A stretch of 64,000 nucleotides of DNA from Alphaproteobacteria bacterium (lineage in GTDB: Bacteria; Pseudomonadota; Alphaproteobacteria; MPNO01; UBA830): the NCBI GenBank assembly GCA_965243135.1, contig OZ251539.1:992001-1056000 (forward strand), read 5' to 3'. The notes under the pieces were generated by a model. That model was given only the letters and a program-made list of their open reading frames with translations, was not told the origin of the DNA and ran no database searches. The position numbers and the translations under genes are program-made. Shown here piece by piece: positions 1 through 64,000 of this stretch; the stretch's first letter is position 1; every line of letters starts with the position of its first letter.

Positions 1-3
1 GTC

Positions 4-996
4 GTGATGGGAAAATCGGGCAACGCGCCGCTTCGGACCCAGGCGGGCGTTTACTGCAATGTCCGCCCCTACGGGCCGATTACGGTCGTCCGCTGCATGC
101 CGTGCCTTCCCTATTCCCAGAACAGAGCCGCGTTCGACGTGGACGACCAGGGGATCATTCACTCCGAAATGAACACGCCCGGCGTTCAACTCGCCTACGC
201 CAATCGCCTGTTTCTCAGAATGGTGCACGAAACCGGGGCGCTCGGCCGCGTGGCGACGAAGCCGACGCAGGCCATGGAGGACGGGATTACGGCCGGCCTG
301 CATTCCTGGATGCTGCGGGGAACGAAGTTCGAGGTCGGGCGGAAATACGCCGTCGATCCCTACGAGGAGCACAAGGAACGCATCGACCGGATCGTCGCGT
401 TGCTGCCGCCGGATTTCAGGGACGGCATGGAGAACTGGGGCGGACGGATCGAACAGCACATTTCGGACACCAATTACGGCCTGCTGTTGTGGGACCTGAT
501 CGAAGGGCGCGACTGCATCGTGCTCGCCACCGATCTCGACGGCGACCGCCTGACGGACCTTCTGGCGGACATGTCCGATCCCTTGCGCGCTTTCGCCGGC
601 AAAGTGGCGGGGCATCTCGGCCGGGAGGCGAACGCCGCCCGGTTGTGGCGCGAGATGGGTTACGTTACCGGCAACGGACGGGACATGACTTCGGTCATGC
701 ACCGGATGTCGGGGCCGCCGATCCACGAGCAGACCTTGGGATCGGCCGACGCGATGCTGCTGCGCCTTCTGGCGGGCGACGAATCGATGGGCGGAACCAA
801 GCGGCCCTACGATCCCCGGATCCATTTCGTCTTGATCCGGGACGCCTATCTCGACGCCAACCGGGACAATGCGGCGCTGCGCGACTACCTCGACCGGGCT
901 CTTGCCGCGTTCGACAAGGTCTACGGCGAAGACAGGCCGGGCTTCATCGAGGGATACCGGGCGCTCAAGGAGGCGATTCGCCCGTGGGGCGGCTGA
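4..996 (+). CDS. hypothetical protein (probably 5'-truncated by the window edge)
   Basis: 330-aa ORF with protein-like composition and GC3-rich codons; open from the window start; no family motif recognised. Confidence 0.7.
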   Translation: MMGKSGNAPLRTQAGVYCNVRPYGPITVVRCMPCLPYSQNRAAFDVDDQGIIHSEMNTPGVQLAYANRLFLRMVHETGALGRVATKPTQAMEDGITAGLHSWMLRGTKFEVGRKYAVDPYEEHKERIDRIVALLPPDFRDGMENWGGRIEQHISDTNYGLLLWDLIEGRDCIVLATDLDGDRLTDLLADMSDPLRAFAGKVAGHLGREANAARLWREMGYVTGNGRDMTSVMHRMSGPPIHEQTLGSADAMLLRLLAGDESMGGTKRPYDPRIHFVLIRDAYLDANRDNAALRDYLDRALAAFDKVYGEDRPGFIEGYRALKEAIRPWGG

Positions 997-1549
997 GACC
1001 GGGCCGGGAGCCGAGGAGTCGAAGCGCTTCGGCGGGAGCGTCCACGACGCGAAAGAGCGCGTGAATGTCGCGGTGGGCGAACTTGTGGGAGACGATCTGG
1101 TCGATCACGCGGATGAAAGGAGCCCAGTAATCATGCGTGCTTATCAGGATGACGGGCTTGTCGTGACGTCCGAGCTGGCCCCAGGCCATCATCTCGACCG
1201 CTTCGTCGAGGGTTCCGAGTCCGCCGGGTAGAGCGACGAACGCGTCGGAAAGATCGAACATCTTTCGTTTCCGCGCATGCATGCTGTCGACGATATGCAG
1301 TTCGGACGCTTCCTGATGCGCGATTTCGATGTCGGCGAGAAACTGCGGAATGACCCCTACCGTGCGCCCGCCGTCGGCGAGAGCGGCGGAGGCGACGAAC
1401 CCCATCATGCCCTTGTTCCCGCCGCCGAAGACGAGGGTCATTCCGGCCTTCGCAAGGCCTGTTCCGAGATCCTTCGCCGCGTCCGCGAACGCCGGGTCGT
1501 CGCCCGCGGTCGCTCCGCAAAAAACGCATACCGATCGAATTACGCCCAT
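965..1549 (-). CDS. LOG family (TIGR00730-type) nucleotide phosphoribohydrolase
   Basis: SVCVFCG start, GGGNKGMMG, SMHARKRKM and PGGLGTLDE motifs. Confidence 0.92.
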   Translation of the reverse strand: MGVIRSVCVFCGATAGDDPAFADAAKDLGTGLAKAGMTLVFGGGNKGMMGFVASAALADGGRTVGVIPQFLADIEIAHQEASELHIVDSMHARKRKMFDLSDAFVALPGGLGTLDEAVEMMAWGQLGRHDKPVILISTHDYWAPFIRVIDQIVSHKFAHRDIHALFRVVDAPAEALRLLGSRPGLSRPTGESPP

Positions 1550-1603
1550 CGTCCGAAACGCCCGCCGTTGAAGATGGAGAAACGCCCCATTCTATCAGGC
1601 GCG

Positions 1604-2482
1604 ATGCCGTCGGACAGGGCGTTTCGCGGAACTCTTGCGCTGGCCTTCTGCGCGGCCGTGGCGGTCGGCGGGGCGGCCGCCGAAAACGGCGAGATCGCGA
1701 GGGGCGAGTATCTGGTCGCCATCGGCGGTTGCGCGAGTTGCCATACCGTCCGGGGCGGCGAACCGTTCGCCGGCGGCGGCGCCATAAGGACCCGGTTCGG
1801 CGACTTCTATCCGCCCAACATCACGCCGCACTTGGACCGCGGCATCGGCCGATGGTCGGACCGGGACTTCGTCCGGGCGATGCGGGAAGGCGTGAGGCCG
1901 GACGGCGCGCATTATTTTCCGGCGTTTCCCTACACGTCCTACGTCCTGCTCTCGGAGGCCGACGCGCTGGCGATGAAAGCCTACCTGTTCTCTCTTCCTG
2001 CGGTCGATCGCGCCTCGCGGCCGCACGAGATCCCGTTTCCGTTGAACTGGCGTTTTCTCCAGGCGATCTGGAAGCTGTTCTTTTTCCGGCGCGAAGGGCC
2101 CGGCCCGGCCCGGTCTTCGGAGGCGGATCGGGGAACCTATCTCGTCGAGGCGCTTGCGCATTGCGGCGAATGCCACACGCCGAGAAACGGTCTCGGCGGG
2201 CTCGAGCGGGACCTGTGGATGGCCGGGACCGTCGACGGACCCGAAGGGGAGGCGGTGCCGAACGTCACTCCCGATTCCGGGACGGGTCTGACCTGGAGCG
2301 TCGACGAAATCGTCAACTATCTCCGAATGGGCATGAATCCGGATGGAGACTTCGCGGGTTCCGTCATGGCCGACGTGATCGAGAACGGCACGTCGCGGCT
2401 GACGGACGAGGACCTTGCGGCGATCGCAGGCTATCTGAAGTCGCTCGAACCGATTCGCAATCCCGTCGGGTCCGGAAGTTGA
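1604..2482 (+). CDS. periplasmic diheme cytochrome c
   Basis: signal peptide, CASCH and CGECH heme motifs, PNITP/PNVTP motifs; start chosen at ATG 1604. Confidence 0.88.
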   Translation: MPSDRAFRGTLALAFCAAVAVGGAAAENGEIARGEYLVAIGGCASCHTVRGGEPFAGGGAIRTRFGDFYPPNITPHLDRGIGRWSDRDFVRAMREGVRPDGAHYFPAFPYTSYVLLSEADALAMKAYLFSLPAVDRASRPHEIPFPLNWRFLQAIWKLFFFRREGPGPARSSEADRGTYLVEALAHCGECHTPRNGLGGLERDLWMAGTVDGPEGEAVPNVTPDSGTGLTWSVDEIVNYLRMGMNPDGDFAGSVMADVIENGTSRLTDEDLAAIAGYLKSLEPIRNPVGSGS

Positions 2483-2595
2483 ACTACCCGCTCGGCAGGC
2501 GACGAATTACCTTTCGGCGGCGAAGGCGAAAAAGATTGCCGAACCGGCTCGGAGGGGTTAGTTTCCCGTCATGTCTTCTTGCATGCCGAGGTTCG

Positions 2596-3939
2596 ATGAA
2601 TAGGCCTCTACTGGTCGGCATCGCGAGCGCGGTCATCGTGTTGGCGGCGATCGTGCTGGCGGTTTTCATTGATCGCGATCCGGATCGGCCGATTCGCGAA
2701 GCATCCGTGCTCGTGGAGGAAGGCGACAATGCCTCCGCGGCTCGGTCGCCGTCCAGGGACGCTGCGACGGCCGGGACGTCGGACGCGTCGCCTCCGGAAC
2801 GGGCCGCGGAAAATCCCGCGTCTCCGCCGGACGCGAAGCGGTCCGGCGGCGCAGGGGACGAGACCGGCGGTCGAACGCAGTCGGAGCGGGCCGCGAAAGC
2901 TCTCGTTCCGGGTGCGGCGTCTTCGCCCGGCGCGCGGCAGTCCGGCGTCGCAGGGGACGAAACCGGCGGTCGAACGCAGTCGGAGCGGGCCGCGAAGGCT
3001 CTCGCTCCGGGCGCGGCGTCTTCGCCCGGGACCGCACCGTCTAAAGCGGAAAACGGAACGCCTGCAGCCAAACCGCCGGAAGCGGCCGCGTCCGGCGGCA
3101 CGGTCGGAAACGCTTCCCCCTCGTTCGATGTCGTGCGCGCCGGGCCGGACGGTCAGGCCGTGTTCGCGGGCCGCGCGGCTGCGGGATCGACGGTCACGAT
3201 CAAGAGCGGCGGCAAGGCCGTCGGCAGCGCGCGGGCCGGCAAGCAGGGCGGATGGGTGGTCATCGTCCCGAAGCCGCTCCCTCCCGGGGCGCACGAGTTG
3301 TCCGTGTCCTCGAAGCTCGACGGCAAACCCGGCGTTGCGGGCAAGCGGGACGTCGTGGTCGTCATTCCTGAGCGCGGACGCGATATTGCAGGTCGCGCCG
3401 CCGAGGAGACGAGCGGGGCCCTTGCTGTCGCGGTGCCGAAGGCGGCGGACGAAGCGCCTGCCGTGCTGCAGACCCCGAAAGGCGGCGGCGACAAACGCCT
3501 CGCGCTCGACGCCATCGACTACGGAGAGAAGGGCGACGATTTTTCCATGGCGGGCCGCGCGCCGCCCTCGGGAGAGGTGCGCATGTACGTCGAGAACGAG
3601 TTCGTCGGACGCGCGACGGCCGACGAGAAGGGACGCTGGGACCTTAAGCCCGCGAAGGAAATAAAGCCGGGGAAGCACCAGTTGCGGGTGGATCAGGTCG
3701 AGCCCGGCGGCAAGGTCGTCGCTCGTCTCGAATTGTCGTTCGTCCGCGCTCCTCCCGTCAAGGAACTCGCCCCGGATTCGGTGATCTTCGTGCAGCCGGG
3801 CAGCAACCTGTGGCGCATCGCGCGAAAGACCTACGGCGCGGGCATTCGATACACCGTGATTTACGAAGCGAACCGGGACCAGATTCGCGATCCCCACCTG
3901 ATATACCCCGGTCAGGTATTCCTGCTTCCGAAGGGCTGA
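2596..3939 (+). CDS. membrane-anchored LysM-domain protein with Ig-like domains
   Basis: N-terminal TM helix, low-complexity linker, PSFDVVR motif, C-terminal LysM (VQPGSNLWRIARKTYG...IYEANRDQIRDPHLIYPGQVF). Confidence 0.88.
   Translation: MNRPLLVGIASAVIVLAAIVLAVFIDRDPDRPIREASVLVEEGDNASAARSPSRDAATAGTSDASPPERAAENPASPPDAKRSGGAGDETGGRTQSERAAKALVPGAASSPGARQSGVAGDETGGRTQSERAAKALAPGAASSPGTAPSKAENGTPAAKPPEAAASGGTVGNASPSFDVVRAGPDGQAVFAGRAAAGSTVTIKSGGKAVGSARAGKQGGWVVIVPKPLPPGAHELSVSSKLDGKPGVAGKRDVVVVIPERGRDIAGRAAEETSGALAVAVPKAADEAPAVLQTPKGGGDKRLALDAIDYGEKGDDFSMAGRAPPSGEVRMYVENEFVGRATADEKGRWDLKPAKEIKPGKHQLRVDQVEPGGKVVARLELSFVRAPPVKELAPDSVIFVQPGSNLWRIARKTYGAGIRYTVIYEANRDQIRDPHLIYPGQVFLLPKG
2842..3030 (+). 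repeat. 99-bp near-perfect tandem duplication inside the LysM gene linker
   Basis: copies begin at 2842 and 2941, both encoding SG(G/V)AGDETGGRTQSERAAKAL(V/A)PGAASSPG. Confidence 0.9.
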
Positions 3940-3957
3940 CCGGCGGGTCCGCGCCGT

Positions 3958-5298
3958 TCAGGCGCGGGACAGGGCGCGCTCGACGGCGAGCGCGATTCTT
4001 TTCAGCCAGTCGTCGTGGCCGGTGGCCGCCATTACCGTCAACCCGACCGGACCCGTGGATCTCTCGTGACAGGGTATCGAGAACGCGCAGCGGTCGAGAA
4101 AATTGCCCACGGTCGTATTGCGAAGCATGAGAAAATTCGCCTTCCCGTAGGCTTCGTCGTCGTTGTCGAGCGCCGCGACGGGCGGCGCCACGACAGGGCA
4201 CGTCGGCATCAGCAGGGCGTCGAACGGCATGTCGGCGGCGCGGGCCATTATGTCCCGCCGCAGGCGGTGACAGTCCAGAAGATCCGCGGCCGAAAGGTTT
4301 TCGCCGCGCCGAATGCGGGACCAGACCCGCGAATCGTAGAGATGCTTCTTCTCGTCCATCTGTTTCCGATGATGGGCGAAGGCTTCGGCGCCGAGAATCC
4401 CGCCATGGGGCATCGCTTTGGGAATTTCCTCGAAAACCCGGGAATCGACGTCGGTTATGCGCGCGCCTGCCTCCGACAACCTGTTCAAGGCGGCATCGAA
4501 CGTCTCCGCGACATGGTCGTCGAGATCGTCGAGCACGTAGTGGCGCGGAACGCCGAACGAGAGATTCGCGATCGGCAGCGCTTTGGGAACGGCGGGCGCA
4601 CGGGCGGCCATCACGGCTTCGGCCACGACGCAGCAGGCGACCGTCGGCGCCAGCGGTCCGACGCTGTCGAGCGTTGCGGAGAGAGGATATACGCCGTCGA
4701 GGGGTATGCGTCCGGTCGTGGTCTTGAAGCCGGTCACGCCGGAGAGCGCCGCCGGTATTCTCACCGAGCCGCCGGTATCGGTGCCGATCGCGACCGCGGC
4801 CATTCCGTCGGAGACCGATACGCCCGCTCCCGACGACGAACCGCCGGGAATGCGTCCGGTTTCGCGATCCCACGGATTGCGCGGGGTATCGAAGTGCCGA
4901 TTCAGACCGAGGCCGGAATACGCGAACTCCGTCAGGTTGGTGCGCCCGACCAGCACGGCTCCGGCGGCGCGAAGGCGGGCCGTCACGGTCGAATCTCCGG
5001 CCGCCGGCGGCGCGTCGTCGAGCGCCCTCGAGGCCGCTCTGGTCCGTTGGCCCTGTTCGTTGAAGAGGTCCTTCAACGACACGGGCAGCCCCGCGAGCGG
5101 CGACGGCACGACGCCGTGGGCGCGCATCGCGTCCGAGGCGTCGGCTGCGGAAAGCGCAGACTCCTCGTGCACCGCGAGAAACGCCCGGCTCCCTTCGCCG
5201 TCGGGATCGGCGATGCGCGCCAGCGCTTTTTCCGTCAGTTCGCGGCTCGTCGTCTTGCCGCTCCAGAGCGCGGCCTGGAGTTCCAGAACCGGCGTCAT
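3958..5298 (-). CDS. amidase signature family protein
   Basis: KDLF, GGSSSG and GTDTGGSVRIPAA amidase motifs. Confidence 0.93.
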   Translation of the reverse strand: MTPVLELQAALWSGKTTSRELTEKALARIADPDGEGSRAFLAVHEESALSAADASDAMRAHGVVPSPLAGLPVSLKDLFNEQGQRTRAASRALDDAPPAAGDSTVTARLRAAGAVLVGRTNLTEFAYSGLGLNRHFDTPRNPWDRETGRIPGGSSSGAGVSVSDGMAAVAIGTDTGGSVRIPAALSGVTGFKTTTGRIPLDGVYPLSATLDSVGPLAPTVACCVVAEAVMAARAPAVPKALPIANLSFGVPRHYVLDDLDDHVAETFDAALNRLSEAGARITDVDSRVFEEIPKAMPHGGILGAEAFAHHRKQMDEKKHLYDSRVWSRIRRGENLSAADLLDCHRLRRDIMARAADMPFDALLMPTCPVVAPPVAALDNDDEAYGKANFLMLRNTTVGNFLDRCAFSIPCHERSTGPVGLTVMAATGHDDWLKRIALAVERALSRA

Positions 5299-5332
5299 CG
5301 CGCGGTCGTCCAGCGCTTTCCCGGCCGCGCGG

Positions 5333-5716
5333 TCACGCGGACTCGTCGTAATAGTGGCTTTCCAGGAGCAAGCACCCGCCGTCGGACTTGAACGGGCCGT
5401 GCGGCGTTCCCGGCGGGCGGCAGGCGTAGGTGTCGGGATCGAACCTGCGGCCGCCCCGGCCGTCGCTGTCGTTGCCCACGGTGAGATCGCCCTTGAGCAG
5501 ATAGACCTCTTCCCAGTAGTCGTGCGTGAAAGGCTCCGTCGTGAAGACGCCCGGATCGAACCGCAACAGCCGGGTGCGGCAACCCGTCTTGTTCCGCTCG
5601 TCGAGATGACCGACGAGGATCTTCTGCTTGATCCCTTCCGGATAGCCTTCCGGAACGTCCCAGCGGCCTCCCATGTCGACGGCGTAGAATTCCTTGTGTT
5701 CCTTGTTTATCGGCAT
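5333..5716 (-). CDS. cupin domain protein (ChrR/cupin_7-like)
   Basis: HDYWEEVYLLKG and RPPGTPHGPF cupin motifs. Confidence 0.85.
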   Translation of the reverse strand: MPINKEHKEFYAVDMGGRWDVPEGYPEGIKQKILVGHLDERNKTGCRTRLLRFDPGVFTTEPFTHDYWEEVYLLKGDLTVGNDSDGRGGRRFDPDTYACRPPGTPHGPFKSDGGCLLLESHYYDESA

Positions 5717-5728
5717 GGCATGCCTCCT

Positions 5729-6415
5729 TCACGTAACCACGGGCAGAGTCTCGACGCTGTACCCGAACGAGATTTTTCGTTTCAGAACCGGATCCTCGAT
5801 CTCGCCTTCGAACCGGTCCGCCGGCCGGACGCCGCCGACCGCGGCGAGCGTTCCGCAGAACATGGCCGTTCCCGCGGGCAGCTCGGCGGCTCCGTCGAAG
5901 CGCAGGCCGATCAATTCCTCGGGGCGCCGCATCGCCGCGACCGATCCTTCCTGGTAAAGCGTTTCGACGCCGTTTTCGGATATCCGGGACCGCAGCAGCA
6001 GTTCGTCGAAATGCTCCGCCACTTCGTCGTAACGCCACGCCTTCGACGAAACCGGCTTGGCGCACATCTGTTTCGACACCGCGACGGAATAGGTTTCGAC
6101 CTTGCGGTCGGTATGGTCGGAGCCGACGCCGATCAACATGCCGTTTTCGGTTCCGTACAGGACGAATTCGACCTCTCCCGACGATTCGTTTCCGAGAAAC
6201 TGGACTCCGGCGGCCGTCGAAATCAGATCCGCGGAGACGCGATAGAAGCATGGAACCGAGGCGGGCCTCGGGACGCCCACCTCTTCGAGTTCGCGGATAT
6301 GCTTCTCGAGCGATTCGACGTCGCGCCCGGTCCAGCCGGCGATGACGAGGTCGTTCACGACCACCGAGCATCGTCCATGGCCCGGCTCCACGTCCAAGCC
6401 GAGTTCGACAGCCAT
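5729..6415 (-). CDS. DUF2848 family protein (FAH-like fold)
   Basis: IAGWTGRD...HIREL, SSGEVE, GSDHTDR..E, SKQMCAKP motifs; start at ATG 6415. Confidence 0.85.
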   Translation of the reverse strand: MAVELGLDVEPGHGRCSVVVNDLVIAGWTGRDVESLEKHIRELEEVGVPRPASVPCFYRVSADLISTAAGVQFLGNESSGEVEFVLYGTENGMLIGVGSDHTDRKVETYSVAVSKQMCAKPVSSKAWRYDEVAEHFDELLLRSRISENGVETLYQEGSVAAMRRPEELIGLRFDGAAELPAGTAMFCGTLAAVGGVRPADRFEGEIEDPVLKRKISFGYSVETLPVVT

Positions 6416-6605
6416 TCGCGCCTCCCGATCCGACGAAAGCAGCCTACCGGGAAGGGAGGCGCCGCGCAAGATCGACCGCGTTCTGCTATTATCGCGCTCC
6501 CGATGCGGGGGGCCGCATCAAGGATCGAGAAATTCTGCCGATGATGCACTTCCTGCGGCGCCCCGCCCAGTTCGCTGCGCCGTCGATCGTTCCGGGAGAC
6601 GGTCG

Positions 6606-7847
6606 ATGAACGATTCCGAAAGGCGTCGGACCGTCCGGCTGATCTTGACGGTTTTTCTGCCTTTCGGCTGCGGCTATTACCTGTCCTATCTATTCCGCAC
6701 CGTCAATGCGGTGATCTCCCAGAATCTGGCGACGGAGCTCTCCATAGGGCCGGCCGATCTGGGCTTGCTGACCAGCATCTATCTAATCGCGTTCGCTTCT
6801 TCCCAGTTTCCTCTCGGCGTCGCGCTGGATCGCTACGGGCCTCGCCGAGTGGGCGCGGCGCTGCTGCCGTTCGCTGCGGCGGGCGCCGCGGTGTTCGCGT
6901 TCGCCGAGGAATTCGAGCTGCTTCTTCTCGGCCGCGCGCTCATCGGGTTCGGCGTATCGGCGGCCCTGATGGGAGCGTTCAAGGCGAACGCGATCTGGTT
7001 TCCGGCGGATCGAATCCCGTTGATGAACAACCTGACGGGCGCGTTCGGCGCGTTCGGCGCGTTGTCCGCCACCCGTCCGGTCGAGATGCTTCTTCATGTC
7101 GTGGAATGGCGGGACATATTCGCGGGGCTGGCCGTCGCGACCGTCGCCGCGTCGCTTTGCATTCTGTTCGTGGTGCCGGAAAAGCGGAAGGACCGGCCGG
7201 AAGAGGAGAGTTTCGCCAGGCAATTTTCCGGCTACCGCGAGGTTATGCGCGACAGCTTTTTCTGGCGCGTATGCCTGCTTTACTCCCTGTCCTACACTGC
7301 GTTCGTCTCCTATCAGACGTTGTGGGCCGACCCTTGGCTTCGCGACATCGCGGGGCTCGAACAGACCGCGCGCGCCAACTACCTGTTCGTGATGCAGATC
7401 GGCTTCCTGATCGGCTTGCCCGTTACGGGCGTGTTCGTGGACTGGTTGCGGCGAACGCGCATAAAGGTCGTTCAGGTGTTCGGCGCCGGCCTCCTCGTGA
7501 TGATAGGCGTGCAGACGCTGCTCGCGCTCGGGGTCACCTCGCATCTGGGGATGATCTGGGGCGCGTTCGGCCTGCTGTCCTCCGCGAACTATCTGGCCTA
7601 TTCCATCCTGACGGCGCATTTTCCGGAAGCGCTGACCGGCCGCGCCATTACGGCCCTGAATTTCATCATGTTCGTGGCGGCTTTCGTCGGCCAGTGGGGG
7701 ATTGGCGGCATCATCGAGGCCTTTCCCCGGCAGCCCGACGGCGGTTACGCGCCGCTCGGCCACGCAGTGGCGCTGTGGGCGCTGATCGCTCTTCAGGTCG
7801 CGGCCTTCGTGAATCTGGTCCGGCCGGAGAGGATGCGTGCCGGTTGA
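6606..7847 (+). CDS. MFS transporter
   Basis: about 12 hydrophobic helices; GVALDRYGPRR motif A. Confidence 0.9.
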   Translation: MNDSERRRTVRLILTVFLPFGCGYYLSYLFRTVNAVISQNLATELSIGPADLGLLTSIYLIAFASSQFPLGVALDRYGPRRVGAALLPFAAAGAAVFAFAEEFELLLLGRALIGFGVSAALMGAFKANAIWFPADRIPLMNNLTGAFGAFGALSATRPVEMLLHVVEWRDIFAGLAVATVAASLCILFVVPEKRKDRPEEESFARQFSGYREVMRDSFFWRVCLLYSLSYTAFVSYQTLWADPWLRDIAGLEQTARANYLFVMQIGFLIGLPVTGVFVDWLRRTRIKVVQVFGAGLLVMIGVQTLLALGVTSHLGMIWGAFGLLSSANYLAYSILTAHFPEALTGRAITALNFIMFVAAFVGQWGIGGIIEAFPRQPDGGYAPLGHAVALWALIALQVAAFVNLVRPERMRAG

Positions 7848-9078
7848 AAACGTCCGGGGCCGGCCGGTCGTCCTGCTGATCCTGACCGTCCTGCTGCCGT
7901 TCGGAATCGGTTACTACATTTCGTATCTGTTCCGGACGGTGAACGCGATCATTTCGCCGCAGCTCGCCCGAGACGTCGGCCTCTCGCCCTCCGATCTCGG
8001 GCTGATGACGAGCGCCTATTTCATCGCTTTCGCCGCCACCCAGATTCCGCTCGGCATCGTTCTCGACAAGTACGGTCCGAAACGCGTGCAGGCCGCGCTC
8101 GTCATGGTGGCGGCCGCGGGCGCCGCCCTGTTCGCGACGGGAACCGACGCCGCGACCCTGGTCGCGGGACGAGCGCTGGTGGGAATCGGGGTTTCCGCCT
8201 GCCTTATGGCTTCTCTGAAGGCGAACGTGCTGTGGTTTCCGCAAGAGAAGCTGCCGCTCGTCAACGGCGTCATTTTCGCTTTCGGCACGTTCGGAGCCTT
8301 GTCGACGACCATCCCGCTCGAAATCCTGATCCAGACCGTCGACTGGCGAACCGTCTTCTGGTGGCTGGCGGGCGTGTCGGTGCTCTCCGGATTGTTGATC
8401 CAGTTCGCCGTGCCCGAGCGACGGATGCAGCGCGCGGACGCCGGTCGAGGCCAATTGGCGGAACTGAAGCTGGTCTACGGAAGCCGTTTCTTCTGGCGAT
8501 TGTCGTGCATGATGTTCCTCCACAACGGCGTCTTTCTTTCCTATCAGGCGCTGTGGGCGGCTCCGTGGCTCAGGGACGTCGCGGCGCTCGACCGTTCGGG
8601 CGTCGCGGACGCGATGTTCATGTTCAACGCCGGCATGTTCGCGGGCGTGCTTTCCATCGGCTTTCTCGCCGAACGGTTGCAGCGCGTGGGCGTCGCGACC
8701 GTCGTTCCGGCCACGACCGGCATCGCGGCGTCGATCGGCGTCCAGCTGGCGTTCGCCCTGGAGTGGACGGCCTTTCCGGCGACGTTGTGCCTGTTGTTCG
8801 GCTATTTCGGCTCGTCGTCGACGCTGGGATACGCGGTGCTCAATCAGCGCTTTTCCGGAAATCTCACCGGGCGCGTCAACACGGCGCAGAACATGCTGAC
8901 CTTCATCGCCGCCTTCGCGACCCAGTGGCTCGTCGGCGTGATCATCGGGCTGTATCCGTCGCCGGGCGAGGGGATCTACGATCCCCGCGGCCATCAGGCG
9001 GCGCTGTTTTGCTTCATCGCCCTCGAGGTCGCCGGCCTCCTCTACTTCGTCTGGCCGCGCCGGAGGGGCGCGTCGTGA
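7837..9078 (+). CDS. MFS transporter (paralogue of the preceding gene)
   Basis: GIVLDKYGPKR motif; shares PFGxGYYxSYLFRTVNA N-terminus with the upstream gene. Confidence 0.9.
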   Translation: MPVENVRGRPVVLLILTVLLPFGIGYYISYLFRTVNAIISPQLARDVGLSPSDLGLMTSAYFIAFAATQIPLGIVLDKYGPKRVQAALVMVAAAGAALFATGTDAATLVAGRALVGIGVSACLMASLKANVLWFPQEKLPLVNGVIFAFGTFGALSTTIPLEILIQTVDWRTVFWWLAGVSVLSGLLIQFAVPERRMQRADAGRGQLAELKLVYGSRFFWRLSCMMFLHNGVFLSYQALWAAPWLRDVAALDRSGVADAMFMFNAGMFAGVLSIGFLAERLQRVGVATVVPATTGIAASIGVQLAFALEWTAFPATLCLLFGYFGSSSTLGYAVLNQRFSGNLTGRVNTAQNMLTFIAAFATQWLVGVIIGLYPSPGEGIYDPRGHQAALFCFIALEVAGLLYFVWPRRRGAS

Positions 9079-9503
9079 GCGATCGGGAATATCCCGCGCG
9101 TCCGGTTTGCGCCGTCGGGGTCGTCTGCTTCAGGGGCGACAGCGTTCTGCTCGTCAAACGCAGGAGGCCGCCGGTCTCATGGTCGATACCGGGCGGCGGC
9201 CAGGAGCTCGGCGAGACGGCCCGCGAGGCGGCGCTGCGCGAATTGAAGGAGGAGACCGGCGTCGACGCCCGTCTGCTCGGCCTCGTCGACGTCGTCGACG
9301 CGGTGCGCAGGGACGGCGAGGGCAGGATACGCCACCACTACACGCTGGTGGATTTCGCGGCGGAGTGGGTGTCCGGCGAACCGGCCGCGGACGACGACGT
9401 TTCGGAGGCCGAATGGATGCCGCTCGCCGAGGTCGAGCGGCTTGGGATGTGGAGCGAGACCGTGCGCGTGATTCGGGAAGCGGAGCGGCTGCGGACGGCC
9501 TGA
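9075..9503 (+). CDS. NUDIX hydrolase
   Basis: Nudix box GGGQELGETAREAALRELKEETG; GTG start overlaps the upstream stop. Confidence 0.9.
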   Translation: MSDREYPARPVCAVGVVCFRGDSVLLVKRRRPPVSWSIPGGGQELGETAREAALRELKEETGVDARLLGLVDVVDAVRRDGEGRIRHHYTLVDFAAEWVSGEPAADDDVSEAEWMPLAEVERLGMWSETVRVIREAERLRTA

Positions 9504-9574
9504 CGCGCGAGTTCGCCGACGTTTCGCCTGCGGCGACCCTGCGGCCGGAAGCCGAAGGAAACGAGGCCGCGGCG

Positions 9575-11809
9575 TCAGTTCCGAAGCGTCATTCGATAAG
9601 GAAAGCTCCTGCGAACCGCGTCCAGGGACAACGGCATGCGGAGGTATTCGCCGTCGCGCCAGAGCGGCCATTGGTCGAGCAGCGTCGAACTGCCCAGCCA
9701 TCCGTCCTGCCCGCCGAGCAGAACGAAATAGTTGGCGTCTGGATCGGTCATGTCGGAAATATGCCGGGCATTGGAGCCGTAGTTGACCCTGTGGCGTTCG
9801 ACGGTGGCTTCATGGGCGGTCTTCATGAGGGTTTCGTTGCTTCCGCCGACGCCGTGCTCGGCGAAGACGTAACGGTCGCCGATGATCGGCAGGAACGCCA
9901 GCGGATGCGCCAGTCGCAGGCGATGCATGTCCGCCCAGTCGTCGAATTCGCCGAGGCCGGCGGCGGCCGCTTCGATGCCTGCCGCAAGCGCCTTGCGAAT
10001 CGTCTCGTCGTCCGCGGCTTCGATGTCTTCGCGCAGGAGCGCCGCGATGCGTCCGGATTCGGCGAAAGCGGATGCGTCGCCGAACGCGAGCGCGTAGAAC
10101 CGGGAGACGAAACCCTCGCGGAACTGTTCGAAACTGACCGCGCCGACGGAATCGGGACGATAATGCCCGTCCCAGCCCCGCATCCTGAGAAGCGCTTCGG
10201 CGCCTCTATCGTCCACGGCGATGTCCGCCGCGTCGAGTTTCGCGACGAACGAGTCGCGCAACGCCGCCGCCGAGGCGGCCCGAACGTCGCGTTGCAGCGC
10301 CGACAGCGTATCGATGCCGACCGGGGTCGCCGCTTCGACCACTTCGGCCATGCGCCGCACTCTGTCTTCGCCGGAAAAGAAGAAGCCGACAGGCATGTCG
10401 GTCGCGGCGGGCCGATTGTTGGCGGAGGCGAGATAGCCTGTCTCGGGGTTGAAGCTGAACGGCAATCGGGAGGCGGGCAGCAAGTCCGTCCATACGGCGT
10501 CGTATTCGTCGGTATCGGCTACCAGATCGGCCGGCGGTCCCCGGCGCGCCGGCAATCGCGCGGCCATGACCTGCCCGATGTTTCCTTCCGCGTCGGCGTA
10601 AAGCATGTTCTGGCCGGGCACGGCGAAGCGGTCGAACGCTTTCCGGAAATCGTGGAAGTTCCGCGCCCGGCTTGCCTCCAGCATGGCGCCGATTTCGTCG
10701 CTCGCCTGGTGGCCCGTCCATTTCAGCGCAACCGGGGGCAATCCCGACTCCGCGAGCAGGGGCGCGTCGGACAGGATCGGACCGTAGGGCGTGTCGCGCA
10801 CGGTCGTTTCGCTGTCGAACCACCAGCGCACTGCGATCCGCTCCTTGCGTTCCGAAATGTTCGACGCGGGCAGGGCGCTCACGTCGTAGAGATCGCTCGA
10901 CGCCGCGCGCATGTTGGTGCCGCCCCAGGCGACATGCGGATTCCGCCCGATCGCGAAAATCGGCAAGCCCGGCCCCATCAGTCCGACCGCGTGAAAGGAC
11001 GGAGACTTGATCCCCGCGATCAGCCAGACGTTCGGGACGAATATCCCGAGATGCGGATCGTTGGCGAGGACCGCGCCGCCGGTGCTGGTCCGGCGCGGCG
11101 CCAACGCCAGGCTGTTGCTGCCGGAGCGGGAAAGGCTGGCGAGTTTCGCGGCGCCGTCGAAGCTCGGCGGGGACGTCCGGCCTTTTTCGAGCAGTCGCGT
11201 CCAGATCTCCGGCCAGTCGGGGCGCTTGCGAAGCGGGAGCAAGTCGAGCCAGACCAGCCAGTTGACGTCGGTGCCGGCGAGGCGGCCGATGGTCACGACG
11301 TCGGCGATCGTCCATGGTTCGCGTTCGAGGTTCAGCACGCGAAATTCGTGCGGCAGTTCGGTCGCCGCATTCTGATAATGATTGATCCCCTCGACGAAAC
11401 GCGCGACCCAATCGCGCGTCGCGCGGTCCATCTCGCGCTCGATTTCGCCGGCGGCTCGGGAGAAGGACAGAATCCGAAGGCCCCTGTCGATATCCATGGC
11501 GGCGGGACCGGCCATTTCCGACAGGCGGCCGCGGGCGACCATGCGCGCCATCGCCATCTGGCCGAGCCGAAGATGGGCATGCGCCAGGCCGAGCGCGAAA
11601 GCGGCATCCCCGTCGTATTCCGCTTCGATGAAGGGGATCTGCCGCTCGTTCCAGTGCACGGTCACGGCGCCGCGCAGCGGCAGGCCGGCGATCGGGAACG
11701 CCGCGAGCCTTTCGGTCAGACTTGCCGGTTCCGGCAAAGGAGACAGCAGAGAGCAACCGGCCATCAGACCGGCCGCTATCCCGAGTCCGAGCGTCTTCAG
11801 GGGAGGCAT
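9575..11809 (-). CDS. penicillin acylase / acyl-homoserine-lactone acylase family Ntn hydrolase, lipoprotein
   Basis: lipobox LMAGC, GSNS processing site, LANDPHL, QNMLYAD..GNIG, SANN motifs. Confidence 0.9.
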   Translation of the reverse strand: MPPLKTLGLGIAAGLMAGCSLLSPLPEPASLTERLAAFPIAGLPLRGAVTVHWNERQIPFIEAEYDGDAAFALGLAHAHLRLGQMAMARMVARGRLSEMAGPAAMDIDRGLRILSFSRAAGEIEREMDRATRDWVARFVEGINHYQNAATELPHEFRVLNLEREPWTIADVVTIGRLAGTDVNWLVWLDLLPLRKRPDWPEIWTRLLEKGRTSPPSFDGAAKLASLSRSGSNSLALAPRRTSTGGAVLANDPHLGIFVPNVWLIAGIKSPSFHAVGLMGPGLPIFAIGRNPHVAWGGTNMRAASSDLYDVSALPASNISERKERIAVRWWFDSETTVRDTPYGPILSDAPLLAESGLPPVALKWTGHQASDEIGAMLEASRARNFHDFRKAFDRFAVPGQNMLYADAEGNIGQVMAARLPARRGPPADLVADTDEYDAVWTDLLPASRLPFSFNPETGYLASANNRPAATDMPVGFFFSGEDRVRRMAEVVEAATPVGIDTLSALQRDVRAASAAALRDSFVAKLDAADIAVDDRGAEALLRMRGWDGHYRPDSVGAVSFEQFREGFVSRFYALAFGDASAFAESGRIAALLREDIEAADDETIRKALAAGIEAAAAGLGEFDDWADMHRLRLAHPLAFLPIIGDRYVFAEHGVGGSNETLMKTAHEATVERHRVNYGSNARHISDMTDPDANYFVLLGGQDGWLGSSTLLDQWPLWRDGEYLRMPLSLDAVRRSFPYRMTLRN

Positions 11810-11911
11810 GCGACGTTCTCAGGCCGACGATTCGCTTGCATGTAGGGCGTTGCGGCGCATGCTGCAAGGGGCGCTCCGCGCGTCCGCCCGCCGACGGGGC
11901 AGCAGCGCCGG

Positions 11912-13351
11912 TTACGTCCGTCCGGGCGCCGGAGTAGCGCCCGGGGTGCCTGTCTCGAACGCCTTTTCGGGGCCGCCGAACCTGTCCACCAAGGCGTTCT
12001 GATCGTTCTTGGCCGCGCGGTCAGTGGCTTCGGGATCGCAGATCCCGCGCAGAAGACGGTCGTACTCCGCCGCTGTCGGCGCTTCCTTCGCCGCCAGATT
12101 GACGGTTTCTTCCGGATCGCTTTCGAGGTCGAAAAATTCCGGTTCGTAGCCGACATAGTGGATCAGTTTGCGTTTGCCGCGCCGCAACATGAAAGCGCCG
12201 CTCGGAGACGCGGCGGCGTGGTATTCGCTGAATACGGCGCGCTCCGGATCGTAATTCGCGGCCGCGATGTCGAACCACGACGCGCCCTTCAACTCCGCCT
12301 CGCGTTCGTCCGGCTCAAGGCCGGTTGCGGCGAGAACGCTCCGGTAAGCGTCAAGCAGGGAAACCGGGGTGTCGCAGACGGCGCCTGCGGCGACGCCGTC
12401 GCCGACGACGATCAGTGGAATTCCGGCAGCTTCCTCGTACATGTTGGACTTGCCCCACATGCCGCGCGCACCGACGTTGTCGCCATGATCGCTCGCGTAG
12501 ACCACGCGGGTCGCGCCTGCGAGTCCCGTTTCTTCCAAAGCGTCGAGCACTTCCCCGATCAGGGAATCCACGTAGGAGCACAATCCGAAATACGCCGCCG
12601 TCGCCTTTCTGCGCTCTTCGGCCGAGAGGTTGCCGTCCACCTGGTGAAAATCGGCCATGCGCTGCAGCCATGGGTGCCGGGCGTGCCCGTTGTCGGGATG
12701 GAGTTTCGGTTCCGGAAGATCGTCGAGAGGATAGAGTCGCCAGAACGGTTCGGGCACCTCGAGCGGAAAATGGGGCGCGACGAAACCGACATAAAGAACC
12801 CACGGCTTGCCGTCGTCGCGCGAGGCGGCATTCCCGATCCATGCCTTCGCTTCGTTTGCGATGTTGCGGTCATAGCGGTTGTAGCTGGATTCGCCCGGGC
12901 CGATCCGGCCGAGCATTCGCGAAGAAGAGGATCGGCCGGGTGGCAGAGGGTCGCGCACGGACCCCCAGACCTGGCCGATTCCGTCCATTACGTGCATCGG
13001 AATGATTTCGCGGTCGAAGCCGGTATCGAGGCCGTCGCCCCGGTAGTGAAGCTTGCCGATCGATTCCACCCGGATTCCCTCGCGCTGCAGCCGGTGCCCC
13101 CAGCTCTCGACCGCGCCGTCATAGGGCATGGCGTTGTCCCAGTAGCGGGTTTCGTGCGCGTACCGGCCAGTGGCGAAAGCCGCGCGGGCCGGGATGCAAA
13201 TCGGGGAGTTGGTGTAGGCTGCGCTGAACCGCGTGCCGCGTTCGGCGAGACGATCGAGATTGGGAGTGCGCACTTGGCTGTGGCCGTAACAGCCGAGCAT
13301 TTTGGGGCTGTGTTCGTCGGACATGATGAACAACAGGTTGCGAGCGTCCAT
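11912..13351 (-). CDS. sulfatase (choline-sulfatase-like)
   Basis: NLLFIMSDEH, CIPAR (CxPxR), GKLH, SDHGD motifs. Confidence 0.92.
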   Translation of the reverse strand: MDARNLLFIMSDEHSPKMLGCYGHSQVRTPNLDRLAERGTRFSAAYTNSPICIPARAAFATGRYAHETRYWDNAMPYDGAVESWGHRLQREGIRVESIGKLHYRGDGLDTGFDREIIPMHVMDGIGQVWGSVRDPLPPGRSSSSRMLGRIGPGESSYNRYDRNIANEAKAWIGNAASRDDGKPWVLYVGFVAPHFPLEVPEPFWRLYPLDDLPEPKLHPDNGHARHPWLQRMADFHQVDGNLSAEERRKATAAYFGLCSYVDSLIGEVLDALEETGLAGATRVVYASDHGDNVGARGMWGKSNMYEEAAGIPLIVVGDGVAAGAVCDTPVSLLDAYRSVLAATGLEPDEREAELKGASWFDIAAANYDPERAVFSEYHAAASPSGAFMLRRGKRKLIHYVGYEPEFFDLESDPEETVNLAAKEAPTAAEYDRLLRGICDPEATDRAAKNDQNALVDRFGGPEKAFETGTPGATPAPGRT

Positions 13352-13486
13352 GCGCCTCTCTTTCGGAAATCGCTCGCGCGGCCCCGGCCGCCGAAGGGAG
13401 CGCGCCGGGGCAGGGGGCGCCGGAGCGGAAGCTCCGCCGGCAAAACCCGGCGAAGCCCCGCGACGACGCTTGCAGGGCGTTCGCCG

Positions 13487-14440
13487 TTATTTGGTTGCGG
13501 CCATCAGCTCCTTGGAATTCGCAATGCCGCCGACAATCATTTCGTCGAGAGCGTCCCCCGAAATCAGCTTCGGTCCGCCGAATGCCCGCTGGACGAATTG
13601 CGCGGCCTTGGTCGACTTGTCGTTCAGCACTTCCGCGATTCCGTTCGCGATGCCCTTGCGCGCAGCGTCGGGAATGCCTTTCGGCGCCACGACGACAAAG
13701 TTGGCGCCGGCGTCGAAGGGAATGCCGAGTTCGCGGAGCGTGGGGGCGTCGGGCGACAGGGAGAGCCGTTTCCGTTCGCCGGACAGGAGATTTACGAGAT
13801 CGCCGGCCTTGACCGCCTTGGCCTGGATTCCGGCTCCCCAACCCATGTCGACGTCGCCCGCGGTGACCGCATTCACGACCGCCCGGCCGCCCTTGAGCAT
13901 GACGACGTTGAAACGCACGCCGAATTTTTGTTCGATGGCATAGGCGATGTCCGCGAGTTTCTGACTCATCGCGCCGACCCTGATCGCCTTGCCGGATTTG
14001 GCGTCGGCGATGGTGTCCCTGATCGTTTTCCAGCCGCGGTCCGCCTTTGCGACAAGGCCCATTTGCGAACCCGCCGTCGTGGTGACGTAGGTGAAATCGT
14101 CGACGCCATAAGACTGCTTCTTGGCGGCGAGGATATTGTAGCCGAAGGTCTCGGTGACCGCGATTCCGATCGTGAGGCCGTCGTTGGGCTGCGACTTCAG
14201 CTTGGCCGCCATCACCCCGCCGCCTTTCCCGGTGACGTTCTGGGGCACGATCTTCCAGCCCTTGCGCTTTTCGAGTTCGGCCGCGATGAGGCGGGCCTGC
14301 GTGTCGGCGCCGCCGCCGGCCGTGAAGGCGATCATCAGGTTGATCGGTCCCGAGGGCTTCCAGTCCGCCGCTGCCGGCGAGGTTGCGGCCGCCGCGAGGC
14401 CGACCGCGACCGCTGCCGTGGCGAAATGCTTCGAATTCAT
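13487..14440 (-). CDS. tripartite tricarboxylate transporter substrate-binding protein (TctC/Bug family)
   Basis: signal peptide, AGGGAD..AR, NVTGKGG, PDAPTLRELG motifs. Confidence 0.88.
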   Translation of the reverse strand: MNSKHFATAAVAVGLAAAATSPAAADWKPSGPINLMIAFTAGGGADTQARLIAAELEKRKGWKIVPQNVTGKGGGVMAAKLKSQPNDGLTIGIAVTETFGYNILAAKKQSYGVDDFTYVTTTAGSQMGLVAKADRGWKTIRDTIADAKSGKAIRVGAMSQKLADIAYAIEQKFGVRFNVVMLKGGRAVVNAVTAGDVDMGWGAGIQAKAVKAGDLVNLLSGERKRLSLSPDAPTLRELGIPFDAGANFVVVAPKGIPDAARKGIANGIAEVLNDKSTKAAQFVQRAFGGPKLISGDALDEMIVGGIANSKELMAATK

Positions 14441-14660
14441 GCGTTTTCTCCTTCGGCGACATGCTTCCCCAAGGAACCATATAGCGGAATATCGCGGCGG
14501 GCAAACAGCGCGCGGATCCGCGAGGGCCGCCGGAAGGCAGATCTGCGCCGCAGCTCGCGCAAGTCCCCGGGAGGAAGCCGCGGAACATCTGGATAGAATT
14601 TTTGCCGATTGGAACCATAACCGGTAAAATTCGTTACCGGATCCAGGGGACACAGGTAAC

Positions 14661-15984
14661 GTGCTCGACTTGTTGAAGGAAATTATCCTTGATTTTCAAG
14701 AGACCGAGCTCTCTACCGGCGTCCCGCGGCGCACGGAGGCGACCATGATCTCCGGCAAGGCGACCGTCTGCATCGGTCCCCGCCGAGCCGGGAAATCCAC
14801 CTTTCTGTTTCAACTGGTTCGAAAAATTCTGGATGGCGGCGCGCGCCGCGACGACATCCTCTATCTCAGTTTCTTCGACGACCGCCTTCGCCAACTGCAG
14901 CGCGACGGGCTCGCCCTCATTCCGGAAGCGTATTTTTCTCTCTTTCCGGAAAAGAAAAACGCGCGGAAAATCTACTGCTTCTTCGACGAAATGCAGGTCG
15001 TTCCCGGCTGGGAGTCTTTCGTCGACCGCTTGATGCGGACCGAGAAATGCGAGGTCTGCGTCGCCGGTTCGTCGGCCAATCTGCTGTCCCGGGAGATCGC
15101 GACGCAGATGCGCGGACGCGCTCTCGCATGGGAAATTTTTCCCTTTTCGTTCCGGGAATTCCTCGATTTCGAGGGCATCGACGGCGGCGGCAGGTTGTCG
15201 GCGCGGCGGCGGCTGCTTGTCCGGAGCGCTTTCGATCGCTTTTGGGAGGCGGGCGGCTTTCCGGAGGTTGCGGGGTTGGACCCCGCGCCGAGGATCGGAA
15301 TTCATCAGGAACGCTGGGGCACCACGCTGTTTCGCGATCGAGCGCCATGACGTCTCCCATCCCCGCGCGGTCTCGGATCTCGCCCACAGGCTGGCGGACA
15401 ACGTCGCCTCCCTCCATACCGTCAACCGGCTGACGGGGTATCTCAAGTCGCTCGATCACCGCGCGCCGAAATCCGCGGTTTCCGATTATCTGCACTGGTT
15501 GGAGGACGCCTTCTTCATGTTCGGCGTACGCATCTTCGATCCGTCCCGGGCGCGCGCCAACGCCAATCCAAGAAAGATCTACTGCATCGATCATTCGCTC
15601 GTCAGATCCGTATCTTCCGGCATCCTGGTCAACGCCGGGCATCTGCTCGAAAATCTCGTGTTTACGGCGCTTCGCCGCGTCACCTCCCGGATCTTTTATT
15701 ACAGATCCGCAACTGGCCGCGAAGTGGACTTCCTTGCGCTGATGCCCGACGGTTCGCGCATTTTGGCGCAGGTCTGCGAATCCCTTGCGGATCCCCGGAC
15801 TCTGCGCCGGGAGACGGCGGCGCTTCGCGACGCCATGGCCGAACTGGGCCAGCGGGAGAGCCTGATCGTGACCCGGGATGTCGCTCCGGGCGCGGAAAAC
15901 CGGATTACGGTCGACTCCGGCGTGATCGAAATCGTCGCCGCATGGCGCTTTCTTCTCGATCAGGCAGGCGATCACCCCGTGTGA
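14661..15984 (+). pseudogene. frameshifted AAA_14 / DUF4143 ATP-binding protein
   Basis: GPRRAGKST Walker A, FFDEMQ Walker B and GSSANLL in 14661..15350; continuation (IERHDV, NPRKIYCIDH, ENLVF, REVDF, QVC) in another frame to 15984; shift near 15335-15340. Confidence 0.85.
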
Positions 15985-16859
15985 CGCTTCGGGACCGGGT
16001 CGCCAAGAGGAACCTCCATGAGATCCTCGCCCCAGACGATGTTCCCGTCGTAGATCGTGGCCATTTCGGCGATCAGGCGCTCGCGGATGCCTGCCGTTTC
16101 CATTTGTCCGGACACGTGGCTGACCACGAGGGTGCCGGCCTTCGCCTCGGCGGCGATTTCCGCCGCTTCGCGGTGGCCGGCGGCGCCGCGAATCCACTCC
16201 GGCCCGGGCTCCGTCCCCGAAATCTGGTACGTCATGTGAACGAGTACGTCGCATCCCTGAATCAGGCGTGCGAAGGACCGCGACGGTCCCGCGTCCCCGG
16301 AATAGGCGAAGGAACCCGAGGGCGCGTCGAGACGGAAGCCGAGGCATTCGAGGTACGGTTGCGCATGCGGGACGCTGATGGCGCGGAGGAGCCAGCCGTT
16401 CCGCTCCACCGCGTCGCCGCTCGCCAGTTCCGTGACGCCGGGCGCGGGGCCAGGGCGCGGAAGCGTGCCGCCTCGCGCTTCGTAGACCTGCAGGCTCGGT
16501 TTCAGCTTCGTTCGCGCGGCGATGTCGGGTCCGAACACGCCGTCGTCGTCGAACAGCAGGCGGGTCATGCGCCCGGTATGTCCCGGGCCGTAGACGCGAA
16601 GTTCCGGGATCGTGCCCGATCCCTCGTTCCATCTGGTCAGAACCAGCCGCGCGTAATCGCAGCAATGATCGTAATGCAAATGAGACAGAACGAGATCGGT
16701 GACGTCCGTCGCCTGATGTCCCGCTTCCATCAAACGGTGGCAGACCCCCGGTCCGACGTCGAAGAGCAAGCGATCGTCGCCGAGATCGACGAGATACCCC
16801 GAACCCGCTCGCTTGAGCGAGGGCGTGGGGGTCCCGGTTCCGAGGAGCGTGATCTTCAT
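15972..16859 (-). CDS. MBL-fold metallohydrolase (RNase Z/arylsulfatase-like)
   Basis: ITLLGTGTP, SHLHYDH, YSGD and VVSH motifs. Confidence 0.88.
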   Translation of the reverse strand: MKITLLGTGTPTPSLKRAGSGYLVDLGDDRLLFDVGPGVCHRLMEAGHQATDVTDLVLSHLHYDHCCDYARLVLTRWNEGSGTIPELRVYGPGHTGRMTRLLFDDDGVFGPDIAARTKLKPSLQVYEARGGTLPRPGPAPGVTELASGDAVERNGWLLRAISVPHAQPYLECLGFRLDAPSGSFAYSGDAGPSRSFARLIQGCDVLVHMTYQISGTEPGPEWIRGAAGHREAAEIAAEAKAGTLVVSHVSGQMETAGIRERLIAEMATIYDGNIVWGEDLMEVPLGDPVPKRHTG

Positions 16860-17182
16860 CCGGTCTCTTCCGTCGCTTTCAGGGCGTGGCCGTGCGGGCA
16901 CCGTAGCGAATCGGCTCCCAAAAGTTCAGTTGCGGGGCGCAGGCAGCGTCAGGCAAGTCGGCAGGACGGAACCGAGAACTGGAATGCGCGACCGGGACCG
17001 CAGCTTTTTCCGGCGGGCGGACGCATACGACTCCGGGCGAGACGCTGTCCGCCGCTTCCCTTTCGGGATCCCGCTTTTCGCGCCGGAGGTTTCCGTCATG
17101 GTCCGGCGAAGGCGGGGCGTGTCGGCAAGGGACTTCTCCGGCGCGTCAGGCCGCCCGCGTCGGGGACGGGCGTAACGAGCCT

Positions 17183-19618
17183 TCACGTTCGCAACCTCAG
17201 ATTCCCGGGATCGTACGGGCTTTCCGGGATCACCGTGACGCGATGCCGGCGGTCCAGAACGGTCATCGTCAGTTCAGTCCCGACTGCGGCGTATTCAGGC
17301 TGCACCATGGCCAGGGCTAGCGACTTGCCGACGCGGAATCCGTAGTTGCCGCCGGTGGCGCGCCCGACCAGGACGCCGTCATGGCGGATCGGATTGTTGC
17401 CCAGAGCGTCGGCGTCCTCGACGTCGCGCACTTCAAGCGTGACGAAGGCGTTGGCGAAGCCCTTCTCCTTCCATCGCAACAGCGCGTCGCGACCGACGAA
17501 GTCGCCCTTGTCGGGATGAACGAAGCGGTCCAGGCCGGACTCCCAGGCCGCGTACTCGATCGACAGCTCGGCGCCGACCGCCCGGTACGATTTCTCGGTG
17601 CGCAGGGATTCCATGGCCCGGATGCCGAAGGGCTTGAGGTCCAGGTCCTTTCCGGCCGCCGTCAGGGCGTCGAAGATATGGTTCTGGTATTCGATCGGGT
17701 GATGCAGTTCCCAGCCCATCTCGCCGACGAAATTGACCCTGGCGGCCAACGTCGGCGCCATGCCGATCTCGACCTGCCGCGCCGACAGCCAGGGAAAGGC
17801 GGCGTTCGAGTAATCCGCCTCCGACACCCGCTGCAGCAGTTCTCGCGACCTCGGGCCGGCCACGACCAGCACGCCGGTCGCGTTCGTCAGCGGTTCGAAC
17901 CGGACCGAACCGTCGTCGGGCATCCATCGCCGGAGCCAGTCGTGGTCGAGGCGTTGCAGCGCGCCGGCGGAGACCAGGTAGAAGCTGTCCTCGGCCTCGC
18001 GCAAGACGGTGAATTCGGAGTGGACGCCGCCGCGCGCGTTCAGCGCGTGGCACAGACGGAGCCAGCCCGCGCCGCGGGGCAGGCGGTTGGCCAATAGCCG
18101 GTCGAGGAAGGCTTCGGCGCCGGGGCCCGAGACGCGGCACTTGGCGAAGGCCGTCATGTCCAGCAGGCCGACGTTGGCGGCGACGTTGCGGCATTCGTCG
18201 CCTACCGGACCGAACCACGGCGAACGGCGGAACGACCAGCGGTCTTCCCGCGGCGCGCCCTCGGGCGCGAACCAGTTGGGCCGCTCCCAGCCGAATTTCT
18301 GGCCGAACACGGCGCCCAGCGCCTTCATCCGGTCGTGGCACGGCGATTGGCGCAGAGGGCGCGCCGCGGGACGCTCCTCGTCGGGATAGTGAACGGTAAA
18401 GACGTTGGCGTAAGCCTCCCGGTTCTTCGCCCGCAAATAGGACTTTCCGGCGTAGTCGCCGAAACGCCGGGGATCCACGCCAAGCATGTCGATCGTCGGC
18501 TCGCCCTCGACGATCCATTCCGCGAGCTGCCAACCCGCGCCGCCCGCCGCGGTGACGCCGAAGCTGTGGCCCTCGTTCAGCCAGAAGTTGCGGAGGCCCC
18601 AGGCCGGGCCGACGATCGGGTTCCCGTCGGGGGTGTAGGCGATCGCGCCGTTGTAGACCTGCTTCACGCCGACTTCGCCCATGGCCGGCACCCGGTTGAT
18701 CGCGGATTCGATATGCGGCTGCAACCGCTCCAGATCTTCGGGAAACAGTTCGTACTCGGCGTCGGGCCGCGGTCCGTCGAGATAGCAACAGGGCGCGCCC
18801 TGCTCGTAGGGTCCCAGAAGCAGGCCGCCCGCCTCTTCGCGCATGTACCACGAGCCGTCGGACTCGCGCAGCACGCCCATCTCCGGAAGTCCCCGTTCGC
18901 GCCGTTCGACGATCGCGGGATGCGGTTCGGTGACGATGTACTGGTGCTCGACCGGGACGACCGGCACGTCGAGGCCGACCATGGCGCCGGTGCGGCGGGC
19001 GAAACAGCCTGAAGCGGACACCACGTGCTCGCAAAGGATGTCTCCCCGGTCCGTGCGCACCAGCCAGTCTCCGCCGGACGTCCTTTCGATGCCGGTGACC
19101 GCGGTCCGGCGATAGATGGCGGCGCCCGCCTCGCGGGCGCCTCGAGCGAGAGCCTGGGTAAGTTCGGCGGGCTGGACGTAACCGTCGCCGGGATGGCGGA
19201 TCGCTCCGAGAAGGCCGTCGACGTTGCAAATCGGCCAGAGTTCCTTGACTTCCTCCGGAGCGAGAAAGCGCAGTTCGACGCCGATGGTTTCGGCGACGCC
19301 CGCGTATTGCCGGTACTCGTCCATGCGGTCCGTCGTCGTCGCGAGGCGGATGTTGCCGACTCGGCGGAAATCCACGTCCTGGCCGGTGTCCTCCTGGAGG
19401 CGGCCGTACAACTCCACCGAGTACTTGTGGATCTGTCCGACCGAGTAGCTCATGTTGAAGAGCGGAAGCAGTCCGGCCGCATGCCAGGTCGAGCCGGAGG
19501 TGAGCTCGTTGCGCTCGCACAGCACGACGTCGTCCCAGCCTTTCGCGGCCAGATGATACAGGGTCGAAACCCCGACCACGCCGCCGCCGATGACGACCGC
19601 GCGCGCCCGATTCTTCAT
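17183..19618 (-). CDS. dimethylglycine dehydrogenase-like FAD oxidoreductase with GcvT C-terminal domain
   Basis: VIGGGVVG, SGSTWHAAG, YTPDGNP, GWERPNWF, SLRTEKSY; true start MKNRARA at 19618. Confidence 0.92.
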   Translation of the reverse strand: MKNRARAVVIGGGVVGVSTLYHLAAKGWDDVVLCERNELTSGSTWHAAGLLPLFNMSYSVGQIHKYSVELYGRLQEDTGQDVDFRRVGNIRLATTTDRMDEYRQYAGVAETIGVELRFLAPEEVKELWPICNVDGLLGAIRHPGDGYVQPAELTQALARGAREAGAAIYRRTAVTGIERTSGGDWLVRTDRGDILCEHVVSASGCFARRTGAMVGLDVPVVPVEHQYIVTEPHPAIVERRERGLPEMGVLRESDGSWYMREEAGGLLLGPYEQGAPCCYLDGPRPDAEYELFPEDLERLQPHIESAINRVPAMGEVGVKQVYNGAIAYTPDGNPIVGPAWGLRNFWLNEGHSFGVTAAGGAGWQLAEWIVEGEPTIDMLGVDPRRFGDYAGKSYLRAKNREAYANVFTVHYPDEERPAARPLRQSPCHDRMKALGAVFGQKFGWERPNWFAPEGAPREDRWSFRRSPWFGPVGDECRNVAANVGLLDMTAFAKCRVSGPGAEAFLDRLLANRLPRGAGWLRLCHALNARGGVHSEFTVLREAEDSFYLVSAGALQRLDHDWLRRWMPDDGSVRFEPLTNATGVLVVAGPRSRELLQRVSEADYSNAAFPWLSARQVEIGMAPTLAARVNFVGEMGWELHHPIEYQNHIFDALTAAGKDLDLKPFGIRAMESLRTEKSYRAVGAELSIEYAAWESGLDRFVHPDKGDFVGRDALLRWKEKGFANAFVTLEVRDVEDADALGNNPIRHDGVLVGRATGGNYGFRVGKSLALAMVQPEYAAVGTELTMTVLDRRHRVTVIPESPYDPGNLRLRT

Positions 19619-19662
19619 CGCGCCCTCCCGTTCATTCGCAGGTCCGCGCGCCCGACCGGATC

Positions 19663-20931
19663 CTACAGTTTGCTGCCCGTCTTCAGGAGGCCGGTGCCGG
19701 GGCACTCCGGCTTTTTGAACGGCGTGGCCACCACTTCGGCCGCTACGGGAGCGTCGGCGTAGCTTGCGGGCAAAGCGACCCTCAGCCGGGTTCCGAGCTC
19801 GGTCAACTCCACCGGAAGCATGGCGAGCGCGATATTGGATTCCTGCGTCGGGGAATACCAGGCCGAAGTGACGTAACCGACCAGTTCGTCGCCTTCGAGC
19901 ACATGATAGAAGTCGGCGGGATACCATGTGATCGGCCGGCCGCCCATGCGCATGCCGGCGAGCTTGTGGGTCACCCCTTCGTCGCGAATCCGCTGCAGCG
20001 CCTCCTTGCCGATAAAGAACTCCTTGCTCAGGTCGACCTGCCAGCCGAGTCCGCATTCGTAGGGGTTCGTTTCCAGATCGATGTCCTGGCCGTAAGACAG
20101 GATGCCGGCCTCGATGCGGCGGTGATGCCCCGGCGCGATCACCCGAAGGCCGTGCGGACGGCCCGCCTCCATAACCGCGTTCCACAGCTTGTCGGCATCC
20201 CGATGCGCGTCGTGGAGATATATCTCGTAGCCCGCTTCGGCCGAGAATCCGGTGCGGGAGATTACGGTGCGGCAGCCGCCGATCTCCGATCTCGTCATGC
20301 CGTAATAGGGTATGTCCGGAATGCGGGGTCCGGCGAGGTCGCGCATTAGCGCCGTGGACTTGGGACCTTGAATCTGCAGCGGAGCCACGTCGATTTCGCG
20401 CACCGTCGCGTCGAAACGGCCGAAGGCGTTGACGCCCTGCAGGTAGAGGCCAACGTCGCTGTCGGCCAGCGAAAACCAGAATTCGTCGTCCGCCGGCCGA
20501 AGCAATACCGGGTCGTTGATGATGCCTCCCTCCGCGTTGCAGAGGATGACGTAGCGGCACTTGCCGGTCTCGCACTTCGCGGCGCGGCGCGTGATCACCG
20601 CGTCGACGAAGCGTTCGGCGTCCGGCCCCTTGACCTGGATCTGGCGTTCGACGGCGACGTTCCACATCGTCACCGCCTGGGTGAGATATTCGTACTCCTT
20701 CATCAGTCCGCCGTCCTCGGGCCTGACGTAGGCGCGGGGATGGTAGACGTGATTGTAGACCGAATGGCACCATGCGCCGGCTTGTTGGCTCAGATGCCAG
20801 AACGGTCCCTTGCGAACGCGGGTGTCGATAAGAATTCTGCTGCCCGCGGCGTCCTGGCCCTCGGGGCCGTTGTCGCCGCTCTGCCGCAGCTGCACGGGGA
20901 TGCGCCGCGGCTTGAGGCGCGAAGCGTCCAT
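19663..20931 (-). CDS. GcvT-family aminomethyltransferase / THF-dependent demethylase (DmdA-related)
   Basis: VYNH, WNVAVERQIQVKGPDA, GGIINDPVLL, SRTGFSAEAGYEIY, RRIEAGILSYG motifs. Confidence 0.88.
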   Translation of the reverse strand: MDASRLKPRRIPVQLRQSGDNGPEGQDAAGSRILIDTRVRKGPFWHLSQQAGAWCHSVYNHVYHPRAYVRPEDGGLMKEYEYLTQAVTMWNVAVERQIQVKGPDAERFVDAVITRRAAKCETGKCRYVILCNAEGGIINDPVLLRPADDEFWFSLADSDVGLYLQGVNAFGRFDATVREIDVAPLQIQGPKSTALMRDLAGPRIPDIPYYGMTRSEIGGCRTVISRTGFSAEAGYEIYLHDAHRDADKLWNAVMEAGRPHGLRVIAPGHHRRIEAGILSYGQDIDLETNPYECGLGWQVDLSKEFFIGKEALQRIRDEGVTHKLAGMRMGGRPITWYPADFYHVLEGDELVGYVTSAWYSPTQESNIALAMLPVELTELGTRLRVALPASYADAPVAAEVVATPFKKPECPGTGLLKTGSKL

Positions 20932-21014
20932 GACCGACCTCCTTTCGGCGATTGTCGCCGGGGGACGATTGGACATTTCCGGGTATTTGGAAAACGAAAA
21001 TAATTGATGTTTCA

Positions 21015-21031
21015 TATCGAATTCTTCGATA
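21015..21031. promoter_or_regulatory. LysR-type recognition box (ATC-N9-GAT, T-N11-A)
   Basis: perfect inverted repeat TATCGAA-TTC-TTCGATA in the divergent intergenic region just upstream of the LysR gene. Confidence 0.7.
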
Positions 21032-21050
21032 GCGAGAGGGATGCGGCCAA

Positions 21051-21902
21051 ATGCAGGTGGACCAGATCAGGACGTTCCTCGAGGTGGCGCGGGTCGGCAG
21101 CTTCCAGCGCGCGGCGGAGATCCTCAACGTCACCCAATCGACGGTCAGCGCCCGCATCAAGGCCTTGGAGGACGAGATGAACCAGGTTCTTTTCCGGCGC
21201 ACCCGGCAGGGCGCCGAGCCGAACCATGCGGGCCAGCGATTCCATCGCTACGCGCTGGTCATCGGACGCGCCTGGGAAAACGCTCGCGCGGAAGCGAAGC
21301 TGCCGCAACGGTTCCGCACGACCTTCGGGATTTCCGCCCAGGTTTCCCTGTGGGAGCGATTGGTTCTCGCATGGCTGCCGTGGATGCGGGAGCAGGCGCC
21401 GGACGTGGCCATCCGCGCCGAGGCGAATCAATCCGACGCCATAATGCGCCGGCTATTCGACGGCCTGCTCGATATCGGCGTTCTTTACGAGCCGCGTCAG
21501 GTGGCGGGTCTCGTGTTCGAACCGCTGTTGCAGGAACGGTTGATTCTCGTCGCCACCGGCGACCGTCGGCAGGACTGGCGCGACGGATACGTTTATGTCG
21601 ATTGGGGCGGCGGCTTCGCGACGGATCACGCCGCGGTCTGGCCGGATTTGGCCACCCCGGCGCTTACCTTCAGCCTCGGCGACATGGGATTGCGGTACAT
21701 TCTCGATCAGGGCGGCGCGGGGTATTTTCCGCTGCGCGTGGTGCGTCCATTGCTGCAGCAAGGCCAGTTGCGCCGGATCCGGGGCGCGCCGGCGATGCAG
21801 CGGTCGGCCTACGTCGTCTATCCGGCGGTCTGGGCGGACGAGGAAGTCCAGCGCCTCGCGCTGCGGGGGCTTAAGGAAGTCGTTCGCCGCGAAGAGGCCT
21901 GA
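21051..21902 (+). CDS. LysR family transcriptional regulator
   Basis: N-terminal HTH FLEVARVGSFQRAAEILNVTQSTVSARIKALE; divergent from the GcvT-family genes. Confidence 0.93.
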   Translation: MQVDQIRTFLEVARVGSFQRAAEILNVTQSTVSARIKALEDEMNQVLFRRTRQGAEPNHAGQRFHRYALVIGRAWENARAEAKLPQRFRTTFGISAQVSLWERLVLAWLPWMREQAPDVAIRAEANQSDAIMRRLFDGLLDIGVLYEPRQVAGLVFEPLLQERLILVATGDRRQDWRDGYVYVDWGGGFATDHAAVWPDLATPALTFSLGDMGLRYILDQGGAGYFPLRVVRPLLQQGQLRRIRGAPAMQRSAYVVYPAVWADEEVQRLALRGLKEVVRREEA

Positions 21903-21908
21903 CTGCGT

Positions 21909-22451
21909 TCAGAGCGCGAAGAAATGTTCGCGGTAATGGCGCAATTCGCCGATGGATTCGCGGATGTCGTCCAGAGCCCGGTGCGCATTCTTCTTCTTGA
22001 AGCCGTCCGCCAGCTGCGGCCTCCAGCGCAGGGCGAGCTCCTTCACGGTGGAGACGTCGACGATCCGGTAGTGAAGGTGGCTTTCCAGAGCCGGCATGTA
22101 GCGCGCCAGGAAACGGCGGTCCTGCCATACCGAATTGCCGCAAAGCGGCGAGGTTCGAGGCGGACAGTGAAGCTCGACGAACGAAAGCGTCGCCGCCTCC
22201 GCCTCCGCCAGGGTGGTCTTGGATTGCCGCACGCGGTCGACGAGGCCGGACGCGGTGTGGTGCTCGACGCACCATTCGTCCATCGCCGCCAGCGCGCGCT
22301 CCCCCTGGCGGATCGCGAGCGCCGGCCCTTCGGCGATCACGGCGAGGTCGGCGTCGGTCACGACCGACGCGATCTCCAGAATGACGTCGGTTTCGACGTT
22401 CAGTCCCGTCATTTCCAGATCGATCCAGACAAGGTTGGTCTGCGGATCCAT
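21909..22451 (-). CDS. orn: oligoribonuclease
   Basis: [48 protein letters not shown]. Confidence 0.95.
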
Positions 22452-22507
22452 GCGATTGCTCCCGGTGGACAGGCGGGGCGCAGAATATCGCGCGAGGCCG
22501 GCTTTCG

Positions 22508-23161
22508 TCATGCGCCCGGCGTGGCGTTCGCGCCATGCTGTCGGCTGCCGTCCGCCCGGCGCCCCGTTCCGGCCTTCCGCGGCGGGCCGCCGGGCGGGGG
22601 AGCCGCTTCCTCCGCCAGCCCGTGCTCCTTTCCGGCGTCGATGATCAAGTCGTACAGATATTCCGCGACGGACCGGCGAACGAGCAACCGCAGCCCGGAA
22701 CTCGTGCGCGCCAGCACCGCCTCGATCCGGCCGAACAGGGAACCCGCCGCGCTGCCGTCCGGAAACTTCCGTTCGTGCAGATCGAGGGTGGTCAGCCTGG
22801 AAAGGACGTCGCCGGCGGCGGAACCCGACAGCGCGACCGCCGTATATTGATCGCTCACGTCGACGAGCTGGTGCGAGGTCGCGTCGAGTTTTCGCCGCAG
22901 GGCGTCCGCGAGCGCGGTTTCTTCGCCCGGCGGGCAAAGCAGGAACCACTCTTCGGGGCCGCGCCACAGGATCTCGACCCGGCCGTCGGCGGCGATCCGG
23001 CCGGCTTCGGGCAACGGCAGGCCCGTCGCCTTCCGCAGGGCCGCCGCGTCTCCTTGCAGGATCAGCTTTCCCGTGAACGGCGTTTCGGAAACGCGAAGCG
23101 CGCCGCCGGGCGCCGCGGCGGCCCGGCGATGGCCAAGAGGCGAGCGGCGGCCGGTCGTCAC
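22508..23161 (-). CDS. soxG: sarcosine oxidase subunit gamma
   Basis: [28 protein letters not shown]; GTG start overlapping the soxA stop. Confidence 0.82.
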
Positions 23162-26106
23162 AGGAAATTCGTCTCGCAGACGGTGACGGGCGCCGGATTC
23201 TTTCCGGGCCGCGCGACGTAGAGGCGGTCTCCCATGCGGTCGCCGCCGGCGGCGACCAAAGCCATGGCGATCGAGCGCCCGAGATTGGGGCTGAAATAAC
23301 TCGAGGTGACGTGTCCCAGCGTCGGCACGGGCGGCGCCGGCTCGGCCGCGGTCGCGATTACGTGCGCGCCCTCCGCCGGAACGGTCTCGGGATCCTGCGG
23401 AAGAAGGCCGACGAGTTGCTTGCGGTCGGGCCGTTTCATGTCCTCCCTGAACAAGGATCGGCGGCCGATGAACTCCCCCTTGTCGAGATCGACCATGCGG
23501 TCCATGCGCAGGTCGAACGGCGTCACCGTGCCGTCTGTGTCCTGTCCGACGATTATGAAACCCTTCTCGGCCCGCAGCAGATGCATCGCGTCCGTGCCGT
23601 AGGGCGTGATGCCGAAGCGCTCGCCGGCCTCCATCGCGCGCTCCCAGAGCCAGTGCCCCCAAGAGGCGGGAACGTTGAGCTCGAACGACAGTTCGCCGGT
23701 GAAGGAAATGCGGAAGACGCGCGCCGGAACGCCGTCGATGCGGGCCGGGCGCCAGGTCATGAACGGAAGCGCAGCGTCCGGAAGGTCCTCGATCAGTTCC
23801 GCCGCCAGCGCGGCCGATAGCGGTCCGCACAACGCTACCACCGCCCACTGTTCGGTGACGCCGGTCAGAAAAACGTCGAGCTCTGGCCACTCGGTCTGCC
23901 GGCACTCCTCCAGCCATGCCAGCACGCGGGCGGCGCCGCCCGTGGTCGTGGTCATGTGAAAGTGGTCGTCCGCGATGCAGGCGGTGACGCCGTCGTCCAT
24001 GACCATGCCGTCCTCGCCCAGCATGAGGCCGTACTTGCAATGACCGGGGGCGAGTTTCGACCAGGAGTTGGTGTAGACGCGGTCGAGAAAGGCGCGGGCG
24101 CCGCTCCCGCGAAGGTCTATCTTGCCCAGCGTCGAGGCGTCCAGCGCGGCGACGCCCGTGCGCGCCGCCAGACTCTCGCGCTGGACGGCCTCCGCGACGC
24201 TCTCGCCCGGGCGCGGATAGGCGCGCGGACGCAGCCAGTCGCCGACAGGCTCGAACGCAGCGCCGCGTTCCGCGTGCCAGCGGTGAATCGGCGTGGTCCT
24301 CCGAGGCTGGAAAAGCGGGCCGACACGCCGCCCGGCGATGGCGCCGAAGGTCACCGGCTTCCAGGGCGGACGGTACGTCGTGGTCCGCGGCAGCGGTTGA
24401 CCGGTCGCTTCGGCGACGGCGGCAAAGACGTTCAGGCCGGAAGTCTTTCCCTGGTCGGTTCCCATGCCGGCGGTCGTGTAGCGTTTGACGTGCTCCACCG
24501 ACCGGTAACCTTCCGCCACGGCCATTCGCAGGTCGGCGGAGGTGACGTCGTTGTGCAGGTCGACGAACGCTCGCCGGTGCGGCCGCGCGTCCTGCGGTTC
24601 CCAAGGGCCCGCGCTCGCGCCATCGTCCGCGCGCGTCGCGGACGCCGGAAGATCTCCGGTCGGGTTCGTTGCGGCGCGACCCGCCTCGGCCCCTTCCCGC
24701 ACGGCGTCCGCCAGTTCGAAAGTGCCGTTGGCGGCGCCGACGGAGCATTCGTCTTGCCGGGATCGGCCGGGGCGGAAGGCGCCGATCGCGGGGTCGTAGC
24801 GCAGTTCGCCCCGGGATTGGGCGAAGAGCGCCGCATTGGGCGCGAAAAGCGCCGATACCGCGAGCAGATCGCATTCGATCGTGCGTTGCCCGCCGCCGCG
24901 CAGCGGACGCAGCGCGGCTTTCGCGATCCGGCGTCGGCCGCGGGTGCCGGTCACCGCATGGGCGGGAAAGACGGGGATGCCGCGTTTTTCGGCCTCCGTC
25001 ATCCGCGCGTCGGGCGGCGTTCCGCGCGGGTCGGCGATGCCGACGACTTCGGCGCCCGCGTCCTGCAGGTCGAAAGCGGCGTCCCAGGCCCAATCGTTGG
25101 CCCCGAAAATCAGCGCGCGGCGTCCCGGCAGCACGGCGAAGCGGTGCAGATAGCTGCGGACCGCGCTCGCGAGCATGATTCCCGGGCGGTCGTTCTGGGG
25201 GAACACCGGCGGCTGCTCGACGGCGCCGGCGGCCAGCACCACCCGGGCGGCGCGCACCCGCCACAGGCGCTGCCGCGGAAGCCGTTCCGGACGTTCGCTC
25301 GGCGTCAGGTGGTCGGCGACCTTCTGGCACAGTCCGACGAAGTTGTCGGCGTAATATCCGAACGCGCTGGTGCGCGTGAGGACGGTGACGTCGGGCCGGC
25401 GCTCGAGATCCGCCCGGACCGATGCGATCCAGTCGGCGGCGGGGCGCCCCTCCACGTCGGCGGCGGGCAGCGACAGGAGACGTCCGCCAAGCTGGGGAGT
25501 CTCCTCGGCCAGGATCACGCGAATTCCTCCGCGGGCCGCGGCCTGCGCCGCCGCGAGGCCCGCCGGGCCGCCTCCGACGACCAGCAGTTCGCAGTGCCGG
25601 TTGACGTGTTCGTAGCGCTCCGGGTCGCGGTCGCGCGGCGCTGCGCCGAGGCCCGCCATGCGGCGAATCGCGCCCTCGAACCGCATCCAGTTTCCGGGCG
25701 GCCCCATGAAGGTCTTGTAATAGAAGCCCGCGGGCAGCATGAACGACAACGCGTCGGCCGCGGCGGCCAGATCCAGGCGCAGCGACGGCCAGCAATTCTG
25801 CGGCCGCGCCTCCAGCCCAGCGTAGAGTTCCTGTTCCGTGACGGGCGTGTTGGGCGCCGTCCACTGGCTGCCGGGATGCATCTGCACCAGCGCCGCTGGA
25901 TCCTCCGCGCCGGCGCCGAAGATGCCGCGCGGCCGGTGGTACTTGAAGCTGCGGGCGACCATGTGCCGACCGTTCGCAAGCAAGGCCGAAGCCAGCGTGT
26001 CCCCGGCGTAGCCCCGGTAAGCGCGGCCGTCGAAGCGGAATTCCAGAGGGCGGTCGCGATCGATCGCGTTGCCGCCCGTCGGCTTGCGCCAGTCCTGCCC
26101 GTTCAT
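23158..26106 (-). CDS. soxA: sarcosine oxidase subunit alpha
   Basis: [43 protein letters not shown] and GcvT-like C-terminus. Confidence 0.95.
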
Positions 26107-26414
26107 GCCGGTCGCCCGTCGGCGGACGTTCCGGCCCCTTCGGCGGAGGGGACGGTTTCCCCCGGCTTGCGCGCGCCGATGACGCGGTCGTCGGTGGTGT
26201 CGCGCACGAGTTCGAACCAGCGTCCGCAACCGGCGGAGTGAACCCACCGTTCCGCGAACGGACCCTTGGGATTGGAGCGCATGAACAGATAGTCCGCCCA
26301 TTCGTCGTCGCCGAGGCCTCGGCTGTCGACCGGGCGCGCGATATGAGCCTCGCCTCCCCAGGAGAACTCCGACTGGTCTCGCGGGCCGCACCAGGGGCAG
26401 GGGATGAGAAGCAT
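26103..26414 (-). CDS. soxD: sarcosine oxidase subunit delta
   Basis: IPCPWCGPR..EF and WVHSAGC..WF...RDT zinc motifs. Confidence 0.95.
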   Translation of the reverse strand: MLLIPCPWCGPRDQSEFSWGGEAHIARPVDSRGLGDDEWADYLFMRSNPKGPFAERWVHSAGCGRWFELVRDTTDDRVIGARKPGETVPSAEGAGTSADGRPA

Positions 26415-26417
26415 CGC

Positions 26418-27668
26418 TCAGTGCGCCACGGCGGCGGCGCCGTGTTCGGCGACCAGAGCGCCGCTCGAAAAGCGTTCGAGCGAGAACGGCGCCGCCAGCG
26501 GATGCGGTTCGTCGCGCGCGATCGTCCAGGCGAATACGTGGCCCGAGCCGGGCGTCGCCTTCCAGCCGCCGGTGCCCCAGCCGCCGTTGACGTAGAAGCC
26601 CTCGATCGGCGTGAGGGAAACGATCGGACTGGCGTCGGGGCAGATGTCGACGATGCCGGCCCAGTGCCGCAGCATGCGCAGGCGGGACAGGATCGGAAAC
26701 AGCTCTAGGAGCGCCGCCACCTGATCCTCGATGACGGCGAAGCCGCCGCGCTGGCTGTAGGAAATATGCGGATCGATGCCGCCGCCGATCACGAGTTCGC
26801 CCTTGTCCGACTGGCTGCAATAGACATGGACCGCGTTCGACATGACGACGCACGGGTTGATCGGCTTGACCGGTTCGGAGACCAGCGCCTGCAGCGGGTG
26901 GCTCTCGATCGGCAGCCGCAGCCCCGCCATGGCCGCGATCACGCTGGTATGGCCGGCGGCGACGCTGGCGACCTTGGGGGTCCGGATCGTCCCGCGGGTG
27001 GTTTCGACGCCGGCGACGGCTCCGGCCTCGACGCGGATCCCGGTGACCTCGCAGTTCTGCACGATGTCGACGCCCAGGGCGTCGGCCTTGCGGGCGAAAC
27101 CCCAGACCACGGCGTCGTGCCGGTTGATTCCGCCGCTACGCTGCAGGGTGGCGCCGAGCACCGGGTAGCGGGCGCCGGCGGAGGTATCGAGGATGGGGCA
27201 GAACTCTTTCGCCTGTTGCGGGTCCAGCCATTCCGCATCCACTCCGTTCAGCCGGTTGGCCTCCACGCGGCGCCTGAGCTCGCGCGCCTCGTGGTCGTCG
27301 TGCGCCAGATTCAGCACGCCGCGGTGGCTCATCATGATGTTGTAGTTGAGTTCCCGGCCCAGCCCTCGCCACAGGTCGAGAGCGTGGTCGTAGATCGCGG
27401 CGCTGGCGTCGAAAAGATAGTTGGACCGGATGATCGTGGTGTTGCGTCCGGAATTGCCGCCGCCGATCCAGCCCTTTTCGAGCACGGCGATGTCGCGCAT
27501 TCCGTGTTCCCGGGCCAGGTAGTAGGCGGTGGCGAGACCGTGGCCGCCGCCCCCGATGATTACGGCGTCGTAAGCGGGTTTCGGGTCGGGATGGCGCCAG
27601 ACCTGCGGCCAGTCGCGGTGACCGGTCAACCCGTGGCGCAACAGCGACAGCCACGAATATTTCTTCAT
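26418..27668 (-). CDS. soxB: sarcosine oxidase subunit beta
   Basis: [42 protein letters not shown]-terminal AAAVAH. Confidence 0.96.
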
Positions 27669-27801
27669 CCTCGGCCCCGCTTCGATCGAGAAGGTGATGA
27701 TGCCATTTTCGGCTTCCTCCGGCCGCGGAACGCGCGCTTCGGGCGCGGTCCGCCGGGCCGTCTCGCGCCGCGGGAAATCCGCCGCCCGCCGCGGGCCGGC
27801 G

Positions 27802-28224
27802 TCAGACGACGGCGACGGCGTTGACTTCGATCAGGCAGCGCGGGTCGGTGGCGAGCCGGACCACCTGGACCGTCGTCGTCGCGGGTTTCGCGTCGCCGAA
27901 GAATTCGGCCCAGACCTCGTTCATCGCGTCCTGGTCCGCGAGGTCCGTCACGAAGCGCGTCGCGGTGACGACGTCGGAAAACGCGGCCCCCGCGGCTTCG
28001 AGGCCCCGCTGCAGGTTGAGCAGCGCCGCCCGGGTCTGGCCGCGCATGTCGTCCGGCATCGAATCGAACTCTTCCGGCCGATGCGGATGATGGTGATAGA
28101 CCGGAGCGGCCGTCACCCCGGCGAGATGCACGGTCGTTCCGCCCGCGACCTTTATCGCCGGCGCGTAGGGCATCCACATGTCCGGCGCGCCGGGCCAGTG
28201 AACGTGCTCGACTGTCTTGTTCAT
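27802..28224 (-). CDS. RidA/YjgF/UK114 family protein
   Basis: [33 protein letters not shown] motifs. Confidence 0.88.
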
Positions 28225-29492
28225 GTCGCCGCCTCCCTTCCGGGCTTCCGGGCGACCGCCTTCGAGCGGGGCGTTCGATGCGCCTCGGCGTAATGCAGCC
28301 GGAGCAGATCGACGCCGTAATCGTTGCCGTTCGGCGTTCGCACGATAGTGTGGACATGGAACTTCGCCGGCTCCCGGTTGGTGAGGAAAACGCCCGAATG
28401 GTGGTCGAACTCGATGAAGATCACCGGGCTTTGAATCCGGTAGTAGAACGGACTTTCCTCTTCGAGGCCGCCGATCCAGCAGAAATGCGTTTCGTCGAGA
28501 CGGCGTTCGACCTGTTCGATCCGCGCCGCCAGCGGACCCGGCGGCAACGGAGCGAGGTAGGTCGCGACCAGGTCGACAAGATCGCGTTTTTCGGTCGCTG
28601 ACATGCGCGTCCCGGGCAGGCCTTCGTAGGGAACGACGCGGTTGTCGCGGGCGGTGCCGCCGAGATGGAGATGGTCGGCGAAATGCCAGCGTCCCTCCGG
28701 CAGGTCTCCGCCCTTCATGGAGCGCGACACGGTCGCCCGGCGGCGCTTTTCGGCCGAAAGCGAGCGCATCAGGGCGAGGCCGGCGCGCTCCTCGTCCTCG
28801 AACGCGGAGACGCCGGCGAACGGCCCGCTGTCGGCGCGGGTCGCCTCGGCGCCGAGGAAGCTCGGCGTCAGCGTCATCTGTCCGCCGATCACGAAGCAGT
28901 TCAGGCTCAAATGGTGGCCGAACAACTGCCATCCCCACGGCTCCGAAAGCGACGGCTCGCCGAACAGGCTGAACGTGTAGCTCCACTCGCCGAGCACCTC
29001 GGGACATTCGACGAGATCGCCGAGAAAGCGGTTGAGCCGCATCACGTTTCTCGAAACCTCGTAACCTTTCTCGCTCAGACTGGCCCGCACCACCTCCATG
29101 ACCGCTTCGCGGACGCCGGGCCGGACGTCGTCGAGGCGGATCCCGTGCTCCTCGACATGGAGCTCCGTGTTCTGCCACCGCCGCCACAAATCGGAATCGA
29201 CGGGAAAGGCGGCGGCGGCGCGAAGGCCGGGCGGCAGCGTCGCCAGCAGGGCGGCGGCGGCTTCGACCATCGTTCGGGTCGGCGCGCCCTCCGGGCGCAG
29301 CGAGAACAGGCCGGGTTCCACGGCGCCGTCGGTCGTTATTCCGCGGAACGGCTCTTTCATCAGTTCTTCCCATTCCGCGAACAATTTCGGCGCGCGCGGC
29401 CCCTGCATGTGCGCCTTGGCGTGCTCGCGGGCCGTCCTGCCCGCGACCCGCGATTCGGAGGGGGAGGGAACGTGGGGGCGGTATTGGCTCAT
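28221..29492 (-). CDS. DUF3500 family protein
   Basis: FGEPS...PWGWQLFGHHLSLN, TPSFLGAE, YYRIQSPVIFIEFDH, HVHTIVRTPNGNDYG. Confidence 0.85.
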   Translation of the reverse strand: MSQYRPHVPSPSESRVAGRTAREHAKAHMQGPRAPKLFAEWEELMKEPFRGITTDGAVEPGLFSLRPEGAPTRTMVEAAAALLATLPPGLRAAAAFPVDSDLWRRWQNTELHVEEHGIRLDDVRPGVREAVMEVVRASLSEKGYEVSRNVMRLNRFLGDLVECPEVLGEWSYTFSLFGEPSLSEPWGWQLFGHHLSLNCFVIGGQMTLTPSFLGAEATRADSGPFAGVSAFEDEERAGLALMRSLSAEKRRRATVSRSMKGGDLPEGRWHFADHLHLGGTARDNRVVPYEGLPGTRMSATEKRDLVDLVATYLAPLPPGPLAARIEQVERRLDETHFCWIGGLEEESPFYYRIQSPVIFIEFDHHSGVFLTNREPAKFHVHTIVRTPNGNDYGVDLLRLHYAEAHRTPRSKAVARKPGREAAT

Positions 29493-30379
29493 GTCTTCTC
29501 TCCGCCGAACCATTTGACGGCCGTGACCGCGGCGAGGACGATCGCCGCGCCGAGGAGCTGCCGCGCCGTCAGGACCTGTGCGAGCAAGACGAAGCCGAGA
29601 GCGATGGTGGCGACCGGCTCCAGGTTCATGACGAGCGAGGCCCTTACGCCGCCGATCTTCGAGATGGCGGCGAAGAAGCACGCGACCGCGATGGTATAGA
29701 AGACGGCGACGGCGAGAAAGCCCGTCCATCCCCGGGCGGTTTCCGGCAGGACGAACTCTCCCGCGGCCAGCGAGAGCGCGATGAACATGACGGACGCGGA
29801 AACGTGCATGTGGACCGTGACGGCCAGGGAATTGCCGGCTTCGAGGACGCGGGCGCTCACAAGGATGACGGTCGCCATGAAGATCGACGCGGCGGCGGCG
29901 AGCGCCAGGCCCGGGCCCGAGCCGCCGGGGCCGGCGAACTCCAGCGCCAGCGCCAGTCCCGCGAACCCGCCGGCGAGACCGACGATCAGCCCTCGGCTCA
30001 ATTTTTCTTGGCCGATCGCCCACGCGCCGAGACCCGTGACGATCGGGTAGAGATAGAAGATCAGGACGGCGAGGCCGACCGCGATGAGGTCGAACGCCGA
30101 CATCAGGCAGTACGCGACGCCCCCGGTGAGGATGCCGATTCCCATGGCGGTCCACCGTTCGCGCCGGGGAAGGACGATCTTTCCGCGGCTGGCCTTCACC
30201 AGCAGGGTCAGCGCCGCGAGCGCGACGACGTTGCGGACCGTGACCGTGGTGAGGGGAGTCGCGCCGCCGTCGAAGGCCAGGACGGCGAAGGCGTTGTTGC
30301 AGGCGAAAGCGACCGCCGAGGCCACGACGATCGCGTAGCCGGCGACGGCGGGAGAGAACGACGGCACCCGGTCAGACAA
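29489..30379 (-). CDS. DMT/EamA family transporter
   Basis: about 10 TM helices in two EamA repeats; NLEPV motif. Confidence 0.88.
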   Translation of the reverse strand: MSDRVPSFSPAVAGYAIVVASAVAFACNNAFAVLAFDGGATPLTTVTVRNVVALAALTLLVKASRGKIVLPRRERWTAMGIGILTGGVAYCLMSAFDLIAVGLAVLIFYLYPIVTGLGAWAIGQEKLSRGLIVGLAGGFAGLALALEFAGPGGSGPGLALAAAASIFMATVILVSARVLEAGNSLAVTVHMHVSASVMFIALSLAAGEFVLPETARGWTGFLAVAVFYTIAVACFFAAISKIGGVRASLVMNLEPVATIALGFVLLAQVLTARQLLGAAIVLAAVTAVKWFGGEKT

Positions 30380-31058
30380 TCTCGATTCGAAGACGCCCTA
30401 TGCCCTCGATCCGTCCTTCGAGAAGGTCTCCGCGCGAGACGGGCGCGGGGCCTTTCGGCGTTCCCGCATAAACGATGTCGCCGGGCTCCAGGCGGCTGTA
30501 GGCCGACAGCCGCGCGACGATCTCCGCCGGCCCCCAAATCATTTGCGAGATGTCGCCGCGCTGGCGCCGCCGGCCGTTCACCGTCATGGCGATTTCGCCT
30601 CGCGCGGGATGGCCGATTTCCGAGGCCGGGCGGATGGCGCTCACCGGCGAGGCGCCGTCGAAGCTCTTGCACAGGTCCCAGGAATGGCGGTTGGCGATGC
30701 ATTCGCGCATGACGTCGCGGCGAATGAGGTCGAAGCCCACGGCGTATCCGAAGACGTGGTCGGGCGCCCGGTTCGCGGGGACGTTCGCGCCGCCCTTGCC
30801 GATCGCGATCACCAATTCGATTTCGGGGTCGAGCTCCGAGGTCGCGGGCGGGTAGGGCACGTTCGAATCGCCCGGAACGATCGAATCCGCCGGCTTCAGG
30901 GATATTCCGGGCGTCGCGTCGCCCGCGTCGAGTCCCGTCTCGGCCGCATGGTCGGCGTAGTTGCGTCCGATCGCGTAGATCCTGCGCACCGGGAACGAGG
31001 CGTCGGAGCCGGCGACGGGAACGGCCGGGCGCGGCCACTCGGGAACTGCCCAGGTCAT
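30372..31058 (-). CDS. fumarylacetoacetate hydrolase family protein
   Basis: IYAIGRNYADHAAE, EIELVIAIG, KSFD, LEPGDIVYAGTP motifs. Confidence 0.9.
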   Translation of the reverse strand: MTWAVPEWPRPAVPVAGSDASFPVRRIYAIGRNYADHAAETGLDAGDATPGISLKPADSIVPGDSNVPYPPATSELDPEIELVIAIGKGGANVPANRAPDHVFGYAVGFDLIRRDVMRECIANRHSWDLCKSFDGASPVSAIRPASEIGHPARGEIAMTVNGRRRQRGDISQMIWGPAEIVARLSAYSRLEPGDIVYAGTPKGPAPVSRGDLLEGRIEGIGRLRIEIV

Positions 31059-33016
31059 GAACGGCTTTTTCCGAGGGCGCTCTTGACGATCTTGCGGGTG
31101 GGCGTCATCGGCATCCGGTCGACGAATTCCAGCGCCTCCGGCCACTTCATTTTCGCCACTTCGTGTTTCCGCAGCCATTCGCGGACGTCGTCGAGCGTCA
31201 GCGCCGCGCCGGGCGCGAGCTGGACGTAGGCGCATGCGCGTTCGCCGAGCACGGGGTCGGGAACCGGCGCGACGGCGGACATCGCCACCGCCGGATGGCG
31301 ATCGATGAGCGTCTCGATGTCCGTCGGATTTATCTTGACGCCGCCGCGATTGATCAGATCCTTCAACCGTCCGGTGATGCGCACGTCGTCGGGCGCGCGT
31401 CGGACCGCGAGATCGCCGGTGCGGAACCATCCCTCGCCGGCGAAAGCGGCGCGGTTCGCCTCTTCGTTGCCGACATAGCCCGCGATCACCGAACAACCGC
31501 GGATCTCCAGTTCGCCTTCTTCGCCGTCGCCGGCCGGGCCGCCGTCCGTCCGCATTATCCGGATTTCGAAGCCGGGCGTCGGACTCCCGAGACTCTCCCG
31601 GCGCAGGGCCGCGGAGGCTTCGAACGGGGTATGAAGGCCCATGAAGCACTCGCTCATGCCCCACATCTGGCCTACCGCGCCGTTCGGCATCGCGTCGTCG
31701 AGCGCGCGCGCCACTTCCGGCGGACAGGCGGATCCCGAAATCGTCGCGAGCCGCAGCGACGACAGGTCGCGCGACGCAAGCAAGCCGGCGCAGGCGGCGA
31801 CATGAGCGGGCGCCGCGAACAACACCGACGGCTTGCCGCCTTCGATCGCCTCCATCAGCGCCGCCGGCTCGAAAGCCGGCATCAGCAGGGAAGCCGCTCC
31901 CGCCATCAGGCTGAAGTTGAGAACGCAGAGGCCGAAAGCGTGGGTGAACGGCGGCAGGCCCAGCACGACGTCGTCTTGCGCGAGGCGGTAGATCGGGGCT
32001 GCAATGCGGTTGTTGGACAGCATCGTATGGTAATTGTGGACGACCGCCCGCGGCGCGGCCGAGGTGCCGGAGGTGAAGCACAGGATCGCGGGATCGGCCG
32101 CGACCGGCGGGTCGGCGACCGCCGATGCGGATCCGCCGTCGATCAGCGCCTGCAAGGAGACGGCGCCCGGCGGCGGCGCGCCGGTCGCGACGACGACGTG
32201 TTCGAGCGTTTCCACGCGCTCGCGAAGCGACGTCATCGTCGCGGGCGCGTCATAGGATTCCGTGGCGCCGCCGCACAGAACCGCGCGCGCGTTCGCGTGG
32301 CGCAGGAGCGGTTCCATTTCTCCCGCCCGGTACGGCATGTGCATGGTCGAAACCACGGCGCCGATCATCGTGGCGGCGAAATAGAAAAGCGCGAATTCCG
32401 GCGTGTTCGGAAGCTGGACCGCGACGACGTCGCCCTTTCGTATGCCGAGGTCGAGAAGCGCGTTCGCAAGACGGCGGGAGCGGTCGATGACGTCCGACCA
32501 GGAGAGGCTTCGGTCCGCGTGACGGAGCGCTTCGGCGTCGGGCGTCTCCTCCGCGCGCGCCTCCAGCCAGGAACTGACGGTGTCGGCCGTCCAGCTTCCG
32601 TCGCGCAGGTAACGCGCCGACAGCTTCGGATCGAAAGACAGCGCGTTCCGCAGCGCCATCGCTTCGTCGCTGAAGGCGAAGCGTTCCTCGTGCGGGACGA
32701 AGCGCTCGGCGCGGAAACGGCGTCCGCCGCCGAGTTCGTACAAGCGGTGATAATGATGCCGCCGGTACCGGCGGTGTTCGGTCATGACGCGGATGAAGGT
32801 GACCTGATCGCGCGTCAGGCCGAGCTTGCGGGCGATTTCCGGATCCGACAGTCCGGTTCCTTCGCGCTGCCGCTCGATCTCGTCCCAGTCCAGTTCCCGA
32901 ACCGGATCGCCGCGCCGAACCTGGTAGTTGTGGCTGAGTTCGAAGACGATGTCGCCCCACGCGCGGAGCATCGCTTCCGTCACGCCGGTCTGACGCCGGT
33001 CGAGGCCTCTGGTCAT
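31055..33016 (-). CDS. acyl/aryl-CoA ligase (AMP-binding) with an extra N-terminal HTH-like domain
   Basis: FTSGTSAAPR, WGMSE, GWFRTGDL, GRLKDLINRGG, PMTPTRKIVK; about 120-aa N-terminal extension containing GLSDPEIARKLGLTRDQV. Confidence 0.88.
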   Translation of the reverse strand: MTRGLDRRQTGVTEAMLRAWGDIVFELSHNYQVRRGDPVRELDWDEIERQREGTGLSDPEIARKLGLTRDQVTFIRVMTEHRRYRRHHYHRLYELGGGRRFRAERFVPHEERFAFSDEAMALRNALSFDPKLSARYLRDGSWTADTVSSWLEARAEETPDAEALRHADRSLSWSDVIDRSRRLANALLDLGIRKGDVVAVQLPNTPEFALFYFAATMIGAVVSTMHMPYRAGEMEPLLRHANARAVLCGGATESYDAPATMTSLRERVETLEHVVVATGAPPPGAVSLQALIDGGSASAVADPPVAADPAILCFTSGTSAAPRAVVHNYHTMLSNNRIAAPIYRLAQDDVVLGLPPFTHAFGLCVLNFSLMAGAASLLMPAFEPAALMEAIEGGKPSVLFAAPAHVAACAGLLASRDLSSLRLATISGSACPPEVARALDDAMPNGAVGQMWGMSECFMGLHTPFEASAALRRESLGSPTPGFEIRIMRTDGGPAGDGEEGELEIRGCSVIAGYVGNEEANRAAFAGEGWFRTGDLAVRRAPDDVRITGRLKDLINRGGVKINPTDIETLIDRHPAVAMSAVAPVPDPVLGERACAYVQLAPGAALTLDDVREWLRKHEVAKMKWPEALEFVDRMPMTPTRKIVKSALGKSRS

Positions 33017-33906
33017 TCCTGGGTTCGCGCCTCGCGCCGCCGTATGGGATCGGCCAGCGGCGCCCTGGTCGCGATCGGGCAGACGCGCATGCATTCGAAG
33101 CACTGGGCCAGCAGCCCGCCGGAGCCGACCGACATCTTGTACCAGAGGATCTTGTTGTCGGGGCCGTACATCAGGTCTTCCCGTTCCGCTTCGTCGTCGG
33201 CGCGGAGCATCTCGGAAAAGACGTCCGGCACGGCCTCGTATTGCTGGGTCATGTCGGCGCAGGCGGCCATGTCGTATCGCATTTCGCGTTGCCGGCCCTC
33301 TTCGTCGATGTCGCCGGACAGGCACTGGACCGGGCAGAACTTCATGCACGGGGTCTGGCCGACCTTGCGGAACAGCTCCACGCAGGAAGGCGCGGGGCAG
33401 GGATTCTCCTCCATCGGCCGGTCCGGCGGAAGCTCGAGTTCCGTGAAGACCGAGGCGAAGTACATGTAGCCGAACTCCGGATGCAGGAGGATGTCGCCGG
33501 CCAGCGACCGGGCGCCGATGCCGGCGACCTCGGCGTGCAGCTTGAGGCTCTGGAACGGCGTGCGGGGACCGGCCTCCGGGTCCATGTCGGGCGGACAGTA
33601 GATGGCGCGCTTTCCGTAGGCGTTCTCGATGAAGAACGCGCAGCCATAGGCCACCGTGTAGGCGCGGGTTTCCGTCGACCCGAAATACCCCAGCGCCTTC
33701 GCCGGAACGCTCCACGCGCCCTGGGTCTGCCCGCCGACGCCGAGCGCGATGATCGACCGCGCTCGCGGCCACAGGTCGCTGGGCCGGTGGCCTTCCGGCG
33801 CAATGCGTTCGACGACGTCGATATCCGCGACTCCAGCGGCCAGCGCTCCCTTTCGCAGGCAATAGGCGAGAATTTCTTCCTTAGCCCGTTCCGACACCAC
33901 CGTCAT
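33013..33906 (-). CDS. QueG/reductive-dehalogenase-like Fe-S (probably cobalamin-binding) oxidoreductase
   Basis: AEVAGIG..SLAGDILLHPEFG, VFTELELPPDRP, Cys clusters C-x4-C-x11-C-x3-CP and CFECMRVCP. Confidence 0.78.
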   Translation of the reverse strand: MTVVSERAKEEILAYCLRKGALAAGVADIDVVERIAPEGHRPSDLWPRARSIIALGVGGQTQGAWSVPAKALGYFGSTETRAYTVAYGCAFFIENAYGKRAIYCPPDMDPEAGPRTPFQSLKLHAEVAGIGARSLAGDILLHPEFGYMYFASVFTELELPPDRPMEENPCPAPSCVELFRKVGQTPCMKFCPVQCLSGDIDEEGRQREMRYDMAACADMTQQYEAVPDVFSEMLRADDEAEREDLMYGPDNKILWYKMSVGSGGLLAQCFECMRVCPIATRAPLADPIRRREARTQE

Positions 33907-34575
33907 GGTCCGCCATCCTTTCCATGCGTCCGCCGCTTTCTGTGTAACGCAAGCGCGCCGAACGGGCAATTTTCGGTTGCGGGCGGCGTTCGCCCGAAAG
34001 CCGCGGTCGCGGCAAGTTCGGAAGACCGCTTCGGCGGGGAAGGCCGCATGTTCGCTCCCGGCCGCTTCGGTCGCTCCGAACGACCGGCGCGGCGTCGGCC
34101 TTCGATCTCGAACGCGCCGGGCGCCAAGCCGGCGATTACGGTCGCGTCGTCCGCATCGACCTGAAAAAGCGGGACAGGCGAATCTTCGCGCCGACCCCGT
34201 GGGGGCAGTTCCTTATCGTGGCTGCAACCACCGCTCCGCCACGGGACCGCGGTCGCGTCGCTTGCCGCACGGAGAGACGCTACGTTCGCTGCATGAAACG
34301 CCTGCGGCTCTGCCTGACCGCGGAGACGGCGCTCGGCCGCTCGCGGCGCGAGGCGGTCGCCTTGGCGAGCTGCGCAACGAGGCGTTTGCGCTGCGCCGTT
34401 TTTCGTCGGCTGCCCGTCCGTCCTGGGGCAGTTGGCAGCGTGAATTTCCGCGCCGCTTGCAGCGCCGAAGCCGGGGGAAAGCCGGGCAACTTCCGCGCTC
34501 CGGAACTCAAGAGCGCAGCGAGCGGCAGCCGCGAGAGGGCTGGCCGGCGAACCCCGGCGCCGAAGCGGGGCGCCG

Positions 34576-35037
34576 CTATTCCACCGTCTCGGCCGTGGTC
34601 TCGGCCGGCGGCTCCTTCCGGTGTTCGACAAAAGTCTCGAGCAGGTCGAACTTGCCCTCGACGCGCGCCACGCGCTCGCTCAACTCCCGGAATTGCTCGT
34701 TCATCTGCCGGAATTGCTCGTTCATCTGATCGGTCAATTGCCGGAACCGTTTGTTGGTCTCTTCGTTCTGTTGCCGGAACCGTTCGTTCATCTGATCGGT
34801 CAGCTGCCGGAACCGTTCGTTGGTCTGATCGGTCAGCTGCCGGTATTGCTCGTTGATCTGCCCGAACAGGTCGTCCGTCCGCCGGTCCCGTTCGTCCATG
34901 CGCAGGGCGAGGCCGTCGATCCGGCGGTCCAGCCGGCGGCCCTGCTGAAGAACCAGCCTGATAACGGCAATGCCGCCGCCAAGCATGGTAGCGCCGACGC
35001 CAAGAATGGCAATGAGTTCGGAAGAGAACTGTTCCAT
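34576..35037 (-). CDS. small membrane-anchored coiled-coil protein with 11-aa repeats
   Basis: N-terminal TM (ELIAILGVGATMLGGGIAVI), QLTDQ(M/T)NERFR repeats, ERVARVEG tail. Confidence 0.8.
   Translation of the reverse strand: MEQFSSELIAILGVGATMLGGGIAVIRLVLQQGRRLDRRIDGLALRMDERDRRTDDLFGQINEQYRQLTDQTNERFRQLTDQMNERFRQQNEETNKRFRQLTDQMNEQFRQMNEQFRELSERVARVEGKFDLLETFVEHRKEPPAETTAETVE
34687..34860 (-). repeat. 33-bp tandem coding repeats (plus one 21-bp unit)
   Basis: CCGG-anchored units start at 34687, 34708, 34741, 34774, 34807 and 34840. Confidence 0.88.
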
Positions 35038-35849
35038 AAGGTACCCCTGCGAATTCGGTAGGACGAACGTATGCGAAACGTTCGCGCCGTGCAACATTCC
35101 TGTCGGCTGCGGTCCGGCCGCCGGCGCGAATTTCCGCGCCGGCCCCGCGCGAGAATCCCGCAGCCCGACAAACCGCTCCGTGGGCTCGGCTGAACTCGCC
35201 TTCGCGCCAAGCGCTTCGCCGCGCTCGACGCCAGCGCATGTTCGGCCAGAGCCGCCCGCGTCGCAGGACACCACGTTCAGGCAACGACCGCAGCGGCAAG
35301 AAGTCCGCTCCGGCGGTTCGCTACTTTCGAGCCGGCGGGCAGGACCCTCGAACGGGCTCGGCGCGGCCCTGCCCAAGTGACCCTCCCTCGAGCTCCCGTC
35401 ACGCTCCGGCCAGAACCTCGCTTTCGCCGCCGCGCCGACAATGTCGGAACGTGCGCGGCGTTTCTCGCCGTCCGGCGCAAAGGTTGCGAGAACGACAGGT
35501 TTCACCGCGCTCGCTCCGTTGCGCCCGTCGACCGTCAGTCGCCCTGCGAACTCCGCCCTGCCGCACGGCCGTCCCCAAAGCCCGCGCCTTTCGGCGCACG
35601 AGTTCGTCCCTTCAAATATGCCTGTTTTTCAAGATGTTACGAACAACGCGAGATTTTCGCGATAGACCGCGGCGATCGTTCGCCCGCCCTTTTCTCCCGC
35701 TGCGGCCGGGCCGTCCGGATCGAGCCGAGGGGCGCCGAGCGGAGGGCAGCAGACAAAGGTTGCGGCAGCGCAAACGCCTCTCTTGAAACTCAAGTTGCAA
35801 CTGTATACGGTCTACGGACTGTCGTTATGGGGTTTTGTTTCGCAGTCTT

Positions 35850-35879
35850 TTGCGTAGTTTTAACTTCGTTACGGATAAT
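35850..35879 (+). promoter_or_regulatory. putative sigma70 promoter of the autotransporter
   Basis: TTGCGT-N18-GATAAT in an AT-rich patch about 60 bp upstream of ATG 35938 and its AAGAGG RBS. Confidence 0.35.
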
Positions 35880-35937
35880 GCGAATCGGGACCTCCATCCA
35901 TTGGGGTGAGTTTTCTGGACCAAACCAAGAGGTTGTC

Positions 35938-38900
35938 ATGATGAGACTTTGTCGCACACAGTTGATCGGTAGTTCTCCCCCCCCCCCCCCCATAATCTGA
36001 AGCGAGGCTTCATCGCGCTGGGCGGGGCCGCGGCTTTTCTGCTGGCTTTTCCGGCCCCGTCCTTTGCGCAGGACTGCGGCAGCGCCGTTCGAGGCAGCTA
36101 CAATAGCGAAACCGGAGTTTTCTCCGCCGGAACGTCCGCTACGGACGTCGACTACAGGGTGCCTTGCACGGAGGACGACGGAGACTCCGTGATCACGCTG
36201 CCGACGGGTCTTTCGCTGCCGAACGCCGTTTCCGACTCGTACGTGGTGATCGAGGTCGCCGGGTCGGGAAGCGTTCGCAATTTTCAGCCCGGCGCCTGGA
36301 AATACGTCGTGAAGACTCCCGACGACTTCCGGACGGAAAACACGAACGACGCCCTCGGGCACGGCCTGTACTTCCGTAGCGGGAGCGGCGACGTGCGCGT
36401 CGAGCTGCGCGGCGCGGCGACCACCCGCGGAGCGGGCGCGACCGGCATGCGGGTGCGGGTCGACGGCAGCGGCAAGGCGACAGCGGTCAACATGGGAACG
36501 ATCGCCACCCATGGCGACACGCACACTTCCAGCGCGGTCGGCACGTTCATCCTGCCGGCCTACGGCGTCTTCGCGCAAGCGGCGCAGGGCGACGCCGAAG
36601 CGGTGAACCGCGGCGAGATCTCGACGGGCGGCGACGGAGCGAGAGGCATCTTCGCAACGGCCCGCGGGTCGGCGGTGGCGACCAATCACGGGAGGATCAC
36701 GGTTTCCGGTTCTCCGCATGTCTCCGGCTCGGAATACCGGTCTCCGCACGGCATTTTCGCTTGGGGCGGGACGGCGGAGGCCGCCAATTTCGGGACGGTC
36801 GAAACGCGGGGCGACCGGGGACGCGGCGTCTACGCGCGCGGGAGCGTCGCGACGGCGACCAATCGCGGCACGATCGTCACCCGCGGCAATCGCGCGGGCG
36901 TGGAAGGAAATTTCCTCTCGGCAATGGGAGTGGCCGCCCAATCGGGCGGCGACGCGACGGCCGTGAATGCCGAGGGCGCCGCGGTGGACACCTACGGCAC
37001 GAATGCCGACGCCCTGTTCGTCCGGTCGGGTACCGGAGACGCGAACGCCGTGAACGCGGGCGCGCTGCGCACGCACAATACGGTATCGGATCCCGCCAAC
37101 AGGCTCGCGCTCGCCGCCGAAGGCATCTACGCGCGTTCGGACAGCGGCAACGTCACGGTCGTGAACGAGGCGACGGGGTCCGTGCGGACGGCGGGCCCGC
37201 GGACATGGGGCATCCACGCGAGAACGTCCGGCGACGGCGCGGACGCTTCCGCAACGGTGACGGTGACGAACCGGGGCAGCGTGGAGACCCGGGGATGGAA
37301 CTCGGACGGCGTCGTGGCGGCAGCGTATCACGGAGGCAGCGAAGCCAACCCCAACGCCGTCAGGACGATCAACGCCGGAGCCGTCAGGACGCAGGGCGAC
37401 ATGGCCAGCGGCATTATCGCCGCCGTGGACGTCCGCGACCGCGGAACTTCTTTCGGCTCCGCGCGGGCGGAGAACGCCGGCACGATCTCGACCTCCGGCG
37501 GGCCCGGCGACGGAACGAACCCGACGGAAACCGCGTCCGGGGTGGTCGCCGCCTTTTTCAGCACGTCGGACGACGCGATCTCCGACGCCGGAGACGCGAC
37601 CGCGGTCAACAGCGGCACGGTGACCGTCGCCGGCGCGGGCGCGGCCGGACTCGTCGCCCGGACCTACGGGACCGGCGCGGCGACGGTGGAAAATTCCGAG
37701 GGCGGCACGGTGGACACTCGCGGCAAGAATGCCGACGCCATGTACGCCCGGTCGGACGCCGGAGCCGTGAACGCCGTGAACGCGGGCGCGCTTCGCACCC
37801 ACAACACGGTATCGGATCCCGCCAACAGGCTCGCGGACGCTTCCGAAGGCATCTACGCGCGTTCCGAACGCGGCAGCGTCACGGTCGTGAACGAGGCGAC
37901 GGGATCCGTGCGGACGGCGGGCCCGAGAACATGGGGCATCCATGCGAGAACGAACGGCGACGGCGCGGACGCTTCCGCAACGGTGACGGTCACGAACCGG
38001 GGCAGCGTGGAGACCCAAGGGTCGAACGCGGACGGCGTCGTGGCGGCAGCGTATCACGGCGGCAGCGAAGCCAACCCCAACGCCGTCACGACGACCAGTG
38101 CCGGACTCGTCAGGACGCAGGGCGACATGGCCAGCGGCATCATCGCCGCGGTGGACGTCCGCGACCGCGGAACCTCCTTCGGCTCCGCGCGGGCGGAGAA
38201 CGCCGGCACGATCTCGACGTCCGGCGGACCCGGCGACGGAACGGATCCGACGCAGACCGCGTCCGGAGTGGTCGCCGCCTTTTTCAGCACGTCGGACGAC
38301 GCGATCTCCGACGCCGGAGACGCGACCGCGGTCAACAGCGGCACGGTGACCGTCGCCGGCGCGGGCGCGGCCGGACTCGTCGCCCGGACCTACGGGTCCG
38401 GCGCGGCGACGGTGGAAATGAACGGCGGCGCCGTCGTCGCCTCTTCCGCGGACGACCCCGCGACGACGGCCGACGAGGGCGGCATCGGCATATGGGCCGC
38501 CACGGGCGCGTCCGGCAGGGCTTCGGTGACGGTCGGAAACGCGGCTGTCGTCCGGGCGCCGGTTGCGGCGCGGCTCGAAGGCGGCTCCACGAGGCTCGAC
38601 CTTTCTTCCGGCTGGCTCGTCGGCGACGTGCGCTTCGGGAGCGGCGACAACACCCTGAACGTCAGGCAATCAGGCGTCATCGTCGGCGACGTGGCGTTCG
38701 GGGACGGAGAGGACGCGTTGATACTCGACATCTCCTCGGCTGAGGGGATCGGCAGCGTTGCAGGATCGGTCACCGGACTTGAGAACATGATCAAGCGTGG
38801 TTCCGGCGTCGCGCGCGTGCGCGACGTGACTTTCTCCGGCTCCCGGCTTGCGGTCGAGGACGGCATGTTGTCGGTTCGCGGCCATCTCGACCTGGGCGGC

Positions 38901-40283
38901 GACGGCGCCGTCACGATCGAAAACGCCGGCAGGCTGCAGGTGGAGGTCGGCGACCTTGCCGGCAATCCCCAAGACCACGGACGGATCACGGCTGGAAACG
39001 GGGTCCACTTCGAGGAGGGCGCCGAACGGACTGTCCGGGTGGCGCATGCTCCGGATCGCTCCGCCGCGCAGAGGACCGCTTCCGAACAAGTCCTCCAGAC
39101 CGCCGGGATCGCAATCCTCGTCGACGGAACCCCTGCCGTCGATGGACGGAATGAACAGTCGATTGGGGATCTGACCTTGACGACAGAAACGCCCGAAGGG
39201 ACGGTGAACACGGTCGGCAACGTCTCTGTAGACGGTGTAGCCCAGATCAACCCGGGCGCGGAGTTGCCGACCGCCCGGAAGGAGGCCTCTCCACCCGGTG
39301 AACAGAAACCGGAAGCGGACGCGCCTGAGGCTGCCGTGCCCGCCGTGAAGCGCAAAGACCGCAGGGATCGCCGTTTCCTGATCGGGGGAGGAGGGCTGTT
39401 CGCCCTGCTGATGTTCGCTTTCGACCCGTTCCACATGGTGGAGGCGGGCGGTTCGAGCGCCGCGGTCCAGCCGGCGGACGGCCGCGAGGGCGTCGAGGCG
39501 CGCGCGTTCACCGCGGACGCACGGGTGGCGGGGGGAACGATGCGCGGCGTGACGCTGGGCGTCGCTTCGCGGCTCGGCGGCGGTCTCCATCTCGGAGTGT
39601 CGGCGACGCCCGCCCTTGCGGCGACGGCCGATTCCGGGGAGGCGCTGGAAGGGGGCCGGTTCGGGCTTCAGGGCCGCTGGCGGTCGGGCATCCTGGATAT
39701 GGGGGCCAGCCTGTCTCACGGAACCTACGACGCCCGGTCGAAGTCCGCCAACCTCGAAGGGCTGGACAACCCGGAAGGCGTGTACGGACTGCGCCACGGC
39801 CATGCGCAGATGCGCCTGGGCGCCCGCGTCGCCGCCGCCGGAATCGACGTCGCCCCCTCGCTGTCGCTGTTCGGCGGCCGCCTGGAGCAGACGGCGCACA
39901 CGGCGCGGTCCGCGGCTCTGCGCGCCGAAGTGCCGGCGCTGACCCGGCGCTACGGCGGCTGGAAGGCGCGGCTCGACCTCGGGCCGCAGGACTGGCTGCA
40001 GGCCGGCCCTGTCCGGTGGCGCCCGCGGCTGGGCCTCGCCGCGGCGCGGATCTCCACCGACGCTCCGGACGGGCTCCGGGTGCGCCAGTCCGACGCCGCC
40101 GGCGCGTTGAGCTTCACGACGCCGGCGCAGGCGGAAGCGCTGCCGCGGAGGATGCACGCGCTCGCCCTGTCGGCGTTCGCCCGCGGCGAAACCTGGAAAC
40201 TGGATGGCGGCTACGTGGCGGCGATGGTGGCGGACGGCGAGCCGGTCCATGCAGTTGCGGCGCGGCTGCGCATCGACTTCTGA
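35938..40283 (+). CDS. autotransporter-type surface protein/adhesin, frameshifted at a poly-C tract in the signal peptide
   Basis: RBS and ATG at 35938; after the C15 tract an alternative frame encodes HNLKRGFIALGGAAAFLLAFPAPSFA-QD and runs unbroken into ORF 36159..40283; Gly/Ala/Thr-rich beta-helix-like repeats (NxGxIxTxG), IKRGSGV motif, C-terminal beta-strands ending RLRIDF. Confidence 0.85.
35977..35991 (+). repeat. C15 homopolymer (candidate slipped-strand switch)
   Basis: 15 consecutive C residues following codon 13 of the autotransporter leader. Confidence 0.9.
36964..38418 (+). repeat. 726-bp (242-aa) tandem duplication in the autotransporter passenger
   Basis: AACGCCGTGAACGCGGGCGCG at 37044 and 37770; shadow ORFs 37328..37618 and 38054..38344 are offset by exactly 726 bp. 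Confidence 0.92.
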
Positions 40284-40289
40284 CCGTCT

Positions 40290-40325
40290 CCGCCCGCCTC
40301 CTTTCCCCCGCAGGGAGGCGGGCGG
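40290..40325 (+). terminator. GC-rich hairpin after the autotransporter stop
   Basis: 12-bp stem CCGCCCGCCTCC/GGAGGCGGGCGG; no canonical U-tract. Confidence 0.4.
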
Positions 40326-41283
40326 CGCGCCGAAAAAGCTGAAGGCGGTCGCCCCAAGCCTCCCGGATTCGCCCTCCTGCTCCGGCATGACGATGTCTCA
40401 AGGCGTACGGAATCTTGGGAACCGGAACGATAATATTGCCGCGAACCATGGCCTGGACGATTTGCGCCCCTGCAACGGGTCACGCGTTCTGCGGAGCGAC
40501 GCCTCGGTTTTCGCGTCGCGGATCGACCTGCAGGTTGCTGACGGCGCGAACGGCCCGGCTGGCTGCCGGGTTTTGCGCAAGGTAGGCGCGATCCGGGAGC
40601 CTTTCGTCGGAGGCGGCGCGGACGCAACGCCTTGGGACGGCGGTCGCGCAGCGGCTTCGCGGAAGCCGGTCGTTGCGCCGACGGCATCAAATTTTCCCGT
40701 TCTTCCTCGGTCGTTGCGCTCGTACCACGCTCGTAGCATCATGGCGGACGGGCGAACGGGAGAAAACCGGGGAATGGCTTGGGAGAACGGCGGGACTTGA
40801 CGCGGGCAGGAATTTCGTGCGAAATGCCAAGGTCATTTCAAGTTTAAAGAGAAACATGCCGAAATTGGTAGTGGAATACCTGTTTGCGTCGAGACGTTGC
40901 GAAGCGGTCAGATGGTACGGATGGTAAGGTCATTATGGGGAGTTCACGGTGTCTAGGGGTTCACCGGCTGCGAAGTTTGCCAAGCAGATCCGAAAGGCCG
41001 TGGCCATCCTCTGCCCAATGATGATCGGTCGTGACTGGCTGGCAGCGCTGATCGTACAATCCCAGAAACCCACCAGCTGAAGGTGGCGCCCGTGGCACGA
41101 TTTTGGAAGATGTTCTCCGACCCGAACTGGAAGAAGAGCTGATGTGGAGTGCAGAAGCGAGGGCATCGACGCGAAGCGTGACGTCCGCGTTTCGCGGTTC
41201 GGAACGGGATAACGCGATGCCGCCAGCCAAAAAGCACCAGAAATGAATACTTTCCTTCCGATTTGATTATGGGATGATGATTT

Positions 41284-42765
41284 ATGGGCCAGAATTTTCC
41301 CCCTGATTTATCTTCGCAATTTAATGATCCTTTAATCACGTTTTCCGACGCCAAATCATTGGAACAAAAGACTCTTGCGATTAAAGGGTTAATGAAAGGA
41401 GGAGCGATTCATGCTGCGCATAAGGATTTGCGTTTTTCGAAAGGATTGAACGAAACAATCAATCGTTTAAATTCCACAAAAGACGCTAAGGAAATACTAT
41501 TGTCTCTTGCTATATTGTCTCGTGTTGCGAATCGAATCAAACCCTATAAGGAGGGGTTAAAACCGCAAATCAATGCTATTTTGCGAAATGCACCGCCACC
41601 TTTATCGATCCTAGATGAAGCGGAGGACAGAGCATATGTCGCACAATCTTTAAGATATTGGGCAACAGGCGATTGGATAGTTTCTTATGTAGCGCTCTGT
41701 ATAGTAAATGAGGAGACAGGTGAAAAAGTAAGATCCGAACTTATTCGTACTTTATTTTGCGAATCTCAGGATCTTACGATTGCATTTAAGGAAATTCAAC
41801 GACAGCTCGTATCTTGGGAACCGAAAACTGAATCACCGGGGGACAGCGTTGCGAGACGACTAAAGCGGATTTTCAGTAGTATGCGCCGGGAAATATTAAG
41901 TATTGAAAAGCCTTCTGGTAGTGAAATTGGTACGGCTATTAACAGCATAATTGTTGATTCTTTTCGCAAAACCGATCCTCCTAGGGATCGAAAGGTTGCG
42001 ATTGATTTTGTGGCAGAAACAGCTTTTCTCATTCATGATGTTATTCGAACTAATTTTTCCATAGCATCAATTAGCTCCACATATTTGCCATTAACGACAC
42101 TATCTCGTTGGTTTGCGCCGATCTCGTGGCCTCAAGCTACCCGCTCAGCTCTTCAGAAGTTATCGCAAGATATACAAGAAGCTATTTTGATGAAAGCTAG
42201 GCAAGGTCTTCCGGACGACGAATTGCTAAAATTTTTAACTTTGATTGAAGGATCACGGACGGTGGCTCTGCGGCTCACCTCTCAAATTGCTGATCGCACA
42301 CCCAGTCTCAATAAAGAAATGACGCAGTGGTTACGTCGCGGAAGAGTTACAAAGAATGTTGATAGCACAGAAATAGTGGCGGAAAACAGTTTCCTTGCAT
42401 CCGACACTGCTTTAGCGTTCTTATTGTTGGATAGTTTTCGGTTGGTTGAATTACTTGAGGCCGATAGCCAAGATATACTCACCGAAATGCGTATTTTCAA
42501 TCCTGAGCTAGAAGAGATGGTCAAAAAGATACTTGAGCTTTCTGGTGCGCTTACGAAAGGGGTCGAAGCATTAGCGAAAAGAAGATCCTTATTTTGTCGA
42601 GGAGAAATTGGCAATATAGTAGATTATTCGTCGTTGGAGCAAGAGCCTGTCTCTGGTTCCGTTGTGGGCGCTACCAAGGTGCGTGTTATACGACCGCTTG
42701 TCGAACGTATCCGGAGCGATCAAGTTCCCGAAATTGTGGTCAAAGCAATAGTCAATCGTGCTTGA
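41284..42765 (+). CDS. hypothetical helical protein with a GrpE-like C-terminal region
   Basis: 493-aa ORF in AT-rich DNA; C-terminus ...GVEALAKRRSL..GEIGNIVDYSSLEQEPV...VRVIRPLV...IVVKAIV resembles the GrpE helix plus beta domain. Confidence 0.75.
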   Translation: MGQNFPPDLSSQFNDPLITFSDAKSLEQKTLAIKGLMKGGAIHAAHKDLRFSKGLNETINRLNSTKDAKEILLSLAILSRVANRIKPYKEGLKPQINAILRNAPPPLSILDEAEDRAYVAQSLRYWATGDWIVSYVALCIVNEETGEKVRSELIRTLFCESQDLTIAFKEIQRQLVSWEPKTESPGDSVARRLKRIFSSMRREILSIEKPSGSEIGTAINSIIVDSFRKTDPPRDRKVAIDFVAETAFLIHDVIRTNFSIASISSTYLPLTTLSRWFAPISWPQATRSALQKLSQDIQEAILMKARQGLPDDELLKFLTLIEGSRTVALRLTSQIADRTPSLNKEMTQWLRRGRVTKNVDSTEIVAENSFLASDTALAFLLLDSFRLVELLEADSQDILTEMRIFNPELEEMVKKILELSGALTKGVEALAKRRSLFCRGEIGNIVDYSSLEQEPVSGSVVGATKVRVIRPLVERIRSDQVPEIVVKAIVNRA

Positions 42766-42816
42766 CGAGTTGGAATCCCCCTTGAATCAGCAAATTAGCT
42801 TGCAAAGGAAGAGAGC

Positions 42817-44496
42817 ATGAACACAAACAACGCCAAGATAATTCTTGAAAATCTCTTGGAGCGGATTGAAAATAATCCCCAAACAGGGAGAAAGACTCTT
42901 CCTGGGATAATTTCTGATCGTGAGTATGCAGCGATTGATTTTGCCATCAATGTGCTAAGGAAAACTAGTCCTGATGAGAATTATGAAGAACACCCTATAT
43001 CGACAATAAGCGAGACCTCAACCGGTTCAACGGCCCAGCTGGAGCTACGATGCCTCGATTATATTAAGCCGGAAGACCCCAATGTTATACTCTGTATAGA
43101 TTTTGGAACCGCGATGTCAAAGGCTGTCGTGACCAAGGACGCCGATGACGAGATATTGCCTTTGCCGTTGGGGCGAAAATCTGGCGAGCCTGTTTTAGTT
43201 TTTCCTATGTCTTCCACGTTGTTTATTTCACGCACGGGTCGAATATATTTCGGATATTCGGCGATTAGAGAAAGCTTGGCGGAGGAATCAAAAGGAGGTC
43301 TATCACGCAAAGAAAGCCGATCACGCTTTGACTCTTCGAAACAACGTTTAAGTCAGGGGATGTTGGCTGATCCTTCCAGACGAAATGTTGATGAAACAAT
43401 AAATCCCACCGAGTATACCTTTACTGAGGGTGATTTGATTTTGCTAATCTTATCTTTCTTAACCGATCTTGCCTGCACAGAACTCGAAGAGAAGGGCATA
43501 TCACGATATGTTCGGAGGCGTTTTGCCATGCCATTTTGGAGCGGAGATAGAGCGGAGTGGGCGAAGTCTTATATGACAAAGCTGTTAGCAAAGGCGCAGA
43601 TAGTTGCTGATACATTTTCTGGCCAGTGGGCAAATGGTTTAGAAGCGGAAAGAGTACAACGAATATTGAACGATGTCAATAATTGCGAAAAATTTCCTGA
43701 ATACTTAATTGATAATCCGGTTTTTGAGGCAGCAGCTGCAGCAAGTAGTAGTTTTCCATATGGATCGGGAAAACGGGAATTGTATATGATAATGGATGTT
43801 GGTGCTGGAACGGTTGATTACGGATTATATGCCGTTGTCACTCCTAAGAATGACACGAAGAAGCCGAAAATATTTCAAGCTAAAGGAACCATGTTGGCAT
43901 TAAGAAAAGGGGGAGATACTATAGACGGGATTTTGAGGCTATTTATTTTGGAGAGAGAAAGAATTAACGAGAAGGATGCGGATTTTGACTATATCGACCG
44001 TGATCTGAAATTGAGGATTCGGACTCTGAAAGAAAATCTATTTCAACAAGGAGCAGTTACCTATAATCTTTCTAATGATTCCGTTGGGGAGGTTGTTCTA
44101 GAAGATTTTTTGGCGGACCGAAGAATGACTGAATTGGAACGAGTTTTTCGAGAAAGTTTCGAGAAATCTTTGATGAATGCTGAACCTTCATGGATAACAA
44201 AATTATCTCAATCTAGGCTTACGGTTGTTTTGACGGGTGGTGGTGCGCGATTGCCAATACTGACAGGTTTGAGTACCTCATCCTTTAAAGTTCACGGTGT
44301 AAATCTGCAATGTAAAGGCACAGCAGTTGTACCGGAGTGGTTTACTGAAAAATATAGCGAATGGGAGACCGAATTTCCTCAGTTGGCTGTTGCTATAGGA
44401 GGGGCGGAGGAGGATCCGCCTGATATATGCAGAGAATATGGAGAAATCGGAATATCAGATACAAAAATTGTTGGGCTTAAGCCTGAGTATAAATAG
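42817..44496 (+). CDS. divergent Hsp70/actin-fold ATPase lacking a substrate-binding domain
   Basis: CIDFGTAMSK (phosphate 1), FEAAAAA (connect 1), MDVGAGTVD (phosphate 2), GGDTID, VLTGGGARLP (adenosine); RBS AAGGAAGAG. Confidence 0.88.
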   Translation: MNTNNAKIILENLLERIENNPQTGRKTLPGIISDREYAAIDFAINVLRKTSPDENYEEHPISTISETSTGSTAQLELRCLDYIKPEDPNVILCIDFGTAMSKAVVTKDADDEILPLPLGRKSGEPVLVFPMSSTLFISRTGRIYFGYSAIRESLAEESKGGLSRKESRSRFDSSKQRLSQGMLADPSRRNVDETINPTEYTFTEGDLILLILSFLTDLACTELEEKGISRYVRRRFAMPFWSGDRAEWAKSYMTKLLAKAQIVADTFSGQWANGLEAERVQRILNDVNNCEKFPEYLIDNPVFEAAAAASSSFPYGSGKRELYMIMDVGAGTVDYGLYAVVTPKNDTKKPKIFQAKGTMLALRKGGDTIDGILRLFILERERINEKDADFDYIDRDLKLRIRTLKENLFQQGAVTYNLSNDSVGEVVLEDFLADRRMTELERVFRESFEKSLMNAEPSWITKLSQSRLTVVLTGGGARLPILTGLSTSSFKVHGVNLQCKGTAVVPEWFTEKYSEWETEFPQLAVAIGGAEEDPPDICREYGEIGISDTKIVGLKPEYK

Positions 44497-44612
44497 AGCC
44501 GAGTATCATCTATTTCTCTAATTTTCATTGGGTGGGTATCAAGCAGAAGGACGGTAGGCTACAATGCCCCCTGGGGCGACGGATTTGCGGGTGCGGCTTG
44601 GAGAAGGGGCAA

Positions 44613-45605
44613 ATGCAGAACGACATTCATCTCACCATGGCGACATGGGATTACGACCATATCCGCGACATCGCGTCGGGCGCAGTCAAGCCGAAGGGCA
44701 TCAGGATCACCCACCTGGAGATGGAGGTCGAGGAGATCTTCTACCGCTTCGCAAAATCCTTCGAATGGGACGTTTCGGAGCTTTCCTTCGCGAAGTACTG
44801 CTCGATCCTGTCCCAAGACGCCCCGCCGATCACCGGCATACCCGTCTTCGTCAGCCGCGTCTTCCGCCATTCGGCGTTCTACGTCTGGAGGGGGAGCGGC
44901 GTCGAGAAACCCGAAGATCTGCGCGGCGGCCGGGTCGGGATACCGGAGTGGTCGCAGACGGCGACGGTTTACGCGCGCGGCTGGCTGCATCACCAGGCTG
45001 GCGTGAAGCTTGACGAGGTGGAGTGGGTGCAGGCGGGAGTCGACGCTCCCGGGCGGCTCGAGATGGCGACGCTCAAGCTGCCGGAAGGCGTCAAGTATAC
45101 GCAGGTTCCCGACCGGTCGCTGTCCGAAATGCTTGGCGACGGGACGATCGATTGCATGATATCGGCGCATGCGCCGCAGGCGTTCGAGACGGGAGAGATC
45201 GTGCGTCTGATTCCCGATTATCGAGACGCCGAGGAACGGTATTTCGAAGAGACCGGCATCTTTCCGATCATGCACACGATCGCCATCCGGCGAGATGCGT
45301 ACGAGAATCATCCCTGGATTGCGCGCAACCTGATGACGGCGTTCGAAGAGGCGCGCGACCGCAGCGTTGCGCGAATCACCAGCGTCACTGCGTCGCAGAT
45401 CCCCGTGCCCTGGGGCTACGAGAACGCCGGGCGCATCGGGCGGAAGGTGTTCGGCGACGGCGGGTTGTGGCCCTACGGGATCGAAGCCAACCGGACCACG
45501 ATCGAAGCGTTTCTCCAATACTGCCACGAACAGGGCGTTTGCCATCGCAGACTCGCTCCGGAAGATCTCTACGCTCCGGAAGCTCTGACGGAGTACGTGA
45601 TATGA
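44613..45605 (+). CDS. 4,5-dihydroxyphthalate decarboxylase-like / periplasmic-binding-fold protein
   Basis: YDH, DVSELS, PVFVSRVFRHS, DLRGGRVGIPEWSQTA, GIFPIMH, WPYGIEANR, QG motifs. Confidence 0.85.
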   Translation: MQNDIHLTMATWDYDHIRDIASGAVKPKGIRITHLEMEVEEIFYRFAKSFEWDVSELSFAKYCSILSQDAPPITGIPVFVSRVFRHSAFYVWRGSGVEKPEDLRGGRVGIPEWSQTATVYARGWLHHQAGVKLDEVEWVQAGVDAPGRLEMATLKLPEGVKYTQVPDRSLSEMLGDGTIDCMISAHAPQAFETGEIVRLIPDYRDAEERYFEETGIFPIMHTIAIRRDAYENHPWIARNLMTAFEEARDRSVARITSVTASQIPVPWGYENAGRIGRKVFGDGGLWPYGIEANRTTIEAFLQYCHEQGVCHRRLAPEDLYAPEALTEYVI

Positions 45606-45638
45606 AGTTCGTGACGCAGGCGAAACGGAGGTCGAGCA

Positions 45639-46175
45639 ATGCTTGGAAGAATCGGAGCGGCGCTGTTCGCCGCATTGGCGATGGGAGCGGCCCAGGCGGC
45701 CGACAAGAATGACATGCTGTATCTCGAAACGCAGCACGGCAAGGTCGTAATCGAAATGCGCCCGGATCTCGCGCCGCGCCATGTCGAGCGCATCCGGGAA
45801 CTCGTCAGGCAGAAGTTCTACGACGGATTGAAGTTTCACCGGGTGATCGACGGATTCATGGCCCAGACGGGAGATCCGAGGGGAGACGGAACGGGCGGTT
45901 CGGGGCAGAAGCTGCCTCCCGAATTCTCCTCCGAAAAGCATGTGCGCGGCGTCGTGTCGATGGCGCGGGCCGCCGATCCGGCGAGCGCGGACAGCCAGTT
46001 CTTTATCGTGCTTGCGGATGCCCCGTGGCTGGATGGACAGTACACGATCTGGGGCATGGTTACGGAAGGCATGGAGCATGTCGACCGGATCAAGAAAGGA
46101 GACAGGCAGCGCAACGGCGTGGTTCGCGATCCCGACAGCATCGTGACCTTGCGCGTGGCGGCCGATGTCGAATAG
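45639..46175 (+). CDS. cyclophilin-type peptidyl-prolyl cis-trans isomerase (exported)
   Basis: signal peptide, FYDGLKFHRVIDGFMAQTGDP, SMAR, SQFFI, WLDGQYT. Confidence 0.95.
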   Translation: MLGRIGAALFAALAMGAAQAADKNDMLYLETQHGKVVIEMRPDLAPRHVERIRELVRQKFYDGLKFHRVIDGFMAQTGDPRGDGTGGSGQKLPPEFSSEKHVRGVVSMARAADPASADSQFFIVLADAPWLDGQYTIWGMVTEGMEHVDRIKKGDRQRNGVVRDPDSIVTLRVAADVE

Positions 46176-46734
46176 AGGGATTATTCGGAACGTTTGAATG
46201 AAGCGCGGGCTCGCTCCGCCCTGTCATCCCCCTATCAACTTCGATCCCGTTGGAACGCCTGAAGCGGCCGTTTGCCGGCTGACGCTCTTTCGTCCCGGCA
46301 TACCCGGCGCGAAAGGCCGTGCTCCGGCCGTTCGGCCGGATGTCATACGCCATCGAGAGGCCGCGGCGGCCATGGCCGGGCACGGCGCATGCACCCGGAG
46401 TGGTGTTGCAAGCCATTGCTCTATCCCGCGCTGCGTTTCCAATACGACCATGTTGGTTCCTTCGGGGAGACGTAAGCGTTCGGTCGTGGGGTGACGTTGT
46501 TGAGGTCCCTCCTCCAGTTCCGCTGCAGGGGCTTCAGCGTCCTTGACCGGGAGAGCGCGTTCTTTCCCCGGGTGCTGCCGCGGCCCTTGAGCAACTCAAG
46601 GGCGGCTTCTACGCTGCGCGACGGCGACGATTCGAACCGCGTCCGCCGACCGGACGGAGCCATGCTGAACTTACCGGCTTGGCTATGCAGTGGCACGGTC
46701 CCAAGAGATAGCTTGCTCGTAGGTAAGCAAACTT

Positions 46735-47343
46735 CTACTTCGGTCGTTCGAACGCTGCGCGCGCGCGTTCGGCGGCGGCGCGGGCGAAACATCCTTCCAA
46801 GTGACCGTTGACCATGCCCATGGCCTGCATGAACGCGTAAGCAATCGTCGGGCCGACGAACGACCAGCCGCGCTTCTTGAGTTCCTTCGACAGCGCCGTC
46901 GATTCGGAGGTTTTCGCGGGCAGGGGGCGCTGCGGCGGATGGGCGTGAGGTTCCCATTTCCAGAAGAAGGCGCCGAGCGAGCCGCATTCTTCGGCGAGAT
47001 CGCAGGCGCAGCGTGCATTGTTGATCGCGGATTCGATCTTTCCGCGATGACGCACGATGCCGGCGTCGGCCATCAGGCGTTCGATGTCGCGCGGGCCGAA
47101 GCCCGCAATCCTCGCGAAGTCGAAATCCGCGAAGGCGGTCCGGAAATTCTCGCGTTTTCGCAGGATCGTCAGCCACAAGAGGCCGGACTGGAAACCCGAG
47201 AGGCAAATTTCTTCGAACAGGCGCGCGTCGTCGGCGACGGGTACGCCCCAATCTTCGTCATGGTAAGCCCGAAGGTCTGCATGACCTTCGGCCCATCGGC
47301 ATCGCAACCTGCCATCGTCTCCACTGATCGGCCCATGAGGCAT
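46735..47343 (-). CDS. tag: DNA-3-methyladenine glycosylase I, divergent duplicate
   Basis: RCRW, YHDEDWG, FVGPT motifs, but LSGFQSGLLW and VNGH in place of LEGFQSGLSW and VNDH. Confidence 0.85.
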   Translation of the reverse strand: MPHGPISGDDGRLRCRWAEGHADLRAYHDEDWGVPVADDARLFEEICLSGFQSGLLWLTILRKRENFRTAFADFDFARIAGFGPRDIERLMADAGIVRHRGKIESAINNARCACDLAEECGSLGAFFWKWEPHAHPPQRPLPAKTSESTALSKELKKRGWSFVGPTIAYAFMQAMGMVNGHLEGCFARAAAERARAAFERPK

Positions 47344-47394
47344 CGTCGTTCCATCGTCTGGGGCCCTGTGGCCCGGCGGGTCGCGGGCCGAAGA

Positions 47395-48003
47395 CTACCT
47401 CGGTCGTTCGAACGCGGCGCGCGCGCGTTCGACGGCGGCGCGGGCGAAACATCCTTCCAGGTGATCGTTGACCATGCCCATGGCCTGCATGAATGCGTAA
47501 GCGGTCGTCGGGCCGACGAACGACCAGCCGCGCTTCTTGAGTTCCTTCGACAGCGCTGTCGATTCGGGGGTTTTCGCGGGCAGGGGGCGTTGCGGCGGAT
47601 GGGCGGGAGGTTCCCATTTCCAGAAGAAGGCGCCGAGCGAGCCGCATTCTTCGGCGAGGTCGCAGGCGCGGCGTGCGTTGTTGATCGTGGATTCGATCTT
47701 TCCGCGATGACGCACGATGCCGGCGTCGGCCATCAGGCGTTCGATGTCTCGCGAACCGAAGCCCGCAATCCTCGCGAAGTCGAAATCCGCGAAAGCGGCC
47801 CGGAAATTATCGCGTTTCCGCAGGATCGTCAGCCACGAGAGGCCCGACTGAAATCCTTCGAGGCAGATTTTTTCGAACAGGCGGCGGTCATCGGCAACCG
47901 GTACGCCCCACTCTTCGTCATGGTAGGCCCGATAGTCGGCATGACCCTCGGGCCACTGGCATCGCAACTTGCCATCGTCTCCACTGATCACGCCGTGAGA
48001 CAT
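47395..48003 (-). CDS. tag: DNA-3-methyladenine glycosylase I
   Basis: RCQW, YHDEEWG, LEGFQSGLSW, FVGPTTAYAFMQAMGMVNDHLEGC. Confidence 0.93.
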   Translation of the reverse strand: MSHGVISGDDGKLRCQWPEGHADYRAYHDEEWGVPVADDRRLFEKICLEGFQSGLSWLTILRKRDNFRAAFADFDFARIAGFGSRDIERLMADAGIVRHRGKIESTINNARRACDLAEECGSLGAFFWKWEPPAHPPQRPLPAKTPESTALSKELKKRGWSFVGPTTAYAFMQAMGMVNDHLEGCFARAAVERARAAFERPR

Positions 48004-48083
48004 CTTCGTTCCTTCGTCCGTGTCTTCGAGAGTTTACACGAGATCGAGTCGCTCGACGGTCTTTCGCCCAGCGCTGGTGCCGC

Positions 48084-48419
48084 TCACCCGACGGCGAGGA
48101 AGCGGGACAGCCCGTCTATCACCGCCTTGCTGTCGCGCTTCGACAGTGCGCCGACCCTGCGGCGGATCAGGTTGTCGTCGAGCGTGAAGAGTTTGAGGCG
48201 AACCTTGCAGGGAACGTTGAGGCCAGCCCGACGCCAGTCCCGAAGCGTCACGTCGCTCGGCCACTCGCTCGTGGCCGAGGTAATCATGGCAAGTATTGAT
48301 TGCTCGTGCGTCTCGTTGAAGTTCGCCGATGAAACGACCAGCGCCGGACGGCGCTTCGTCGACTGCCGATCGGTAAAAGGAAAGGGGACGACGACGATGT
48401 CGAACGGCTTAGAGGTCAC
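48084..48419 (-). CDS. PemK/MazF family toxin
   Basis: DIVVVPFPFTD...KRRPALVVS and AMITS motifs; overlaps the antitoxin gene. Confidence 0.9.
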   Translation of the reverse strand: MTSKPFDIVVVPFPFTDRQSTKRRPALVVSSANFNETHEQSILAMITSATSEWPSDVTLRDWRRAGLNVPCKVRLKLFTLDDNLIRRRVGALSKRDSKAVIDGLSRFLAVG

Positions 48420-48633
48420 GCCACGCTTCTTCGTCTTCGGACGAGACCCACTCTCCCAGCACCTCAGAGAGACCGTGCAAGTAGTCGTCTCGCCGAGACG
48501 TCACCTTGCGTATCACCACGTGATCGCCCTCTACCTCGAAGGCGAGCGTATCTCCCTCGCGGAGATTGGCCGCCTCGCGGATGCCCTTCGGAATCGTCGT
48601 TTGTCCGCGAGCGGTGATCTTGGCGGTCTCCAT
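48409..48633 (-). CDS. AbrB/MazE family antitoxin
   Basis: AKITARGQTTIPKGIRE...LREGD motif; acidic tail EWVSSEDEEAWRDL. Confidence 0.9.
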   Translation of the reverse strand: METAKITARGQTTIPKGIREAANLREGDTLAFEVEGDHVVIRKVTSRRDDYLHGLSEVLGEWVSSEDEEAWRDL

Positions 48634-48643
48634 CCGTTCGAAT

Positions 48644-48669
48644 TTCCTGATATTCTGAATAAACAGAAA
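48644..48669. promoter_or_regulatory. putative TA operator (imperfect inverted repeat)
   Basis: CTGATATTC-T-GAATAAACAG just upstream of the antitoxin start in an AT-rich patch. Confidence 0.35.
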
Positions 48670-48748
48670 ATAAGATAAATTGGATCAGGATGCAATTCCT
48701 TCCCGCGCGATCCATGCTCTTGGCTGATTCGGCGGCCGGCGTTTCCTG

Positions 48749-50074
48749 ATGAACCGCGAAAGCCACCGGCGAGTCTGGCGAATCGCCGGGCCGATAATCG
48801 TTTCCAATATATCCGTACCGCTGTTGGGCGCGGTCGACACCTTCGTCATGGGGCATCTTCCGGAACCGAAATTTCTCGGCGCCGTCGCGGTCGGCGCCAT
48901 GATCTTTTCTTTTCTGTATTGGGGATTCGGTTTCCTGCGCATGGGCACGGGCGGTCTGACGGCCCAGGCGCTCGGCGCGGGCGACGGAGACGAGGTGCGG
49001 GCCTGCCTCGCGCGGGCGGCGGTCGTCGGACTCCCGGCGGCGCTGATCCTGATCCTGCTGCAGTATCCGATCGCCCTCGTCGCTTTCGCGATGGTGGAGG
49101 CCTCCGACGCGGTGGAGGAACTCGCCCGGCGGTACTTCTTCGTGCGCATATGGGGCGCTCCGGCGACGCTGATCAATTTTGCGTTGCTCGGATGGTTCAT
49201 AGGCGTGCAGCGCGCGCGTTCCGCCTTGTGGCATCAGCTCTGGCTCAACGGAGTGAATATCTTCCTCGACATTGTTTTCGTCGTGGGTTTCGGATGGGAC
49301 GTCGAAGGAGTCGCGGCGGCGACCGTCGCCGCCGAGGTCAGCGCCGTGGCGTTCGGCCTCTGGCTCGTAAGGCCGATCTTGCCGCGAGTCGGGGGCGCTT
49401 TCGTTCGGGCCCGGATTCTCGACGCCGCGCGGTTGCGGACGACGATGGCGCTCAACGCGGACATTTTCGTCAGGACGATCTGCCTCGTCTTCGCGTTCGC
49501 ATGGTTCACCGTTCAGGGCGCGAAGTTCGGCGATGCGGTGCTGGCTGCCAACGCGGTATTGCTCAACTTCCAGACGTTCATGGCGCATGCGCTCGACGGT
49601 TTCGCGCATTCGGCCGAGGCGCTGGGCGGACGCGCAGTCGGCGCTCGCGACCGGCGCGCGTTTCGCGACGCGGTATTCGCGTCGGCCTGCTGGGCGGTCG
49701 TCGTCGCCGCCGGGTTCTGCGTGGTCTACGGCGTCGCCGGCGGACTGCTGATCGATTTGTTGACGACGATCGAGGAAGTGCGCGGAACCGCTCGCGCTCA
49801 CCTCGTCTGGTCGGCCGTCATGCCGCTCGTCGCGGTATTCCCCTTTCTGTTCGACGGCGTGTTTCTCGGCGCAACGCACGGCCGCGCCATGCGGAACGCC
49901 ATGATCGTCTCGGTCGGGATCTATCTGGCCGCCTGCCAGGCGTTCGTTCCGCTCTGGGGAAACCACGGTCTGTGGGCGGCGCTTCTCGCGTTCATGGGCG
50001 CACGGGGAATCACGTTGGGCGTACGCTATGGGGCGCTCGAGAGATCCGTCGGACAACCGGCGCATCCATCCTGA
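48749..50074 (+). CDS. MATE family efflux transporter (DinF-like)
   Basis: PIIVSNISVPLLGAVDT, FGFLRMGTGGLTAQA, NIFLD, LDGFA motifs. Confidence 0.92.
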   Translation: MNRESHRRVWRIAGPIIVSNISVPLLGAVDTFVMGHLPEPKFLGAVAVGAMIFSFLYWGFGFLRMGTGGLTAQALGAGDGDEVRACLARAAVVGLPAALILILLQYPIALVAFAMVEASDAVEELARRYFFVRIWGAPATLINFALLGWFIGVQRARSALWHQLWLNGVNIFLDIVFVVGFGWDVEGVAAATVAAEVSAVAFGLWLVRPILPRVGGAFVRARILDAARLRTTMALNADIFVRTICLVFAFAWFTVQGAKFGDAVLAANAVLLNFQTFMAHALDGFAHSAEALGGRAVGARDRRAFRDAVFASACWAVVVAAGFCVVYGVAGGLLIDLLTTIEEVRGTARAHLVWSAVMPLVAVFPFLFDGVFLGATHGRAMRNAMIVSVGIYLAACQAFVPLWGNHGLWAALLAFMGARGITLGVRYGALERSVGQPAHPS

Positions 50075-50162
50075 ACGGCTCCCGGCCGTGGGCCTCGAAG
50101 CGCGGAATTCCAATTCCCGGTGCGATGCTCTACCATTCGCCCGCCTTACGGGAGGGAAGCGC

Positions 50163-50834
50163 ATGATCGACGGTCCACACGATGCGGCAGATGTCGCGGT
50201 CTACGCGAAACAGGGTTTCGGCAACCGAATTGGCTTCGGCAGGTCGCCCGCGCTGTTGATCATCGATTTCATCAACGGCTTCAACGATCCCGATCAGTTC
50301 GGCGGCGGCAGCATCCAGGAAGCCATCGACAGAACCGCCGAACTGCTCGGCGTCGCGCGTCACATGGATCTGCCCGTCGTCTACACGGCCCACGTCTACG
50401 CCGAAGACGGCAGCGAGGACGGTATCTTCAACCTTAAATCGCCCGGGCTGGCGAAACTGAAACGCGGGTCTCGCGAGGTTCAGGTGGTGGACGAACTCGA
50501 ACCGCGCGCCGGCGAGCGCGTTCTCGAAAAACATTATCCGTCCGGTTTTTGCAACACCGACCTTGGAGCCTGGCTTGCACGGCGGGGGGTCGATACCGCG
50601 ATCGTCACCGGCTGCACGACTTCGGGCTGCGTGCGCGCGACAGTGGTCGATGCGATGTCGAACGGTTTCCGGCCGATCGTGCCGCGGGAATGCTCTGGAG
50701 ATCGGGCAACGGGACCGCACGAAGCCAACCTGTTCGACATCGACCAGAAATACGGAGATGTCATGCCGCTCGAAGAGGTCATGAGGGAACTCGAGGAACT
50801 TGCGCCCGGACAGGCGGGGAGGGCGTCGTCATGA
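50163..50834 (+). CDS. isochorismatase-family amidohydrolase (maleamate/N-carbamoylsarcosine amidase-like)
   Basis: PALLIIDF, K, GCTTSGCVRATVVDA catalytic motifs; KYGDV. Confidence 0.9.
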   Translation: MIDGPHDAADVAVYAKQGFGNRIGFGRSPALLIIDFINGFNDPDQFGGGSIQEAIDRTAELLGVARHMDLPVVYTAHVYAEDGSEDGIFNLKSPGLAKLKRGSREVQVVDELEPRAGERVLEKHYPSGFCNTDLGAWLARRGVDTAIVTGCTTSGCVRATVVDAMSNGFRPIVPRECSGDRATGPHEANLFDIDQKYGDVMPLEEVMRELEELAPGQAGRASS

Positions 50835-51634
50835 CCGATTCGCTCGGATATCGCGCCAACTGGGGCGTCATCATCCCGTCGACCAATACCTCCGTGCAGC
50901 CCGAGTTCGACGACATGCGGCCGCGCGGCGTGACCAATCATACCGTCCGCATCTGGATCCCCGACGACCCGGTGAATTCCGACGAGGAATTCAACGCCCT
51001 CATGGACAACATCCGCAAGGAGTTCGACAACGCCATCCTGCGCGTAATGACCTGCAACCCGGACTACATCGTCATGGGCATGTCGGCGGAAACGTTCTGG
51101 GACGGCCTCTCCAAGTCCATCGAATTGCGGGAGCGGGTCAAGGAACTGTCGGGACGCGGGGTGGCCATGGGCTCCGACGCCTGCCAGGCCGCGCTGCGTT
51201 GCTACGGCGACATTCGAAGGATCTGCGTCCTGACGCCGTACTGGCCGGTCGGCGACAAGAACGTGCAAAAGTTCTTCGAGGATTGCGGGTTCGAGGTGCT
51301 TGCGATCAAGGGGTTCAAATGCGACAGCCCGGCAAACATTGCGCAGGTGACGGAGGACGAGCTTCGCCGCGGGCTGATCGAGTTGAACGGCCACGACCCC
51401 GAAGCGATCATCCAGGTCGGAACGAATCTCGCCATGGCGCGGCTTGCGGGCGAGGCGGAGAAATGGCTCGAGAAGCCGGTGTTGGCCATCAACACGGCCA
51501 CTTACTGGTATGCGATGCGGGCGAACGGTTACGACGACATCGTCGAGGGGTTCGGTTCGTTGATGACGGATTTCCGGGAGTTGCCGGAGAGCTACCTCGG
51601 TACCGACGCGGGCCGGAACGCTCTGGCGGCCTGA
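50831..51634 (+). CDS. Asp/Glu racemase superfamily protein (maleate isomerase/arylmalonate decarboxylase-like)
   Basis: GVIIPSTNTSVQPEF, VLTPY, QVGTNL, KPVLAINTA. Confidence 0.85.
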   Translation: MTDSLGYRANWGVIIPSTNTSVQPEFDDMRPRGVTNHTVRIWIPDDPVNSDEEFNALMDNIRKEFDNAILRVMTCNPDYIVMGMSAETFWDGLSKSIELRERVKELSGRGVAMGSDACQAALRCYGDIRRICVLTPYWPVGDKNVQKFFEDCGFEVLAIKGFKCDSPANIAQVTEDELRRGLIELNGHDPEAIIQVGTNLAMARLAGEAEKWLEKPVLAINTATYWYAMRANGYDDIVEGFGSLMTDFRELPESYLGTDAGRNALAA

Positions 51635-51690
51635 TGCGACGTCCGGCGACCGCGACGGCATGTTGCCGGCTGGCGTAGGGAAGAGAGGCG

Positions 51691-52824
51691 GTGTCCGAGC
51701 GCATATACTTGAGATCGGCAGGAGGAAGCCTCGAACCGCTCGAGGAGAAGCGGTTCTCGACCGAGGACGAGCTTCAGTCGCTGATTGCGGATCATCCTGA
51801 CTTGCTCGACGGAGAACAGATCCGGCCCGGAGCTTCCCGTCGTTGGATCTGCGTATGCCGCGAGAAGGGACTGGCGGAGACCCCGGATGCTGGCGCCCGC
51901 TGGGCCGTCGATTTGCTGCTTATCGACCAGGATGCGGTTCCGACGCTGGTCGAAGTGAAACGCGGCGCGAACCCCGAAATCCGGCGCACGATCGTTGGGC
52001 AATTGCTGGAGTACGCGGCGCACGCCGCCGGGACCTGGACGGCGGACGAGTTGCGCCGGACGTTCGAGAAGACGGCCCGGACTTCAGGCCTCGATCCCGG
52101 CGACGAGCTTGCGGCGCTTCTTCAGATGGACGGAGAACCGGACGCCGACGGTTTCTGGGGCAAGGTTGCCGTCAATCTCGACGCGAAGCGTCTTCGCCTG
52201 CTTTTCGTGGCCGACGATATCCCCGATCCGCTCAAGCGGATTGCGGCGTTCCTCAACGAGCAAATGCCCCGCATCGAGGTACTGGCGGTAGAGGTCAAGC
52301 AATTCCGCGGCGAGGAGGCGCAGATGATCGTGCCGCGGGTTACCGGAACTATCGCGGTCTCTTCCGGCAAGGCGAGGCAAGAGCTCACGCCGGAATTGTT
52401 CCTGCAGAACTTCGTCAGCGCGGAAGCTCGGCAAGTGGCGGAAAAACTTCTTGAAACGGCGCGCAGGCACGACGCCGATCCTAAACCGGGCGAGCGAAGC
52501 GTAAGCGTTCGGGCGACCTGTTCGAGATGGCCCAGACCGATCACGGTGGCGTGGCTGTACCATGAGCCTGACGCGGTCGGCTGGGCGCGAACGAAGGACT
52601 TCTCTTTCGGGGCGGCCATACTCGACGAGGATCCGCCGCCGGAAGACGAACTGAGGATTGCACTGGAACGTTGGGCGGACGAGTTTTCCCGGGACGATTT
52701 CTCCGAGGACGTCTCAAGCAAGGGAGTCGTCGCGTGGTCGGTCGGTCACGACGCCGCGGCTCGCCATGCCGATCTGCTGGTCGCGCGCCTCTCGAGGATT
52801 CTTGCGGAATTGAAGTCCCTGTAG
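51691..52824 (+). CDS. PD-(D/E)XK endonuclease-like protein (NucS-like N-terminus)
   Basis: EDELQSLIADHPDLL, VDLLLID..PTLVEVKR, GQLLEYAA. Confidence 0.72.
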   Translation: MSERIYLRSAGGSLEPLEEKRFSTEDELQSLIADHPDLLDGEQIRPGASRRWICVCREKGLAETPDAGARWAVDLLLIDQDAVPTLVEVKRGANPEIRRTIVGQLLEYAAHAAGTWTADELRRTFEKTARTSGLDPGDELAALLQMDGEPDADGFWGKVAVNLDAKRLRLLFVADDIPDPLKRIAAFLNEQMPRIEVLAVEVKQFRGEEAQMIVPRVTGTIAVSSGKARQELTPELFLQNFVSAEARQVAEKLLETARRHDADPKPGERSVSVRATCSRWPRPITVAWLYHEPDAVGWARTKDFSFGAAILDEDPPPEDELRIALERWADEFSRDDFSEDVSSKGVVAWSVGHDAAARHADLLVARLSRILAELKSL

Positions 52825-52870
52825 CGAGAAATCGTCGGGCCCGTTTACGAAGGCCCGTGCCGTTTCCGCG

Positions 52871-53575
52871 TCAGGCTGCGGCGCTCTTGCGGCTTTTGCG
52901 CCACTGGAGCAGCGGAGCGATCAGGACGAGAATGGTGATCAGCATGATCCCGGCGGTGATCGGACGTTCCCAGAGAAACCCGTAACCGTCGTGGATTTCG
53001 AGGGCGCGGCGCAGATTCTCCTCGATCATGCGGCCGAGGACGAACCCGAGAATCAACGGCGCCATCGGATACCCGAACAGCCGGAGCGCGATCGCGGCGA
53101 CCGCGAAAAACACCATCATTTGGATGTCGAAGGTGTTGAAGGAAACCAGGTAAACGCCGCACAGCGAGAAGAAGAGCACCAGCGGGACCAGAATTTTTCC
53201 GGGCAGGGTCAGCAGGCGGGCGATATAGGGAATCAGCAGATGCACGCAACCCGGGCTCAGTACCGCCATGTCCAGGCGCCCGCGCGCGGTCGATTCCTCG
53301 ACCCGAACGTCCAGAGCCGCCGCGAAGTGCGAGTAGACGAAGGCCGCCCAATAGCCCTCGTAATGCGCAATGTCGTTCTTCCGATACCGATCGCGAGGAA
53401 TGCTTGCGAAAAACGCTTCGAACGGCTTCTTCTCTCCCTCTGGATCGTTCTCCGCCGTCAGCCTGGCCAGCTCCGCCTGCCTCGTCGCCTCTCGTCCCGT
53501 TGTCGGCACCATGGCGCGCAGCAGCCGCCTGTTCAGGCTGAACTTCACCTCGTGGTTGGGGTAGCCGGTACAGGC
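52871..53575 (-). pseudogene. chimeric remnant: AAA-ATPase/PD-(D/E)XK nuclease fragment fused to the C-terminal part of TctA
   Basis: YPNHEVKFSLN...FFASIP...YEGYWA...VEESTARGRLDMAV then LLTLPGKILVPLVL...YPMAPLILGFVLGRMIEENLRRAL; junction near 53240-53260. Confidence 0.75.
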
Positions 53576-53591
53576 TCCCGCTGTCGGCAGG

Positions 53592-54782
53592 TCACACCGC
53601 CTTCTCTTTTCTCAGGGATTCGATGTCGCGCTCGGAAAAGCCGATCTCTTTCAGTATGCGCTCGGTGTGCTCGCCAAGACGCGGCGGGGGAGATCGAGTT
53701 TCGATCTGCGCTCCGTCGAGCTTGACGCCCGTCCGAGCGAACCGGATTTCGCGCCCGGGCCCCGAAGGATGGTCAAAGGAGCCGATCATTCCGCGCTTCG
53801 AGATTTGCGGATGCGCCAAGGCCTCCGGCACGCTCGATATGCCGCCGGCCGGAACGCCCGCGGCGTTCAGCTCCCTCTGCCAGGCCGCGGCCGGTTTCGC
53901 GCGCAGGGCGTCCTCGAGAATTTCCGTCAGTTCGGCGCGATTCTCGAGGCGCGCTTTCCGTTCGGCGAAACGCGGGTCTTCGACAAGATCCGTCCGTCCG
54001 ACGACGCGGCACAGAGCCTCGAACTGTTTCTGCTTGTTGGCGGCGATGTTGATCGGTCCTTCGCCCGTCCGAAACGTTCCCGACGGACTCGCCGTAAAGT
54101 TGTCGTTGCCCATCGGTTCCGGGACTCCGCCGGTCGCGAGGTAGTTGGAAATCACCCATCCCATGGTCGCCATCACGGATTCGAGCATGGAAACGTCGAT
54201 GAAACGGCCCTCGGCGCGGTCGGCAAGCGCCGCCGCTACGGCGAAGGCCGCGGTCAGCCCTCCGATCGTGTCGGCGATCGGAAAGCCGACGCGCAACGGG
54301 GCGGTATCGGGATTTCCGGTTATGCTCATGACGCCGGACATTCCCTGGATGATCTGGTCGTAGGCAGGCAGATTCCTCAAGGGGCCGTCCTGCCCGAATC
54401 CGGATATCGCGCAATAGACCAAAGCGGGATTTTCGTTTCTGAGCGTCTCGTACCCCAGTCCCAAGCGGTTCATGACCCCGGGGCGAAAGTTCTCCACGAG
54501 CGCATCCGAATTGCGCACCAATCGTTTGAGGACGTCCTTGCCTCTTCGCGACTTGAGATTGATCGTGATCGAACGCTTTCCCGTGTTCTGGGCGAGAAAG
54601 GAAACCCCCATAAGGCTTTCGTTCAACTCCGGATCGGCTCCCAGCCTGCGGGCCAGATCTCCCGCTTCGGGTTCTTCCACCTTGATGACGTCGGCGCCCA
54701 TATGCGCCAGTTGATGGCAACAGAACGGTCCGGCCAGAACGTTGGTCAGATCGAGAACGCGGAAGTCGCGGAGCGGTTTCAT
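53592..54782 (-). CDS. CaiB/BaiF family III CoA transferase
   Basis: RVLDLTNVLAGP, GADVIKVE, NTGKRS, ENFRPG, ISGFGQDGP, YD motifs. Confidence 0.93.
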   Translation of the reverse strand: MKPLRDFRVLDLTNVLAGPFCCHQLAHMGADVIKVEEPEAGDLARRLGADPELNESLMGVSFLAQNTGKRSITINLKSRRGKDVLKRLVRNSDALVENFRPGVMNRLGLGYETLRNENPALVYCAISGFGQDGPLRNLPAYDQIIQGMSGVMSITGNPDTAPLRVGFPIADTIGGLTAAFAVAAALADRAEGRFIDVSMLESVMATMGWVISNYLATGGVPEPMGNDNFTASPSGTFRTGEGPINIAANKQKQFEALCRVVGRTDLVEDPRFAERKARLENRAELTEILEDALRAKPAAAWQRELNAAGVPAGGISSVPEALAHPQISKRGMIGSFDHPSGPGREIRFARTGVKLDGAQIETRSPPPRLGEHTERILKEIGFSERDIESLRKEKAV

Positions 54783-54930
54783 CGCCGGCTTCCGTCGAAC
54801 GGCTTCCCGGACTCGTCGCGAAGGAACCGGCCGGCTGCCGGCAGCGGCAATTTTAGCGCGCGGCCGGGTCGCGAAGGAGCGTGGCGCGTCCGGAAGCTTC
54901 CGGACCGGCGCAAGCCGCGAACGGACGGCG

Positions 54931-56547
54931 TCACGGCGGCTCGTCGGAAGATTCCGCCATGTGCGCCGCCAGAGCTTCCGGCGTGTCGAGGTCGATGAGC
55001 ACCCCGGAACCGGCGCGCGGCACTTCGACGAGTTGATCCGCATTGGCGCCGATCAGATGCCGCGCTCCGACGTCGCCCGAAACGGCCGCCATCTCCGCGA
55101 AATACCGGCGCGCCCACAGTACGGGGTTTCCCCGTTTGCCGTCATGGGTCGGCACGCAGATCGTGGCGCCCGAATCGGGATCGAAGGCGTCGATCAGGGC
55201 GTCGATGTCTTCCGGCGTCACCGTCGGCATGTCGCCGAGCGCCACGACGGCGGCGTTCGCCTCGGAGGGCAGCGCGTTCAACCCGTTCCTCAGCGACGTG
55301 CTGAGCCCTTCCGCGAAATCCGGGTTGTGGACGAACGACACGTTCATTCCCTCCAGTGCGCTCCTTACCCGATCTGGCTCGTGACCGAGGACGACTACGA
55401 CCGGATCCGCCTTGCTCGCGATCAGAGCGCGGGCCGCATGGACGACCATCGGTTCGCCCTTGACCTCGGCCAGCATCTTGTTGACGCGACCCATGCGCCG
55501 CGACTGGCCGGCGGCCAGCAACAACGCTCCGACATGCGCTCCCGCGAGCGAGGGTTCGCGGGGCATGGGACGGCCAGGGACTTCCTTCAGCAATCCGCCC
55601 ACTCCCATTTCCGCAAGGTCGGACGGCGTCACGCCGATATCCGAGACCAGCCTTTGAAGGATCCAGTCGAAACCGTGCAGGCGGGGAGAGCGCGCCGAAC
55701 CGGGCAGTCCGAGAACGGCGGTTTCGCCGATGCGCGCCAGCAACGTCAGATGGCCGGGATCGACGGGCATGCCGAGATGATCGACGGCGCCGCCGGCCCG
55801 CGCGACCGCCTGCGGCACGACGTCCCGACGGTCCACGATGGCCGAAGCTCCCAGCACGAGCGCGATGTCGCAGCTGTCCAGTTTCCGCAAGGCGTCCGCG
55901 ATGTCGTCGCGGGAGTGCGAACAGCGCCGTTCCTCGTCGAGGCGGCAGCCTAGCGGGCGCAAGCGTTCCGCGGTGGTCCTCGATCCCTTGTCGAGAACGT
56001 CTTTCTTGAGGCCGGGCAGGGTCGTCTGAATCAATCCGATGCGTTTCGTCCGGAAAGGATGCAGGCGTATCGCGGGAGACGCTCCGGCGGCGATATCGAT
56101 GCCTTCCTCCACGGAAGCGGCGGCCACGCCGAAAGTGACGATCTTCGCCGTGGCGACCACCCGGCCCCGGGCGACGGCCTCGTAGGGCGGCACGGTGGCG
56201 ATGGCGATCGCTTCGTTCACGCGGTTGAGGCGGCGGATGCGGTCCGCGTCCACCGTAACCACGCCCGCCGCTTCGGCCCGCAAATTCGCGCGGCCCGTTG
56301 CGGCGTCCGATGCATCCAGACCGGGCGAAGACAGCGCTTCCGCGATCCGCCGCGCGGCTTCGTTTTCTCCGAGATCCTGCGCTTCCAGGCGAGCGACGGT
56401 CACCCGGCGAACGTCGTTGCTTCGAAGTCGGGCGATGTCGGCGCGATCCAGCAGGCGGCCTTTTCTGAAGACGCCGCCGGGAAGCCGGACGGAATGCGCA
56501 ATGATCGCTCCGTCGGCGTCTTCGACAGGAATCTCGCCGAATTTCAT
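54931..56547 (-). CDS. molybdopterin-binding domain / MocA-like nucleotidyltransferase fusion
   Basis: GMPVDPG and LGLPGSARSP in the N-terminal domain; LLAAGQSRRMG, GLSTSL, LGDMP, GNPV, GDVGAR, DLDT in the C-terminal domain. Confidence 0.9.
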   Translation of the reverse strand: MKFGEIPVEDADGAIIAHSVRLPGGVFRKGRLLDRADIARLRSNDVRRVTVARLEAQDLGENEAARRIAEALSSPGLDASDAATGRANLRAEAAGVVTVDADRIRRLNRVNEAIAIATVPPYEAVARGRVVATAKIVTFGVAAASVEEGIDIAAGASPAIRLHPFRTKRIGLIQTTLPGLKKDVLDKGSRTTAERLRPLGCRLDEERRCSHSRDDIADALRKLDSCDIALVLGASAIVDRRDVVPQAVARAGGAVDHLGMPVDPGHLTLLARIGETAVLGLPGSARSPRLHGFDWILQRLVSDIGVTPSDLAEMGVGGLLKEVPGRPMPREPSLAGAHVGALLLAAGQSRRMGRVNKMLAEVKGEPMVVHAARALIASKADPVVVVLGHEPDRVRSALEGMNVSFVHNPDFAEGLSTSLRNGLNALPSEANAAVVALGDMPTVTPEDIDALIDAFDPDSGATICVPTHDGKRGNPVLWARRYFAEMAAVSGDVGARHLIGANADQLVEVPRAGSGVLIDLDTPEALAAHMAESSDEPP

Positions 56548-56557
56548 CGCCGCCGCG

Positions 56558-57598
56558 TCACGCCCGCGCTTCCGTTCCGCGATGCAGTTTCTGGGTAATC
56601 TGCGCCAGCACCGAGATGGCGATCTCGGCCGGAGAAACGGCGCCGATGTCGAGGCCGACGGGCGCATGGATGCGGGCGATGTCCGTTTCGGAGAAACCGG
56701 AGGCGGTCAGCCGTTCGACCCGTCCGGCGTGGGTCTTCCGGCTTCCCAGAGCGCCGACGTAGAAGGCGTCCGATTTCAACGCCGCTTCGAGGCCCGGATC
56801 GTCGAGCTTGGGATCGTGCGTCAGAGTGACGACTGCGGTGCGGCGATCTGGGTCGAGAGCGCGCAAGGCGTCGTCCGGCCATTCGCCGTTCAGCGTTATG
56901 CCGGGAAACCGCTCGTCGGTGGCGAACGAAGCGCGCGGATCGACGACGGTGACGTCGTAGCCCGCGACGGAAGCCATGCGCGAAAGAGGTTGCGCGATAT
57001 GGACGGCGCCAACGATCAGCAGGCGTTTCGGCGGATTGAACACTTCGACGAAGACGCGGCGCTCTCCGACCGCGTGCGTTCGGCTGCGGTCGTCCCGCAA
57101 GCCGCGGCGCGCGATCGAAAGAATTTCCGGATCCTCCGAGTCCGGTCCGGACGCGGCCTCGGGATAGACCAGGGTGTGTGCGCCCGTCGACAGATCGACG
57201 GCCCGGACGACGGCCCGTTTTTCGGCCCGGTCTTCGAGCAACGGTTCGAGCGCGCTTTCTTCGAGATTCTCGACGTACACCTCGACGGTGCCGCCGCAGG
57301 CGAGGCCGACTTCCCAGGCGAGTTCGTTGGTGACGCCGTATTCGAGCAGTTTGGGCGCGCCGGTGCGCATGACCTCCAGCGCCTCGGTGGCCACGGCGCC
57401 CTCGATGCAGCCGCCGGAAACCGAACCGACCATCTTGCCGTTTTCGTCGACGGCGAGATGGCTGCCGGCGGGGCGGGGCGAAGATCCCCACGTGGCGACC
57501 ACCGTGGCGAGGGCGACCTTGCGGGCCGCTCGCCATCTCGCGGCCTCGTTCAGCACGTCGTCGCCGCGCGCCCGTTCCCCTACATCGCCGTCAGCCAT
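56558..57598 (-). CDS. XdhC/CoxF family molybdoenzyme maturation factor
   Basis: TWGSSPRPAG, GSVSGGCIE, GLACGG, THDPKLDD, YVGALGSRKT, PAEIAISV. Confidence 0.92.
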   Translation of the reverse strand: MADGDVGERARGDDVLNEAARWRAARKVALATVVATWGSSPRPAGSHLAVDENGKMVGSVSGGCIEGAVATEALEVMRTGAPKLLEYGVTNELAWEVGLACGGTVEVYVENLEESALEPLLEDRAEKRAVVRAVDLSTGAHTLVYPEAASGPDSEDPEILSIARRGLRDDRSRTHAVGERRVFVEVFNPPKRLLIVGAVHIAQPLSRMASVAGYDVTVVDPRASFATDERFPGITLNGEWPDDALRALDPDRRTAVVTLTHDPKLDDPGLEAALKSDAFYVGALGSRKTHAGRVERLTASGFSETDIARIHAPVGLDIGAVSPAEIAISVLAQITQKLHRGTEARA

Positions 57599-58839
57599 TC
57601 CTTGACTCCCGTTTTCCGGGGACCGGGCGATCGATTGAGCGCGTCGATCAGTTCCCCGAGGCTCCGAAGATTATGCACCGGTCGAAATTCGTCAACGCAC
57701 GGCAGGATCGCCTGGATCCCCTGGCTCCTGGGCTGGAAACCGTCGAATCTCAGCAGCGGGTTTAGCCAGACCAACCGGCGGCAGGATTTGTGCAGCCGGT
57801 CGATTTCCCCGTGCAGCCCGCGTCCGGCGTCCCTGTCGAGGCCGTCGGAAATGAGAAGGACGATCGCGCCCTGACCGAGCACCCGCCGCGACCATAGCTT
57901 GTTGAACTGGCAAAGGCTTTCCCCGATTCGCGTTCCGCCCGACCAGTCCTCGACGGCCGCGTTCACCTGTTCCAGTGCGAGATCGATGTCCCTGTTGCGG
58001 AGATAGCGCGTGACGTTGGTGAGGCGAGTGCCGAACAGGAACGTATGCACCCGGTCGCGATCGTTGGTGAGGGAGTGCATGAAATGCACGAACATGCGCG
58101 TGTAACGGCTCATGGATCCCGAGATGTCGCACAGGATGACGAGCGGCGGCGGCCGGGTGCGGCGCGTTCGGAAGCGAAGCGGAATGGCGCTCCCCCCCGA
58201 ACGGAGGGCGGTCCGCAGCGTGGCCCTCATGTCGACCCGCGCTTGACGAGGGCTGACGCGGTATCGGCGCGTCGGGATTTCCTGCAGAGGCAGGCGCATG
58301 CGGGAAATCGCCCGCTTCGCGGCCTCGATTTCCTCCGCCGACATCTCCTCGAAGTCCATGTCCTGAAGAACTTCTCTCCGCGACGCCGTCATCGCGGCGT
58401 CGAGTTCGATCTCCTCTTCGCGCTCTTCCTCCTTCTCGTCCTTGCGGTCGTCAGGCGGCGGATTCAGCGCATCCTGCAGCCGGCGCATGGGTTGTTCCTC
58501 GGGCGGCGGCGGTTCGCCGGCGTCGACCTGGGGAAGGAGAATGCCCATCATGCGCTCGAGCAGCTTGGGGTCTTTCCAGAAGATGTGGAAAGCCTGATCG
58601 AACAGCTCGTGCTGGTCGCGGCGGTTGACGAAGACGGCGTGCAACGCCCAGTAGAAATCGGAACGGCCGCCGATTCCCACGGCCACGACCGCCTTGGCGG
58701 CGTCGATGATCTTGCCGGGACCCACGGGCATCCCCGCGGCGCGCAGCACCCGGCCGAAATGCATGATGTTCGGCGCGAGCTTGTTCCCCTCCAGCCGCTC
58801 GAGGAGCTGCATTCCGGGGGTTGCGGCTGTTTCGACCAT
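57580..58839 (-). CDS. coxE: CoxE-like VWA domain protein
   Basis: DISGSMS MIDAS motif, DWSGGTRIG, ISDGLD, WLNPLL. Confidence 0.9.
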   Translation of the reverse strand: MVETAATPGMQLLERLEGNKLAPNIMHFGRVLRAAGMPVGPGKIIDAAKAVVAVGIGGRSDFYWALHAVFVNRRDQHELFDQAFHIFWKDPKLLERMMGILLPQVDAGEPPPPEEQPMRRLQDALNPPPDDRKDEKEEEREEEIELDAAMTASRREVLQDMDFEEMSAEEIEAAKRAISRMRLPLQEIPTRRYRVSPRQARVDMRATLRTALRSGGSAIPLRFRTRRTRPPPLVILCDISGSMSRYTRMFVHFMHSLTNDRDRVHTFLFGTRLTNVTRYLRNRDIDLALEQVNAAVEDWSGGTRIGESLCQFNKLWSRRVLGQGAIVLLISDGLDRDAGRGLHGEIDRLHKSCRRLVWLNPLLRFDGFQPRSQGIQAILPCVDEFRPVHNLRSLGELIDALNRSPGPRKTGVKEWLTAM

Positions 58840-58856
58840 CTCGGCGTGCGGCGCGG

Positions 58857-59771
58857 CTACGGGCCCGCCCCCGCCTTCACTTCGTCCAGAATCCTGGCCG
58901 CTTCGCTGCCCTGCATTTTTTCTATGTCGTCCTGATACTTGAGCAGGATGCCGAGCGAGGCGTTGACCGTTTCGGGGTCGAGATCGATCCGGTCGAGCTG
59001 GATCAACGCGTTGGTCCAGTCGATCGTCTCGGCCACGCCGGGCAGTTTGAAGAGGTCCCGGTCGCGCAGGCGCTGGACGAACGCGACGACCTGGTTGGAA
59101 AGGGCTTCCGCGGCGTCGGGCACCTTGGTCTTGAGGATCTCCAGCTCTCTCGCGGCATTCGGATAATCGACCCAGAAATAGAAGCAGCGGCGCTTGATGG
59201 CGTCGTGAATCTCCCGGGTCCGGTTCGAGGTGATGATGACGATCGGCGGCCTCCGCGCGGCGACCGTTCCGATCTCGGGGATCGTGACCTGGAAATCGGA
59301 GAGAACTTCCAGGAGAAACGCTTCGAAAGGCTCGTCGGTGCGGTCGAGCTCGTCGATGAGCAAAACCGGCGGATTGCCGGACGCGTCCGGCTTGAGGGCC
59401 TGCAGGAGGGGGCGTTCGATCAGGAACCGTTCGGAGAAAACGCCTTCCTCGATCCGGCTGCGGTCCCGTTCGCCCGCGGCTTCCGCGATGCGGATGTCGA
59501 TCATCTGCATCGCGTAGTTCCATTCGTACACCGCGGAAGACACGTCGAGGCCTTCGTAGCACTGAAGGCGAATCAGGCGGCGACCGAGCGATTCCGAAAG
59601 CACCTTGCCGATCTCGGTCTTGCCGACGCCGGCTTCGCCTTCGAGAAACAACGGCCTTCCGAGTTTCAGCGCTAGGAACAGCGCCGTCGCCAAGGATCGG
59701 TCGGCGACGTATTCGGCGTCGCGCAGCATGTCGACGACCGCGTCGACGGAAGCGGGAAGTTGTCCTGTCAT
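58857..59771 (-). CDS. coxD: CoxD-like MoxR AAA+ ATPase
   Basis: LEGEAGVGKT, RLQCYEGLD, LLIDELDR, TSNRTREIHDAIKRRC. Confidence 0.93.
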   Translation of the reverse strand: MTGQLPASVDAVVDMLRDAEYVADRSLATALFLALKLGRPLFLEGEAGVGKTEIGKVLSESLGRRLIRLQCYEGLDVSSAVYEWNYAMQMIDIRIAEAAGERDRSRIEEGVFSERFLIERPLLQALKPDASGNPPVLLIDELDRTDEPFEAFLLEVLSDFQVTIPEIGTVAARRPPIVIITSNRTREIHDAIKRRCFYFWVDYPNAARELEILKTKVPDAAEALSNQVVAFVQRLRDRDLFKLPGVAETIDWTNALIQLDRIDLDPETVNASLGILLKYQDDIEKMQGSEAARILDEVKAGAGP

Positions 59772-59840
59772 TTCCTCAAGAAACGGGGAGCCGCGTCGAT
59801 GGCTCCCCTGGCTTTCGGTCCGGTTGCGGAGACGCGCCGG

Positions 59841-60638
59841 TCAGCCGTTCGCTTCCGCGACCGCGCGCTTGGCCATGATCGTCACGAGATGCGCGCGGTA
59901 TTCGGGGCTCGCATGGATGTCGCTGTTGAGGCCTTCGTCCGGGATCTTGATGCTCGCGACGGCCTCGGGCGCGAAGCCGTTCTCCAGCGCGGCTTCCATC
60001 TCGGCAACCCGGAACACGCAGGGCCCGGCGCCGGTGATCGCCACCCGGGTTCCCTGCGGTCCGCGGCTGACGAACGCGCCGACCATGGCGTACCGGGAGG
60101 CCGGATTGGGGAACTTCATGTAACCGGCTTTTTCGGGGACCGGGAAGTCGACCCTGGTCACGAGTTCGGCTTCGTCGAGCGCGGTTTCGAACATGTCGGT
60201 GAAGAAATCGTCGCCCGCGATCCGGCGTTTGTCGGTGTGCACGGTGGCGCCCAGGCCGACGACCGCCGCCGGATAATCCGCCGCCGGGTCGTTGTTGGAA
60301 ATCGAACCGCCGATCGTGCCGCGGTTGCGAACCATCGGATCGCCGATAAGCCCCGCGAGCTTGGCGAGCGCGGGGATCGCGCCGCGAACTTCCGCGGACG
60401 CGTTGACCGCGGCATGCGGCGTCATGGCGCCGATGGAGACGACTCCGTCGCCGACCGAGATGCCGACGAGGTCCTTCAGGTCGGCCAGATCGACGAGGTC
60501 CGAAGGCTTGGCCAGCCGCATCTTGAGGGTCGGAAGCAAGGTCATGCCTCCGGCGACGAACTTTCCTTCTTCGGCGGCGGCGACGCCGGCCGTCGCGTCT
60601 TCGACGGACGTCGCCCGCCTGTATGCGAAATCGTACAT
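59841..60638 (-). CDS. coxM: molybdoenzyme FAD-binding subunit (CoxM-like)
   Basis: AGGMTLLP, VRNRGTIGGS, NDPAAD, YRAHL. Confidence 0.92.
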   Translation of the reverse strand: MYDFAYRRATSVEDATAGVAAAEEGKFVAGGMTLLPTLKMRLAKPSDLVDLADLKDLVGISVGDGVVSIGAMTPHAAVNASAEVRGAIPALAKLAGLIGDPMVRNRGTIGGSISNNDPAADYPAAVVGLGATVHTDKRRIAGDDFFTDMFETALDEAELVTRVDFPVPEKAGYMKFPNPASRYAMVGAFVSRGPQGTRVAITGAGPCVFRVAEMEAALENGFAPEAVASIKIPDEGLNSDIHASPEYRAHLVTIMAKRAVAEANG

Positions 60639-60654
60639 GGTTCGACCTCTTTCG

Positions 60655-63024
60655 TTAGCCGTTCGAGCGTTGCAGCGCCTGCCATATCCGGTGCGGAGAG
60701 GCAGGCATGTCTATGTCGTGCACGCCGACCGAGCCCAGGGCGTCGACCACGGCGTTGATGACCGCGGCGCCGGCGCCGATGGTGCCCGCTTCGCCGCAGC
60801 CCTTCACCCCCAGCGGGTTGTGCGTGCACGGCGCGCCTTCGTTGGTGTCGACCTCGAAGGACGGCACGTCGTCGGCCCGCGGCAGGCAGTAATCGTTGAA
60901 GGAGCCGGTGAGGAGCTGTCCCTGGTCGTCGTAGACGCAATTTTCCATCAGCGCCTGGCCGATGCCTTGAACGAGGCCGCCGTGCACCTGGCCCGCCACG
61001 ATCATCGGATTGACGATCTTGCCGAAATCGTCGACCGCGCCGAGGGCGCAAAGCTCGATCTCGCCGGTCTCCCGGTCGATTTCGACTTCGGCGACGTGGC
61101 AGCCGTTCGGGAACGTGAAGTTCTTGGGATCGTAGAAGGCGCTTTCGTCCAGTCCCGGTTCGAGCTCTTCGATGGGGTAGTTGTGCGGCACGTAAGCGGC
61201 GAGAGCCACCTCGCCCACGCTCATTTCCTTGTCGGTTCCGGCGACCTTGAACGTCCCGTCGGCGAATTCGATGTCGTCGACCGCGGCCTCGAGCGCGTGC
61301 GCAGCGATCTTCTTCCCCTTGTCCACCACTTTTTCGATGGCCTTGACGATCGCCGTTCCGCCGACCGCAAGCGACCGCGAGCCGTAGGTCCCCATCCCGA
61401 ACGGTATGCGGTCGGTGTCTCCGTGCACGACTTCGACGTTCTCCATCGGGACGCCGAGATGGTCGGCGACGAGTTGCGCGAAGGTCGTTTCGTGTCCCTG
61501 GCCATGCTGGTGCGAGCCCGTGAACACCGAGACGGAACCCGTCGGGTGAACTCGAACCTCGGCGGCTTCGTAGAGGCCGGCGCGGGCGCCGAGCGCGCCG
61601 GCGACGGCGGAAGGAGCTATTCCGCAAGCTTCGATGTAGGTGGCGAGGCCGATGCCGCGCAGCTTGCCGGACGCTTGCGAAGCGGCCTTGCGGGCGGCGA
61701 ACCCGCCGTAATCCGTCGCTTTCAGCGCGTCTTCCATGTTCCGCACGAAATCTCCGGAATCGTACTGCAGCGCCACCGGCGTCTGATACGGCATTTCCGA
61801 CGCAGCGATGAAATTCCGCCGCCTGATTTCCGCCTTGTCGATTCCGGTTTCCCGCGCCGCCCGTTCGACCAGGCGCTCGAGCAGATAGCAGGCTTCCGGC
61901 CGCCCGGCTCCGCGGTAAGCGTCGACAGGCACGGTGTTCGTAAAGATCGCCCGCACTTCGCAATGGATCAGCGGCGTCTTGTAAAGTCCGGCCAGCAGCG
62001 TCGCGTAGAGATAGGTCGGGATCGCCGGCGCGAAGGTCGAGAGGTAGGCGCCCATGTTGGCGTCCGTGCGGACGCGCAGCGCGAGGAACTTGCCGGAGCC
62101 GTCGAGCGCGAGCTCGCCGGTGGTGGCGTGGTCGCGGCCCTGCGCGTCGGTCATGAAGCTGTCGGATCGTTCCGCCGTCCACTTGATCGGACGGCCGACC
62201 TTCTTCGACGCCCACGTCAGCACGGCTTCTTCGGCGTAATGGTAAATCTTCGAGCCGAAGCCGCCGCCCACGTCGGGCGCCACGACGCGCAGCTTGTGTT
62301 CGGGAATGGAAAGGACGAACGCGCCCATCAACAGCCTTATGACGTGCGGGTTCTGACTGGTCGTGTAGAGCGCGTACGAATCGGCCGCGGCGTCGTACTC
62401 GGCTATGGCGGCCCGCGGTTCGAGCGGGTTCGCGACCAGCCGGTTGTTGACCAGTTCGAGCCTGGCGACGTGAGCCGCCGAAGCGAACGCTTCGTCGACC
62501 GCTTGCTTGTCGCCCAGTTCCCAGTCGTAGCAAACGTTGTCGGCGACGCCGTCATGCAACAGCGGCGCGCCGTCCGCGACCGCATCGGCCATGTCGACCA
62601 CCGCCGGCAGCTCCTCCAGCCGAACGTCGACAAGTTCCGCCGCGCTCCGCGCCTGTTCGCGGGTTTCGGCGACGACGACGGCGATGTTGTCGCCGACGTG
62701 CCGCACCTTGTCCGCAACCAGCGGCGGGTGGGGCGGTTCGTGCATCGGGGTTTCGTTCTTTCCGATCACCTGCCACCCGCAGGGGAGTCCGCCGACGCCG
62801 TCCGCGGCCCAATCGGCGCCGGTGAGAATCTTCACGACGCCGGGCGCGTTTTCCGCCTTCGACGCGTCGACGCCCGCAATCCTGGCGTGCGCGACCGAGG
62901 AACGCAGGAAACAGGCGTAGGTCTGGCCGGGCCGGCTCATGTCGTCGACGTATTTGCCGGCGCCTCTCAGGAAACGTTGGTCTTCGCGCCGTTCGACGGC
63001 GGCGCCGATAGCTCCGTCTGGCAT
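60655..63024 (-). CDS. coxL: xanthine dehydrogenase family molybdopterin subunit (form II CoxL-like)
   Basis: [15 protein letters not shown] active-site loop, [21 protein letters not shown]. Confidence 0.92.
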
Positions 63025-63081
63025 CGCATGTGCCTCCTTGAACGCCGGCCCGACGGCCGGGAACTCAGGGTCTCTTCCGCC

Positions 63082-63558
<477 letters not shown>

Positions 63559-63709
63559 TGGCACCTCCAAATTCGCCGGCGCGCGCCGCGCGGCCGGCAG
63601 TTCTTGCCGTCATCGTCCGAAACGCGGGTCTCGAAAAACGGCGGCGGAAAGTCTTCGCATTCTTCAGTAGACAGCCAATCCGCGAAGAGGTCAAGCATCG
63701 GGCGCGGCG

Positions 63710-64000
63710 TCACAGCTGCAGGATAGCGAGCACGAGCACGACGGCCGCGATCAGTCCCACGACCCACACCTTCGCGTTCAGTCCGGGCGGCCGTTTCGGG
63801 GAATCGGCCGCCGCCGGTTCCGGCGCTGGCGCCGGTTGCGGGGCGTCTTCCGCCCCGGTCTCCCCGCCGACCTCCTCGGCGAATTTTCCGAAGAAGTCGT
63901 TGGCCATCTTCTTCGCGGTGGAATCGATCAGGCGAGAGCCGATCTGGGCCAGCTTGCCGCCGACCTGGGCGGTCGCCACGTAGGTCAACACGGTTTCGGA
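63710..64000 (-). CDS. coxG: CoxG-like SRPBCC protein (C-terminal part; 5' end beyond the window)
   Basis: QVGGKLAQIGSRLID motif, Pro/Ala linker, C-terminal TM helix. Confidence 0.85.
   Translation of the reverse strand, partial: SETVLTYVATAQVGGKLAQIGSRLIDSTAKKMANDFFGKFAEEVGGETGAEDAPQPAPAPEPAAADSPKRPPGLNAKVWVVGLIAAVVLVLAILQL

Follow-up and report, generated by a model that had tools for sequence, protein, structure and literature searches.

According to the part of PMC5472700 that deals with these proteins, the autotransporters NalP and AusI (MspA) of Neisseria meningitidis have poly-C tracts in their coding regions, and NalP is phased ON in about half of strains. The locus described here is like NalP in its coding-region poly-C, and the NalP translocator is among the fold matches of its product. 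In Neisseria, NalP and AusI have serine-protease passengers and shorter tracts, whereas here the tract is located in a leader ahead of the signal peptide, extends from C11 to C37 in relatives, and is found in marine high-GC bacteria.

PilC1 and PilC2 of Neisseria gonorrhoeae contain poly-G in the signal-peptide coding sequence, which leads to frameshifts and phase-variable expression, as given in the part of PMC13017665 concerned with PilC. The likeness to our locus is the homopolymer within the signal-peptide coding sequence; PilC, however, is a type IV pilus tip adhesin rather than an autotransporter, and the tract is of G instead of C. AutA and AutB carry AAGC repeats directly behind the start codon, in the portion of PMC5472700 that describes them. 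The repeat of these Neisseria and Haemophilus proteins is thus the tetranucleotide AAGC, while a homopolymer is present here. In Bordetella, poly-C tracts occur in fim promoters and poly-C/G tracts in bapC. Bordetella is comparable as a high-GC proteobacterium in which long C runs vary surface structures, but the fim tracts change promoter spacing and not the reading frame; a promoter or 5' UTR version seemingly exists at other loci of the genome studied here.

Since poly-C and poly-G switching is documented in Neisseria, the mechanism is known, and the present locus would be a new member in a new setting. We propose, with a probability of about 0.72, that it encodes a BigA-like type Va autotransporter gated by a hypermutable poly-C tract, which would be translated as a proline run in an N-terminal extension of the signal peptide.

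Leader, tract and reading frames

The window is the whole stretch of DNA that was analysed, 64 kb in length; positions refer to it unless they carry the prefix C1, which marks genome coordinates. The features of the locus are as follows.

35927..35932, + strand: Shine-Dalgarno-like AAGAGG, 5 nt ahead of ATG 35938
35938..35976, + strand: start codon and 13-codon leader MMRLCRTQLIGSS, read and translated
35977..35991, + strand: poly-C tract C15, five Pro codons, in phase with the long ORF at 13, 16, 19 etc. only
35991..36068, + strand: post-tract part of the predicted signal peptide, with n-region HNLKRG, h-region FIALGGAAAFLLAF and c-region PAPSFA
35993..36000, + strand: OFF-frame stops TAA 35993-35995 and TGA 35998-36000, read and translated
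36069..39491, + strand: predicted passenger region containing Gly/Asn-rich repeats; Pfam PF27417 (BigA_3rd) is present in homologues
~39390-39443, + strand: linker helix just upstream of the barrel, from the AF2 model
39492..40280, + strand: predicted C-terminal beta-barrel translocator, last residue F, from the AF2 model and Foldseek
40281..40283, + strand: stop codon of the long frame, from the ORF list and translation

The C15 tract at 35977-35991 corresponds to C1:1027977-1027991 and was read directly from the sequence. Translation of the ATG 35938 frame over 35938-36000 gives MMRLCRTQLIGSSPPPPPII and then a stop, so that the C15 product is MMRLCRTQLIGSS-PPPPP-II-stop. The long frame begins at the last C of the tract (35991), reads HNLKRGFIALGGAAAFLLAFPAPSFAQDCGS..., has the N-terminus HNLKRGFIALGGAAAFLLAFPAPSFA/QDCGS... 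and contains no stop for 1430 codons, up to the one at 40281-40283. With C15 the ATG is one base out of phase with this frame, and tract lengths of 13, 16 and 19 (1 modulo 3) connect the two. The C15 phase leads to TGA 35998-36000 and the third frame (C14, C17) to TAA 35993-35995, each 0-2 codons past the tract. None of 1179 control positions within the gene had both off frames stopping equally soon. Upstream of the tract, the other two frames contain stops 1-3 codons before it.

A Sec-type signal peptide is predicted in the joined (ON) frame only, with the layout HNLKRG / FIALGGAAAFLLAF / PAPSFA-QD. Its h-region has a Kyte-Doolittle score of 2.32, and cleavage is predicted, as judged by hand, ahead of QDCGS. 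The program-made ORF list contains at this locus just the frame from GTG 36159 to 40283 (1374 aa). The preliminary description had placed a ribosome-binding site and ATG 35938 before a C15 tract ending in -PPPPP-II-stop, which the sequence and its translation bear out in every detail; its statements that C16 or C13 would open the signal-peptide frame into the 1374-aa ORF, and that the ORF track misses this joined frame, were likewise confirmed by the 1430 open codons and by the listed start at GTG 36159.

On the flank, an AMP-binding enzyme gene is located at 31055-33862 on the minus strand, and the ORFs checked between 33.9 and 35.9 kb showed nothing recognisable.

The encoded protein, its relatives and its paralogue

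Residues 1120-1430 (the last 311) were modelled by AF2 using 27 aligned sequences, with a mean pLDDT of 82.5. The model shows helices and then a long run of strands, and together with Foldseek it agrees with the C-terminal 12-stranded barrel and preceding linker helix that characterise type Va autotransporters. Foldseek matches of the model in PDB were autotransporter beta-domains with E values from 1.4e-8 to 7e-4: EspP was the best (1.4e-8), and the translocators of AaaA, EstA, BrkA, NalP (entries 1uyo and 1uyn), Hbp and AIDA-I were also among them. The sequence searches were negative: with E values as high as 10 admitted, neither the whole protein nor its C-terminal 311 aa had a Pfam match, PF03797 included; NCBIfam gave none for the protein, and a profile search against PDB sequences gave none up to E = 1. 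Among its relatives, homologue P0056 passes PF03797 at 37.9 bits, and the paralogue described below, paralogue B, reaches 24.4 bits, just below the cut-off of 26. All neighbours of the protein in the atlas are autotransporter clusters, including neighbours with Pertactin/PATR families, and the passenger has Gly/Asn repeats. The last residue of the protein is F, and a conserved ...ARxxxRF closes the sequences of the family. Because the protein has no Pfam score of its own, its membership in the type Va (classical) autotransporters rests on the predicted fold and the homologues, which support it; the autotransporter identity given in the preliminary description thus holds up despite the absence of Pfam and NCBIfam matches.

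Most homologues have a precomputed match to PF27417, which the atlas names BigA_3rd. Our search gave no PF27417 match for the protein, nor for P0003 and P0019, which have the precomputed match, and the model was probably absent from the Pfam copy searched. Membership in a BigA-like autotransporter family would be the best explanation, and the passenger is a putative adhesin. The signal peptide and the Cys that follows it are conserved across the family alignment.

Related loci were obtained by a scan of one genome per species, using an 8-sequence alignment as query, since a broader 26-sequence alignment was too diverse. Twelve loci were found, in MAGs labelled Alphaproteobacteria, Gammaproteobacteria and Immundisolibacterales. 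In eight of them the 5' end of the gene is built, on the coding strand, of an ATG leader of 3-11 codons, a tract of C11-C37 and a signal peptide, in that order. Three tracts are in frame (L012, C37; L014, C24; L017, C28) and five are out of frame (L009, C11; L011, C13; L013, C21; L015, C16; L020, C12), and some of these ON/OFF assignments may be technical, because long-homopolymer lengths in a MAG consensus can err by one base. For the L015 gene, the protein P0023, which comes from another assembly, implies 23 C, compared with 16 in L015. Two further loci (L016 and L019) have a signal peptide but no tract, and in the last two (L010 and L018) the 5' end is ambiguous or off the contig. As L016, L019 and homologues P0003 and P0007 are free of the tract, it is not obligatory for the family.

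In all of 10 loci (the 8 relatives, the present locus and its paralogue), the ON frame from the tract to halfway through the h-region is free of ATG, GTG and TTG, which leaves passage through the tract as the only way to produce the signal peptide. A Shine-Dalgarno-like motif lies upstream of the leader ATG in most of these loci. Both OFF frames stop at most 8 codons past the tract in 8 of the 10, the paralogue and L017 being the exceptions, while 0-2% of control positions within the genes have both off frames stopping that soon. The absent starts and early stops argue for a tract that is translated and for OFF as a state that is used.

The homologue search scored 8000 candidates and gave 61 clusters, with lengths limited to 786-2503. 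Eight clusters open with 3-9 Pro ahead of the signal peptide, so the tract has been called as translated there. A signal peptide alone, with no Pro run, is present in 33, and for 20 the called start falls behind the signal peptide by a hydrophobicity threshold, although P0041 among these visibly has one. A metagenome scan with the N-terminal 500 aa gave one marginal locus, at 38% over residues 58-118. Four congeneric genomes (G001-G004) had no match to the N-terminal 300 residues at E 1e-5, so these four provide no orthologue for a close-strain comparison of the tract.

In the same genome, a paralogue (paralogue B, C1:4041262) encodes a protein 96-97% identical, with C14 at the equivalent place and in frame. 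Its leader ATG is replaced (CTGATC there), the nearest in-frame ATG is 173 nt upstream, query residues 433-630 are deleted internally, and two C-terminal fragments lie near it. At a third leader (C1:5422365), the 28 bases after the tract are identical. It has the arrangement ATG-CCA-TTG-C7-..., with the ATG two codons upstream of the short C7 and in frame, reading MPLPPHNLKRGFIAL..., and its ORF has 148 aa only. This leader shows directly that the post-tract sequence is intended for translation from a start codon upstream of the tract.

Tract length in sequencing runs and the genome-wide set

Runs X6 and X7, which stem from one sample, have Logan contigs that match the window at 35500-36014 without a difference or a gap and therefore bridge the tract with 15 C. 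The sequenced C15 genotype is thus supported as OFF, in agreement with the state first described. In run X8, from another sample, the upstream contig breaks off at 35975 and the tract is bridged by none of the contigs listed, so that this run says nothing about length or heterogeneity. No length heterogeneity was seen at the C15 tract in the X6 and X7 contigs, which drop rare variants. Loose contig ends assigned to the paralogue carry at least 15 C in X6 and G + 14 C in X7 and X8, a difference that depends on one contig at depth 5.6. These paralogue contigs are the only direct sign of a change in tract length; for the present locus itself, strong comparative evidence would point to switching.

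If C15 were an assembly miscall, the cells would carry an in-frame length such as C16, the gene would be ON, and the tract might nonetheless vary. With its 6.1 Mb in one contig, the genome probably comes from long-read assembly, a type of data in which indel errors classically arise at long homopolymers. Runs X6 and X7 may moreover be the assembly's own data and so not independent of it, which means that what they exclude is a slip of the assembler and not a bias of the platform. Against a miscall, contigs from the two separate runs bridge the tract gap-free with exactly 15 C; 5 of the 8 tract-bearing relatives are out of frame and 20 of the 61 called homologues lack the signal peptide, so that OFF is a normal state in the family and no error is needed to account for it. 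We consider a miscall unlikely.

C15 is the sole C/G run of at least 9 in the 64-kb window, and a shuffle test within the window was weak, with its 7 overlapping 9-mer matches reached in 4 of 100 shuffles. The length census of the whole genome (one contig, 6.10 Mb, 65% GC) is decisive on the excess over chance. C runs number 384, 43 and 5 at lengths 6, 7 and 8, and G runs 414, 37 and 9; after this geometric fall to length 8 comes a plateau of 62 C/G runs of 9-21 bases. Among A/T runs in the genome, none is longer than 10. Across 31 related genomes searched, C runs of at least 12 are present in 15, very unevenly (0 to 448 overlapping matches), and fragmented assemblies likely undercount them.

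Surface proteins and restriction-modification systems are the customary content of contingency-locus sets. By Pfam, autotransporter ORFs adjoin tracts at C1:230426, 881776, 941684, 5525652 and 5570204, and the gene of a giant LapA/Calx-beta protein adjoins a C20 tract at 183204. Genes for DNA methylases or R-M systems adjoin tracts in six cases in total; those given by Pfam are Type ISP DNA methylase/R-M (741106 and 2859508), N6_N4_Mtase (1267195), N6_Mtase (1307691), Eco57I (2228262) and UPF0020 (793994). The genome has 18 PF03797 matches, 8 of which have a tract of at least 11 at or near the 5' end; with the present gene included, about half of its autotransporter genes have a tract. The similar tracts that were to be looked for at other autotransporter leaders are therefore found both in this genome and, at 8 of 12 related loci, in its relatives.

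Several of the other autotransporter tracts probably act in a different way. At C1:5525652, 5570204 and 881776, CATAAT stands before the tract and an ATG about 25 nt past it, and this order suggests action at the promoter or 5' UTR level. The 'GAAATTAGGGTTTA[Cn]GC' class of tracts in the genome also has a promoter-like appearance.

Proposed switching and its meaning

According to the proposed gating, slipped-strand mispairing in replication would alter the tract by single bases, as expected from what is known of G/C homopolymers. At 13, 16 or 19 C, translation from the Shine-Dalgarno motif and ATG 35938 would continue past the prolines to the signal peptide; the product, with five or more consecutive Pro near its N-terminus, would be exported to the outer membrane. 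EF-P is needed for translating proline runs, and an EF-P gene is present in the genome. At other lengths the ribosome would stop one to three codons past the tract and yield just a peptide of some 20 residues, with nothing exported. Comparison strongly supports the earlier suggestion of a contingency locus, through the 8 of 12 shared layouts, the presence of both ON and OFF states, the Pro runs of homologues, the early stops, the absence of alternative starts and the 62 tracts. We infer that in this organism switching of the tract is frequent enough to be useful. With about 60 such loci in the genome, single cells of a clone would then differ in surface proteins and DNA-methylation systems.

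The C15 state might instead mean low expression, if RNA polymerase slippage or a -1 slip of the ribosome on the all-C run bypassed the frameshift. Long homopolymers favour transcriptional slippage and CCC-C sites favour tRNA-Pro shifts; by inference only, every frame of the C run reads Pro, and five consecutive Pro codons stall ribosomes. On the other side, no RNA run on record contains the locus, and the immediate stops in both OFF frames suggest that termination is intended. Such leakage has about the same low likelihood as an assembly miscall, and it complements switching at the DNA level, with no mutual exclusion between the two.

Slightly less probable still is a fixed inactivation, in which the frameshift marks an accessory gene heading to loss. 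Paralogue B with its missing leader ATG and its deletion of residues 433-630, the two C-terminal fragments close to it, the third leader that opens a 148-aa ORF only, and the absence of an orthologue in the four congeners searched would all fit with decay. The long frame is nevertheless intact over its 1430 codons and can be aligned with homologues along its full length, it is flawed only by a phase shift of one base within a homopolymer of 15, and the long-tract layout is retained across distant lineages.

That the tract is a promoter spacer or 5' UTR element with translation starting downstream is very improbable, since, for all the -10-box-like C+ATAAT right behind the tract and the CATAAT-tract-ATG order and promoter-like tract class elsewhere in the genome, no canonical start lies between tract and signal peptide here or at 9 other loci, the first downstream start (GTG 36159) is behind the signal peptide, a promoter scan of 35500-36300 gave no sigma-70-like site, and homologues are called with the Pro run translated.

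To return to the gated autotransporter, the architecture is clean, conserved over two proteobacterial classes, and stands alongside a genome-wide set of similar tracts. A wider proposal, for which we would give somewhat less than even odds, is that the poly-C/poly-Pro leader is a conserved module, with tracts as long as C37, of a BigA-like family that Alpha- and Gammaproteobacteria associated with sponges share, and that in the present genome it is one of about 60 phase-variable loci for surface proteins and DNA methylases, a set the size of those in Neisseria or Campylobacter but in a non-pathogenic marine symbiont; stochastic surface switching might then aid persistence in a phagocytic, phage-rich filter-feeding host. 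If the tracts switch, sponge-associated bacteria would create surface and epigenetic diversity inside clones, and such diversity would bear on escape from host feeding and phage killing. To our knowledge, phase variation by homopolymer slippage is textbook matter for human pathogens and is hardly documented in environmental or invertebrate symbionts. A full-text literature search, with most subscription journals outside its reach, found nothing relevant on phase variation or contingency loci in sponge symbionts.

There is also a consequence for annotation. Gene callers truncate such genes, as with the present ORF from GTG 36159 without its signal peptide and likewise 20 of the 61 homologues, and exported proteins are thus mislabelled. 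'Frameshifts' in long homopolymers of MAGs get discarded as errors.

As to habitat, sponge-metagenome runs X1-X5 contained 0.06-0.35 of the sampled words of the locus, which is a hint only, and one related MAG is titled as a sponge-derived bin.

C/G tracts across the source genome

The single 6.1-Mb contig of the source genome (C1) was found to hold 62 sites with C/G runs of 9–21 bases (e.g. 183204, 741106, 1267195, 2228262 and 2859508). Tracts of this length adjoin the gene of a LapA/Calx-beta giant protein, six DNA-methylase/R-M genes and autotransporter genes, and the methylase genes concerned are a candidate phase-variable methylase set (phasevarions). In a repeated element, a poly-G tract of 12–18 bases, depending on the copy, starts 5 nt past the ATG of a 256–313-aa ORF (AKKGMLQAARCGKM...). 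A Pfam search of one copy (L041) returned no match; the ORF may be a mobile-element gene carrying its own slippage switch. A further recurring motif upstream of genes, GAAATTAGGGTTTA followed by a C tract and then GC, looks like a common promoter with the poly-C as spacer.

Recurring tract contexts (C1 coordinates)
448899, 5407825, 5425744, 5759341, also 419006, 477004: repeated element with poly-G tract, copies
631025, 5530326: repeated element with poly-G tract, variants
230426, 271003, 4921345, 5147512: GAAATTAGGGTTTA-C tract-GC motif
5525652, 5570204, 881776, 5426: second autotransporter family, poly-C upstream of the ATG

Tract position and leaders in autotransporter genes

At L013 and L014, two of the homologous loci with 5' poly-C tracts (Gammaproteobacteria MAG), ATG starts were present upstream of the tracts in two of the three frames (MCGNDS... 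and MGARGV...), and the second of these is the called start of the homologous protein cluster P0032. Given these starts and this call, the two loci might be ON in two of the three tract-length classes, each with a different leader. In the second autotransporter family, CATAAT abuts the poly-C on its 5' side and the ATG lies about 25 nt past the tract, so the poly-C falls outside the coding sequence, either on the transcription start site or within the 5' UTR.

Just downstream of paralogue B of the autotransporter gene, C1:4045686-4047114 holds two short C-terminal pieces of the same family with 85–86% identity to residues 1366–1430, one of them with a TGA in it.

Segment downstream of the autotransporter gene

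Immediately past the autotransporter gene, GC falls from about 0.68 to 0.42–0.48 (window 41000-45000). Two ORFs there, neither with a match in a Pfam search, matched components A and B of a PADLOC candidate defence system:

41284-42765, + strand: PDC-M61 A match (5e-84)
42817-44496, + strand: PDC-M61 B match (7.9e-135)

The segment looks like an acquired defence island of two genes.

Follow-up and report, generated by a model that had tools for sequence, protein, structure and literature searches.

The cassette described here is a further copy of PDC-M61, a catalogued but uncharacterised candidate system, in which a long helical protein with a candidate GrpE-like tail (A) is encoded directly upstream of an Hsp70-type ATPase that ends without a substrate-binding domain (B). 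It lies in a window of 64,000 nucleotides, the whole stretch of DNA that was analysed, from an alphaproteobacterial genome (GCA_965243135.1, OZ251539.1:992001-1056000). We propose, with a probability of about 0.5, that the locus holds a stand-alone copy of the cassette gained by horizontal transfer and that the pair acts as an anti-phage or anti-mobile-element switch, with the tail of A acting on B.

A foreign two-gene cassette

The cassette measures 3.2 kb and consists of two genes on the same strand. Its parts, and the edges of the island that carries it, are as follows.

40337..41283, no strand: left part of the island, upstream of gene A; no convincing gene; GC moves from ~0.66 to 0.45
41284..42765, + strand: gene A, PDC-M61A family; 493 aa, ATG start (PDLC04728 match; family of 375 clusters at 50% identity, nearly all ~480-495 aa; AlphaFold model)
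41302..42339, + strand: A residues 7-352, ARM/HEAT-like all-alpha solenoid of ~19 helices (DSSP of the model)
42364..42762, + strand: A residues 361-493, GrpE-like tail (model and hhalign)
42766..42816, + strand: spacer of 51 bp between A and B
42817..44496, + strand: gene B, PDC-M61B family; 559 aa, ATG start (PDLC04731 match; 171 database relatives; model)
42817..42966, + strand: B residues 1-50, conserved two-helix N-terminal domain (helices 3-16 and 34-49 in the model)
42967..43032, + strand: B residues 51-72, variable linker (pLDDT <50)
43075..44406, + strand: B residues 87-530, Hsp70-type nucleotide-binding domain (Foldseek, PDB profile search, motifs)
44497..44612, no strand: right-hand margin of the island, as far as the conserved downstream gene, which starts with the ATG at 44613

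The GC content of the A-B locus is 0.41-0.45 (1-kb windows, 41000-44499) against 0.60-0.73 in the flanks. DNA comparison with four same-genus genomes gave no match to 40337-44600 in any of them; homology resumes at ~44600-44635, and the downstream gene (44613-46166) is retained in all four at 72-75% identity. The B family itself is patchily distributed, being present in 2 of 14 genomes of a sister family, in none of the other 25 same-family genomes and in none of 400 other genomes in a sample of the phylum. Because the composition contrasts with the flanks, because the cassette is missing from all four relatives despite the conserved flank, and because the B family is so scattered, we assign the pair a foreign origin; it is rare and horizontally acquired. 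The preliminary description of two co-oriented genes 51 bp apart, of foreign composition and forming a compact two-gene module, is confirmed in each of these respects. With 171 database relatives of B and 375 clusters of A, the features far exceed what chance would produce.

The two genes probably form one operon, and the spacer holds no terminator-like site on the + strand. Shuffled sequence contains promoter-like and terminator-like sites at least as often as the locus does. No direct repeats flank the island, the window contains no tRNA, Rfam returned nothing for 40000-45000 at E<=0.1, and an ORF at 40204-40800 had zero matches in a Pfam scan. Next to the cassette lie an autotransporter-like gene and, with no PADLOC match, a conserved NMT1-like gene. 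The source genome also holds a second, divergent A-B copy, in which an IS110-like remnant stands in place of the N-terminal domain of B. Both copies have ordinary metabolic or surface-protein surroundings, and their islands share no flank or mobile signature at the DNA level.

Both genes belong to PDC-M61

The pair had first been put forward as a candidate undescribed system. That view is overturned by PADLOC-DB, where both genes match a phage-defence candidate that has been catalogued since the 2023-2024 release. Protein A matches PDLC04728 (PDC-M61A) at E 5e-84 and 280 bits, with residues 12-492 covering positions 8-488 of the 489 in the model, and three more PDC-M61A models at E 2e-70 to 5e-39. 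Protein B matches PDLC04731 (PDC-M61B) at E 7.9e-135 and 449 bits, and the PDC-M61B model run on the genome reaches E 1.6e-122 at B. Both proteins are covered nearly full-length, and the locus has the PDC-M61 gene arrangement: A before B, adjacent, on the same strand.

According to the text of the preprint that introduced it, PDC-M61 is one of 145 candidates found by "guilt-by-embedding", all called untested there (Payne, Hughes, Fineran, Jackson, bioRxiv 10.1101/2024.01.29.577857). That text holds no domain description, mechanism or test of PDC-M61, which its supplementary tables S3-8 may describe. A literature search found no published experiment on PDC-M61; for P. aeruginosa isolates, one preprint gives no more than a statistical link to the number of prophages, and that link is negative. 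For another such pair, PDC-M63AB, deletion in the native host is reported to have revealed no defence activity.

Protein B is an Hsp70-type ATPase without a substrate-binding domain

The model of B (pLDDT 84.6, pTM 0.77) has an Hsp70-type nucleotide-binding domain. The best 50 Foldseek matches in the PDB are all nucleotide-binding domains of Hsp70, BiP, HSC70 or DnaK (best E 1.2e-15, target TM 0.64-0.74), and a profile search of the PDB finds HSC70 at E 6e-10. The motifs that the preliminary description had read as ATP-binding are CxDFGTAxSK at 93-102, E304, DxGAGTxD at 327-334 and GG at 474-475; they align to the catalytic Glu, phosphate-2 and adenosine motifs of HSC70. Twelve residues (D95 of the phosphate-1 motif, G97, T98, K102, E304, D327, G329, G331, T332, D334, G474 and G475) are invariant in 30 aligned homologues.

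Pfam gives 0 families for B at E<=1 and the gathering threshold of PF00012 is not reached; NCBIfam HscA scores 18 bits against a cut-off of 708; a few B homologues do have precomputed PF00012 matches; and the B-family profile barely detects the genome's DnaK-sized ORF (E 0.03).

As had been claimed, B carries an N-terminal extension, put earlier at roughly 90 aa and here at ~85 aa, and ends without a substrate-binding domain. The extension consists of two helices followed by a low-confidence linker. Its helical domain, in which L13, R16, G30 and A39 are conserved across loci, corresponds to positions 1-59 of the PDC-M61B model. The linker is probably disordered, as judged from the model; in homologues it grows to >100 Pro/Glu/Ala-rich residues, and most of the alignment between columns 60 and 200 consists of gaps or low-complexity sequence. 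Members of the family are ~545-660 aa long, with the surplus located in this linker. At the other end, the sequence stops at 559, ~30 aa past the last helix of the nucleotide-binding domain (514-529), and the tail at 541-559 is of low confidence; neither a substrate-binding domain nor a lid is present in the model or before the sequence ends. Protein B is therefore an Hsp70-type nucleotide-binding domain that keeps all catalytic residues and lacks the substrate-binding domain. The Pfam scan of neighbouring ORFs found no J domain, in agreement with the earlier remark that no J-domain gene is adjacent. Since B has neither a substrate-binding domain nor a J-protein partner, a role in protein folding is unlikely.

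Protein A joins a helical solenoid to a candidate GrpE-like tail

GrpE is the nucleotide-exchange factor of DnaK and is built from a long helix, the helices of a helical bundle and a C-terminal beta-sheet domain. Protein A had been described as a long helical protein whose last ~90 aa resemble GrpE. The helical part of this description stands: in the AlphaFold model (pLDDT 94.0, pTM 0.75), DSSP shows A to be all-helical to residue 433 with a beta-rich tail at 436-492. The likeness to GrpE is half supported, being reproducible and below the usual threshold.

In the solenoid, R116, W131, E143, R150, R192, G216, W282, L314, W349 and L350 are near-invariant, and no conserved residues of catalytic type are found. 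Its Foldseek matches are weak (E 4e-4 to 1e-2, TM 0.2-0.4) and include armadillo-repeat proteins, importin-alpha and AP2; we propose that it serves as a sensor or scaffold. Two weak domain matches fall within it, to DpdD at residues 13-62 (E 0.003) and to NFRKB_winged at residues 152-191 (E 0.031, below cut-off).

A low-confidence hinge (353-360) leads from the solenoid to the tail, which the model folds with pLDDT >90 into a helix at 361-405, a helix at 407-433 and seven short strands at 436-492. Aligned by hhalign to a 53-sequence GrpE alignment, the tail scores 21.2 (P 0.0076; probability 5%, sub-threshold). None of 334 column shuffles scored as high (mean 11.8, maximum 20.7), and a reversed-GrpE control scored 12.1. 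The two halves of the A family scored 21.8 and 22.5 in identical register. Nine tail-free slices of A gave 11.1-13.7, and only the two slices that hold the tail exceeded 14. With a first, less diverse alignment of 25 GrpE sequences, the full-length A profile had an hhalign probability of 0.2%. A language-model look-up in the Atlas placed A 395-493 with GrpE clusters at 0.85 and 0.81, which we treat as a lead only; for whole A it returned only the protein's own unnamed family.

Standard searches did not recover this likeness. Pfam has no match to A at E<=1, the GrpE model PF01025 included, and in this genome PF01025 finds the canonical grpE only. In PDB sequence searches the A profile had 0 matches at E<=10, and the tail profile met no GrpE at E<=10, only ApoE-type matches of helical bias at E ~0.02. 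Foldseek with the whole model, in which the solenoid dominates, shows no GrpE among the matches listed (to rank 50). Exchange-factor activity of A is a prediction.

Domain-model scans found no recognisable nuclease, toxin or membrane effector domain in A or B. Fused forms of A were not found at lengths of at least 882 aa, which is weak evidence. Complex prediction for A 27-493 with B 1-531, run with alignments, scored 0.01 against a mark of 0.32, a result that carries no weight either way.

The pair is inherited as a unit and often lies among defence genes

Homologue pairs are conserved together, as the preliminary description had proposed to check. Of 13 assessable loci, 12 have A immediately before B (10 full pairs and 2 cut by contig ends); in related loci the two genes overlap or stand 0-40 bp apart. 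When the 10 full pairs are compared with one another, the identities of A track those of B (r = 0.90; 45 comparisons, non-independent). A and B are inherited as a unit.

Proximity to defence genes is also seen in related loci: 8 of 9 loci from genome contigs, in which selected neighbouring ORFs were scanned, have a defence context, with the qualification that the PADLOC families found among the neighbours include many generic ones (methyltransferases, helicases). The contexts are these.

L001: type II methyltransferase, DzbA
L002: pair between HmaB and HmaC (both E 0); TIR protein nearby
L003: flanks of a DUF1156-methylase and a DUF499-ATPase, the same kind as in L002 (Pfam only); HEC-05, Septu PtuA
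L004: DpdB-like, PDC-M33A
L005: integrase (adjacent), GajB/UvrD-like helicase
L007: HKD+Snf2 helicase, DUF4391, HEC-07; A shares one open frame with DUF4391
L008: DrmD, PLD nuclease
L009: weak match to a methyl-directed restriction enzyme

The defence role suggested earlier is a reasonable guess, as relatives of the pair sit in Hma/DISARM-type restriction systems or beside other defence genes; the solo position of the window copy counts against it.

Such a distribution could also arise if the pair were non-immune cargo of mobile DNA, such as a private ATPase of chaperone-like or cytoskeleton-like type and its adaptor, serving element upkeep or cell stress, with restriction loci as insertion hot spots. 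The metabolic and surface-protein surroundings of both genome copies, the integrase adjoining the pair in L005, the lack of an effector domain in A or B and the lack of a defence phenotype in print would all agree with this. A plasmid or phage maintenance function is, however, argued against by tblastn at E<=1e-5, in which B matched none of 72,556 plasmid records and none of 50,697 phage records; a ParM/ParR-like partition reading was dropped on the same result, and a partition-type small DNA-binding gene is likewise absent. Cargo is also argued against by where the pair sits in L002, precisely between HmaB and HmaC, and in L003, between like genes (Pfam only). By the text of the same preprint (bioRxiv 10.1101/2024.01.29.577857), this is the pattern that correctly pointed to defence genes protecting E. 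coli for 7 of the 9 Hma-embedded candidates put to the test. We consider a cargo role unlikely.

A proposed nucleotide-exchange switch

We propose that the pair is an anti-phage or anti-mobile-element switch in which B would be the sole enzyme. The tail of A would act on B as GrpE acts on DnaK, opening the nucleotide cleft and so setting the ADP/ATP state of B. The solenoid would be the sensor, binding a phage- or stress-derived protein and coupling that event to the nucleotide cycle of B. Output could then come from an ATP-dependent conformational change in B, from its tethered N-terminal domain or from self-assembly. In a bolder form, which we regard as rather unlikely as a whole, PDC-M61 would be an immune switch of a new kind, an Hsp70 cycle reduced to a minimum, with no client-binding domain or J protein, in which a GrpE-like module is fused to an ARM/HEAT-type sensor and recognition of a phage protein gates exchange on a dedicated ATPase, whose ATP state stops infection by way of the tethered N-terminal domain or of self-assembly. 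If true, no defence system before it would have rested on the Hsp70-GrpE nucleotide-exchange principle.

The pair might instead be defensive with the GrpE reading wrong. Protein A would then be a sensor, a scaffold or a client of B, and B either a polymerising ATPase of actin-like type or, towards the host DnaK system, a decoy or an Hsp110-like partner; as a decoy, B would starve phages that depend on DnaK, DnaJ and GrpE. The sub-threshold score of the tail leaves room for this, as does the conserved N-terminal domain of B on its long tether, which a simple exchange-factor model does not explain, and the relevant part of Kaur et al. 2020 (PMC7159879) proposes multimeric assemblies of Hsp70-family proteins in conflict systems. 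Against it, the structures nearest to B are without exception nucleotide-binding domains of Hsp70, and MreB, ParM and actin are not among them; the E of 0.03 against the DnaK-sized ORF indicates that B is no close DnaK mimic; and the match of the tail is reproducible, tail-specific and co-linear through two helices into the beta domain. We judge this alternative to be decidedly unlikely.

It is very unlikely that the cassette serves Hma/DISARM-type restriction systems as an accessory or regulatory module, useless alone, with both genome copies as stranded relics: the embedding in L002 and L003, the Snf2 and DrmD helicases beside the pair in L007 and L008, the frame shared with DUF4391 and the IS110-like remnant in the second copy would fit, but both window genes are intact with every invariant residue kept, the embedding hosts vary (Hma, DISARM-like, methyltransferase-only, Dpd-like) as fits an independent cassette inserting into such loci, and embedded systems mostly occur non-embedded elsewhere, as the text of the embedding study has it (bioRxiv 10.1101/2024.01.29.577857).

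Comparison with known systems

The canonical DnaK-GrpE pair shares with the proposed switch the Hsp70 nucleotide-binding fold and catalytic motifs of B. On the side of A the likeness is sub-threshold: the tail model has the order helix-helix-beta-domain, and the hhalign alignment runs co-linearly through the GrpE helices to the start of the beta domain and takes in a G-E-x-(F/Y)-(D/S)-P-x-x-H-E motif. There are also differences: B has no substrate-binding domain or J-protein partner, B fails the Pfam Hsp70 model as A fails the Pfam GrpE model, and A has a 350-aa solenoid that is absent from GrpE.

Compared with PDC-M61 as catalogued in PADLOC, the locus has both family models matched nearly full-length in the same order and orientation, and related copies sit inside Hma/DISARM-type systems, the setting that the discovery method calls for. 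The window copy differs in being solo, which is no defining difference. The locus adds little as a sighting; its value lies in a worked-out anatomy that suggests a concrete, testable mechanism for an uncharacterised candidate.

CoCoNuT systems likewise combine an Hsp70-like ATPase with HEAT-like helical repeats in restriction-type defence loci. In the sections of Bell et al. (eLife 2024, PMC11090510) on CnuD and CnuCD, these are Hsp70-like NBD/SBD proteins with HEAT-like repeats, CnuD having degenerate ATP-binding motifs and being tied to McrBC-type GTPase/nuclease genes. Here, by contrast, the motifs are invariant, an SBD is missing from B, the helical repeats belong to a different protein, and the flanking ORFs of the pair in the window include no McrB-type gene. 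We rejected CoCoNuT as the home of the pair, since B lacks an SBD and the scanned flanks of the window and related loci have no CnuB/McrB-type GTPase or CnuC.

The GAP1-N2 systems provide a precedent for Hsp70, GrpE and an Hsp70 without a peptide-binding domain in predicted, GTPase-centric conflict operons (Kaur, Burroughs, Iyer, Aravind, eLife 2020, PMC7159879). As that paper's account of them goes, they are multi-gene and GTPase-centred, have FNIII, DnaJ and TPR components, and occur mainly in actinobacteria and firmicutes. The pair described here has two genes and a GrpE-like part fused to a solenoid, and no GTPase domain was found in A, B or the scanned neighbours; with the defining GTPase gene missing from the two-gene operon, this home was rejected as well. 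If GrpE-like exchange and a defence role both hold, PDC-M61 would represent a chaperone-derived switch reused for immunity, in parallel to the conflict systems predicted in that part of the work of Kaur et al. (2020).

Identity and setting of the pair

The pair consists of two co-oriented genes separated by 51 bp:

41284-42765, + strand, gene A, ORF of 493 aa
42817-44496, + strand, gene B, ORF of 559 aa

The preliminary description had the coordinates exactly right, and the foreign composition it noted is borne out by a GC content of 0.41-0.45 over 41000-44499 against 0.60-0.73 on both flanks. Its view that the system was undescribed has to be given up, since both proteins match PADLOC-DB models over nearly their full length (A to PDC-M61A, E 5e-84; B to PDC-M61B, E 7.9e-135). 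Pfam returned nothing significant for either protein, and for B NCBIfam gave no more than faint echoes of HscA, FtsA and MamK. On three of three sequence criteria the locus is a further member of PDC-M61, an already catalogued, uncharacterised candidate system. What makes it interesting is the hypothesis about its mechanism rather than the sighting.

The source preprint (Payne, Hughes, Fineran and Jackson, bioRxiv 10.1101/2024.01.29.577857), presents 145 "phage defence candidates" (PDCs) of one or several genes. Each was selected for having at least one copy embedded in a restriction system of type I or in a BREX or DISARM system, and the authors themselves term them untested. Outside that preprint, a full-text literature search found PDC-M61 named only in a P. 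aeruginosa association study, where it is reported to correlate negatively with the number of prophages. Two further papers call PDC systems unpublished or never verified, and the PDCs that a cold-seep study describes as assayed do not include PDC-M61.

The island is strain-specific, about 4.2 kb long, and has A and B as its sole genes: a DNA search of four same-genus genomes gave no match for window positions 40337-44600 and found the downstream gene at 44613-46166 kept in all four (72-75% identity). No tRNA, Rfam family, flanking direct repeat or integrase was found in the island, and the conserved NMT1-like gene downstream of the pair is without a PADLOC match.

Two further features were observed nearby. 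Upstream, an ORF of 1374 aa (36159-40283, +) contains long Gly/Ala/Thr-rich repeats in its interior, and its C-terminal part is autotransporter-like; its Pfam search was empty, and the DNA search did not find it in the four same-genus genomes. The last 1.3 kb of this region (39000-40336) is 99% identical to G000:C1:4043558-4044887, elsewhere in the source genome, near which shorter copies (90-93%) lie. The other feature, at about 46464-46500, is a ~30-nt motif that looks like a REP-type intergenic repeat: over 12 copies of it (91-100% identity) are dispersed through the genome on both strands.

A rare, horizontally moving two-gene unit

A and B form a conserved, co-inherited, horizontally moving unit. 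When the window and all comparison loci were scanned with profiles, A proved to lie directly 5' of B in ten full pairs, those of the window, L001-L005, L007, L009, L013 and L016, and also in L008 and L015, where contig ends cut the pair. L006 holds a divergent B-like gene with no A within 6 kb upstream; L014, a fragment, was left out of this judgement. Over the ten full pairs, the pairwise identities of A and of B correlate with r = 0.90 (45 comparisons, non-independent).

The expected proximity to defence genes, scanned at selected neighbouring ORFs, was found at L001-L005 and L007-L009, weakly so at L009.

Table. Neighbours of the pair at the comparison loci (selected ORFs)
L001: type II methyltransferase; DzbA
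L002: HmaB and HmaC on either side (both E 0); TIR protein beside
L003: DUF1156-methylase and DUF499-ATPase flanks, like L002; HEC-05 (GmrSD-like); Septu PtuA
L004: DpdB-like; PDC-M33A
L005: integrase; GajB/UvrD-like helicase
L007: HKD+Snf2 helicase; DUF4391 in frame with A; HEC-07
L008: DrmD; PLD nuclease
L009: methyl-directed restriction enzyme, weak match

Two of these loci carry unusual relatives. At L007:7836-9998 (Pseudoxanthomonas sp. Root630), the A homologue and an N-terminal DUF4391 (E 1e-53) share one 720-aa open frame, with the helicase upstream and HEC-07 downstream; the two may be fused, or may be separate genes that share a frame. The DISARM-like locus L008 carries, besides its divergent B, a second and very distant ASKHA-like protein of 547 aa (4841-6484) located 3' of DrmD, which matches the PDC-M61B model at E 2e-7 and the B profile at E 1e-11, in pieces.

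The protein family is rare. Within the source organism's own family, none of 25 other genomes has it; in a sister family, 2 of 14 do, and a phylum-wide sample of 400 other genomes gave none at E<=1e-20. Plasmid and phage collections gave no match. The source genome itself holds a second pair, 3.6 Mb from the window pair (L016:6699-10672, equal to G000:C1:4674698-4678671) and likewise AT-rich (GC 0.42-0.46). Its A2 protein (496 aa) is 26% identical to A, and B2 is 30% identical to B. Between them lies a 773-bp stretch, unique in the genome and with a GC content of about 0.55, in which one frame reads like an IS110-type transposase fragment. A B-type N-terminal domain was not detected at this copy, which makes an N-terminal truncation of B2 probable. 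In maximum-likelihood trees, B2 groups with a sister-family copy (SH-aLRT 100 in the quick tree, the same pairing in the careful one) in a clade far from window B; the two pairs are thus separate acquisitions.

Predicted architecture of A and B

Table. Regions of the AlphaFold models
A, residues 7-352: solenoid of about 19 helices
A, residues 353-360: weak hinge
A, residues 361-405: 45-residue helix
A, residues 407-433: 27-residue helix
A, residues 436-492: seven short strands
B, residues 3-16 and 34-49: N-terminal helices
B, residues 51-72: linker, low confidence
B, residues 87-530: compact domain
B, residues 541-559: disordered end

By fold and motifs B is an Hsp70-type ATPase whose active site is intact and which lacks a client-binding domain, as had been proposed. 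Among the candidates scored, 171 are relatives, the closest 82% identical and the others at most 50%. In an alignment of 30 relatives, D95, G97, T98, K102, E304, D327, G329, G331, T332, D334, G474 and G475 are invariant. Against PDB sequences the B profile finds the nucleotide-binding domains of HSC70 and BiP (E 6e-10), and this alignment places E304 at the catalytic Glu, DxGAGTxD at phosphate-2 and LTGGGA at the adenosine motif. With the model of B (pLDDT 84.6, pTM 0.77), each of the best 50 Foldseek matches in the PDB is the nucleotide-binding domain of an Hsp70-family protein (lowest E 1.2e-15, target TM 0.64-0.74, identity 13-18%). Compared with the Hsp70 Pfam family, B has the fold and the motifs and falls short in model score and in the substrate-binding domain, which it lacks. 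The linker (alignment columns 60-200) is about 20 residues long in some homologues and exceeds 150 in others; in many it is Pro/Glu/Ala-rich, with more than 100 such residues in some, and resembles a flexible tether. The two-helix head stays conserved.

By its model (pLDDT 94.0, pTM 0.75), the partner protein A is a non-enzymatic solenoid that ends in a tail of two helices and a beta domain. An exhaustive HMMER search gave 375 family clusters at 50% identity, almost all of 480-495 aa and matching end to end, and the family alignment contains no conserved residue of catalytic type. Among the Foldseek matches listed for the whole model, only armadillo, importin and adaptin-type proteins appear, weakly (E 4e-4 to 1e-2).

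Is the tail of A GrpE-like?

The proposed resemblance of the A tail to GrpE fails in standard searches, against which stand three weaker lines of evidence. The Pfam GrpE model does not match A, its sole match in the source genome being the canonical grpE; in the PDB, neither the A profile nor a profile of the tail alone lists a GrpE at E<=10; and hhalign of the full A profile with 25 closely related GrpE sequences gives a probability of 0.2%. With the tail profile and a broader alignment of 53 GrpE sequences, the score rises to 21.2 (P 0.0076), still sub-threshold at a probability of 5%. This alignment is co-linear from the helices into a loop, where A has G-E-x-V-E-Y-S-P-x-x-H-E and GrpE has G-E-K-F-D-P-x-x-H-E-A. 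With the GrpE alignment reversed the score is 12.1, and 0 of 334 column shuffles reach 21.2 (mean 11.8, sd 2.2, maximum 20.7). Split in two, the A family scores 21.8 and 22.5 in a common register; nine slices from the rest of A reach 11.1-13.7, and only the two slices holding the tail reach 20.6 and 21.2. A language-model look-up with residues 395-493 ranked a GrpE-fragment cluster second (0.85) and a PF01025 cluster eighth (0.81) among named clusters, scores at the level of leads. GrpE proteins are built in the order helix, helix, beta domain; the agreement of the modelled tail with this order is the third line. Overall, we give a probability of roughly 0.6 to the tail being a genuine module of GrpE type. 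That it acts as the exchange factor of B is a tentative proposition, with the odds somewhat against it.

Proposed mechanism and comparison with described systems

We propose that the unit may work as a defence switch in which the solenoid of A would sense a foreign protein, its GrpE-like tail would set the nucleotide state of B, and B would be the sole enzyme of the pair. The output of B might come through an ATP-dependent conformation, the tethered two-helix head or self-assembly; of the whole model, this effector step is the weakest part.

Two published ideas are related. Kaur et al. (2020, PMC7159879) describe systems centred on a GTPase that include GrpE, HSP70 and an HSP70 lacking the substrate domain, and Bell et al. 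(2024, PMC11090510) describe the CnuD proteins of CoCoNuT. In each case the defining partner genes set the system apart from the A-B pair.
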